IMG/VR virus record: IMGVR_UViG_2585427739_000003
Reading direction: 5' to 3' (one strand)
From: a virus
Taxonomy: Duplodnaviria; Heunggongvirae; Uroviricota; Caudoviricetes
Length of the DNA: 28,490 nucleotides
Shown here: positions 1 through 28,490 of the stretch, one piece after another
Layout: each line of letters opens with the position of its first letter
Position numbering within the stretch: the first letter of the stretch is position 1
Notes under the pieces: model-generated
What the model was told of the DNA's origin: nothing
Databases searched by the model: none
What the model saw: the letters and a program-made list of their open reading frames with translations, nothing else
Program-made: the position numbers and the translations under genes

Positions 1-219
1 TGCGAAGCAGCGCCCATACCCGACGATAACCATACGTGGGCAGCTCTCCGATAACATGGTGTATACGGAGAAGCACATCCGTATCATCAGTGTGACGACC
101 GCGGCGGCCATCCATCCAGTCATCGGTTCGTCTGAGAATGACGTGCAACTGCGCACGCGACACCCGGAGACAACGGCTGACTAAGCTTACTCCCCATCCC
201 CGGGCAATAAGGGCGCGTG
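1..219 (-). CDS. insD: IS2 transposase OrfB (InsD), N-terminal part only, cut by the window edge
   Basis: Minus-strand translation gives [38 protein letters not shown]..., matching InsD from memory. An A-AAA-AAG slippery heptamer sits at the InsC/InsD overlap as expected for IS3-family frameshifting. Confidence 0.8.
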
Positions 220-552
220 CGCTATCCACTTTTTTGCCCGTCCATATTCAACGGCTTCTTTGAGGAGTTCATTTTCCATCGTTTTCTTGCCGAGCAGGCG
301 CTGGAGTTCTTTAATCTGCTTCATGGCGGCAGCAAGTTCAGAGGCAGGAACAACCTGTTCTCCGGCGGCGACAGCAGTAAGACTTCCTTCCTGGTATTGC
401 TTACGCCAGAGAAATAACTGGCTGGCTGCTACACCATGTTGCCGGGCAACGAGGGAGACCGTCATCCCCGGTTCAAAGCTCTGCTGAACAATTGCGATCT
501 TTTCCTGTGTGGTACGCCGTCTGCGTTTCTCCGGCCCTAAGACATCAATCAT
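187..552 (-). CDS. insC: IS2 transposase OrfA (InsC), 121 aa
   Basis: ORF track 187..597 contains [41 protein letters not shown]...; start set at the internal Met to give the 121-aa InsC. Confidence 0.9.
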
Positions 553-640
553 CTGTTCTCCAATGACTAGTCTAAAAACTAGTATTAAGACTATCACTTA
601 TTTAAGTGATATTGGTTGTCTGGAGATTCAGGGGGCCAGT

Positions 641-1141
641 CTAATACAGCCCTGTGGCCTCCAGATTATCCAGATAGAGATTCTGACCGTGACGCCACCA
701 GTCATCCCCGCGATGAAAATCCGGCATCTCAATCCCCGCCAGATGATAAGCATCCCGGAACAGCGTGTAACAGTCCGTCACCCCGTGCTCAAAGCGCCGC
801 CCGGTGAGATGCGGCACACAGCGGAACTTATGAATCGCCCCCCGGCAGACCAGCCACCACGGCAAATCACTCTGCACCTGCAGCCGCCGGTCAGCCTCAC
901 TCAGCCAGGGCAGACCACCGGGGTGGCTGTGGACCAGCGCCACAATCTCACCCTGCATTTCTGCCTGCAGCCAGTCCTCCGGCGACATCCGGAAATACGC
1001 CTCCGGCTCACCGGAGATATTCACGCAGGGAAAATATCTTTCCCCCTCCGGTGTTCTCACCACGAAGCCGCACGACTCTGCTGGCGCACATCGCCGGGCG
1101 TGCGCCAGAATCGCTGATTCTGTCTCTGTCATGGGATTCAC
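641..1141 (-). pseudogene. K: Lambda-like tail assembly protein K, C-terminally truncated by the IS2 insertion
   Basis: 166-aa ORF MNPMTETESAILAHARRCAPAESCGFVV...HSHPGG resembles lambda K (JAB/MPN-type). The reading frame ends exactly at the IS2 terminus, whose terminal bases supply the stop codon. Confidence 0.75.
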
Positions 1142-1836
1142 TGCGAAAGTTTGTTAATGGAAAGGAAGCCGCCAAAGTTGCCGACGTTATTGCGAAACTT
1201 ACAGCCGCTCAGGCACTTGCTGCATTTATCCTTCGTGATATCGGACGTCGGCTGATCATATTCATCCGCTACCGCCGGACCGTGATAACCGCACTCATCA
1301 CCGCGATAGGTCCAGGTGCAGGTGTTGGCCAGCATGATACGTCCCGGAAAAACGGCACCGTCCGTTTCCGTCGGCGTGGACAGTACAAAAGAGGCACTCA
1401 CCGCGCTCAGTTCGCTGCACTGCTCGATGCGCCAGCGGCTGATCACCTCCTGCTCCGGATCGGCGTCACTGTTTCCGTTGACGAAGTTCACCGCATCCAG
1501 AAAACGGGCGTAAACCTTACGCCGGACCACCGTTCCGCCGACCAGACTCTGCAAGTCTTCCGCCATCCCGGTGACCATGCCGTACAGATTAGAGACTTTA
1601 AGCGTTGGCCTTGCACTGGCTCCTTTGCCGTTCATCTCAAATCCGCTTCCCTGAATGGGATAAGCCTGATACTGCCGCCCCTGCCAGGTGACTGGTTCAC
1701 CTTTTTCGTTCTGCTCATTACAGAAGAAATAACGTTCTCCGCCGACCTCTGTCAGATCAATTTCCCAGAGCACGACCAGCGCGGATTGCTCCGTTTTAGT
1801 GCACTCATTGAGTGTTTCCTGCTGTATATCCTGCAT
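1138..1836 (-). CDS. L: Minor tail protein L
   Basis: 232-aa ORF resembling lambda L, with start/stop overlaps to K and M in lambda gene order. Confidence 0.85.
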   Translation of the reverse strand: MQDIQQETLNECTKTEQSALVVLWEIDLTEVGGERYFFCNEQNEKGEPVTWQGRQYQAYPIQGSGFEMNGKGASARPTLKVSNLYGMVTGMAEDLQSLVGGTVVRRKVYARFLDAVNFVNGNSDADPEQEVISRWRIEQCSELSAVSASFVLSTPTETDGAVFPGRIMLANTCTWTYRGDECGYHGPAVADEYDQPTSDITKDKCSKCLSGCKFRNNVGNFGGFLSINKLSQ

Positions 1837-2192
1837 CAGTGAGTGACCTCTTCAAAGGTACAGTTAAAATCGGTATACATGGCATTATCCGAAATGCTCC
1901 ACTCCCTGCAGACAACCCGGACAGTCCTGTTGTGTTTTGGCGGACGCCACAAAAAAGCACGAATCCCGGCATGACGGGATAAAAAACTGTCCAGCGCGGC
2001 ACGGGAATATTCATCTGTGACACGAAATACCGGTTTAAACGTTTTCAGATCCGCATTCAGGCCACCAGCCCGTCGCTGTTCATATCCGTCACCAAACTTT
2101 ACCGTAATAACTGATGGCTTTCGTGTCGTCTCCATCCCCTCACGGGGGATCCAGTTAAAAACTTCAGGCTCAGGCACTGTACAATCCTCCAT
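1836..2192 (-). CDS. M: Minor tail protein M
   Basis: ORF 1836..2222 aligns to lambda M (F-W...GM...PSV...FGDGY...LWRPP motifs). Start placed at the internal Met MEDC..., but it is uncertain. Confidence 0.7.
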   Translation of the reverse strand: MEDCTVPEPEVFNWIPREGMETTRKPSVITVKFGDGYEQRRAGGLNADLKTFKPVFRVTDEYSRAALDSFLSRHAGIRAFLWRPPKHNRTVRVVCREWSISDNAMYTDFNCTFEEVTH

Positions 2193-5100
2193 CCCGACGC
2201 GATGACTGCATAATTGACACAACCCTGCTGTCGATCAGATCCACCAGTCCCCTGGCTGAGCGCGCATCTATCTCGCCATTGCTCCCTTGATTCTGAATGC
2301 TGATGTGATACACGGGAGAATAAACAAATCCACCGCCACCATTCACATTTCCAATGGCCCTGACCCCAAGAGAGCCGTCCGCTGCCCGTGTCAGTGGCAT
2401 GATTGCTTCAGGCCCGGCCTCGCCCATCAACCCGGCACCTTTCGCAAAAGCAAAATACGTCGGTGTATCTACAATAGTGTTACTGTAAGCACTCAGATTT
2501 GCCGATGTGTAAACACCACCTTTTGCGTTTGCCACCGCCCCCGAAATCCATCCGCCGACCGTACCAAGCCACCCTCCGGCACCGGAGAGTGACTTCAGTC
2601 CGTTAACAATGGCCGCATTCATCAGAATTTTTGAAACTTCCTGGAGAATTGAACTCCCCCAGTTTCTCCAGTCCACAACATTTCCGGCCAGTGCATCGGA
2701 AATATTTGATACCAGCCCGTCCATAGTGGAAACGACAGCATCTGCCGCCTGCGAAGCATAATCGGTGGCACTGTCTGCCCAGTTGGTCAGCCCCTCCTGG
2801 AGTCCTGCATTCCAGTTATTACGTAAAGCATCGGCCTTTGCATAATAATCCTGCTGATCGCTGAGACGCTCTTCCAGATATTTTTTATTCAGTTCTTTCT
2901 CCTGTTTCCACAGGGCTTCTTCAATTTCTCCGGCCTGATACTGTCTCAGCAGCTCGTTATTTTTCTGCTCAAACTCATGCCGGATACTCCACATTTCCTG
3001 GAGTCGTTCACGCATCCGTGAGCCTTCACCATATCCCAGTAACTGCGCGTCGTTAGACGCCCGGGTACTGGCATTACTGTCCGCCAGGCTGCTTTCATAC
3101 GCAGCAAGCTGCTCACGAATCTTTTTCTGGTCGATGAGTGCTGCATTCTGCAAAAGCGTTTTTTTCTGCGCTTCTGACAGGGTTGATAATTCGCCCTGAC
3201 TGACCTGATATTTCATCTTAGCCAGTTCAGTATTCTGCCCTGCCAGTGCTATCTGTTCTTTTTGCTGTTTAATCAGCCGTTTATAAATATCTTCTGTTTT
3301 TTCCGCTTCGGTCTTTTTATGCGCTTTGGGTTTATTTGCCTGGTTATTTCGCCAGGCATCCAGTGAGTTATTGATATAATTCTGTCTGGCTGTCTGATAC
3401 GCCTCTCCCACAAAGCCAAGATCATCCGCAGCATAGCCCAGTCGAGCACGCTCACGCGCTTCCCCCTTAAGGCGGGACAGAGCCAGTTCGCGCTTGCTGT
3501 TATTCAGTGCGGTCTGCTGTTTATCATCCAGGGTTGCCTGTGGTAGCCGTAACGGTACATTCACCAGCCCCTGTCGCTGCTGAAGTAATTCATTACCAAG
3601 CCCAAGAAGGCGATTAAACTCGGTATGCTGCCCATTCATGATCAACAGGGACTGATACGCTTTGTTTTGTTCCGCCGCCTGTTGACGGATCAACGCAACC
3701 CGCCGCTCCTCCAGCCCGGCAAGCACATCCTGAATGGATTGCGCTTTGCCCTGCATTTGTGTGAGACGGGACTGTTCAACTGCCAGTTGATTTGTTGCTT
3801 CTGCAAGCCCTTCTGTGACTGTTTTTACCGACGTCATGTGGTTAATCATAAAACCGTTATCGGTTGTCCAGCCCGGGTTTGCCAGCACATACTGATAGCC
3901 AGCAATTTTTTCCTGTAAGGATTTAATCTTACTTTTCTGCTCGTCAATTAACCTGTTTTGCTCATCAAGTGCCTGCCGCGTCTTTTCCTCATTATCTGAC
4001 GCTTCAGGAAGCGACATTGCCGACGTTTTCTGGCGAATTTCGTCGATTGTTGCGGCATACTGGCGTGCAGATTCTCTGGCCTGCTCCTGATTCTGATACA
4101 TCGTGTACCAGGCCGTCGCCCCCAGCATGACGAGTCCCGGCACACCACCAACCAGCCCCAGCGCGCCACTTAATAAACGACTCCCCACTGACGTGACAGT
4201 ATTCAGCGTTGTCTGCGCCGCTGTTCTGGCCGCAATATTACGGGTAAGTGACGCCTGAGCAGCTGTCAGCTTCGCTTCTGCTGCGGCCTGCCTTTCGGTA
4301 CCGCGAGCAGCAACAACCGCCTGTTGCGCACGATAAACCGCCGCACGCGCCCTGGCGGTTGCTATCTGTGTCCCCCGAAGTTGCGCTTCAGCAAGAGCCA
4401 CTTCGTTTCTGGCTGCAGTAATTAATCCGGCAGTTGCAGATCCAGCAGACGACGCCATATTGCCAAAATATCGGGCTACCCCGACGGCAACCAGTGCGCC
4501 AGCTGCAGCAGCCACGGTATCAATATTGTCTGCAACACCATTCAGCACACCGGAGAGTGTCTTTGTCACTCCGCTTGCCTCGTTCGCACCACCAACCCAG
4601 GCCATAAAGGCGTTTTCAACTTTGGTTGCAGAGGATGAAACAGTATCAGGCATTGCTGCATATTCATCACGCAACGCCCCAAGCTGACTAATCAGTGCAG
4701 GAACAACCTTATCGGCGGTCAGTTTTCCGTTATCCGCCATGGCCTTCAGATCCTTACGGGCAACCCCCATTCCCGCAGCCAGCGCACGAATAACACGATC
4801 GCCGTTCTCATTCACCGAGTTAAACTCTTCACCGCGCAGCACTCCCTGCGCCAGTGCCTGACTGAACTGCATGATCACCGAACTGGCTTCTGCTGTACTG
4901 GCACCGGATAATTTCAGGCCCGTGGAGATCGCCTCGGTGACTTTCAGTACCTCCTCAGAACTGTAACCATACTCCCGCATGGAAGATGCAGAACGGGCAA
5001 AAAGGCTGGCGTTATCAGAAAACGCCGTCCCCGTTCTCTGGCTGATCGCCATTAATTCACGCTGTGATGCCTGAAAATCATCACTGGACTGTGAGGCCTG

Positions 5101-5403
5101 CTTCAGACGGGCATTTACTGAATTCCACTCATCGGCGAGAGAAATAAGATGACCGGTAGCAAAAGCCCCGGCAAATGCCCCCGCCATATTCAGTGCCGAA
5201 GATTTAGCTGTATTTATCTGATCCGTCACTTCTGCCAGTGCACGCCGCATTTCACGGGAGGCAGCAGCAGACTGTTGGCCTCCGTTCTGCATGGTGCGGT
5301 AGTAATCCTGCCCCATACGCGAAGCCCGGGAGATCTCTGACTGGAATGACCGGGAGTTTGCCGAGATTTTAATAATCAGTTCACGTAATGTCGCCACACT
5401 CAT
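2170..5403 (-). CDS. Tail tape measure protein (lambda H-like), 1077 aa
   Basis: Long Ala/Gln-rich coiled-coil protein located between the G/GT chaperone and M; GGAG ribosome-binding site upstream of the ATG at 5401-5403. Confidence 0.85.
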   Translation of the reverse strand: MSVATLRELIIKISANSRSFQSEISRASRMGQDYYRTMQNGGQQSAAASREMRRALAEVTDQINTAKSSALNMAGAFAGAFATGHLISLADEWNSVNARLKQASQSSDDFQASQRELMAISQRTGTAFSDNASLFARSASSMREYGYSSEEVLKVTEAISTGLKLSGASTAEASSVIMQFSQALAQGVLRGEEFNSVNENGDRVIRALAAGMGVARKDLKAMADNGKLTADKVVPALISQLGALRDEYAAMPDTVSSSATKVENAFMAWVGGANEASGVTKTLSGVLNGVADNIDTVAAAAGALVAVGVARYFGNMASSAGSATAGLITAARNEVALAEAQLRGTQIATARARAAVYRAQQAVVAARGTERQAAAEAKLTAAQASLTRNIAARTAAQTTLNTVTSVGSRLLSGALGLVGGVPGLVMLGATAWYTMYQNQEQARESARQYAATIDEIRQKTSAMSLPEASDNEEKTRQALDEQNRLIDEQKSKIKSLQEKIAGYQYVLANPGWTTDNGFMINHMTSVKTVTEGLAEATNQLAVEQSRLTQMQGKAQSIQDVLAGLEERRVALIRQQAAEQNKAYQSLLIMNGQHTEFNRLLGLGNELLQQRQGLVNVPLRLPQATLDDKQQTALNNSKRELALSRLKGEARERARLGYAADDLGFVGEAYQTARQNYINNSLDAWRNNQANKPKAHKKTEAEKTEDIYKRLIKQQKEQIALAGQNTELAKMKYQVSQGELSTLSEAQKKTLLQNAALIDQKKIREQLAAYESSLADSNASTRASNDAQLLGYGEGSRMRERLQEMWSIRHEFEQKNNELLRQYQAGEIEEALWKQEKELNKKYLEERLSDQQDYYAKADALRNNWNAGLQEGLTNWADSATDYASQAADAVVSTMDGLVSNISDALAGNVVDWRNWGSSILQEVSKILMNAAIVNGLKSLSGAGGWLGTVGGWISGAVANAKGGVYTSANLSAYSNTIVDTPTYFAFAKGAGLMGEAGPEAIMPLTRAADGSLGVRAIGNVNGGGGFVYSPVYHISIQNQGSNGEIDARSARGLVDLIDSRVVSIMQSSRRDGGLYSA

Positions 5404-5411
5404 TCTCCGGA

Positions 5412-5435
5412 CGAAAAAAAACCGCCGAAGCGGTT
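5412..5435 (-). terminator. Terminator-like hairpin plus T-tract between the GT chaperone stop and the tape measure start
   Basis: Minus strand reads ACCGCTTCGGCGGT followed by a run of 7-8 T. It sits just upstream of the tape measure ribosome-binding site. Confidence 0.4.
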
Positions 5436-5443
5436 ATGTTGAC

Positions 5444-5757
5444 TCACTGAGACACTATTAAAAGCGCATTTTCCAGTCCGGCAAATGGATCTGAAGCGCC
5501 TTCTGTCTGCTCCTTCTCCCACTGAAGAAGCGCATCATTCAGTGACACTTTGACCCCCTGCGCACCGTAAACAGCTGAAACAATCTGGGCAGCCCGGAAA
5601 TCAGCCCGTTCGTCCCCCAGCGGGCTGAACCTGTCAAATTCTGCCCACATCATGATTTCTGATGCGGACATTTCCCGGCGTAACTCTGACAATGTGCGCC
5701 CCATCCTGAGCGCCAGCATCATCAGAAAACGCATCCCCGGAAGCGCTACTTTTTTTT
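5444..5757 (-). CDS. T-like extension of the tail assembly chaperone, reached by -1 frameshift from the G-like ORF (G-T fusion)
   Basis: ORF 5444..5734 lies in the -1 frame relative to the upstream G-like ORF. The slippery heptamer A-AAA-AAG lies at the last codons of G (minus strand GAG GTT AAA AAA AAG TAG). Confidence 0.6.
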
Positions 5758-6132
5758 AACCTCGCCGGCATCACTGATCAATTCCAGAGACTGCCGAAGA
5801 AGCCGCGCATGCACCGGGCCATACACGGCAATCACCTGTTCACGATCATCCTCTGAAAATACGGGTTGCAGTCCGGTATCACACAGAACATCAATGAACA
5901 GTTCAACATCTGCCTCCAGATTTCGGCGGGCGCGCTCCGCAACGGATAACGGTGTCTCATCATCTTTTGCTTTAACGATCTCCTGCCAGCGCAACCAGGC
6001 TTCTGCAGAAGGTTCCCGTAACACAACCGTTGCTCCCTCCCATTCAGGCACATCAACGGTTTTATGGCGAAACCCCGACATCGTTGCCAGTGCCAGATTA
6101 CGGATATTTTTAGTCATCACATCCATCCTCAT
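5746..6132 (-). CDS. Tail assembly chaperone (lambda G-like)
   Basis: 128-aa ORF directly upstream of the tape measure, ending EVKKK* over the slippery site. Confidence 0.7.
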   Translation of the reverse strand: MRMDVMTKNIRNLALATMSGFRHKTVDVPEWEGATVVLREPSAEAWLRWQEIVKAKDDETPLSVAERARRNLEADVELFIDVLCDTGLQPVFSEDDREQVIAVYGPVHARLLRQSLELISDAGEVKKK

Positions 6133-6836
6133 TAACTGACGGTTACAGTGCAGGAAGTGGAGGTCACTTTGTTAACCGGGCTCGCTGAATCAGAAATCTC
6201 GCAGGTATACGCACCGGCATCACCGGATGCTGCTGATGCCTTACTGAACGTTGCCGCCGTCTGTCCGGAAACAGGAGAACCACCTTTTTTCCAGGCATAA
6301 GAATAAGGCGGCACACCACCCACAGCCTCAACCGCCATTTCAAGTTTCGCTCCGGAAGCAACCCGCAGCGTGCTTTTTAAATCGACCCTCACTTTCAGCG
6401 GCTCTGTCGTCAGCACAGGCTTACCTTTCAGGCGCAGAGAAAACGTTGCAGCCACAACACCATTGGTTCCTGCAGACCAGGTATGCTGACGCACCTCTGC
6501 CATAAAGGTAAATCCGTTGCCTGACGGAAAAATAACTTTAAAGCCATACGTGGTGTCATTGTCATAGGCACTGCGCAACGCGTTCTGGGCAGCATTCAGA
6601 TAAAAGTTGCCTGACATGGAAATCTCTGAAGCAGCCCCAAGACCGTTAATATTTTCCTGCTCAACAGAACACAGCGTGGTGACATCAATATCCTGCTTTT
6701 GTCCTGCGGTAAACTGCACCTCTTTGATTGTACAGCTCAGGCCAAGATAGCTGGCAGAATCCAGGGTTTCTGCTGTTACCGGTGCAGACGAAATCATAAT
6801 TTTCGTCAGTTGCGAACGCTCAAAATTAGAGGACAT
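6132..6836 (-). CDS. Major tail tube protein (lambda V-like) with a C-terminal Ig-like domain
   Basis: 234-aa ORF with AGGAGA ribosome-binding site; the C-terminus (LKVRVDLKSTLRV...GGVPPYSYAWKKGG...YTCEISD) looks like a bacterial Ig-like fold, as in lambda V. Confidence 0.8.
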   Translation of the reverse strand: MSSNFERSQLTKIMISSAPVTAETLDSASYLGLSCTIKEVQFTAGQKQDIDVTTLCSVEQENINGLGAASEISMSGNFYLNAAQNALRSAYDNDTTYGFKVIFPSGNGFTFMAEVRQHTWSAGTNGVVAATFSLRLKGKPVLTTEPLKVRVDLKSTLRVASGAKLEMAVEAVGGVPPYSYAWKKGGSPVSGQTAATFSKASAASGDAGAYTCEISDSASPVNKVTSTSCTVTVS

Positions 6837-6852
6837 ACTCGTCTCCTGAAAA

Positions 6853-6876
6853 TAAAAAAACCCGCCAGCGGCGGGG
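6853..6876 (-). terminator. Terminator-like hairpin plus T-tract between the tail completion gene and the major tail gene
   Basis: Minus strand reads CCCGCCGCTGGCGGG followed by TTTTTTT; plus strand AAAAAAACCCGCCAGCGGCGGG. Confidence 0.45.
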
Positions 6877-6896
6877 GGGTAAAATCATTAATGACC

Positions 6897-7241
6897 TCAG
6901 GCTATTACCTGGAATTCAAGCGTGGCTCTGCTCAGACGGGAGTCAGGATCATAACCCTGCGTTTTAGAAATAACGGAGGGTGCCAGTTTTCTTACCGCAT
7001 CAAGCGCCTGCTCACGAATATTATCTGCGTCATCAGGTACTGTCGCCCAGACATCGATCTGCACGGTAATTCTGGATTCAGCCTGCCCATCAAGCACATC
7101 AGATACCGTGTCAGACACCACAGAAAACACCAGCCACGGCGGAGATACCGCAGGCTTTCCCTCCGTCAGCGGGACCACATAAGGATAAACCTGTCCTCCG
7201 GCCAGCTGAGACAACAGGGAATACAGTGTGTCCTCCCTCAT
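6897..7241 (-). CDS. Tail completion/terminator-like protein
   Basis: 114-aa ORF positioned immediately before the major tail gene; assignment is by position and size only. Confidence 0.5.
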   Translation of the reverse strand: MREDTLYSLLSQLAGGQVYPYVVPLTEGKPAVSPPWLVFSVVSDTVSDVLDGQAESRITVQIDVWATVPDDADNIREQALDAVRKLAPSVISKTQGYDPDSRLSRATLEFQVIA

Positions 7242-7687
7242 TTACTTAAGACCTCATCAATAGCCTGATTCATTCGCTGTATGGCAACCTGCGCCGCCAG
7301 CTCCTCTGTCGTATCGAAAGCCTGGCGAATGAATGGATGCGCGGGCATGTTTATCGTTCCCAGCTCCACAAAGCGCCAGTAAAATGCATTTCGGGGATCG
7401 CTGGCTTTCATGCTGTTATCACTGTTTCCGGTTCGCAGGTTCCGTCCGCGAATGTGGACACCCGAGATAATTTCCCCCCGACGCTTTGAACGCTGAGTGA
7501 GAACAACCACATTTTTCTTCAGTTTCCCGGTTCGCTCCGGCGCACGTTCAACAACTGCATCCCGCATAACTTCAGCACCGGCACGGGTGGCATCGCGCAG
7601 AACCTTATTGTTTTCTGCCCTGCTGAGCGTCTCCAAATCCCGTGCAATATCCGCCAGGCCGGAAAAATCAAGACTGAAATCCATCAC
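7238..7687 (-). CDS. HK97 gp10-family tail component
   Basis: 149-aa ORF in the head-tail joining block; family call is from memory of the sequence type. Confidence 0.55.
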   Translation of the reverse strand: MMDFSLDFSGLADIARDLETLSRAENNKVLRDATRAGAEVMRDAVVERAPERTGKLKKNVVVLTQRSKRRGEIISGVHIRGRNLRTGNSDNSMKASDPRNAFYWRFVELGTINMPAHPFIRQAFDTTEELAAQVAIQRMNQAIDEVLSK

Positions 7688-8022
7688 ACATTCCCCTTCA
7701 GACTGCAGAGTATTTCAAGCCGGGTAGCGCGTGCATCCGGTATTGGTGGACCTTCTATACCCAGAATGGCCCCTTTAAATGCACCGGTCAGCACTTTCAG
7801 ACGTGAAGTCGCTGTCACATCGCGCCGGAATCTCATCCAGACTCTGACCGTAGCCTGAGCGGTTTCTGCTCCGTCTGAGATTATCTCCCTCCCGCTGATA
7901 CCCTTAACTTCTGCCCATACGGTAGCTCCCTCCGTCACCGTCTCCACCGGATGCCCTGACGGAGAGCGGGCGGTGGTGACATTCAGAATAATTACGCGAT
8001 CACGTAATCTGCCCGCCTGCAT
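7684..8022 (-). CDS. Head-tail adaptor / head closure protein
   Basis: 112-aa ORF between the gp6-like and gp10-like genes, overlapping both neighbours. Confidence 0.55.
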   Translation of the reverse strand: MQAGRLRDRVIILNVTTARSPSGHPVETVTEGATVWAEVKGISGREIISDGAETAQATVRVWMRFRRDVTATSRLKVLTGAFKGAILGIEGPPIPDARATRLEILCSLKGNV

Positions 8023-8030
8023 GTCTCCTC

Positions 8031-8348
8031 CTACAAAGGAATAAAACGATAAGGCTCCAGCAGAGAAGAAAAACCAAACGGGACTGGTGCCTTGCTGACA
8101 TCTGAGGAATTTTCCCGGTTTTCGTACCAGTGCCCGACCAGCAACATGAGCGCCAGCAAAACATCATCAGCTATAAGCACCCCTTCAGGATCACCTTCCG
8201 GCACCGTCTCCTCATAAAGCTTACGGTTGATAAAATTTTCTGCCTTGCGGCAGGCAGCCCGGAAATACAGCATCAGTAACTCATCATCAGTTGCATCATC
8301 TGTATCAATACGGCACTGCGCCCTGAGTTTTTCCACTATTGCTGCCAT
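8031..8348 (-). CDS. gp6-like head-tail connector protein
   Basis: Start moved to the internal Met (MAAIVEKLRAQ...) because it is preceded by an AGGAG ribosome-binding site and lies downstream of the post-capsid terminator. Confidence 0.6.
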   Translation of the reverse strand: MAAIVEKLRAQCRIDTDDATDDELLMLYFRAACRKAENFINRKLYEETVPEGDPEGVLIADDVLLALMLLVGHWYENRENSSDVSKAPVPFGFSSLLEPYRFIPL

Positions 8349-8381
8349 CAGAAACTCCTGCCCGCAACACTGTGCGGGCAT

Positions 8382-8404
8382 AAAAAAACCGCGTCGGCGC
8401 GGTC
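8382..8404 (-). terminator. Rho-independent terminator after the major capsid gene
   Basis: Minus strand reads ACCGCGCCGACGCGGT followed by TTTTTTT. A second hairpin (CCCGCA...TGCGGG, about 8361-8378) follows it. Confidence 0.6.
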
Positions 8405-8424
8405 TGTAACTGAACAACGAGTGG

Positions 8425-9642
8425 TTATTTGCCAGTGAGCGCCTTGATGGCTGCCACATCTTCCAGCACACAGTCAAAACGATGGAAAGCCAGAAATGCC
8501 ACCTGATCAAACTCAGCATAACGCTCAACCAGACGTTTCAGTTCCATATAAGTAACGCGGCGAATGATAAAGCGGTTGAAATCCCCCAGGAAAATGAATT
8601 TTTTTCCAGTACCAATCCCGTCAATAGCCTGATCAATAACATAAGGGATCCCCAGCACAGTAGCCGGCGTACCGCCTGCAATATCCGGCAGCCATAACGG
8701 GCGTTTCTGTCCATCCTCCATCTCTTCAATAGTCTGCAATGTGGCATCATTGAATGCCCAGCGGTATTTCGGCCCACCACGATATGCCGGATCAATGGCA
8801 TGTTTCAGGGCATTCATTTCTTTCCAGGTGAAAGCGGCAGAGGCTGCAGTCTGGATGGTTCCCGTCACCGACGCTGCCAGCCCTTTTGGCTGTAACGGTG
8901 ATCCCGTTCCGATCCCCTGAACCAGATATTTTGCCTCTCCACGACCAATACGCTGGGCAATACGGTTTGCCAGATAAGATTCAATATCCACCCCACTGTC
9001 CTGGAGCAGCTCATTGGACACACGAATTATTTTTGATGACAGCTTTTTAGCCCCCAGAATAGCGGTCCCGAACGTCACATCCTGTTCCGTTGCGGCTGTA
9101 TTTTCCGCCAGCAGTTCGCCCTCTTCAGTCGTGCCATCAGACGTTGACCAGGTGATATCCTGCCCGGTTGATGTGGTCAGAAGTTGCGCCACACTGGCAA
9201 TCCCGCCATAAGCCTTCATGGTGTCAATGATTTTGTTACGCATCTGCGTGGGCACCGTATATCCGCCCTGAGAATCCGTTGTTACACTCTGAGCCCGCAG
9301 TTCACGCATCAGATTACGCTCTTCAGCATTCAGTTCTGCAAATCCGGCACGCAGAAAACGGTTAAATGCCGCAGCACGCTTCTCTTCCACCGCCTTTTTC
9401 CCGTTCTCCGCCTCATTATTCTGGCGCTCTTCCGGCCCGGACTCATCCACATATGCCTGATCCTGACGGCGCAACTCTTCTTCACGGGCGATTTGCTCAT
9501 CCAGCGCATCCAGCTCAGCTTTCGCCCTGTTCCACTCTGCCCGTTGCTCATCAGTCCATGCGTTATCACCAATTTTTTCATGCAGTGCACGCATATCCTT
9601 TGCAATGGTGTTTCGTTTTTGCTTCATCTCATGAAGTTTCAT
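8425..9642 (-). CDS. HK97-family major capsid protein
   Basis: 405-aa ORF with a coiled-coil N-terminal delta domain, located after the prohead protease. Confidence 0.85.
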   Translation of the reverse strand: MKLHEMKQKRNTIAKDMRALHEKIGDNAWTDEQRAEWNRAKAELDALDEQIAREEELRRQDQAYVDESGPEERQNNEAENGKKAVEEKRAAAFNRFLRAGFAELNAEERNLMRELRAQSVTTDSQGGYTVPTQMRNKIIDTMKAYGGIASVAQLLTTSTGQDITWSTSDGTTEEGELLAENTAATEQDVTFGTAILGAKKLSSKIIRVSNELLQDSGVDIESYLANRIAQRIGRGEAKYLVQGIGTGSPLQPKGLAASVTGTIQTAASAAFTWKEMNALKHAIDPAYRGGPKYRWAFNDATLQTIEEMEDGQKRPLWLPDIAGGTPATVLGIPYVIDQAIDGIGTGKKFIFLGDFNRFIIRRVTYMELKRLVERYAEFDQVAFLAFHRFDCVLEDVAAIKALTGK

Positions 9643-9656
9643 CGTCAGTAGTATCC

Positions 9657-10256
9657 TTATGCATTAAGAAGGGTCAAAAGGCGCTCACGCGCCATTCGTT
9701 CATTAACAGCTTTCTTCAGCGCACCACTCGCCCGCGCTTCCTGCCAGGCTTTCATTGAGCGGACACCGGAGTCTGCGTCCTGATAGGCCGGATATGTCAC
9801 CGGGCTGACGTCATACAGACGAGAAATGCGCGTGATTTCCCGGATAACAATCCCCTCGTCGTCTTCATACCAGCTCTCTCCGTCACGGGCGACACGAAAC
9901 GCGAACGAGGACTGGTTAATGTCACCACGCAACATTGGAGACAGCACCAGGTCACAAATAGTCGGAGTATCCGGTGCAACAATGTCATAACGTAAACCGC
10001 GTTCATCCACCGACAATGACAATGTGCCGGCAGAACTTCGTCCGAGAATGAAATTAGGATCATGATTAAACAAGCCACGTACATCATCATTCAGTACATC
10101 ATCAAAAGCCCCCGGCTTGATGATTTCACGAAATCCCCACAGAGGTTCTGAACGACTGTTAAATACCGAGCCATACCCCAGAATGTGGGTCGGGGCATTA
10201 TCATATTGTTCCGCCCGCACCTCCCCGCTGTAACAGCGCGTTTCACGGTCATTCAT
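9657..10256 (-). CDS. HK97-family prohead protease
   Basis: 199-aa ORF between portal and capsid genes. Confidence 0.8.
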   Translation of the reverse strand: MNDRETRCYSGEVRAEQYDNAPTHILGYGSVFNSRSEPLWGFREIIKPGAFDDVLNDDVRGLFNHDPNFILGRSSAGTLSLSVDERGLRYDIVAPDTPTICDLVLSPMLRGDINQSSFAFRVARDGESWYEDDEGIVIREITRISRLYDVSPVTYPAYQDADSGVRSMKAWQEARASGALKKAVNERMARERLLTLLNA

Positions 10257-11475
10257 CGTTCTTTTCCTCTTTGCCTTTCGTATCTTTAAAGTTATTCAAC
10301 GGATTTGCTGCATTTACGCTGACCAGCATTTCATCCAGACCGTCAACCGGGTTCATATCCTCAAATGCCCTGGCTTCATTCCGACTCATCCAGCCATCTG
10401 TAATGGCAAAGTGATAGAACTGCGCACGCTCCTGTGGGGTCCCACGGAGCAACCCCGTGAGGTTGAAACGAACGTAATACCCGGCAGCCCGTTCTGTACG
10501 GGTAAACAGGCGACGGTTAAGCTCCTGCTCCCAGTTCGCAACCCAGGGCATCATCGTGTAGCGAACAAACTGAATCGCCTGCTGCGTAATATTCGAAAAT
10601 GTGGCTTTTTCCAGGTCATTAATCATGTGCGCCGGGACATTAAAAATCCCTGCAATCATCGACCTGTTCAGCTTGGTCATATCAATGATCTGAGCATCCA
10701 CCGGAGAAACTGTCAGAGCGCGGTAATCCAGTTGCGCAGGCAACAGCATGGTTTTATTTTCCTGGCTGCGAAGCGCTGTCACCGCCCGCTGCCACATATT
10801 TTTAAGCCTGCCCCAGCTCTGTTCGTTCAGTTCATTTTTCACAGAAATAATACCGGCAGGACGGGCATTACCGTTAAAAAAGGCGCTGGTATACTGCTGG
10901 CCACTCATTCCCATACCAATGGTTTCAGCATGCTGCATGATCGGGCTCAGTCCCATTTTCTGATTGTTTCCCAGCGCCCTGATATGGATCATGTCGTCCG
11001 GACTTACCGCAAATGCACCCTCTTCGTTATACACCCCGTAAGTATGACGCCCACCGGTGTTAAGTAACGTGGTTTCCCATGGCATACAGCATTCAAGGCT
11101 GGTAACCTCTCCACGACGATTACGTTTTACCCACGTATAACCATTGCCCCACCCCAGCACATGACGCTGCTTCAGTTCCCGCCACTTATAGCTGGTCTGC
11201 CAGGCATTAGGTTCATCATGAACGAGCCAGAACAACGGATGATCGCGTGCAGGCTGAACATGCTCATTCGTTTTTCGCATCACATGCAGGGGCATCTGAG
11301 CCACACTGGATGAAATAACATAAATACAGGCATAGACAGCAGCCAGCTTCATGGATGTTTCCGGACTGACATACACATCCCGGGCAAAAATATTATCCGT
11401 CTCAGCGGCCTCTCCGGTTACCGGAACCGAGGGATTTTCCAGAGGCTCACTGCGAAACAGAGCATCAAGAAGCAT
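10249..11475 (-). CDS. Portal protein (HK97 family)
   Basis: 408-aa ORF following the terminase large subunit. Confidence 0.85.
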   Translation of the reverse strand: MLLDALFRSEPLENPSVPVTGEAAETDNIFARDVYVSPETSMKLAAVYACIYVISSSVAQMPLHVMRKTNEHVQPARDHPLFWLVHDEPNAWQTSYKWRELKQRHVLGWGNGYTWVKRNRRGEVTSLECCMPWETTLLNTGGRHTYGVYNEEGAFAVSPDDMIHIRALGNNQKMGLSPIMQHAETIGMGMSGQQYTSAFFNGNARPAGIISVKNELNEQSWGRLKNMWQRAVTALRSQENKTMLLPAQLDYRALTVSPVDAQIIDMTKLNRSMIAGIFNVPAHMINDLEKATFSNITQQAIQFVRYTMMPWVANWEQELNRRLFTRTERAAGYYVRFNLTGLLRGTPQERAQFYHFAITDGWMSRNEARAFEDMNPVDGLDEMLVSVNAANPLNNFKDTKGKEEKNDE

Positions 11476-11605
11476 GTTTTCTCCTCATGGACACCACCAG
11501 TGCATAAAGCAGCAACAAACAGCCCGACAGCATCAGAGACGCTGGCAGACCTGCATACAGATAAACGCCAGCAGTGAGCAAACCGAAACCGATCAGCCCG
11601 GTCAT
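11465..11605 (-). CDS. Possible small hydrophobic protein (about 46 aa) between terminase and portal
   Basis: Hand-translated ORF MTGLIGFGLLTAGVYLYAGLPASLMLSGCLLLLYALVVSMRRKHAS, overlapping the portal start. Not in the ORF track (under 60 aa) and no ribosome-binding site checked. Confidence 0.3.
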   Translation of the reverse strand: MTGLIGFGLLTAGVYLYAGLPASLMLSGCLLLLYALVVSMRRKHAS

Positions 11606-11622
11606 ATCAGTAATAAGCTGTT

Positions 11623-13380
11623 TCACAGAATTAACAGGTCCTCATCAGGATCAAGCGTGGACAGAAAGTCATTCACGCCCCCGCCATTTACCAGAAAGCG
11701 GCTCATGGCCGTAAAAAGCGCAACAGGGCCGTCGATTTTGGCTTCAGGCGTGGATTTATTCGGGAAGATGTTGTCGTTTTTGTCCGGTTTTACCGTAACG
11801 TTAGACATCATCCAGTTCATGACCGGATGATTGCTGTGATGGAAACGCCCGGCATAAACCAGTGATTCCGTTTCCTTCATGGCCTCTGACAGATTGCGGA
11901 CCGTCTGCGGAACCTCCACCAGCGGTATCCCTTCTTCAGCCAGTGCCAGGCTGAACTGCATTGCGCTCCACGGGTCAAATCCCAGTTCCCTGAGGTTTTC
12001 ACCGCCAATCCATTCCAGTAAGTCACTTTTTATCTGAGCATGATCGATAACATCACCATCCGTCAGGATGAGCTTATCCATCTCCGCCCACTTCCGGTAA
12101 AGTTCTGCCTGCTGCCGCGAGCATCGCTCCAGCCGTCCTTCCGGAAGCCAGAATTTAAAATCAGCATGAACATGTCCGTTATCGGTTCGCCAGAGTTTTG
12201 CCGCCGCACAGATATCAATCTTATGAGCAAGGTCGACGCCGACCCACATGGGATATGTTTTCAGCTCATGTTGTGGAGCAATGTATTCGCACTTCTCCCA
12301 CTTAATCATATCCATCCAGGCAGATTCGGCAGTGACCCACACATTCATGTGTTTGGTAAAAAAATTCACCCGCGCAGAGACCTGCTCCTTCGCTTTTTTC
12401 GCCAGACGACGCAGATCATCCCAGCGTTTACAGATGCCCAGGCCAGGATTCGCTTTCTGCCAGACCGTTTCATCAAACGGATCATCTCCCTCATCGAGCG
12501 TGTAAATGATCGCAAAGTAGGAGTCGTCTTTTACCGCGCCCTCCACGTCGCTGTTATAGCCTCGCAATACCTTAATGGCGTAATCGCGCTGCTCGTAGCA
12601 AATCCCTTCCTTGTTAAAGCCAGCCGTGGTGATGCCAAATAACAGAGACTGCAGACGGGCACCGGTTGCCGTTTCCAGAACGTCCCACACGTCACGGGTT
12701 TTATGAGCATGCAGCTCATCAATAATGGCGCAGTGGATGTTCAGACCGTCCAGGTTGTTTGCATCCGAGGAAAGCGGTTCAAATTTTGATGCGCTCTGCT
12801 CCTGGTAAATCGCCAGCTTGTTGAAATCAAACAACCGCCCGAGTGTCGACCGGGCTTTTCTGACCATATTTTTGGCGTCTTCAAACACAATTCTGGCCTG
12901 GTCACGCGTGGTTGCGGCTGAATACACCTCAGCCCCGCCTTCACCATCTGCCCCCGTCATATACAGACCGATACCCGATGACAGGGTTGATTTTGCGTTT
13001 TTACGGGCAACTTCGTTGTATGCTGTCCGGAACCGGCGCACCATCACCGGGCGTCCACTGCCATCGCTGCGCATGACAACTTCCCCGGTTTCTTCATTCA
13101 CCAGCGGAATGACAAAACCAAAAATATTAATGAGGATAAACACATGCCAGTCCATCAACTCAATGGGCTGACCTGCCAGCGCCCCTTTCACATGGGGTAC
13201 AAATTTGTAGAAATTAAGGATGTGCTGTGCACGGGGTTCACTGAAATAAATCCCCCGCTCTTCGCCGTACTTCAGATCATCAAGAAAACGCTGGCAGGCC
13301 AGACGGACAAATTCGCCAGCAACAATTTCTCCTGCAACAACACGTTCGGCGTAGCGGATCCCGTCAGCCACTTTTGCCAT
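11623..13380 (-). CDS. Terminase large subunit
   Basis: 585-aa ORF downstream of the small subunit, with stop/start overlap to it. Confidence 0.9.
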   Translation of the reverse strand: MAKVADGIRYAERVVAGEIVAGEFVRLACQRFLDDLKYGEERGIYFSEPRAQHILNFYKFVPHVKGALAGQPIELMDWHVFILINIFGFVIPLVNEETGEVVMRSDGSGRPVMVRRFRTAYNEVARKNAKSTLSSGIGLYMTGADGEGGAEVYSAATTRDQARIVFEDAKNMVRKARSTLGRLFDFNKLAIYQEQSASKFEPLSSDANNLDGLNIHCAIIDELHAHKTRDVWDVLETATGARLQSLLFGITTAGFNKEGICYEQRDYAIKVLRGYNSDVEGAVKDDSYFAIIYTLDEGDDPFDETVWQKANPGLGICKRWDDLRRLAKKAKEQVSARVNFFTKHMNVWVTAESAWMDMIKWEKCEYIAPQHELKTYPMWVGVDLAHKIDICAAAKLWRTDNGHVHADFKFWLPEGRLERCSRQQAELYRKWAEMDKLILTDGDVIDHAQIKSDLLEWIGGENLRELGFDPWSAMQFSLALAEEGIPLVEVPQTVRNLSEAMKETESLVYAGRFHHSNHPVMNWMMSNVTVKPDKNDNIFPNKSTPEAKIDGPVALFTAMSRFLVNGGGVNDFLSTLDPDEDLLIL

Positions 13381-13862
13381 CAGTCTCTCGCTTTTAAAAG
13401 CTCTGCCAGCGGATCAACATCATCCGGTCCGGCGGTATTTACTTTCGCCCGGCTTGCCGGTGACATACCAAACTCTGCAAGCATCGCCCGAATCCGCTTC
13501 CAGGCATCAGCCTTCATCGCAGCAGCCGGGTGTGCCTTGATCAGCACATCGCCATTCTGCGTTTCCGTGCGGTAGGTATAACCCTCAACATCGAGTATTT
13601 CGCAGTGATGCCGGTATTCGGTGTAGGCTTCCACCAGTAACTCGAGCGCACGTGCATCGAGCTGAGAAATGATCCCTTCCGCATTCAGCTCTTCCGCCAT
13701 TCGCCTGAACCAGTACTTCCCCTGCGCCCCTAAATGTTGCGGAATTTTAGGGAGACCTTTTTCATCCTTTTTAGCGGTTTTTTTGGAGTCTTTAACTGGC
13801 CGCTTTGAGGGGTTACCTCGTATCAAATGCAGGCGTGGCGGGGTTTTCGGGGGTCCAGACAT
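13380..13862 (-). CDS. Terminase small subunit (P27-like)
   Basis: 160-aa ORF with a basic N-terminus, immediately upstream of the large subunit. Confidence 0.75.
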   Translation of the reverse strand: MSGPPKTPPRLHLIRGNPSKRPVKDSKKTAKKDEKGLPKIPQHLGAQGKYWFRRMAEELNAEGIISQLDARALELLVEAYTEYRHHCEILDVEGYTYRTETQNGDVLIKAHPAAAMKADAWKRIRAMLAEFGMSPASRAKVNTAGPDDVDPLAELLKARD

Positions 13863-14009
13863 AATCGGTTTTACCTATCAATCATTTAATCACATTCCAA
13901 AAAAAAGTTTTCGAACCTGCGGCGATGCGAGGAAAGGTCAGGCGGCGGTACTGAGCAGCCAGGGTTGCAGAGATTTGGCCTGCCCCTCCCCTACAGATGG
14001 GAACTGTTA

Positions 14010-14360
14010 TCAATTGATGCGTTCGCGCGCTGTTTTTGCTTTATGACAGGGCCAGCACAGACTCTGCAGGTTACTGTCTGCATCCGTGCCACCATGAGCT
14101 TTCGGAATGATGTGGTCCACAGTTCTGGCTTCAACGGCTCTCCCATTGCGCAGGCAGTTCTGACACAGATGATTATCACGCTTCAGTATGCGCGCACGTA
14201 TGGCATCCCATTTCGAGCCATAGCCACGCTGGTGGCGGCTCAGTCCGCGTTGATGCTGTACCCATCCTTCGCCACGATGTTTATCGCAGTAACCAGAACT
14301 GTCTGTGGTTGTACCTGCACATCCACGCTTACGGCAGGCGCGTGGGATTCGTGGGGGCAT
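14010..14360 (-). CDS. HNH endonuclease (terminase-associated)
   Basis: Cys-rich protein with DHIIPKAHGGTD...N...LCWPCH HNH motif. Start moved to the internal ATG at 14360, which has a GGAG ribosome-binding site. Confidence 0.8.
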   Translation of the reverse strand: MPPRIPRACRKRGCAGTTTDSSGYCDKHRGEGWVQHQRGLSRHQRGYGSKWDAIRARILKRDNHLCQNCLRNGRAVEARTVDHIIPKAHGGTDADSNLQSLCWPCHKAKTARERIN

Positions 14361-14885
14361 ATGTACTCCAATGAAGAAGCCACCGACATAGCCTCCTCCA
14401 TTCATAGTGAAACTATTTTCATCTACCCAGTAATGAATTCTTTGTAGAGTTGTGATCAATACAACTCACTAATGGAGAGGCTTTTTCCACACGTTGGGCA
14501 AGTTTCCTGTTTGATTTACTGGACACTATAGAAGGACAGAATGCCTTCATCACTCGAATAACATCAATTAAGGAGGTTCAACATGTTTCATTCCACAAAT
14601 CATCAGGCTGTAATTATGGCTGCATCAGCTTGTGCCACAGACCTTTTCCGCTTCACTTTGAGCCTGATTCATTTCTACCTGACCGGCTCGCCTCTATCTT
14701 TTTAATCCCCGCTTTATCCAAATTGCATTGCCAGAATGCCGACAACAGACTGACATTCAAATCCTGACTACCTCCGATAGGCTGAGCATCCACCTATATA
14801 GTTTTAATTTTCATCAATCCATTTAACTATCGTTTAATTGTTGTCACATAGGATTCTGCCGTTTTTAACAATGCAGGATAATAAG

Positions 14886-15179
14886 ATGAAAAAAATGTTG
14901 TTTTCTGCCGCTCTGGCAATGCTTATTACAGGATGTGCTCAACAGACGTTTACTGTTGGAAACAAACCGACAGCAGTAACACCAAAGGAAACCATCACCC
15001 ATCATTTCTTCGTTTCGGGAATTGGACAGGAGAAAACTGTTGATGCAGCCAAAATTTGTGGCGGCGCAGAAAATGTTGTTAAAACAGAAACCCAGCAAAC
15101 ATTCGTAAATGGATTTCTCGGTTTTATTACTTTAGGCATTTATACTCCACTGGAAGCGCGTGTGTATTGCTCACAATAA
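14886..15179 (+). CDS. bor: Bor outer-membrane lipoprotein
   Basis: MKKMLFSAALAMLITGCAQQTFTV...LEARVYCSQ closely resembles lambda Bor, with lipobox LITGC. On the strand opposite the late genes, next to Rz, as in lambda. Confidence 0.9.
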   Translation: MKKMLFSAALAMLITGCAQQTFTVGNKPTAVTPKETITHHFFVSGIGQEKTVDAAKICGGAENVVKTETQQTFVNGFLGFITLGIYTPLEARVYCSQ

Positions 15180-15210
15180 TTGCATGAGTTGCCCATCGAT
15201 ATGGGCAGCT

Positions 15211-15687
15211 CTATCTGCACTGCTCATTAATATACTTCTGGGTTCCTTCCAGTTGTTTTTGCATAGTGATCAGCCTCTCTCTGAGGGTGAAATAATCCCG
15301 TTCAGCGGTGTCTGCCAGTCGGGGGCTGGTTGCATTATCCACGCCGGAGGCGGTGGTGGCTTCACGCACTGACTGACAGACTGCTTTGATGTGCAACCGA
15401 CGACGACCAGCGGCAACATCAGCGCGCAGAGTTTCATTTTCAGCTTTCGCATTGGCTAATTCTCTCGAGTACTTTGCATCGAGTGCAGCAACATCACGCT
15501 GACGCTGCTGCATGTCAGCGATGGTGGCGATCGACTGCTTCAGCTCACTGACTTTTTTATCACGCTGTTCTTTGTAGGCGATGGCGTTATCACGGTAATG
15601 ATTGACCGCCCACGACAGGCAGACGATGATGCAGATAACCAAAGCATAAATAATCGCGGCGACTCTGCTCACTGCTCTATCCCCCAA
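15211..15687 (-). CDS. Rz: Rz inner-membrane spanin
   Basis: Near-identical to lambda Rz over most of its length (...[25 protein letters not shown]...[13 protein letters not shown]). Confidence 0.9.
15270..15452 (-). CDS. Rz1: Rz1 outer-membrane spanin lipoprotein, embedded in the Rz +1 frame
   Basis: 60-aa ORF ...[31 protein letters not shown]... matching lambda Rz1, with lipobox and proline-rich segment. Confidence 0.85.
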
Positions 15688-16202
15688 CAGGCTAATGCGC
15701 TTTCCTGGTCACGACGAATAACCTGTCCATAGCAGTTATTTGAACGTATGCGGCAATCGCGCCCACCATCTTTTATCCACCAGCGAATCGCCTCGCATGC
15801 GCCCTTACGATCACCGGCATTCAGCCGCTTATAAAACGTCGACGGGAAACACTTACCGGGGCCAATGTTATAGGGACAGAATGACGCTATACCCGCTTTT
15901 TGTGGTTCGGTCAGTGGTACTTTAATATTGCGCTCCACCCATGCCAGCGCCTTATCACGCTCAATGGCGTTGACCTGGTCGCATTTTTCCTTCGACAGTT
16001 TCATACCGGGAAAAACGGGTTTTCCATCCACCATCGTGGCCCCCCGACAGATGGTCCAGATGCCGGACCCATCGCGGTATGCCGTTGTGTGGTTACCTTC
16101 TTTTTCATCCAGAAACTGGTCGAGAATATCAGGCGCGGGCGCACCGACGGCAATCAGTGCCAGAACGGCAGCCGACAGGCCGTATCTGATTTTTGCGTTC
16201 AT
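15669..16202 (-). CDS. SAR endolysin (T4-type lysozyme with an N-terminal signal-arrest-release segment)
   Basis: N-terminal Gly/Ala-rich weakly hydrophobic segment ([17 protein letters not shown]) followed by an E...D...T catalytic triad motif ([17 protein letters not shown]). Confidence 0.85.
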
Positions 16203-16265
16203 GGATATTTATCAGGATTTATCGGTTTCTGCCCACGGACAGGTTTATCTGTTCCGGTCAGTGAC

Positions 16266-16616
16266 TTAAGGTTGTGATTCCGGAGGAGTCTTCAGAGAAC
16301 CAGTAATTCTTCCCGGTAGCTTTCCTTTGTAGGTTATCCATACATTCTGCGCCTCTAAAATTACGGGGCGCTTTTCCGGCGACTGCTCATCCCCTTCACA
16401 TAACCCGGCAGCAACATCCAGGAAGACCTGTCTGATGCTCCTTCTGGCTGCTGCCTCATAAAACTCCAGCGCGGCACCTTCAACACGGTCCAGCGAGATG
16501 TCCAGGTCAAAAATTTCACCGTCAAAGCGTTTTTTGTCCCGTAACGCTAAAGTTACCGTAACTTTATTCTCAAAATTGCGGATCCCTTTCACAATCAGTT
16601 CATAGTTTTGAGTCAT
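16266..16616 (-). CDS. Uncharacterised protein encoded between holin and endolysin (YdfR-like)
   Basis: 116-aa ORF in the same position as ydfR between holin and lysozyme in E. coli cryptic prophage Qin; family assignment is from memory. Confidence 0.5.
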   Translation of the reverse strand: MTQNYELIVKGIRNFENKVTVTLALRDKKRFDGEIFDLDISLDRVEGAALEFYEAAARRSIRQVFLDVAAGLCEGDEQSPEKRPVILEAQNVWITYKGKLPGRITGSLKTPPESQP

Positions 16617-16620
16617 TGAA

Positions 16621-16836
16621 TTACTCTCCCCGTGCCGCCTTACGACGGTCCTCTCTGATTTTGAAATACAGGTTAGTCAGATATGTCAGCAGCCCAAACA
16701 GCAGACTCCCCAGCACGCCTATTGCCGCCCACTGAGACGGGGAAACCCTGTCCAGCAACTGCAGGAACCAGTAGCCCGTTCCCACCGCTGACGTGGTGTA
16801 TGACACACCTGTTGTGATTTTTTCCATCTGGTCCAT
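16621..16836 (-). CDS. Class II pinholin (phage 21 S-like) with a dual-start motif
   Basis: [71 protein letters not shown] resembles S21. Met1 and Met4 give the holin/antiholin pair. Confidence 0.85.
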
Positions 16837-17143
16837 ACCCCGTCTCCCGTTATCCGGAAGCTGACAACAATAAAAAAGCCACCAGTTAACTACTGATGGC
16901 TCTGATAACTCATGCAAGCGTCTCAGACGATCCACTGACACTACCGGTGAGTTTAACGATACCTTCCATTTGACTGGCTCACTTTTTATGATGATGCCGG
17001 TACATTTATCTCCAGCACCAGACTTTCTATCTCAACGCCATACGTTGCATTTTTGGTAATATCCGTCAGCGTCAGTGCATTTAGTCCCACTGCCAGACTG
17101 TCCTTTATGGCCTAGAATGCCGGGCCAGTACGATGACGTAGTA

Positions 17144-17332
17144 TCACTCCGGCTCAGTTGCACCACTGACCACCACATCACCTTCTGCTGCAATCGCCTG
17201 CATCAGGGTATAAGGGGTTATGGCCACCGGACTACCAAACGGCTGCCAGCCCTCTTTCAGTTTATGTGTCAGCTTTTCCGCAAGATCTGACGGCGGCGCC
17301 GCCCTGACAACATCATAGTGTTTAAATGCCAT
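17144..17332 (-). CDS. Hypothetical small protein upstream of the holin
   Basis: ORF track 17144..17347; start placed at the internal Met MAFKHYDVV... Function unknown. Confidence 0.45.
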   Translation of the reverse strand: MAFKHYDVVRAAPPSDLAEKLTHKLKEGWQPFGSPVAITPYTLMQAIAAEGDVVVSGATEPE

Positions 17333-17591
17333 GGTTCTTTCCACCATCTGAAAAATAATTCTTTAAAATACCTGACATGTAATACAGAAAAAACACAAAA
17401 CCATACCTTAAATAAAAACCTGATTATCAAGCAGATATGCATGGATAAACTACAAGACGAGATATAAACCACCCTGTATTTAAATAAACAATAAACAACA
17501 TCAGAAAAATAATTCTGCTCTATGGTTTAATTCAAAAATATCATTTATACTTTTCAGAACATCACCAGCAAGGCATAAACAAGGAAAGTAA

Positions 17592-17927
17592 ATGAAGTGG
17601 ATTGTGATTGATACAGTTATCCAGCCATCATGCGGAATATCTTTTTCAGTCATATGGAGTAAAATAAAATTAATAATCTGGTATCAATCGGATGCTTTCT
17701 TACCTCCTGAAAGTATATTTACACTGACTCACACAGGCATCATGCTCAATAACAAAGTGCTACCTGTAACCATTTACAACGTAGTACCATTCAATAAAAC
17801 ATTCTGGAATTTAATCAAAAACAGCCAGGAATGCCCTACAAATACAGATAACGTAATGAATGAATGCTTTAATAACCGTTGCACTCTGCAAATATGTCCT
17901 TATGGACTAAAACAACAAAGTCCATAA
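17592..17927 (+). CDS. Hypothetical protein in an AT-rich cargo island, Cys-rich C-terminus
   Basis: 111-aa ORF with AAGGAAAG ribosome-binding site before the ATG, AT-rich upstream region with promoter-like hexamers, and a perfect hairpin downstream. It is transcribed against the late operon. Confidence 0.5.
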
Positions 17928-18374
17928 GGAGTTTACTCACATCTGACAAAATCAATATAAACAGCCCCTCCGGAGAGGGGCTGGAGAGTGGCGCTATGTG
18001 CCATTGCATGGTGCCGGGTGCCTCCCGGTGAATTCAGTACCAGCACCTGAATTCGCGATTATCCCATATACCTACTCGCTGATTGCCCCTCCGCACAGGG
18101 GGATTCACCATGCCAGTTTCTTTTAACAAACTCCCCGCAAACCAGACAACAGTCAACCGCCTGAATTGTGAAGTATTTAAAAATTTCTCCCGCTAACTGA
18201 TACCCGGCTAACAGTCTGGCGTTTTCTTTTTCAGCAACGGGAAAGCAACAACCACCACCCCCGCCACCAGCACACCGTCAGCCAGCACTGACATTATCCG
18301 GCTGCTGCAATGCCACTCACAAAAACAGTAAGCAATCACTTTTTACCGTAACAAGTGATAATCCAGATATGTAT

Positions 18375-18728
18375 CTACCCCAGATGAGTAATCCGAAGTT
18401 CATCCATACCACAGGTACTGGCTATTCTGTTGTACTCCTGAACAAGAGCAAATAATTCTGAATTAGCAACCATGAACTCATCGCAAACCCTCTGTATAGC
18501 ATCACTATTCAGAATAATAACGTCTCTTCCCGAAAGACGATCAGGAGTACAGAACAAAACTGTCAAACGGCTGAAGGCCTTTGCTCGTCCTGCATTGACT
18601 ATATCAATACGCTGCCTAAGGATGAAACACCCCGACGCCTCATCAATATTCACTCTACCCACACCATATGAATGATAAATATTTAATGCTGAAAAAACCA
18701 TTAGACCGTATAACAAACACTCAATCAA
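18375..18728 (-). CDS. Hypothetical protein (weak gene model)
   Basis: 117-aa ORF with a TTG start and no convincing ribosome-binding site, in the position occupied by stx in Stx phages. Confidence 0.25.
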   Translation of the reverse strand: MIECLLYGLMVFSALNIYHSYGVGRVNIDEASGCFILRQRIDIVNAGRAKAFSRLTVLFCTPDRLSGRDVIILNSDAIQRVCDEFMVANSELFALVQEYNRIASTCGMDELRITHLG

Positions 18729-18841
18729 TACTTAACAGAACTTTTATTTTTGACAAACATAAAATATTTTCAACAATATCCTGAGCCAGGTATATTTCAG
18801 TATAAGGCTCTGCCGGAAGGAATCTGGAAGAATGAATATAG

Positions 18842-18915
18842 CGCGCTGTACTGGATTCGAACCAGTGACCGATTGCTTAGAAGGCAATTGCTCTGTCCGG
18901 CTGAGCTAACAACGC
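18842..18915 (-). tRNA. tRNA-Arg (anticodon UCU), 3' CCA not encoded
   Basis: Hand-folded cloverleaf: 7-bp acceptor stem GCGTTGT/ACAGCGC, GTTCGAATCC T-arm, anticodon loop CTTCTAA. Resembles the argN/argO tRNAs of lambdoid Stx phages. Confidence 0.75.
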
Positions 18916-19015
18916 TGAATACCGATAATGGACCGCCATCGGGGACCCGCCCCCGCACCAACAACCCTGTTATCGTGTCGTCTGCTCTTCCTGATAAGCT
19001 AATGGCGGTTTGTGA

Positions 19016-19091
19016 TGGTGGCCCTTGCTGGATTTGAACCAGCGACCTGGCGATTATGAGTCGCTCGCTCTCACCACTGAGCTAAAGGGCC
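19016..19091 (-). tRNA. tRNA-Ile2-like (anticodon CAU), with encoded CCA
   Basis: GGCCCTTTAGCTCAGTGGTGAGAGCGAGCGACTCATAATCGCC...GGTTCAAATCC...GGGCCACCA resembles E. coli tRNA-Ile2 (ileX) and the ileZ tRNA of Stx phages. Confidence 0.8.
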
Positions 19092-19120
19092 GGGAGCAGA
19101 ATAATAACGGTCCGTAATTA

Positions 19121-19147
19121 ATTCCGCAATAAAAAACCCGCTCGGCG
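19121..19147 (-). terminator. Candidate tR' terminator downstream of the late promoter
   Basis: Minus strand reads AACCCGCCGCCGAGCGGGTT followed by TTTTTTATT, about 90 nt downstream of the Q stop. Confidence 0.5.
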
Positions 19148-19149
19148 GC

Positions 19150-26925: not shown

Positions 26926-26970
26926 TTTTACAACATCGCATTGACTTGAAGGGTAACTCTTGTTACCTTA
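26926..26970 (+). promoter_or_regulatory. Left operator / early-left promoter region
   Basis: Third copy of the operator palindrome, GTAACTCTTGTTAC (about 26953-26966), overlapping a TTGACT -35-like hexamer, upstream of the plus-strand early genes. Confidence 0.5.
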
Positions 26971-27150
26971 ACAGCATACCAACCCACCCCGCCCCACAGA
27001 ATGCAGGGCAATACTTCGAGTTACCAGGCAGTGGTCAGGGGTTAAGTAGCCAGCCCGAGGCGTAAGAACATGACGGCAGGGTTCAACTTTAATAACTATG
27101 CAGCAGGTTTTTGTTCCGCTACCCCGGCGTTAAGGGGAAATGAGGTCAGC

Positions 27151-27306
27151 ATGGATACTATCGATCTTGGCAACAGCGAATCTCTGGTATGTGGCGTGTT
27201 CCCCAACCAGGACGGTACGTTCACCGCGATGACGTATACCAAAAGCAAAACGTTTAAAACCGAAAATGGTGCCCGTCGCTGGCTGGAAAGAAACTCAGGT
27301 GAGTGA
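27151..27306 (+). CDS. ydfA: YdfA-like small protein, 51 aa
   Basis: Internal ATG with GAGG ribosome-binding site gives MDTIDLGNSESLVCGVFPNQDGTFTAMTYTKSKTFKTENGARRWLERNSGE, first gene of a dicB-type operon. Confidence 0.6.
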   Translation: MDTIDLGNSESLVCGVFPNQDGTFTAMTYTKSKTFKTENGARRWLERNSGE

Positions 27307-27307
27307 T

Positions 27308-27436
27308 ATGGATTTCGACACAATCATGGAAAAGGCTTACGAAGAATACTTCGAAGGTCTTGCCGACGGCGAAGAAGCTCTCAGCTTCAACGAATTTAAA
27401 CAGGCGCTTTCCAGTTCGGCAAAATCTAACGGCTGA
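27308..27436 (+). CDS. ydfB: YdfB-like small acidic protein, 42 aa
   Basis: Hand-translated MDFDTIMEKAYEEYFEGLADGEEALSFNEFKQALSSSAKSNG. Not in the ORF track. Confidence 0.5.
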   Translation: MDFDTIMEKAYEEYFEGLADGEEALSFNEFKQALSSSAKSNG

Positions 27437-27465
27437 TAAGCGAAACAGCACCGCGAGGAATCAGT

Positions 27466-27684
27466 ATGCAGAAACGAGAACCCGTCATCATCGCGCCAGG
27501 CTATACCGATGATGAACTTTATGAGTGGATGCGCCAGAAAATTAATGCAGCGCAGGATCTGAAATGGGCTAATGAAGCCAGGGCTAAGCAGGCTGAAAAT
27601 CTGTCCGCTCTGGAGCAGGATATCACCAATCTGGAAAAAGCAGCGGCATTAAGCATTGCCAGAATGATTACATACCCGCGTTAA
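27466..27684 (+). CDS. ydfC: YdfC-like protein, 72 aa
   Basis: ORF with GAGGA ribosome-binding site; size and position match ydfC of the Qin dicB operon. Confidence 0.6.
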   Translation: MQKREPVIIAPGYTDDELYEWMRQKINAAQDLKWANEARAKQAENLSALEQDITNLEKAAALSIARMITYPR

Positions 27685-28024
27685 TAGATAACCAACGAAG
27701 CTAAGGTTGGTAATTAAGGAGTTCTCCACGGGTGAGGTGGAGTGCGTGCGCCGGACACGGGTGAGCATCCGGCACTGACAGTTTACTGAAAGGATATTTC
27801 CCTGAAAAGTCAGACCATAACGCGAAAGCGCACGGCGAGGTAGCTGGTTCATAGATAGCCTGTCGTTAAATTTTCGTCGACCGTGCGCTTCCGGTTGTGG
27901 CAACCCGCGAAATGGCGCGGCGGTAAGTATGGCGGGGGTATTCCTTCCCCGTTGAGGACACCGGGTTGTCAGGTTGACCATACGCTTAAGTGACAACCCC
28001 GCTGCAACGCCCTCTGTTATCAAT

Positions 28025-28082
28025 TTTCTGGTGACGTTTGGCGGTATCAGTTTTACTCCGTGACTGCTCTGCCGCCGTTTTT
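28025..28082 (+). ncRNA. dicF: DicF-like small RNA (division-inhibiting antisense sRNA)
   Basis: TTTCTGGTGACGTTTGGCGGTATCAGTTTTACTCCGTGACTGCTCTGCCGCCGTTTTT matches the DicF sequence as I recall it, ends in a hairpin plus T-run, and lies just upstream of dicB after a 340-bp non-coding leader. Confidence 0.7.
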
Positions 28083-28251
28083 AAAGTGAATTTTGTGATG
28101 CGGTGAATGCGGCTAAGCGCACGCGGAACAGTTAAAACCAAAAACAGTGTTATGGGTGGATTCTCTGTATCCGGCGTTAATTGTTAACTGGTTAACGTCA
28201 CCTGGAGGCACCAGGCACTGCATCACAAAATTCATTGTTGAGGACGCGATA

Positions 28252-28440
28252 ATGAAAACGTTATTACCAAACGTTAATACGTCTGAAGGTTGTTTTGAAA
28301 TTGGTGTCACTATCAGTAACCCTGTATTTACTGAAGATGCCATTAACAAGAGAAAACAAGAACGGGAGCTATTAAATAAAATATGCATTGTTTCAATGCT
28401 GGCTCGTTTACGTCTGATGCCAAAAGGATGTGCACAATGA
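28252..28440 (+). CDS. dicB: DicB cell-division inhibitor, 62 aa
   Basis: MKTLLPNVNTSEGCFEIGVTISNPVFTEDAINKRKQERELLNKICIVSMLARLRLMPKGCAQ, recognised as DicB; internal start within ORF track entry 28147..28440. Confidence 0.85.
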   Translation: MKTLLPNVNTSEGCFEIGVTISNPVFTEDAINKRKQERELLNKICIVSMLARLRLMPKGCAQ

Positions 28441-28490
28441 ATTCAGCATTTGCGCTTGTTCTGACAGTTTTTCTTGTTTCCGGAGAGCCA
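28437..28490 (+). CDS. ydfD: YdfD-like protein, N-terminal fragment cut by the window end
   Basis: ATG overlaps the dicB stop (ATGA); translation begins MNSAFALVLTVFLVSGEP... Confidence 0.55.
   Translation, partial: MNSAFALVLTVFLVSGEP

Follow-up and report, generated by a model that had tools for sequence, protein, structure and literature searches.

The window analysed here is a stretch of 28,490 nucleotides, namely the first 28,490 bases of the draft contig JOQS01000053.1 (28,759 bp; assembly GCA_000714215.1, E. coli 5-172-05_S1_C3); positions 14333-28490 of the contig are identical to the same positions of the window. The prophage in it is of a Qin-like lambdoid type, with an HK97-type head and a lambda-type tail, integrated between potB and potC, and its cargo comprises dicB, DicF, hokD/sok and bor/iss. 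At the left edge the contig begins inside an IS2 element, which abuts a truncated tail assembly gene K (Table 1). The intact tail tip gene L fixes the gene order as M-L-K of a lambda-type tail operon, the tape measure gene H of which is also found in the window.

IS2, a member of the IS3 family, is 1331 bp long and carries orfA (HTH) and orfB (DDE/rve), which are fused via a programmed -1 frameshift. Positions 1-643 of the window match the IS2 annotated by RefSeq in NZ_AP027829.1 at 640/643 bases, and the canonical left terminus is found at 643-631 on the minus strand (5'-TAGACTGGCCCCC). The element and the tail operon share one direction of transcription, and the orfA of IS2 is intact. In E. 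coli genomes IS2 gives thousands of matches, with a median of 6 matching places per genome.

The last K codon before the element is codon 163 (TAT, 646-644), directly followed by the TAG at 643-641. The statement of the first-pass annotation that the K frame ends exactly at the IS2 terminus, with the stop codon supplied by the element, is confirmed to the base. The product of this frame (K-N) is identical at 163/163 positions to residues 1-163 of the 247-residue K of the NT1F25 prophage, and at 158/163 to lambda K. In intact K, Pfam places Prok-JAB at residues 4-98 and NLPC_P60 at 111-224, which is the JAB plus NlpC/P60 layout that Iyer et al. (PMC1779556) reported for TAPK. The JAMM motif of the JAB/MPN domain is complete in K-N: E19, H68-S-H70, S78 and D81 (SEAD at 78-81). 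The insertion cuts the NlpC/P60 domain near its middle, leaving Cys121 (DCY) on K-N and His187 (NHAAIY) and His199/200 beyond the cut. A Pfam search of the K-N product gave Prok-JAB only, with no match to NLPC_P60. No single polypeptide holds the complete NlpC/P60 domain with its Cys, His and third polar residue; the gene is a broken member of its family and effectively a pseudogene. Neither the 163-residue nor the 166-residue form of the truncated K has a record under exact look-up. The longer form starts from a GTG at 1141 chosen by the ORF finder (166 aa); this is probably not the real start of K, and the ATG at 1132 is the likelier one, as the relatives are annotated from the ATG that matches it.

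Table 1. Features of the locus and of the surrounding prophage. Positions refer to the window, except in the last line.
Feature	Position	Strand	Remarks
Left 643 bp of IS2 (IS3 family)	1..643	-	begins at the left inverted repeat; window and contig start inside the element
Start of IS2 orfB	1 to about 190	-	continues past the window edge
IS2 orfA, InsC-type HTH transposase subunit, 121 aa	187..552	-	ATG at 552; Pfam HTH_Tnp_1, E 2.4e-19; from the ORF list
TAG stop of K-N, first three bases of the IS2 left end	641..643	-	CAG (Gln164) at this place in an intact relative
Target-site duplication, one copy	644..648		ATACA on the + strand, TGTAT in K sense; second copy after the IS2 right end
K-N, first 163 codons of tail assembly gene K	644..1132	-	start ATG 1132-1130; Prok-JAB, E 2.2e-14
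L, tail tip gene, 232 aa, intact	1138..1836	-	Phage_tail_L, E 1.8e-100; full length against 640R1; directly upstream of K
bor/iss	14886-15176
STnc100 sRNA	17953-18142
tRNA-Arg(tct) and tRNA-Met(cat)	18841-19091
Q homologue	19235-20056
sok	22087-22258
DicF	28026-28077
Lesion regions of the NT1F25 sister prophage	8961-12359, 19843-21056, 24138-27904		positions in the retrieved NZ_CP075472.1 stretch

The far side of IS2 and the uninterrupted gene

A simple insertion predicts a reciprocal reading frame on the other side of the element, composed of the IS2 right end, TGTAT and CAGGTG..., which runs over 86 codons (MYQVPLSS...TFV). Among 15 billion proteins exactly one record has this sequence, KEL57453.1 of E. 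coli 5-172-05_S1_C3 ('nlpC/P60 family protein'), and it is encoded on JOQS01000059.1, a contig of the same assembly as that of the window. The end of JOQS01000059.1 is formed by the last 329 bp of IS2, identical at 329/329 positions to the reference IS2 of NZ_AP027829.1 and including the C-terminal rve_3 part of orfB. The right terminus lies at 318-329 of the retrieved stretch; next to it come TGTAT and the remaining part of K. Both terminal inverted repeats are present (left, TAGACTGGCCCC...; right, ...GGGGCAAATCCA), and in K sense the two junctions, marked by slashes, read ...GGGCTGTAT / TAGACTGG...IS2...GCAAATCCA / TGTATCAGGTG.... After removal of IS2 and of one TGTAT copy, K is restored as a frame of 744 nt with 0 mismatches to the K of NT1F25. 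The element itself is assembled in two parts (643 + 329 = 972 of 1331 bp), and we infer that the two contigs are contiguous across the unassembled 359 bp in its middle.

Beyond K, JOQS01000059.1 carries I (215 aa), J (1132 aa), lom, stf (1007 aa), tfa, a methyltransferase gene and potB. I, J, lom, stf and tfa are called genes with lengths as in the relatives, and none of them is visibly disrupted. The other IS2 end, the 5-bp duplication and the remainder of K, which the earlier annotation had proposed to look for by extending the sequence, are all found on this contig. The annotation was also right to place the C-terminus of K and the genes of the tail tip outside the window; they are present in the prophage, on JOQS01000059.1, and are invisible in the window because the draft contig begins inside a repeated IS2.

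The K frame does not end naturally at codon 163, since intact relatives read on for 84 codons. K has 247 residues in NT1F25, in vB_EcoS-640R1 and in the re-sequenced lambda PV340536.1, and it also continues in most of the relatives' loci that cover the K region, as retrieved through neighbouring proteins. Look-ups via L and the major tail protein gave only long contigs of other strains; none of these has IS2 at K, and in nearly all of them K is called with 247 residues. None of the intact relatives examined ends K at codon 163, and at this locus no intact copy of K was seen.

Searches for the same event elsewhere gave the following. None of 5,426 complete E. coli genomes contains the exact IS2-K junction, nor do contigs representing one genome per species, IMG/VR viral contigs or JGI metagenome contigs, and the predicted reciprocal junction is absent from species-representative genomes. 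A homology search with the C-terminal fragment of K brought up cluster representatives alone, many of which are partial proteins, and the partner fragment was not among these.

The surrounding prophage and its sister copy

Compared with vB_EcoS-640R1, the late genes from TerS to L and K are full length with the exception of K alone. TerS aligns only over residues 16-165 of the 640R1 annotation, and the 160-residue ORF of the window corresponds to the call in relatives. The region of integrase, excisionase and exonuclease lies on yet other contigs, and other defects, or an earlier defectiveness of the prophage, may exist.

IS elements aside, the sister prophage of NT1F25 (NZ_CP075472.1) is nearly the same as the one in the window, with 2 SNPs between 644 and 7224 and no SNP over 7221-10624. 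The right 17.9 kb has 30 differences, of which 22 fall within the last 550 bp (27904-28454), around DicF and ydfC, a clustering that suggests a recombination boundary between mosaic segments. No difference is found over 25162-27904, a part that includes the LexA-family repressor (238 aa in NT1F25). Against vB_EcoS-640R1 the cro-like and repressor genes (25957-26878) show about 30-38% identity. Judged from these alignments, the repressor region represents another immunity module of a mosaic genome and not a mutated repressor. The "repressor change" that the first-pass annotation had counted as a sign of domestication dissolves on this comparison: the region is the same as in NT1F25, and the contrast with 640R1 is one between modules.

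The NT1F25 copy is of a nearly identical type, occupies the same potB/potC site and likewise shows decay via IS insertion. Its K is intact, but J has an internal stop, the portal gene carries ISEc23, and an IS3-family element sits between the gp10-like and gp17-like genes; the prophage studied here is without those lesions in the sequence seen and carries IS2 in K only. It is at an earlier stage of decay than the NT1F25 copy, and the same prophage is decaying through different IS hits in different strains.

As to the cargo, the STnc100 sRNA and the two tRNAs are situated upstream of the lysis genes, the sok antitoxin RNA lies beside hokD, and bor/iss is a lipoprotein gene; such small-RNA and accessory cargo is typical of Qin-type prophages. 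A 356-residue protein of the replication region (24333-25403) carries a rare variant and has a record on one contig only, JOQS01000053.1.

Predicted effect on tail assembly and alternative readings

The reading that we hold with high confidence is a single simple IS2 insertion at codon 163/164 of K, which splits the gene and leaves the prophage predicted to be without functional tails. IS2 transposed into this codon pair by a simple insertion with a 5-bp target duplication. One frame, K-N, comprises residues 1-163, ended by the TAG of IS2, with the whole JAB domain and the half of NlpC/P60 that bears Cys121. The other, K-C, is the 86-codon frame, made of a Met and residues 163-247 and carrying His187 and His199/200; its ATG is composed of the last A of IS2 and the TG of the duplicated target. 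Neither fragment has a complete NlpC/P60 catalytic centre. In all, IS2 provides the stop of K-N as well as an SD-like AGGGG and the A of the K-C ATG.

The lambda protein gpK is required for tail assembly (PMC12617516) and is not found in the virions (PMC12617516, PMC10721106). The K described here resembles it in its position between L and I (H-M-L-K-I-J) and in the JAB plus NlpC/P60 layout; the restored protein differs from lambda K at 10 of 247 positions. The gene here is split at codon 163, with no single product that has the whole NlpC/P60 domain. A defect in tail assembly is expected because gpK is required in lambda and K here is 97% identical to it. Upon induction the prophage would make DNA-filled heads and no functional tails, hence no infectious particles. 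The closest counterparts are the classical tail-defective amber mutants of lambda K, which also have a premature stop in K and are expected to give active heads and no functional tails. The ambers are point mutations, whereas the IS2 lesion is non-suppressible and could revert only through rare precise excision. By this analogy with lambda genetics, loss of K function and a tail-less phenotype are likely.

Late transcription in lambdoid phages is antiterminated by Q. The genes downstream of the element (I, J, lom, stf and tfa) are for this reason probably still transcribed, and their continued expression is probable on the same general grounds. The insertion looks recent, because the remnants of K are identical in every base to intact K and have gathered no further mutations; the hit was probably neutral or harmful.

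A split K might still work if K-N and K-C were both translated from the late transcript and associated into an active protein, so that tails were still made. The cut lies between the Cys-bearing and the His-bearing halves of NlpC/P60, an in-frame ATG is available at the IS2 right end (318-334 of the retrieved JOQS01000059.1 stretch) with AGGGG 7 nt upstream, the K-C frame is annotated as the protein KEL57453.1, and Q antitermination should, from general knowledge, carry late transcription through IS2. Yet the catalytic triad would have to be assembled from two chains encoded 1.3 kb of foreign RNA apart, a small papain-like domain is usually destroyed by splitting, and the ATG is a chance product of a target that starts with TG, the IS2 insertion in NZ_AP027829.1 forming none. 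We regard such complementation as improbable, and as distinctly improbable the fuller proposal that IS2 has made K into a two-gene split protein whose fragments reassemble and keep the prophage infectious. In a weaker version, the free JAB fragment could keep a separate activity on the ubiquitin-like gpI. That the rest of K and the I-J-lom-stf block were lost or moved by an IS2-mediated deletion or rearrangement might be thought from a window that shows nothing past IS2, and an E. coli genome has several copies of the element between which recombination can occur (median of matching places given above); the reading is nevertheless hardly tenable, as JOQS01000059.1 continues from the IS2 right end through the matching duplication and the exact rest of K to the genes from I to potB. 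A later inversion between IS2 copies is formally possible because the middle of the element is unassembled. Least probable of all is an assembly artefact in which an IS2 read path was wrongly joined to a K that is intact in the genome. This is a draft assembly with contigs ending in repeats, but both junctions sit exactly at the outermost nucleotides of IS2, with a 5-bp direct repeat of the target on either side, which is the signature of transposition and not of misassembly, and the assembly yielded no contig in which a K of this sequence is uninterrupted.

Domestication, meaning selection for the host to retain a disarmed prophage, the K lesion and the repressor change being steps on the way, had been suggested by the first-pass annotation and is here considered very unlikely. 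Genes of benefit to the host are carried (bor/iss, lom, hokD/sok, DicF and dicB), and the NT1F25 sister copy has also been struck by IS elements. The hits in the sister copies, however, lie in different genes and fit random decay, the repressor region is no different from that of NT1F25, and the IS2-in-K allele is absent from the 5,426 complete genomes. There is one visible lesion and no sign of a long residence in the defective state: what is left of K matches an intact gene at every base, and the remaining late genes have their full length. With a single lesion, unmutated K remnants and an immunity region identical to that of NT1F25, domestication is unsupported. Of the first-pass reading as a whole, the truncation of K by IS2 stands and the tail defect is likely; the absence of the downstream genes comes from the contig edge, and domestication lacks support.

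IS2 is known to make simple insertions in E. coli genes, prophage genes included, with the same canonical termini, 5-bp duplication and gene disruption, and its insertion in a prophage gene is an ordinary, already known kind of prophage damage. After one recent IS2 hit, the prophage of E. coli 5-172-05_S1_C3 can probably no longer produce infectious particles. Its tail-tip genes only seem to be lost, through a draft contig that ends in a repeat. Cases of this kind are routine in E. coli genomes, and this one matters chiefly for correct annotation: a contig break at an IS element can lead calls of prophage 'completeness' on draft assemblies astray, and to find the partner junction one can predict the chimeric ORF that an insertion would have created.

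An independent and fully assembled IS2 is present in the K gene of a different lambdoid prophage, in NZ_AP027829.1 (strain 2017.17.03CC), at 6051-7381 of the retrieved stretch with the duplication GTTAC (GTAAC in K sense). It has the same orientation, again brings the IS2 TAG into frame, and is closer to the start of K than the insertion described here by 45 nt. The two hits within 45 nt of K may reflect a regional preference or chance.

Length of K in lambda records

The lambda reference K is annotated with 199 residues, apparently because one base is missing from the reference sequence (J02459/NC_001416), which reads GGAGGC-TATTTCC against GGAGGCGTATTTCC; other records give 247 residues with a complete JAB domain. 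The place of the missing base is at about 1368 of the retrieved NC_001416.1 stretch, which corresponds to lambda coordinate about 14267. The 199-residue lambda K looks like an old sequencing error that has been carried into databases and into papers quoting '199 residues'. The idea that the N-terminal JAB part might be dispensable, given a lambda K of 199 residues, was dropped, as re-sequenced lambda encodes 247 residues. In OZ040347.1 (15701-16448 of the retrieved stretch) K is likewise called with 199 residues although the reading frame is already open from the customary MTETES start, a choice of the gene caller that mimics the lambda reference annotation. The re-sequenced lambda PV340536.1 (706-1449 of the retrieved stretch) was compared base by base, and the extra base is present. 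From a match of 273 bases to a query of 272 bases, it is presumed to be present also in LC730321.1, KT232076.1, DE3, the imm21/imm434 hybrids, HK629 and HK630.

Follow-up and report, generated by a model that had tools for sequence, protein, structure and literature searches.

The AT-rich stretch that lies between the late antiterminator gene Q and the lysis genes of the window (the whole 28,490-nt stretch of DNA analysed here, virus record IMGVR_UViG_2585427739_000003) carries an open reading frame for a protein of 111 aa, and we conclude with high confidence that this frame is iraL, a moron of lambdoid prophages whose product is an IraM/IraL-family anti-adaptor. The gene itself is already known: it is named in RefSeq, and its function was published in 2014. 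The first-pass annotation of this DNA, which was made from the letters alone, had described the product as a Cys-rich protein belonging to no recognisable family, and this was wrong; the protein matches a curated NCBIfam family and a solved structure (8TWD), and 110 of its 111 residues are identical to those of IraL from E. coli CFT073.

17592..17927, + strand: iraL coding sequence with an ATG start, 111 aa (identified by NCBIfam, PDB, identity to CFT073 and a structural model)

When the 111-aa protein was used in a profile search, NCBIfam NF007393 ("anti-adapter protein IraM") was hit with an E-value of 4.9e-48, the score being 162 bits against a curated whole-protein cut-off of 121 and the match covering residues 1-110. 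A phmmer search also retrieved the IraM crystal chain 8TWD_A, i.e., residues 1-78 of IraM bound to RssB, with an E-value of 9.2e-32. In the AlphaFold2 model, which has pLDDT values of about 76-96 across residues 1-80, this region is a domain composed of a beta-barrel plus a helix (strands at 2-66, helix at 69-77), and Foldseek placed the model on 8TWD_A with a TM score of 0.90, an rmsd of 1.3 A and 65% identity. A Pfam scan at E-values up to 10 gave no family for the frame and none for IraM of E. coli K-12 either; the blank is thus a gap in that library and not a sign of novelty, and the family assignment therefore leans on NCBIfam, PDB and pairwise identity.

Within the family, the frame is assigned to iraL by its sequence and its location. 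The window protein (WP_023281677.1) carries Met at position 89, and this L89M is the sole change from CFT073 IraL (WP_000871291.1). At the level of DNA, 670 bp that take in the upstream region are 99% identical to CFT073, and the 336 nt of the coding sequence contain one mismatch; iraL has been defined by a coding identity of at least 95% to the CFT073 gene (PMC4045071), and the window gene falls within this definition. It is also situated in a prophage, with the gene order of the CFT073 potB prophage, and not at the iraM locus adjacent to e14.

Given that stx occupies the same slot in related phages and that Pfam returns no match, one might suppose that the frame encodes a new Cys-rich toxin, defence protein or virulence effector outside the known families. 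The matches to a curated family and a solved structure, the near-identity to a characterised protein, and the absence, by eye, of a signal peptide or a transmembrane-like segment leave practically no room for such an effector. A second possibility arises from the fold, because the second-best Foldseek match was PmrD (4HN7), which is the one other protein sharing it: the product could be a PmrD-like connector, whose task would be to shield the phosphorylated form of the response regulator PmrA and not to block RssB. The N-terminal domain (residues 1-80) indeed has the unusual fold of PmrD (TM 0.73 to 4HN7; also 2JSO and 2RQX), and the precomputed annotation of the protein database tags the protein with PF11183, which we take to be the PmrD family; this tag was not reproduced in our Pfam scan at E-values up to 10. 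The identity to PmrD is nonetheless 14-21% as against 62-65% to IraM, PmrD has no Cys4 tail and acts on another response regulator, and the CFT073 protein binds RssB and stabilises RpoS (PMC4045071). We hence regard a PmrD-like role as highly improbable.

The nearest relative with a function of its own is IraM of K-12 (YcgW/ElbA), which shares the family, the fold and the Cys4-CPYG tail with the window protein and is 62% identical to it; the window protein has four extra residues (QQSP) at the C terminus. In K-12, Mg2+ starvation induces IraM, and the protein makes contacts with both domains of RssB (PMC4045071, PMC10844676), and RefSeq as well as NCBIfam label the window protein "IraM", so that it could in principle be a functional orthologue of K-12 IraM, with PhoP-mediated induction upon Mg2+ starvation and binding to both RssB domains. 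Against this, the K-12 gene resides in the chromosome next to e14 and not in a prophage late region, its upstream region does not align with that of iraL, its coding DNA is 71% identical, and the RssB-contacting residues that differ between the two proteins are those facing the C-terminal domain and the linker of RssB. Other conditions of expression and another pattern of interaction have also been described for IraL (PMC4045071). An orthologue of iraM in this functional sense is therefore quite improbable, and we proceed with the assignment to iraL.

IraL was found in the potB island of uropathogenic CFT073 as an IraM homologue with 58.9% identity (PMC4045071; Hryckowian et al., mBio 2014). 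[quoted passage not shown] In the IraM-RssB structure, 14 residues of IraM contact RssB and form three clusters (PMC10844676); our alignment to IraM indicates that 10 of the 14 are identical in the window protein, distributed as follows.

Cluster I, contacting the RssB N-terminal domain (I4, I6, W22, K26, I42): five of five kept in the window protein
Cluster II, contacting the RssB C-terminal domain (T13, C14, F18, W30, L75): T13S and L75I in the window protein
Cluster III, contacting the RssB linker (I61, Y62, H63, I64): H63N and I64V in the window protein

[quoted passage not shown] With a single residue distinguishing it from the CFT073 protein, the window allele would be expected to share its function, and the following course of events can be proposed. 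A lysogen in exponential growth would make IraL from its sigma-70-type promoter, and IraL would bind the N-terminal receiver domain of RssB on the face meant for RpoS. Structural evidence obtained with IraM indicates that RssB bound to an anti-adaptor is unable to pass RpoS on to ClpXP (PMC10844676); by analogy, RssB bound to IraL would not deliver RpoS (sigma-S), the half-life of which would then be longer, and RpoS would build up in unstressed, growing cells. In this respect, iraL illustrates clearly how a moron in a prophage rewires a central stress pathway of its host, by making RpoS more stable during growth.

The part of the protein beyond the RssB-binding domain contains the four C-terminal cysteines that had been pointed out from the sequence, and they are C81, C92, C97 and C102; a fifth, C14, sits in the N-terminal domain. 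Residues 81-105 constitute a Cys4 tail following the pattern C-P-x9-C-x4-C-x4-C-P-Y-G, in which C81, P82, C92, C97, I101, C102, P103, Y104 and G105 are invariant among 16 close relatives. Searching 1.84 billion representative proteins with a profile gave 93 relatives, and all 31 sequences of the resulting alignment (the window protein and 30 full-length relatives) match NF007393. When the alignment was made of 52 sequences, reaching down to ~20% identity, C81 and C97 were conserved in 100% and C92 and C102 in 98%, and the four tail cysteines were the top-ranked conserved positions of the whole protein; a small number of sequences depart from this pattern and have three or four cysteines at altered spacing.

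In the crystallographic work on IraM, which gave the only crystal structure of the family, residues 79-107 were removed, the tail was called less conserved and flexible, and full-length IraM was noted to be proteolytically unstable (PMC10844676). AlphaFold2 gave no confident structure of the tail, with pLDDT below 50 when 16 sequences were supplied and 55-70 when 52 were; a PDB search with the 35-aa tail alone returned nothing below an E-value of 0.8, and the motif was undiscussed in the literature that we searched for IraM together with zinc or cysteine. We tentatively suggest that the Cys4 tail may be a small Zn-binding or redox-sensitive module that governs how stable or active the anti-adaptor is, by which a metal or oxidative-stress input could reach the stabilisation of RpoS. 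This is a possibility to which we give less than even weight. The role of the tail could be worth experiment, as could the expression of the allele described below, which has a deletion in its -35 region and is common in ST131-like prophages.

The gene is carried by a compact island, the edges of which were set by alignment with an iraL-less prophage of strain SF-468 (L004) having both flanks. Homology to SF-468 ends at 17333/17334 and restarts at 17960, which delimits an island of 626 bp.

17334..17959, no strand assigned: AT-rich cargo island (moron) with iraL (SF-468 comparison and a GC content of 0.319)

The left edge adjoins the start codon of a DUF1737 fragment, and the right edge falls within the U-tail of an sRNA gene of the STnc100 family. 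That this stretch is far more AT-rich than its surroundings, as had been noticed at first sight, is borne out by the GC content in 300-bp windows, which is 0.31-0.35 at 17300-17900 against ~0.50 in the flanks. With a GC content of 0.319 against 0.50, the island is the lowest-GC region in the window; only 0.02% of the 626-bp windows in the 28.5 kb are as GC-poor, and all of these are at the island locus. The base composition of the genes gave the same picture, in that GC and GC3 of the frame are 0.345 and 0.339, while those of the neighbouring phage genes are 0.47-0.54 and 0.47-0.65. The island is missing from the prophages of SF-468 and J-8, which share both flanks or one flank with the window. 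We thus have an insert amid conserved phage genes, with deviant GC, absent in close relatives and with a transcription start mapped in CFT073, all of which supports its description as an independently transcribed AT-rich cargo gene (moron) placed in the slot between Q and the lysis genes on the strand opposite the late operon. Lambda bor and the iss-type morons are likewise AT-rich, self-transcribed, expressed in the lysogen and opposite to the late operon, although their proteins and functions are unrelated to those of iraL. As a separate observation, an iss gene is present in the same window, 2.4 kb from the island.

The genes surrounding the island in the late region are the following.

19235..20056, - strand: late antiterminator Q gene (Pfam PF03589 Antiterm, E 6e-55)
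19135..19154, - strand: tR'-like intrinsic terminator directly downstream of Q (terminator scan and sequence)
19016..19091, - strand: phage tRNA with a CAT anticodon, Ile according to RefSeq
18841..18915, - strand: phage tRNA Arg-TCT
17147..17332, - strand: DUF1737 fragment, the left flank of the island (Pfam DUF1737, E 4e-17)
16621..16836, - strand: class II holin, with which the lysis genes begin downstream of the slot (Pfam Phage_holin_2_1, E 4e-32)

The holin is of the P21 type and is a 216-bp CDS in RefSeq, and further late genes on the - strand of the window are those for DUF1327/YdfR and lysozyme. The late genes (Q, holin, YdfR and lysozyme) are hence all on the - strand, so that iraL does run opposite the late operon as first described. 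Its position had also been given as between the promoter pR' and the holin: the island is indeed downstream of Q, tR' and the tRNAs and upstream of the holin, whereas a promoter scan of the gap after Q found no consensus-like pR'. A frame of 117 aa at 18375-18728 on the - strand was also considered and is probably spurious, having no family match and being left unannotated by PGAP.

The order of genes in CFT073 is as in the window, namely, Q, the tRNAs, DUF3927, STnc100, iraL on the opposite strand, DUF1737, holin, YdfR and lysozyme; in CFT073 an IS200 lies between Q and the tRNAs. The two prophages differ in their head and terminase module, which is of the HK97/P27 type in the window and lambda-like in the potB prophage of CFT073. 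The DUF1737 fragment is the leftover N-terminus of a SASA esterase gene of the nanS-p type, described in RefSeq as "incomplete, missing C-terminus"; in one of the two copies of JJ1886 (copy A), an intact SASA esterase gene of 1,854 bp follows iraL at the place where the window has the fragment.

The suggestion that this slot is the one in which lambdoid phages carry stx and other cargo proved to be apt. The order in the Stx2c phage 2851 is Q, tRNAs, stx2cAB, STnc100, an IraM-like ORF, nanS-p and S; the IraM-like ORF, of 108 aa, is a homologue of the window gene located directly after stx2cB. The IraM-like ORF of such Stx2c phages and of O157:H7 shares the slot and the orientation of the window iraL at a protein identity of 74%, is likewise convergent with STnc100, precedes nanS-p and is unannotated in many phage records. 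Where the slot lacks iraL, it still keeps STnc100 and holds other cargo, which is a second copy of STnc100 in SF-468 and two TolA-domain genes in J-8.

The sRNA gene faces iraL from the opposite strand in the window.

17953..18142, - strand: STnc100-family sRNA gene (Rfam RF02076, 131.4 bits against a gathering score of 47, E 6e-30)

This convergent pairing of an iraL-type gene with STnc100 was found in four other loci, in which the gap between the two genes is short.

CFT073: 25 nt between the iraL-type gene and STnc100
JJ1886: 25 nt between the iraL-type gene and STnc100
E. albertii: 25 nt between the iraL-type gene and STnc100
Stx2c phage 2851: 7 nt between the IraM-like gene and STnc100

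An independent paper has placed STnc100 at 75 nt downstream of stx2 (PMC12370729). The fixed convergence, with 3' ends 7-25 nt apart, may have regulatory consequences, a question that could be worth experiment. In the prophage state, tR' and the terminator of STnc100 would be expected to shield iraL from antisense transcription, and polymerase modified by Q would probably read through iraL in antisense during lytic growth.

As to the end of the iraL transcript, the perfect hairpin that had been noticed downstream of the frame is present and has arms of 12 bp with no mismatch, and it spans the stop codon.

17897..17930, + strand: perfect 12-bp hairpin over the 3' end of the iraL coding sequence, stop codon included (folding)

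The arms (17897-17908 and 17919-17930) enclose a loop of 10 nt, with a dG of -17.5 kcal/mol and a z-score of -4.3. Its role as the terminator of iraL is doubtful, because no U-run follows it (only GUUU) and because its 3' arm is absent in the homologue of phage 2851. A stronger, GC-rich hairpin further downstream, at 17962-17983, was also rejected as an iraL terminator, since its U tail lies on the - strand only and inside the STnc100 match; together with that U tail, this hairpin is the intrinsic terminator of STnc100.

At the other end of the gene, a strong ribosome-binding site and a promoter-like AT-rich upstream sequence had been proposed. The former is clearly there, AAGGAAAG being located at 17581-17588 and 3 nt before the ATG. 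The latter corresponds to the CFT073 promoter mapped by 5'-RACE and in that sense stands, while the window copy has lost 1 bp from what is probably the -35 hexamer.

17526..17531, + strand: degraded -35 region, TTTAAT (alignments to CFT073 and JJ1886)
17546..17551, + strand: -10 hexamer, TATACT, 7 nt upstream of the position aligned to the CFT073 RACE start
17559..17591, + strand: 5' UTR of iraL, beginning with ACATCACCAGCAAGGCATAAACAAGGAAA and including the ribosome-binding site AAGGAAAG (transcription start in PMC4045071)

The published 5'-RACE start of CFT073 iraL reads ACATCACCAGCAAGGCATAAACAAGGAAACCA (PMC4045071), and this sequence aligns from 17559 of the window onward. The promoter region is ~96% identical to that of CFT073, with the -10 hexamer, the region of the transcription start and the ribosome-binding site alike in the two; the TATACT itself is identical in CFT073 and in both copies of JJ1886. 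Besides the deletion, the window differs from CFT073 at three bases of the promoter and 5' UTR; the deletion itself removes one C (GGTTTA[C]ATTC in CFT073) between 17529 and 17530. As a result, the probable -35 hexamer TTTACA, which matches the consensus at five of six positions and which we take to be the published -35, becomes TTTAAT with a spacer of 14 nt. A consensus promoter scan accordingly gave no promoter at the mapped position in the window allele, and another promoter-like site remains whole at 17485-17513 (TAAACA-17-AATAAT). Given the loss of this one base, the window allele may be expressed more weakly than, or differently from, the CFT073 copy.

The same deletion is present in E. 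coli JJ1886 (ST131). Its second copy (copy B, at 2.17 Mb) has a promoter identical to that of the window including the deletion and lies in a prophage with the same HK97/P27-type architecture, although it encodes L89, i.e., the CFT073 protein, where the window has M89. A mutated predicted -35 has been reported for "iraL2" of JJ1886 (PMC4045071), and we infer that copy B, and with it the window allele, corresponds to this iraL2.

It might then be argued that the window gene is iraL by descent and nevertheless a silent or decaying copy, in which the promoter has been knocked out by the deletion and the ORF is carried along without being expressed. Besides the deletion itself, the truncation of the adjoining nanS-p gene is indicative of local decay, the allele is a minority form, and the expression of iraL2 was left open in the original study (PMC4045071). 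The ORF, however, is intact with one conservative substitution, and the -10 hexamer, the 5' UTR and the ribosome-binding site are kept; the AT-rich upstream DNA could serve as an UP element, the second promoter-like site is intact, and the allele is unchanged across many ST131-type genomes. We consider a silent copy unlikely on balance, while giving it appreciable weight, and retain the reading of the frame as an intact iraL.

In terms of distribution, there are 1,431 complete E. coli genomes in which RefSeq calls the ORF "anti-adapter protein IraM", a genome being counted when it contained at least 80% of an 801-bp query; about a quarter of the complete E. coli genomes (~1,430 of 5,426) carry iraL. 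A distant search with the ORF only separated three classes: iraL itself at an identity of at least 95% (~1,400 genomes), the type of O157:H7 and the Stx2c phages at ~78%, and the chromosomal iraM at ~71%. The exact promoter allele of the window was the best match in 166 of the 1,430 genomes with the promoter region. In the other 1,264 the best match was inexact, and among the matches listed all span 61 nt, which indicates, on the sequence, a promoter form without the deletion. The gene has been reported to be enriched in uropathogenic E. coli and in Shigella (PMC4045071).

The neighbor of iraL, the gene for the 111-aa anti-adaptor of the IraM/IraL family, was found to be a small RNA gene:

17953-18142, minus strand: STnc100-family sRNA homologue (Rfam RF02076, 131 bits), convergent with iraL

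The GC hairpin at 17962-17983 is the terminator of this sRNA, and the pairing of iraL with STnc100 was found again in CFT073, JJ1886, E. albertii, and Stx2c phage 2851. Neither iraM nor iraL appears in the 2026 Pas-sRNA preprint, although STnc100 is treated there. We also noticed that RefSeq places a partial "hypothetical protein" pseudo-CDS (about 17998-18123) on the strand opposite the STnc100 match; this pseudo-CDS facing the sRNA is probably spurious. In the iraL-less prophage of strain SF-468, furthermore, the stretch found in place of the iraL island (L004:2935-3650) holds a second STnc100 copy with a better score (161 bits); two tandem STnc100 genes are thus present in SF-468. Two STnc100 genes were likewise seen in the E. 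albertii locus.

In terms of the cargo carried between Q and the lysis genes, the following were identified in the window and in related phages:

Window 17147-17332, minus strand: DUF1737 ORF, the residual N-terminus of a nanS-p-type SASA sialate esterase gene
L006:5001-5327 (phage 2851; FM180578.1 around 24233-24562), plus strand: intact IraM-like ORF of 108 aa, 74% identical to the window protein
L005:1863-2837 (strain J-8 prophage): a pair of genes whose products have TolA C-terminal domains, with STnc100/DUF3927 on one side and the holin gene on the other

The body of the nanS-p gene is deleted in the window and in CFT073, whereas copy A of JJ1886 retains it intact, adjoining iraL (L007:387-2240). 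In phage 2851, the IraM-like ORF lies directly 3' of stx2cB, and such an ORF is left without annotation in many of the Stx2c and Stx2a phage records among those listed. In the J-8 prophage, on the other hand, the TolA-domain genes replace both iraL and nanS-p of the iraL-bearing prophages, and this cargo might interfere with Tol-dependent entry of phages or colicins.

While a word-based search gave roughly 20 near-identical IraM/IraL clusters, the profile search (alignments A6 and A7) retrieved 93 relatives (clustered at 50%), of which 48 had E below 1e-10, and the family is therefore wider than the former search showed. The C-terminal four-cysteine segment (Cys4-CPYG tail) is also retained in one Citrobacter homologue (54% identity).

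Between Q and STnc100, three further features were considered:

19128-19234, minus strand: short leader between the Q stop codon and a terminator (19154-19135)
19016-19091, minus strand: tRNA with a CAT anticodon
18375-18728, minus strand: 117-aa ORF that opens with TTG, in the interval from the tRNA-Arg gene to the DUF3927 gene

The leader, which gave a weak, sub-threshold match to Rfam "Trp_leader", is probably the counterpart of the short transcript that runs from pR' to tR' in lambdoid phages; a simple scan found no consensus-like pR' promoter there. The tRNA was called tRNA-Met by ARAGORN and tRNA-Ile in RefSeq, and we take it to be a likely lysidine-modified tRNA of the ileX/ileZ type, which is typical of the tRNA clusters in Stx phages. 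The 117-aa ORF has no Pfam or NCBIfam match, is unannotated by PGAP in matching genomes, and is probably not a gene.

Elsewhere in the window, additional accessory genes were recognized:

About 14885-15178, plus strand: iss/bor-type serum-survival lipoprotein gene, opposite the late genes
About 21918-22073, minus strand: hokD type I toxin gene
Right end: ydfA-ydfB-ydfC-dicB cluster, adjoining the cI/cro-like switch

The iss/bor-type gene constitutes a second moron in a low-GC patch (0.39-0.43), flanked by the Rz/Rz1 genes on one side and by HNH endonuclease and terminase genes on the other. Both hokD and the ydfA-dicB cluster were transferred from the RefSeq annotation of near-identical prophages, and a sok RNA match adjoins hokD in CFT073.

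Follow-up and report, generated by a model that had tools for sequence, protein, structure and literature searches.

A run of hairpins beside the cargo slot of a lambda-like prophage is a copy of the small regulatory RNA STnc100

The question raised by the locus

In a stretch of phage DNA of 28,490 nucleotides, called the window in the following, four consecutive hairpins and a small open reading frame lie where Stx phages would carry stx. What are they? A preliminary description left the choice between a terminator or insulator cascade, a structured RNA and the remains of deleted cargo. Only the structured RNA is borne out, by a full-length family match and by covariation: the hairpins belong to a copy of STnc100, a small RNA regulator already known from lambda-like prophages, where it lies between late promoter and lysis genes. 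The locus as a whole is very probably best explained as a minus-strand STnc100-family sRNA gene, a terminator that closes the cassette in front of it, and alternative cargo in the slot that holds stx2AB in Stx2 phages.

Identification of the RNA and its neighbours

The gene and the features that surround it are as follows.

19235-20056: Q gene, upstream of the tRNAs
19016-19091, minus strand: tRNA with a CAU anticodon
18841-18915, minus strand: tRNA-Arg UCU; the tRNA pair (18841..19091) bounds the slot upstream
17953..18142, minus strand: STnc100 sRNA gene (Rfam RF02076 covariance model)
17592..17927, plus strand: IraM-family anti-adapter gene, convergent (NF007393, 162 bits against a cut-off of 121)
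16621-16941: holin, on the lysis side of the sRNA

The Rfam match scores 131.4 bits against a gathering score of 47 (E = 2e-30), covers model positions 1-206 of 206 and takes in all four hairpins. The published STnc100 qPCR primers match the window exactly, and their amplicon (18020-18112) has the reported length of 93 bp. Family identity, like the structure, the covariation, the slot mapping and the coding constraint described below, is demonstrated here. The family already has an Rfam entry, experiments have detected it in EHEC and in EPEC, and hundreds of sequenced E. coli genomes contain this exact region of 941 bp at 99-100% identity, which leaves nothing new to pursue on that point.

The position is that of the family, in a lambdoid prophage between the Q/tRNA region and the lysis cassette. 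In all ten related loci that were scanned, with one to four copies each, the order is the same: tRNAs, then STnc100, then lysis genes. The iraM-like gene bounds the sRNA downstream, as it does in the Stx2a phage L002. A Trp_leader match at 19128-19234 was below threshold and was treated as chance. The preliminary description had stated that no annotated gene explains the region. In the RefSeq annotation of an identical locus, PGAP indeed calls neither the sRNA nor the open reading frame, and it puts a dubious plus-strand pseudogene across the RNA; it does, however, call a DUF3927 gene, so the statement holds only in part.

The predicted fold

All four hairpins are present at about 17953-18100 as first described. 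Two are perfect repeats, CAGCCCCTC/GAGGGGCTG (17962-17970/17975-17983, 9 bp, 4-nt loop) and GAATTCAG/CTGAATTC (18030-18037/18047-18054, 8 bp, 9-nt loop). The two 5-bp stems CCGGG/CCCGG (18014-18018/18024-18028) and CCCCT/AGGGG (18086-18090/18097-18101) are found in the minimum-energy fold. While the listed hairpins stand, the first reading omitted the minus strand, an 8-bp closing helix and a fifth, variable hairpin (18079-18055). Read on the minus strand, all hairpins are internal stems and the terminator of one RNA:

18006..18113, minus strand: multi-branched core closed by helix P1 (minimum-energy and centroid folds)
18086..18101, minus strand: H1, CCCCU(GUGCGG)AGGGG in the predicted fold, first listed as CCCCT...GGGGG
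18055..18079, minus strand: H2, GCGA...UCGC, a variable, indel-rich and weakly supported hairpin that differs among variants
18030..18054, minus strand: H3, GAAUUCAG(9 nt)CUGAAUUC, the perfect 8-bp repeat
18014..18028, minus strand: H4, CCGGG(AGGCA)CCCGG in the predicted fold, stem and loop nearly invariant
17984..18005, minus strand: variable linker AAUGGCACAUAGCGCCACUCUCC between P1 and the terminator, a candidate seed or target-pairing region
17947..17983, minus strand: intrinsic terminator CAGCCCCUC UCCG GAGGGGCUG, followed by the tail UUUAUAUUGAUUUUG (terminator scan)

P1 consists of 8 bp, GCAUGGUG (18113-18106) pairing with CACCAUGC (18013-18006). RNA folding, one of the checks proposed at the outset, supports a structured RNA: the minus-strand segment 18113-17950 (164 nt) has a folding energy of -70 kcal/mol compared with -56.1 +/- 4.2 for shuffled sequences (z = -3.3), and none of 200 shuffles equals it. 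The minimum-energy fold is identical to the centroid and reproduces the Rfam consensus, in which a closing helix surrounds the internal hairpins and a terminator hairpin follows. An outer helix (GGGGAGU/ACUCUCC) and a small GGC/GCC hairpin also appear in the minimum-energy fold, but both are poorly supported (56-73% paired) and are not claimed here.

Covariation across related prophages

Viral contigs were scanned with the 15-mer CATGGTGAATCCCCC, and the 85 distinct copies from related prophages obtained in this way form the covariation set. For a collection of 596 Gb of genome contigs the 15-mer was too short and gave almost only chance matches in unrelated phyla. In both P1 and H1, the 5' arm is set by the search pattern. 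This was offset for P1 with copies that lack the pattern; for H1 it means that no covariation information is left.

Among the 85 copies, 88% of cells are paired, compared with 40-50% when the partners are slid against each other. Pairs with changes on both sides number 28, against 17.5 in shuffles, and none of 500 shuffles reaches the observed value. Such double changes occur at six of the eight pairs of H3 (98.2% paired) and at seven of eight in the terminator hairpin. P1 is paired in 99% of cells, and copies outside the pattern-selected set contain the compensatory variants GCAUAGUG/CACUAUGC, GCGUGGUG/CACCACGC and AUAUGGCG/CGCCAUAU. H1 is almost invariant (96.5% paired) and H4 has G-U variants only (99.1% paired), so that for these two the covariation evidence speaks neither for nor against pairing. 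H2 is paired in 70-88%, in a part where the alignment is unreliable. Covariation in relatives, which had been named as a check, thus backs the GAAUUCAG hairpin, the terminator and the closing helix by compensatory changes and finds the two 5-bp hairpins near-invariant.

The linker 17984-18005 is the most variable segment among the aligned copies, and recombination breakpoints lie at 18005 in comparisons with L164, L166 and L182. The linker may well be the seed of the RNA: the equivalent segment of the related RNA PasD holds the published seed UGUGAG.

RNA ends

The predicted 3' end is at the terminator hairpin (17983-17962), which has nine pairs, seven of them G-C, a loop of 4 and the tail UUUAUAUUGA, and thus the make-up of an intrinsic terminator. 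Most relatives have UUUCUU or UUUUUU as their U-tract, and UUUAUAUUGAUUUUG in the window is poorer than these. With its U-run interrupted, the terminator is weaker than theirs, which could mean less termination and less Hfq binding for the window copy. Another terminator-like site, 18539-18521, lies inside a coding region and was treated as chance.

Candidate elements for the 5' end are listed here.

18161..18186, minus strand: conserved upstream block UUUUUAAAU-N4-UCACAAUUCAG, the left edge of the conserved sRNA module
18120..18149, minus strand: predicted promoter of a short form, with -35 TTGTCT at 18149-18144 and an 18-nt variable spacer
18128-18120, minus strand: predicted extended -10 TGtTAAAAG, with +1 at G18113

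The copies share a layout of conserved block, variable spacer, nearly invariant TTTGTTAAAA and variable discriminator. The published 5' end of PasD1 (NC_011601 position 1060260) is the equivalent G of GCAUGGUG, with TTGACT-18-TAAAAA-7 upstream. By this equivalence a short form of the window RNA would start at G18113. The TAAAAG site, in which the usual final T is absent, was not listed by the promoter scan. TTGACT (18156-18151) could serve as the -35 with a 17-nt spacer, but the -10 would then be the poor and unconserved GAGTTT, and we keep it as an alternative only. The block at 18161-18186 is kept behind different cargoes and is possibly the 5' end of a longer transcript form. Two 5' ends would fit the homologue data: PasD1 starts at the P1 helix, and northern blots of EcOnc27, the homologue in Sp5, gave bands of about 235 and 247 nt, which exceed the length of the Rfam model (PMC4104026).

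The cargo slot and its two genes

In the window, two small genes lie in the slot that separates the tRNA cluster from the sRNA module; in Stx2 phages the slot holds stx2AB.

18172..18830, minus strand: cargo (moron) slot, from blastn break points against L002, L129 and L166
18375..18653, minus strand: conserved 92-codon gene with a GTG start at 18653, the last 92 codons of the 117-aa open reading frame
18208..18339, minus strand: DUF3927 gene (PF13064), 43 aa, GTG start, directly upstream of the sRNA

That stx would sit here is confirmed by the mapping: homology to the Stx2a phage stops at 18831 and restarts at 18171, and stx2AB fills the gap in that phage. Cargo-less relatives join 18826 to 18183, where their homology resumes, with about 23 nt in between. 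Relative to them the cassette of 0.65 kb is an insertion, as a moron should be; it has a late-operon position and ends at a terminator. Distances from the last tRNA to P1 fall into classes of about 106, 295-380, 727-729, about 800, 860-880 and 1436-1455 nt. The one candidate for a promoter of the cassette's own is a sigma-70-like site (18773-18746) that agrees with the consensus at 9 of 12 positions; it is no better than chance, since the region contains 7 such sites where 6.5 are expected.

The 117-aa minus-strand open reading frame with a TTG start (18375..18728) exists as described, and it had been called weak. This applies to the TTG start and to the first 25 codons, which are not conserved, but not to the 92-codon core, which is a real, conserved small gene. 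It matches phrog_2873 (PHROG 2873) with E = 6.6e-70, and its relatives (91-95 aa) are full-length at identities down to 33%. Compared with a homologue of 68% identity, there are no indels, dN/dS is 0.29/1.10 (0.26), and differences at the three codon positions number 24/22/43 (Fisher p = 2e-6). By this pattern of substitutions the gene is under clear purifying selection. Searches of Pfam, NCBIfam and PDB sequences gave no match for the 92-aa protein. Its AlphaFold2 model is a helical hairpin (pLDDT 84.8), for which Foldseek found only generic helical hairpins in the PDB (E >= 0.28). The open reading frame 18208-18339 is intact and matches PF13064 with E = 1.7e-27 and 95.6 bits against a gathering score of 25. 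DUF3927-type genes end ahead of many STnc100 copies.

Alternative explanations

A cascade of terminators or insulators that separates the late operon from the opposing iraM gene would suit the last hairpin, which looks like a terminator and lies 35 nt from the end of the convergent gene, and a moron cassette that ends in a terminator is a classic arrangement in lambdoid phages (cited in PMC4104026). For the other three of the four hairpins the idea is wrong: behind H1, H3 and H4 there is no U-tract on either strand, and a U-rich tail follows one hairpin only. As the terminator look is limited to the last hairpin, there is no insulator cascade, and on the plus strand, where no hairpin has a U-tract, none would stop iraM transcripts. 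Moreover, the 8-bp helix that covaries closes around these three and makes them parts of one folded RNA, and the whole unit is an end-to-end match to an sRNA family; we regard a cascade as highly improbable. An even smaller chance can be given to the locus being a scar of deleted stx or other cargo, with the open reading frame and the hairpins as decaying remnants. It is true that the slot is exactly that of stx2AB in Stx2a phages and that PGAP leaves the open reading frame uncalled. However, neither the slot nor the whole window has protein or DNA similarity to stx2A or stx2B (the best tblastn hit, E 0.35, is outside the slot), and blastn of the window cassette against that of an stx2AB phage gave nothing beyond a chance match of 12 nt. 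The 92-codon gene is intact, selected and has distant relatives, the DUF3927 gene is intact, and the sRNA spans the whole Rfam model. The cassette of the 727-729-nt class recurs unchanged in about 20 other loci, and at least 80% of the region is present in about 1180 E. coli genomes. The proposed search for deletion scars against Stx phages thus ended with an intact alternative cassette: as no trace of stx is left, this is alternative cargo and not a scar.

Two further readings accept the RNA and give it another role. It might act mainly in cis on the late transcript, as a processing or stability element or as a protein site, with H1 and H4 as recognition elements. Stems and loops of these two hardly vary, whereas H3 and the terminator covary freely, which suggests sequence-specific recognition rather than mere structure; the element is always found ahead of the lysis genes in the late operon that depends on Q, in up to four tandem copies. 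Against this, uninduced lysogens contain the homologues as discrete RNAs that are bound to Hfq and form chimeras with many mRNAs, the region ahead of the core keeps a promoter-like architecture, and nothing that was tested pointed to a partner protein. A mainly cis-acting role is therefore improbable in our view. That the RNA instead encodes a small peptide, from a 25-codon minus-strand frame (AUG in GCAUGG) or from the 42-codon plus-strand frame of the PGAP pseudogene, has a negligible chance, although one Ribo-seq study found ribosome footprints on some EDL933 STnc100 copies (PMC5331693) and PGAP places a pseudo-CDS across the RNA. From the common AUG, the 85 copies give products of 11 to more than 69 residues that are alike in the first 9 codons only; these codons are the invariant RNA core, and indels in H2 shift the frame.

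A proposed mode of action and its meaning

The preferred reading, an STnc100-type sRNA, would work as follows. On the minus strand, which is that of the phage late operon, P1 encloses three to four hairpins, followed by the linker and the terminator. By analogy with EcOnc27/sRNA103 and PasD, the product is most likely a discrete, Hfq-bound transcript of about 160-215 nt in lysogens; for the window copy, its expression, its dependence on Hfq, its 5' end, its seed and its targets are all projected from these homologues. It would pair in trans with mRNAs of the host and of prophages, most likely through a seed in the variable linker that precedes the terminator. The terminator of the sRNA would also close the upstream cassette of the 92-codon gene and the DUF3927 gene, so that transcription without Q modification could not run on into the lysis genes, and Q-modified late transcription would read through it. 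The cassette itself is alternative cargo in the stx2AB insertion slot of Stx2 phages.

A wider reading, which we consider unlikely as it stands, is that STnc100-type RNAs are a modular platform diversified by prophage recombination. Its core (P1, H1, H4 and the fixed loops) may be invariant through a partner that recognises its sequence, and the linker would act as a seed that prophages can swap at the P1 3' edge, at the break point 18005. DUF3927 and the sRNA, together with the 92-aa gene ahead of them, would form a cassette for lysogenic conversion that replaces stx in non-toxigenic prophages. This was partly anticipated in print, where STnc100 and PasD are said to share an ancestor and to differ in their seeds. 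Some points are of modest practical use. RefSeq omits an sRNA and a small gene under clear purifying selection at this locus and has a dubious pseudogene across the RNA. The slot before STnc100 has sharp, reusable boundaries and is found empty, with the window cassette, with other cargo or with stx2AB, which is helpful for comparing Stx and non-Stx prophages.

Comparison with known systems

The closest relatives are other STnc100 RNAs, including EcOnc27/sRNA103 of Sp5 and 933W; EcOnc27 is STnc100 according to PMC12711010. For EcOnc27, located 3' of stx2B, Hfq crosslinking and northern bands were reported, together with sRNA genes at the moron site of eight Sakai prophages (Tree et al. 2014, PMC4104026), and one EDL933 STnc100 copy is northern-positive (PMC5331693). 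Effects of STnc100 variants on fimZ and espA were reported from overexpression, with no target demonstrated as direct. Sequence variation of the copy behind stx2 is statistically linked to HUS risk (PMC12711010). The window copy has the same closing helix, H1, H3, H4 and terminator type as these RNAs, and it has the strand and site of EcOnc27/sRNA103: after the Q gene and the tRNAs, before the lysis genes and behind the cargo slot. It differs in the H2 region and in the linker before the terminator, to which the EcOnc27 probe sequence matches in the Sp5-type copies of our alignment. Over their whole length, the window copy and that of the Stx2a phage agree at about 71% of DNA positions. In front there are the 92-codon gene and DUF3927 and not stx2AB, and the U-tail is weaker.

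The EcOnc27 locus also has a convergent anti-sRNA after the sRNA, which is absent from the window. Such anti-sRNAs, AsxR and AgvB (Tree et al. 2014), are convergent partners of EcOnc27-type RNAs and occupy the same neighbourhood of the genome; many relatives have the conserved 3' region of these anti-sRNAs on the other strand just past the STnc100 terminator, as the reverse complement of AGTATCTCATGCTATTGCCCGAACCCATTCGGGCATTTT. This region (about 42 nt, …UUGCCCGAACCCAYUCGGGC UUUU) has no match within 3 mismatches in the whole window, and RF02702 and RF02703 gave no Rfam match at E <= 1 in 16000-20500. The convergent neighbour in the window is the iraM-like protein gene instead.

PasD1 and PasD2 of EPEC E2348/69 (Pearl Mizrahi et al. 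2021; Zhu, Shabalina and Storz 2026 preprint) are Hfq-dependent, have RIL-seq targets and are related to STnc100 (PMC8550237; bioRxiv 10.64898/2026.05.13.724894). They have in common with the window the 5' scaffold GCAUGGUGAAUCC..., H3-like and H4-like hairpins and a promoter-like layout, and in E2348/69 a DUF3927 gene lies directly upstream of PasD1, as in the window. However, PasD1 scores 37.7 bits on the STnc100 model, which is below the cut-off, compared with 131 for the window. Only the 5' scaffold is common, and the PasD1 3' module (UGUGAG seed, CUGGCUGCGCAUGGCGCGGCC terminator) is absent from the window. At BLAST-level identity this module was not found, and identity with PasD was thus rejected. 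Finally, the cassette resembles the lambdoid morons downstream of pR', such as stx or, in lambda, lom/bor, in that it is likewise an insertion that ends at a terminator.

Identification of the hairpins as an STnc100 RNA

The hairpin stretch has more structure than expected by chance: for the 164-nt piece 18113-17950 the folding energy is -70 kcal/mol, the MFE and centroid structures are the same (z = -3.3), and 0 of 200 shuffled sequences were as stable. All four hairpins listed in the preliminary description are present. Two are perfect inverted repeats (17962-17970/17975-17983, 9 bp; 18030-18037/18047-18054, 8 bp), and the remaining two stems, of 5 bp each, are seen in the predicted fold. 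That description gave no strand and missed a further hairpin (H2) and, most importantly, the helix P1, which unites H1-H4 into one multi-branched domain.

A scan of all Rfam families gave a single strong match, RF02076 (STnc100), at 17953-18142 on the minus strand, with 131.4 bits (gathering score 47; E = 2e-30) and with all 206 model positions covered. In terms of this family, the four listed hairpins correspond to H1, H3, H4 and the terminator. Both published STnc100 qPCR primers, designed in an OMV study for a 93-bp amplicon (PMC12370729), match the window exactly and bracket 18020-18112, which equals the reported 93 bp. The window thus carries a complete copy of a known sRNA family, with a constrained structure and at the site where the family is usually found; such a feature is already known and ordinary for prophages of this kind.

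Elements of the STnc100 locus
18186-18161, minus strand: conserved block UUUUUAAAU-N4-UCACAAUUCAG, matching the upstream extent of EcOnc27 of phage Sp5
18149-18144 (-35, TTGTCT), 18-nt spacer, 18128-18120 (extended -10, TGtTAAAAG), minus strand: predicted promoter, start G18113
18113-18106 (GCAUGGUG) with 18013-18006 (CACCAUGC), minus strand: P1, 8-bp helix closing around H1-H4
18101-18086, minus strand: H1, internal stem
18079-18055, minus strand: H2, variable hairpin
18054-18030, minus strand: H3, internal stem
18028-18014, minus strand: H4, internal stem
17983-17962, minus strand: terminator hairpin

The full-length match bears out the earlier suggestion of a structured RNA. The competing idea of a terminator holds for the last hairpin only; the other hairpins are followed by no U-tract, which also speaks against an insulator cascade.

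Conservation and covariation

Scanning IMG/VR with a sequence pattern yielded 120 prophage loci which, together with two annotated loci, gave an alignment of 85 distinct copies. Standard pairs occupy 88% of the pair cells, versus 40-50% after shifting the partners by 1-3 columns. Pairs changed on both sides number 28, compared with 17.5 +/- 1.6 after shuffling (0 of 500 shuffles reach 28). Covariation supports H3, the terminator and P1. H3 is 98% paired and has changes on both sides in 6 of 8 pairs (GAAUUCAG/CUGAAUUC versus GGGUUCGG/CCGAACUC and GGAUUCUG/CAGAAUUC); in the terminator this applies to 7 of 8 pairs. P1 is 99% paired, but its 5' arm was fixed by the search pattern, so copies outside the pattern were checked as well. 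Their arms (GCAUAGUG/CACUAUGC, GCGUGGUG/CACCACGC, AUAUGGCG/CGCCAUAU) are all compensatory. H1 and H4, including their loops, are nearly invariant among the 85 copies and uninformative on pairing; this suggests a constraint on the sequence itself.

At position 18053, in the second H3 pair, the minus-strand RNA has A in the window and G in nearly all other copies. This change (GCGAAUUCAG vs GCGGAUUCAG) replaces a G-U pair by A-U and gives rise to the two EcoRI-site arms, the reason why the hairpin stood out. Two elements of the MFE fold were unsupported (56-73% paired), namely an outer helix and a small hairpin, GGC/GCC. A conserved peptide from the AUG in GCAUGG was rejected: the 85 copies give products of 11 to >69 residues, which agree only within the invariant RNA core. 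In related prophages, two to four STnc100 copies that belong to different variants can occur in tandem, about 230-470 nt apart (L126, 2265-3380; two copies each in L129, L139 and L182).

Predicted transcript ends

Upstream of P1, the copies show a conserved GTTGACnGTTGTCTG block, about 12 variable nt, a nearly invariant TTTGTTAAAA, 6-8 variable nt and GCATGGTG. From this layout we infer a promoter with a start at G18113, from which a transcript of about 155-165 nt is predicted. For the EPEC RNA PasD1, the published 5' end (NC_011601 position 1060260) is the exact equivalent of G18113 and lies behind TTGACT-18-TAAAAA-7. The predicted -10 lacks the usual final T, and the promoter was not listed by a generic promoter scan. 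In the Stx2 phage Sp5, EcOnc27, located just 3' of stx2B, gives northern bands of about 235 and 247 nt (PMC4104026); these and the Hfq crosslinking cluster reach further upstream (PMC4104026; PMC12711010). Homology to relatives with other or no cargo restarts inside the 18186-18161 block, at 18171-18183. Given both observations, a longer form of about 215 nt is also possible.

Locus layout and the cargo slot

Genes and other features around the hairpin region
19235-20056, minus strand: Q antiterminator (PF03589)
19154-19135, minus strand: tR'-like terminator hairpin just downstream of Q, stem AACCCGC/GCGGGTT followed by TTTTATTG
19016-19091 and 18841-18915, minus strand: two phage tRNAs
18208-18339, minus strand: DUF3927 protein gene, 43 aa (PF13064, E = 1.7e-27; PGAP-annotated)
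17592-17927, plus strand: convergent IraM anti-adapter family gene (NF007393, 162 bits, cut-off 121)
Downstream of the hairpin region, minus strand: DUF1737 gene, then holin, YdfR-family gene, lysozyme and Rz
16621-16941, minus strand: P21-type holin
16266-16616, minus strand: YdfR-family gene

The window is a lambdoid prophage whose late genes lie on the minus strand. On that strand, Q is followed by the tR'-like terminator, the tRNAs, the hairpin/ORF region, the DUF1737 gene and the lysis-side genes. Many E. coli chromosomes contain the 941 bp around the hairpins at 99.8-99.9% identity; of 5426 complete genomes, 2860 match some part of the region and 1184 have at least 80% of it.

Compared with the relatives L129 and L166, which have nothing between tRNA-Arg and the sRNA, homology ends at 18826 and restarts at 18183. 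Against the Stx2a phage L002 (LC567834), the break points are 18831 and 18171, and the gap is filled there by stx2A-stx2B, so the preliminary description placed the region at the stx site with an accuracy of about 10 bases. In 96 copies, P1 lies at one of several distinct distances from the last tRNA: about 106 nt (empty slot; 25 loci), 295-380, about 570 (second copy of a tandem), 727-729 (the window cassette; about 20 loci), about 800, 860-880 and 1436-1455 nt (stx-sized). STnc100 thus lies directly behind a swappable cargo slot. The cassette has no similarity to stx at the protein or DNA level; it is alternative cargo, not the remains of deleted cargo considered before.

The downstream gene of the cassette encodes the DUF3927 protein; PasD1 is also directly preceded by a DUF3927 gene. 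The other gene, upstream of it, is the TTG-initiated ORF of 117 codons noted in the preliminary description, which matches phrog_2873 (E = 6.6e-70) and is conserved only in its last 92 codons. This 92-codon gene is real. A homologue in locus L246 (68% nucleotide identity) has the same GTG start (18653 here) and no indels, with codon-position differences of 24/22/43 and dN/dS of 0.29/1.10 (Fisher p = 2e-6). The relatives found by an exhaustive profile search are 91-95 residues long, have a motif in common and extend down to 33% identity. The AlphaFold2 model of the product is confident (pLDDT 84.8), a two-helix hairpin with a short beta turn, and has no informative PDB match. The claim of a missing ribosome-binding site was nearly right: a weak, G-rich GGUGUGGGU tract lies 4-12 nt upstream of the GTG.

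PGAP did not call this gene, and the RefSeq annotation of the identical locus L001 contains neither it nor the sRNA, probably a systematic annotation gap in many E. coli genomes with the locus. Over the sRNA, it has a plus-strand pseudo "hypothetical protein" (L001 2599-2724, window ~17998-18123). In L246 (2186-3279), L243, L244, L245 and L247, the diverged homologue immediately follows a gene for an AraC-family regulator (241 aa), and STnc100-type copies again come after it; in some loci an IS3-family transposase is inserted before it.

Several further features were observed. Presumably, pR' and tR' lie just downstream of Q at 19128-19234 (-), where a short StxS/6S-like RNA may therefore be made; a Trp_leader-like match there is sub-threshold (25.5 bits vs 41). 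The tRNA at 19016-19091 (-) is Met (anticodon CAT) according to ARAGORN and tRNA-Ile in PGAP for the identical gene. We take the latter to fit the ileZ-type tRNA known from Stx phages, in which a modified CAU anticodon reads AUA. With sok antitoxin RNA at 22087-22258 (-; 106.7 bits) and DicF at 28026-28077 (+; 72.5 bits), the prophage has a Qin/Kim-like backbone and at least three sRNA genes of Rfam families. The stop codon of the iraM-like gene lies within a perfect 12-bp inverted repeat at 17897-17930 (TCCTTATGGACT / AGTCCATAAGGA, 10-nt loop), which is followed by no U-tract on either strand. Since no terminator separates iraM from the sRNA on the plus strand, transcripts reading through from iraM would be antisense to STnc100.

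Proposed function and comparison with known systems

By analogy with its homologues, STnc100 would be driven in lysogens by its own promoter, bind Hfq and base-pair in trans. As a seed, the linker 18005-17984 is the strongest candidate: no other segment differs as much between variants, its 5' edge (18005) coincides with recombination break points, and the PasD seed sits in the equivalent segment. From the anatomy of the locus, the terminator would end the cargo cassette and keep transcription that is not Q-modified from the lysis genes, while Q-modified polymerase would read through.

Tree et al. crosslinked Hfq to RNAs in O157 Sakai and described eight lambdoid prophages with sRNA genes at the "moron" site, downstream of pR'; the longer EcOnc27 band was destabilised without Hfq (PMC4104026). 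The EcOnc27 probe used in that study is complementary to the linker sequence that Sp5-type copies have in our alignment. A 2025 study equates EcOnc27 with sRNA103 of EDL933 and the Infernal prediction STnc100, and reports that EcOnc27/STnc100 variants predict HUS statistically (PMC12711010). Of the eleven STnc100 copies in EDL933, one was confirmed by northern blot (PMC5331693). Effects of STnc100 on fimZ and espA are overexpression results, and no variant has a demonstrated direct target.

The window differs from most relatives in its interrupted U-tail (UUUAUAUUGAUUUUG instead of UUUCUU or UUUUUU), which might weaken termination or Hfq binding. In many relatives an AsxR/AgvB-type anti-sRNA follows STnc100 convergently, whereas it is absent here and iraM takes the convergent position, an arrangement also seen in the Stx2a phage L002. 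According to a 2026 preprint, PasD1 and PasD2 of EPEC share a common ancestor with STnc100 but have different seeds; PasD is Hfq-dependent with many RIL-seq partners (PMC8550237). PasD1 reaches 37.7 bits on the STnc100 model and has a different 3' module, whereas the window copy is a clear STnc100 and not a PasD.

What the first reader, a model, noticed from the sequence alone, without database searches (positions are those of the whole stretch)
27151..28490. Early-left operon is a dicB-type division-inhibition cassette
Three small ORFs matching ydfA, ydfB and ydfC in size and order are followed by a long untranslated leader, a DicF-like sRNA, dicB and the start of ydfD. This is the Qin-prophage operon, but here it is driven from the left operator of a full CI/Cro switch rather than from the short DicA repressor. 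DicF and DicB both inhibit host cell division, so derepression would block division.
Basis: partly seen in the sequence, partly recalled or inferred. Interest (0 to 1): 0.4.

Follow-up and report, generated by a model that had tools for sequence, protein, structure and literature searches.

The report
Prophage dicF–dicB division-inhibition operon
This is the well-known ydfABC–dicF–dicB cell-division-inhibitor operon of Qin-type E. coli prophages, placed as usual behind the phage's leftward early promoter, so the finding is correct but ordinary.

Summary
ydfA (27151-27306), ydfB (27308-27436), ydfC (27466-27684), a 340-nt spacer, DicF (28025-28077), dicB (28252-28440) and the start of ydfD (28437-) align without gaps to E. 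coli K-12 Qin at 97.9% identity. DicF matches K-12 at 52/53 bases and scores 72.5 bits in Rfam. DicB is 62/62 identical.

Homology to Qin stops at 27113. Upstream lies a different immunity module: a Cro/DicC-like gene, an HTH+S24 repressor, and a 14-bp palindrome (GTAAC-N4-GTTAC) found only three times in the window. Two copies lie between cro and cI, and one overlaps the -10 of a TTGACT-17-TACCTT promoter facing ydfA.

The arrangement is common and already annotated: 671 of 5426 complete E. coli genomes carry it. That dicB sits in the PL position of a lambdoid immunity locus has been published since 1988.

Two by-products are less ordinary:
- The "full" repressor has Ala in place of the S24 catalytic Ser, fixed in its whole cluster, so it is probably SOS-blind.
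- The PL transcript starts with a conserved, covarying structured leader plus a short uORF (26976-27080). This element is absent from Rfam, and in Arsenophonus prophages it precedes nutL and an N-like gene.

The parts
25475..25900 (-). YdaT-family / CII-like gene, first gene after cro in the rightward early operon
   Evidence: Pfam YdaT_toxin 7.4e-10. PHROG 163 'CII-like transcriptional activator' 1.9e-45.
25897..26112 (-). cro / DicC-like repressor (71 aa)
   Evidence: Pfam P22_Cro 2.9e-16. NCBIfam DicC subfamily 3.2e-15, below its cut-off. 39% identical to K-12 DicC.
26142..26155 (.). Operator copy 1 (GTAACAATAGTTAC), cro-proximal. It overlaps the inferred -10 of the rightward promoter (TTGACA-18-TACCCT on the - strand).
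   Evidence: Exact palindrome match. Conserved at the same place in sister loci L008 and L012. The promoter was read by eye and is an inference.
26190..26203 (.). Operator copy 2 (GTAACATTGGTTAC), abutting the ATG at 26204
   Evidence: Its translation 'NIGYM' recurs in the apparent N-terminal extensions of distant homologues. This suggests that the operator is what is conserved, and that the true start is 26204 rather than 26162.
26162..26878 (+). cI-type repressor with HTH_3 and Peptidase_S24 domains. RefSeq annotates the start at 26162 (238 aa); the likelier start is 26204 (224 aa). The codon at the catalytic-Ser position is GCG = Ala, at 26612-26614.
   Evidence: Pfam. Alignment to lambda CI chain 3bdn_A: VEGDAMT against VEGNSMT, with QAG and KK retained. 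Family alignment. Cluster survey. Lambda numbering and codons.
26882..26909 (+). Intrinsic terminator after cI (AGAACCCGCA-UUCAU-UGCGGGUUUU, then UC)
   Evidence: Folds at -18 kcal/mol, z = -5.1, 0 of 200 shuffles as stable. An equivalent hairpin is present in L008.
26941..26969 (+). PL-type promoter: -35 TTGACT (26941-26946), 17-nt spacer, -10 TACCTT (26964-26969)
   Evidence: Read from the sequence. The -35, operator and -10 are conserved in L008 while the 6 nt between the -35 and the operator differ. The geometry matches TTGACC-17-TAATCT in the K-12 dicA-ydfA intergenic sequence. The consensus scanner did not call it, because its -10 matches only 3 of 6. Inferred, not mapped.
26953..26966 (.). 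Left operator (GTAACTCTTGTTAC), spanning the spacer and the first 3 nt of the -10
   Evidence: Third and last exact copy of the palindrome in 28.5 kb. Expected 0.43; 0 of 100 shuffles reach 3.
26976..27080 (+). Conserved structured 5' leader of the PL transcript. Nested hairpin: P1 26986-26990/27038-27042, P2 26994-26997/27031-27034, P3 27002-27008/27024-27030, apical 27010-27012/27020-27022. It is followed by the invariant segment UAAGUAGCCAGCCCGAGGCGUAAGAACAUGA, which carries an SD and the uORF start.
   Evidence: Covariance model R1: 82.8 bits, E 7e-20, a single copy in the window. Independent folds. Pair counts. Shared with Rac and many heteroimmune prophages. No Rfam match at E <= 5.
27070..27150 (+). 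Leader uORF (start ATG 27070). In this window it is fused in frame to ydfA by a 1-nt insertion, giving a 78-aa ORF at 27070-27306.
   Evidence: ORF list. In Rac and other copies the uORF stops after 6-45 codons. All 42 distinct copies keep at least one of two in-frame ATGs.
27151..27306 (+). ydfA (DUF1391, 51 aa)
   Evidence: Pfam DUF1391 8.8e-28. 49/51 aa identical to K-12 YdfA.
27308..27436 (+). ydfB (42 aa)
   Evidence: 40/42 aa identical to K-12 YdfB. PHROG 2061 3.8e-27.
27466..27684 (+). ydfC (72 aa)
   Evidence: 71/72 aa identical to K-12 YdfC. PHROG 1744 1.4e-39.
27685..28024 (+). Untranslated ydfC-dicF spacer. It corresponds to the precursor region that RNase III and RNase E process in K-12.
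   Evidence: 97.4% identical to K-12. Folds better than shuffles (z = -2.84, 0 of 100). Processing is known for K-12 only (PMC10448788).
28025..28077 (+). DicF sRNA (53 nt). Hairpin 28039-28077, followed by the U-run 28078-28082.
   Evidence: Rfam RF00039 72.5 bits. 52/53 identical to K-12 dicF. Fold.
28083..28251 (+). dicF-dicB spacer / dicB 5' UTR, including the hairpin CCUGG-AGGCA-CCAGG at 28201-28215
   Evidence: 98.3% identical to K-12 Qin. 80% identical to the Rac kilS-kilR spacer. Sub-threshold STnc100 resemblance, 34.5 bits.
28252..28440 (+). dicB (62 aa)
   Evidence: 62/62 aa identical to K-12 DicB. Pfam DicB 1.9e-40. NCBIfam 2.8e-39, above its cut-off.
28437..28490 (+). 5' end of ydfD, overlapping the dicB stop (ATGA) and cut by the end of the window
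   Evidence: 17/18 aa identical to K-12 YdfD. Annotated as ydfD in the near-identical NT1F25 prophage.

Best explanation
The region is the early-left (PL) operon of a lambdoid, Rac/Qin-type E. coli prophage. Its cargo is the known dicBF cassette.

Lysogenic state (inferred from sequence). The cI-type repressor binds the 14-bp palindrome GTAAC-N4-GTTAC at two sites between cro and cI and at one site overlapping the -10 of PL. This silences both early operons. cI transcripts stop at a strong intrinsic terminator before PL.

After loss of repression (inferred by homology to K-12). Transcription starts near 26976. It passes a conserved structured leader and short uORF, then ydfA-ydfB-ydfC, then a 340-nt structured spacer. 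RNase III and RNase E are expected to release DicF there, as in K-12. Part of the transcription passes the DicF terminator into dicB and ydfD. In the near-identical NT1F25 prophage it would continue into a recE-like exonuclease gene, xis and int.

Effects (established for K-12, not tested here). DicF represses ftsZ translation. DicB recruits MinC to the septum, so cells filament. DicB also blocks ManYZ-dependent phage DNA entry.

Trigger. The repressor carries Ala at the S24 nucleophile position. The most likely trigger is therefore not RecA-stimulated self-cleavage but something DicA-like: an antirepressor acting in trans, stochastic flipping of the Cro switch, or stress. No such factor was identified in the window.
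For: - Identity and order of all parts.
- Module boundary at 27113.
- Shared operator at OR and PL: 3 exact copies, 0 of 100 shuffles.
- The -35, operator and -10 are conserved in the 87%-identical sister locus L008, whose downstream cargo differs.
- Same geometry as the Qin dicA-ydfA intergenic sequence. The experimentally defined Qin operator Oc, TTGTTAGTCATAACTAACAA, has the same 5-4-5 layout (PMC3441716).
- cI terminator: z = -5.1.
- No promoter-like site on the + strand inside the operon. No internal promoter was found in K-12 (PMC10448788).
- Functions of DicF, DicB and YdfD, and the RNase III/E processing: PMC10448788 and PMC6832061.
- Downstream recE-like gene, xis and int in the >99.8%-identical prophage.
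- Ser to Ala.
Against: - Nothing here is experimental for this prophage. The promoter, transcription start and operator occupancy are inferred from sequence. The scanner did not call PL, because its -10 matches only 3 of 6.
- Only one strong operator is seen at PL and two at OR, where lambda has three at each.
- No antirepressor, Rem homologue or LexA box was found in the window, so the inducing route is unknown.
- The window lacks part of the prophage: the tail-fibre end, and everything beyond ydfD.
- How transcription passes the DicF terminator without an N protein is not explained.
Confidence: 0.82

Rival explanations
1. Classical SOS-inducible lambdoid switch. DNA damage activates RecA, the CI-type repressor cleaves itself at Ala-Gly, and PL fires, so the division block is part of a normal SOS-triggered lytic programme.
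For: The repressor has the complete HTH + S24 architecture. It keeps the Ala-Gly site (EQAGYW) and the general-base Lys (TLKKV). The sister cluster P0003 has the same operators and keeps GDSM, so it could work this way. The window's prophage lacks the IS insertions seen in NT1F25.
Against: The nucleophile Ser (lambda Ser149, LexA Ser119) is Ala. The codon is GCG, and Ala is fixed in all 15 listed members of a 499-member cluster; the exact protein is on at least 1000 contigs. That Ser-to-Ala at this position abolishes LexA and CI autocleavage is established knowledge recalled from memory, not retrieved here. No sequenced phage in the 50,697-record collection carries this repressor; the best match is 44% identical.
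Confidence: 0.1
2. The cassette's selected role is superinfection exclusion rather than division control. Low-level DicB would block ManYZ-dependent phage DNA injection, and filamentation would be a side effect of over-expression.
For: In K-12, DicB gives about 100-fold resistance to lambda and other ManYZ-dependent phages (PMC6832061). The cassette is present in 4764 of 5426 complete E. coli genomes, often in several copies. DicB is 100% conserved here.
Against: This does not exclude the main explanation, and nothing in the sequence separates the two roles. DicF, which is equally conserved, has no known exclusion role.
Confidence: 0.35
3. dicF and dicB are expressed from their own promoter inside the operon, independently of the immunity switch.
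For: One older study proposed a promoter upstream of dicB, as cited in PMC10448788. The 340-nt spacer and the 170-nt dicB leader give room for one.
Against: Primer extension and Northern blots in K-12 found no internal promoter (PMC10448788). The scan finds no sigma-70-like site on the + strand between 25800 and 28490. The region is 97-98% identical to K-12.
Confidence: 0.07
4. The locus is decaying cryptic-prophage DNA with no maintained function.
For: The closest annotated copy (NT1F25) has IS3 and IS66 insertions and a stop codon in a tail gene. The repressor's catalytic Ser is lost. No isolated phage carries this immunity type.
Against: All six ORFs and DicF are intact. The module is 97.9% identical to a K-12 copy that sits in a different prophage. 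The window lacks the IS insertions. Operators, promoter and terminator are conserved in relatives. Functional phages carry the same cassette: Tritos and mEp460_ev081.
Confidence: 0.06

Closest known systems
dicBF operon of cryptic prophage Qin, E. coli K-12 (dicC-dicA-ydfABC-dicF-dicB-ydfDE)
   Same: Same genes, order and spacing from 38 nt upstream of ydfA onward, at 97.9% ungapped identity. DicB is identical and DicF matches at 52/53. The position is the same, directly downstream of a CI-like repressor gene that is divergent from a Cro-like gene. The promoter/operator geometry is the same.
   Different: - Different immunity specificity: operator GTAAC-N4-GTTAC against TTAGY-N4-RCTAA.
- The repressor is 224/238 aa with an S24 C-terminal domain, against the 135-aa DicA. 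Their HTH domains are 54% identical.
- The roughly 135-nt Rac-type structured leader lies between PL and ydfA here and is absent from Qin.
- No Rem antirepressor homologue in the window.
- The prophage here has full head, tail, lysis and replication modules.
Early-left operon of cryptic prophage Rac, E. coli K-12 (racR-ydaG-ydaF-kilS-kilR-ydaE-racC-recE)
   Same: - The PL-proximal leader is 87% identical (window 26972-27138 against the racR-ydaG intergenic region).
- ydaF is a ydfA homologue (88% at DNA level).
- The sRNA-terminator-to-inhibitor spacer is 80% identical (window 28072-28236 against kilS-kilR).
- Both place an sRNA and a small division inhibitor behind PL.
   Different: The inhibitor is KilR, not DicB. 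KilS shares only the terminator hairpin with DicF and has a different 5' seed region. RacR is an unrelated repressor.
Phage lambda PL operon (OL1-3, nutL, N ... kil)
   Same: A leftward early operon repressed by CI at operators that overlap PL, carrying a host division inhibitor. The divergent cro/cI layout and a terminator after cI are also shared.
   Different: There is no N gene and no canonical nut site here. There is one strong operator at PL instead of three. Kil is unrelated to DicB and DicF. Lambda lacks the structured leader (no R1 match in L004). Lambda CI has the catalytic Ser149.
Functional temperate phages carrying dicBF (Escherichia phage Tritos OV696610; mEp460_ev081)
   Same: Tritos has the same leader, ydfABC, an annotated DicF, dicB, ydfD, exonuclease VIII, xis and int, at about 98% identity to the window outside the immunity genes. 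mEp460_ev081 is cited in PMC10448788 as a functional phage with dicB, dicF, dicAC and rem.
   Different: Their repressors are short and DicA-like (139 aa in Tritos), not HTH+S24. No isolated phage in the collection has this window's repressor.
Non-cleavable prophage repressors relieved by antirepressors (DicA/Rem; Gifsy GfoR/GfhR)
   Same: The expected behaviour is the same: a repressor that RecA cannot inactivate directly (for DicA and Gifsy; for the Ala substitution here).
   Different: Those repressors lack the S24 domain or the Ala-Gly bond. This one keeps the whole domain, the Ala-Gly bond and the Lys, and has lost only the nucleophile. No cognate antirepressor was found.

Membership tests
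DicF RNA (Rfam RF00039) | Sequence and structure match to the family model above the gathering score, over the full length | tested here: met
   72.5 bits against a gathering score of 48, model positions 1-52 of 52, E 2e-14.
DicF RNA (Rfam RF00039) | 3' Rho-independent terminator hairpin followed by a U-run | tested here: met
   Hairpin 28039-28077 at -16.6 kcal/mol, then UUUUU at 28078-82. Identical to K-12 except the last base.
DicF RNA (Rfam RF00039) | Position between ydfC and dicB in a prophage PL-type operon | tested here: met
DicF RNA (Rfam RF00039) | [quoted passage not shown] | not testable with these tools
   Shown for K-12 (PMC10448788). The precursor region is 97.4% identical here.
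DicB (Pfam PF05358 / NCBIfam NF049927) | Full-length match above the curated cut-off | tested here: met
   Pfam 136.8 bits (cut-off 27). NCBIfam 132.8 bits (cut-off 100). Positions 1-62 of 62. 62/62 identical to K-12 DicB.
DicB (Pfam PF05358 / NCBIfam NF049927) | MinC-dependent division inhibition | not testable with these tools
   Inferred from sequence identity with the characterised K-12 protein.
Lambdoid immunity region (CI/Cro bistable switch) | Divergent repressor and Cro genes separated by a short operator-bearing intergenic region | tested here: met
   cro 25897-26112 (-) and cI from 26162 or 26204 (+). Two exact palindromes lie in the 49-91 bp between them.
Lambdoid immunity region (CI/Cro bistable switch) | The same operator sequence at the leftward promoter (OL), overlapping its -10/-35 | tested here: met
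   The third and only other copy, at 26953-26966, lies inside TTGACT-17-TACCTT. Conserved in L008.
Lambdoid immunity region (CI/Cro bistable switch) | Three graded operators at each of OR and OL | tested here: not met
   Only 2 + 1 sites match with up to 1 mismatch. The same holds for Qin, where only Oc bound DicA in vivo (PMC3441716).
LexA / lambda CI-type self-cleaving S24 repressors | N-terminal HTH plus C-terminal Peptidase_S24 domain | tested here: met
   HTH_3 2.2e-16 and Peptidase_S24 1.1e-16. Aligns to the lambda repressor 3bdn_A over residues 11-217.
LexA / lambda CI-type self-cleaving S24 repressors | Ala-Gly (or Cys-Gly) scissile bond in the linker | tested here: met
   EQAGYW aligns with lambda VQAGMF (Ala111-Gly112).
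LexA / lambda CI-type self-cleaving S24 repressors | Catalytic Ser nucleophile (lambda Ser149, LexA Ser119) in the G-(D/N/E)-S-M motif | tested here: not met
   GDAMTN, codon GCG at 26612-26614. All 15 listed members of its cluster have Ala. The sister cluster has Ser with codon TCA. It should therefore not be filed as a self-cleaving repressor.
LexA / lambda CI-type self-cleaving S24 repressors | Catalytic Lys general base (lambda Lys192) | tested here: met
   TLKKV aligns with lambda TFKKL.
N/nut antitermination system | boxA + boxB nut site and an N gene with an Arg-rich motif downstream of PL | tested here: not met
   There is no N-like ORF between PL and ydfD. The site that holds CGCTCTTTAAC plus a hairpin in Arsenophonus copies reads GTTCCGCTACCCCGGCGTTAAGGGG here.
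HK022 put-type antiterminator RNA | Two-stem-loop RNA just downstream of PL/PR acting in cis on RNA polymerase, with similarity to putL/putR | tested here: inconclusive
   A BLAST search of the leader did not hit HK022. The fetched HK022 stretch (L018) gave no R1 match, but it probably does not include putL. The leader has a single copy per immunity region and one nested hairpin, not two.

The most novel reading that the evidence does not exclude
In this widespread prophage lineage, the dicBF division-inhibition cassette is controlled by two undescribed layers.

1. A full-length CI-type repressor that has become a natural pseudo-protease. The S24 nucleophile Ser is Ala, fixed in E. coli, Shigella and E. 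albertii and also found in a Salmonella lineage, while the scissile bond and the Lys are kept. This uncouples PL from direct RecA sensing without truncating the protein, which is how DicA reached the same end.

2. A conserved, covarying structured leader RNA plus a 6-45-codon uORF at the very 5' end of the PL transcript. It is shared by heteroimmune lambdoid prophages across Enterobacterales, is absent from Rfam, and in N-encoding relatives sits immediately upstream of nutL. It would act as a post-initiation checkpoint on early-left expression, for example through translation-coupled control of Rho termination or of access to nut.
Probability: 0.35. Interest if true: 0.5.

Novelty: already known. 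Interest (0 to 1): 0.17.

Why it matters
As stated, the finding matters little. It re-identifies a cassette characterised since the 1980s (dicB, dicF, and the immunity-like control by DicA/DicC). That cassette is annotated automatically in thousands of E. coli genomes, and its physiology has recent detailed literature covering the FtsZ/MinC division block, ManYZ-dependent phage exclusion, metabolic targets of DicF, and virulence regulation in EHEC.

Its practical value is as a clean annotation of this window's immunity and early-left region.

The by-products could matter more:
- A naturally Ser-to-Ala "dead" S24 repressor, present in about 12% of complete E. coli genomes, would be a simple and testable example of how prophages or their hosts disconnect toxic early genes from the SOS response.
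- The structured PL leader plus uORF is a candidate new cis-regulatory RNA family of lambdoid prophages. It is present in 3706 of 5426 complete E. coli genomes, including K-12 Rac, where it could be tested directly.

Tried and rejected
- **Rem antirepressor.** tblastn of K-12 Rem against the window gave nothing better than E 0.45. The ORF next to hok, where rem sits in Qin, is unrelated (PHROG of unknown function).
- **SOS-controlled antirepressor.** LexA-box pattern CTGT-N8-ACAG gave 16 hits with up to 1 mismatch against 9.4 ± 3.5 expected. The only perfect hit lies inside the portal gene. Not supported.
- **Consensus promoter scan.** It found no + strand promoter. PL was identified by eye and by conservation instead. 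The corresponding hexamer in the K-12 dicA-ydfA intergenic sequence (TAATCT) also matches only 3 of 6.
- **put-type RNA as identity of the leader.** No sequence similarity to HK022. The HK022 stretch I fetched was poorly annotated and probably missed putL. Left inconclusive.
- **RNAalifold on the plain MAFFT alignment of leaders.** It predicted only an invariant hairpin and no covariation, because the stems are in different registers in different genera. Single-sequence folds and a CM-guided alignment were used instead. The CM alignment leans towards the modelled structure.
- **STnc100.** The sub-threshold hit in the dicB leader (34.5 bits against a gathering score of 47) reduces to one shared hairpin. 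Not treated as a family member.
- **Literature searches** for the leader core sequence and for nutL-leader uORFs found nothing relevant. A search for KilS, kilR and Rac together found nothing.
- **Search for an isolated phage with this repressor:** none above 44% identity.
Full report
**1. What is there**

The last 1.4 kb of the window holds, on the + strand:
- ydfA (27151-27306, 51 aa)
- ydfB (27308-27436, 42 aa)
- ydfC (27466-27684, 72 aa)
- a 340-nt stretch with no convincing ORF (27685-28024)
- DicF (28025-28077)
- a 174-nt spacer
- dicB (28252-28440, 62 aa)
- the first 18 codons of ydfD (from 28437), which overlaps the dicB stop

Rfam's DicF model matches 28026-28077 over its full length at 72.5 bits (gathering score 48, E 2e-14). 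I fetched the K-12 Qin region and compared it directly. Window 27113-28490 aligns to it without one gap at 97.9% identity. DicF matches at 52/53 bases, with only the final base changed. DicB is 62/62 identical, YdfC 71/72, YdfA 49/51 and YdfB 40/42. Pfam and NCBIfam place DicB and DUF1391 well above their cut-offs. The DicF terminator hairpin and U-run are intact.

**2. What drives it**

Homology to Qin stops at 27113, 38 nt before ydfA. Upstream is a different immunity module.
- A 71-aa P22_Cro/DicC-like gene lies on the - strand (25897-26112). It is followed by a YdaT/CII-like gene and replication genes.
- Divergent from it is an HTH_3 + Peptidase_S24 repressor ending at 26878. Its HTH domain is 54% identical to DicA, and the Cro is 39% identical to DicC.
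- The palindrome GTAAC-N4-GTTAC occurs exactly three times in the 28.5-kb window. Two copies lie between cro and cI (26142-26155 and 26190-26203). One lies at 26953-26966, between cI and ydfA. The expectation is 0.43, and 0 of 100 shuffles reach three.
- The third copy sits inside TTGACT-17-TACCTT (26941-26969), running from 6 nt after the -35 into the first three bases of the -10.
- The K-12 dicA-ydfA intergenic sequence has the same layout: TTGACC, 6 nt, TTAGTCATGGCTAA, with a -10 of TAATCT. The experimentally defined Qin operator Oc has the same 5-4-5 symmetry (PMC3441716).
- A strong intrinsic terminator follows cI (z = -5.1).
- In an 87%-identical sister repressor locus (L008), the three palindromes, the -35 and the -10 are kept while neighbouring bases differ. 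The downstream cargo there is Rac-like rather than dicBF. This shows that the promoter and operator belong to the immunity module, and that the module recombines with different left operons.

The promoter, transcription start and operator occupancy are inferences. The consensus scanner did not call PL, because its -10 matches only 3 of 6.

**3. How common, and is it known?**

The window is more than 99.8% identical to a prophage next to potC in E. coli NT1F25, minus that strain's IS3 and IS66 insertions. In that prophage the operon continues into a recE-like exonuclease gene, xis and int.
- 671 of 5426 complete E. coli genomes hold at least 80% of window 25400-28490. PGAP annotates them as 'LexA family protein ... 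ydfB, ydfC, dicB, ydfD'.
- The dicBF part alone is found in 4764 genomes, with a median of two places per genome.
- Sequenced phages such as Tritos carry the same leader-ydfABC-DicF-dicB-ydfD-exonuclease-xis-int block behind a short DicA-like repressor.

The literature already states the following (PMC10448788; PMC6832061):
- dicA/dicC resembles a lambdoid immunity locus.
- dicBp is the PL analogue.
- DicA and DicC behave as a CI/Cro-like bistable switch.
- DicF is cut from the polycistronic transcript by RNase III (190-nt species) and RNase E (53-nt species).
- No internal promoter exists.
- DicF and DicB cause filamentation on derepression.
- dicBF operons occur in many strains and in functional phages.

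**4. A caveat on the 'full CI'**

Aligned to the lambda repressor (PDB 3bdn_A), the window's protein reads HVEGDAMTNSNG where lambda has EVEGNSMTAPTG. The Ala-Gly site (EQAG against VQAG) and the Lys (TLKK against TFKK) are kept. From the lambda record I confirmed that these positions are Ser149, Ala111-Gly112 and Lys192.

In a 20-sequence family alignment the distribution is as follows:
- Ala: the window, its two closest clusters, and a 68%-identical Salmonella cluster.
- Ser: an 87%-identical E. coli cluster and 12 of the 13 more distant relatives (Hamiltonella, Arsenophonus, Erwinia and others). The remaining one, an Arsenophonus nasoniae protein, has lost the whole motif.

All 15 listed members of each cluster agree with their representative. 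The window's exact protein is on at least 1000 contigs. The codons are GCG (window), TCA (sister cluster) and GCA (Salmonella). A neighbour-joining tree interleaves the Ala and Ser lineages, so the state is old or recurrent and is not a sequencing error.

Ser-to-Ala at this position is known to abolish LexA and CI self-cleavage. This is established knowledge that I recalled and did not retrieve here. I therefore do not file the protein as a self-cleaving repressor, and I expect PL not to respond directly to RecA.

No Rem homologue, other recognisable antirepressor or convincing LexA box is present in the window. No isolated phage carries this repressor (best 44% identity). The inducing route is unknown. 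By analogy with DicA it could be an antirepressor acting in trans, stochastic Cro switching, or stress.

**5. A conserved leader at the start of the PL transcript**

Searching the immunity module alone showed that window ~26972-27112 matches 3706 of 5426 genomes, many more than the 702 that carry this cI. It is the same sequence as the racR-ydaG intergenic leader of K-12 Rac (87% identity). It lies directly after the repressor gene in heteroimmune phages. K-12 Qin lacks it.

A scan of one genome per species with its invariant core found it in Arsenophonus (many copies), Phlomobacter, Serratia, Pantoea, Superficieibacter, Escherichia and Shigella.

Evidence for structure:
- Folded one at a time, 9 of 11 genus-level representatives adopt the same nested hairpin, with different stem sequences. 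P1 is ACCCC/GGGGU, GCAAC/GUUGC or GCCC/GGGC. P2 is CCAC/GUGG, GGCAAA/UUUGCC, GGUAAA/UUUACC or GGCAGAA/UUUUGCC. P3 is GCC.GG/CC.GGC, CAGA/UCUG or CACGAAG/CUUCGUG. All close an invariant apical AAU[ACNNCGA]GUU.
- On a covariance-model alignment of 46 copies, 85.2% of cells pair, against 78.5 ± 0.6 in shuffles (0 of 500) and 17-41% when partners are slid. 12 of 18 pairs show changes on both sides, against 6.0 ± 1.6 in shuffles (1 of 500). The alignment was fitted to the model, so these counts lean towards the structure. The single-sequence folds do not share that bias.

The hairpin is followed by an invariant single strand, YUAAGUAGCCAGCCYGAGGCRUAYGAACAUGA, with a Shine-Dalgarno sequence and two in-frame ATGs. 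Of 42 distinct copies, 28 keep both ATGs, 10 keep only the second, 4 keep only the first and none lacks both. The uORF is 6-45 codons long and poorly conserved beyond M(N)M-K/T-A.

In Arsenophonus the order is repressor, PL, leader, uORF, boxA (CGCTCTTTAACA), a hairpin, and then an N-like gene with an Arg-rich N-terminus. The E. coli copies have no N and only a degenerate boxA-like sequence. In this window a 1-nt insertion fuses the uORF to ydfA (78-aa ORF at 27070-27306).

Rfam has no match, even at E <= 5, and I found no paper on the element. Its function is open. Candidates are a 5' stabiliser, a translation-coupled Rho attenuator, or a modulator of access to nut. It is a candidate new cis-regulatory RNA and deserves its own follow-up. 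It lies just outside the finding's coordinates.

**6. Other relations**

The segment from the DicF terminator to dicB (28072-28236) is 80% identical to the kilS-kilR spacer of Rac. KilS shares DicF's terminator hairpin but has a different 5' part. 'sRNA, terminator, conserved leader, small division inhibitor' is therefore a shared design of Rac-type and Qin-type left operons. A sub-threshold STnc100 resemblance in this spacer reduces to one hairpin, CCUGG-AGGCA-CCAGG, with a compensatory difference from the strong STnc100 copy at 17953-18142.

**7. Verdict**

- Observation: confirmed.
- Interpretation: supported.
- Novelty: already known.
- Interest of the finding as stated: low.

The mechanism is a repressor-controlled PL operon whose derepression yields DicF and DicB and blocks division. 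It rests on near-identity to an experimentally characterised operon and on sequence-level evidence for the switch. Nothing was tested experimentally for this prophage. The Ser-to-Ala repressor and the structured PL leader are the items worth passing on.

Noticed in passing
window 26612-26614 (within cI 26162/26204-26878): The S24 catalytic Ser is replaced by Ala (GDAMTN, codon GCG), while the Ala-Gly site and the Lys are kept. Ala is fixed in all listed members of its 499-member cluster and in a Salmonella cluster. A sister E. coli cluster with the same operators keeps Ser. The repressor is probably not self-cleavable.
   Followed up: yes
window 26976-27080 (+); also L007 3017-3121 (-), L008 4280-4384, L045 4367-4474 and 7051-7158, among others: A conserved structured leader RNA (nested hairpin with covarying stems) followed by an invariant SD/ATG segment, at the 5' end of the PL transcript. 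It is present in 3706 of 5426 complete E. coli genomes, including K-12 Rac, and across Enterobacterales. It has no Rfam family. In Arsenophonus it precedes boxA/boxB and an N-like gene.
   Followed up: partly
window 27070-27306: The leader uORF (ATG 27070) is fused in frame to ydfA by a 1-nt insertion (ACCCCGG against ACCCGG in Rac and L008), giving a 78-aa ORF. Phage Tritos annotates the long form and PGAP the 51-aa form. Across 42 copies at least one of two in-frame ATGs is always kept.
   Followed up: partly
window 26162-26206: The annotated N-terminal extension of the repressor (MSTIATSLGSNIGYM) overlaps the rightward promoter and operator 2. The motif 'NIGYM', conserved even in distant homologues, is the translation of the operator GTAACATTGGTTAC followed by ATG. 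The real start is probably ATG 26204, possibly on a leaderless PRM-type transcript as in lambda.
   Followed up: partly
window 28072-28236; L007 1750-1916 (-): The DicF-terminator-to-dicB spacer is 80% identical to the kilS-kilR spacer of Rac. KilS shares DicF's terminator hairpin (GGCGG.AUCAGUUUU...CCGCC-UUUUU) but has a different 5' seed, so it looks like a DicF paralogue in the equivalent position.
   Followed up: partly
window 28075-28284 (+) and 17953-18142 (-): A sub-threshold STnc100 (RF02076) hit, 34.5 bits, overlaps the dicB 5' UTR. It shares the hairpin TCACC(N)GGAGGCACC(N)GGCAC (28201-28215 here) with the strong STnc100 copy in the late region, with a compensatory U-A/G-C difference.
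   Followed up: partly
window 27649-28023 (-): A 124-aa ORF with a TTG start lies antisense to the whole ydfC-dicF spacer. It is not annotated in K-12 or NT1F25 and is probably spurious.
   Followed up: no
window 21934-22258 (-), 18842-19091 (-), 14886-15179 (+), 17592-17927 (+): Other cargo of the prophage: a hok/sok type I toxin-antitoxin (sok 106.7 bits), two tRNA genes downstream of the Q-like antiterminator (19235-20056), and, by correspondence with NT1F25, iss (serum survival lipoprotein) and iraM (anti-adapter) morons.
   Followed up: no
L019, L029, L045, L048, L055 (Arsenophonus / Phlomobacter): Several loci hold two leader copies 1.9-2.7 kb apart on the same strand. In the one locus examined (L045), each copy follows its own repressor gene and precedes an ORF in the N position, which looks like tandem immunity regions. 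Arsenophonus genomes carry many such copies.
   Followed up: partly
L012-L015 (Salmonella): The Ala-type Salmonella relative of the repressor keeps the first operator (GTAACAATAGTTAC). Its left operon is different (a 204-aa ORF), with no dicBF and no R1 leader match in L012.
   Followed up: no
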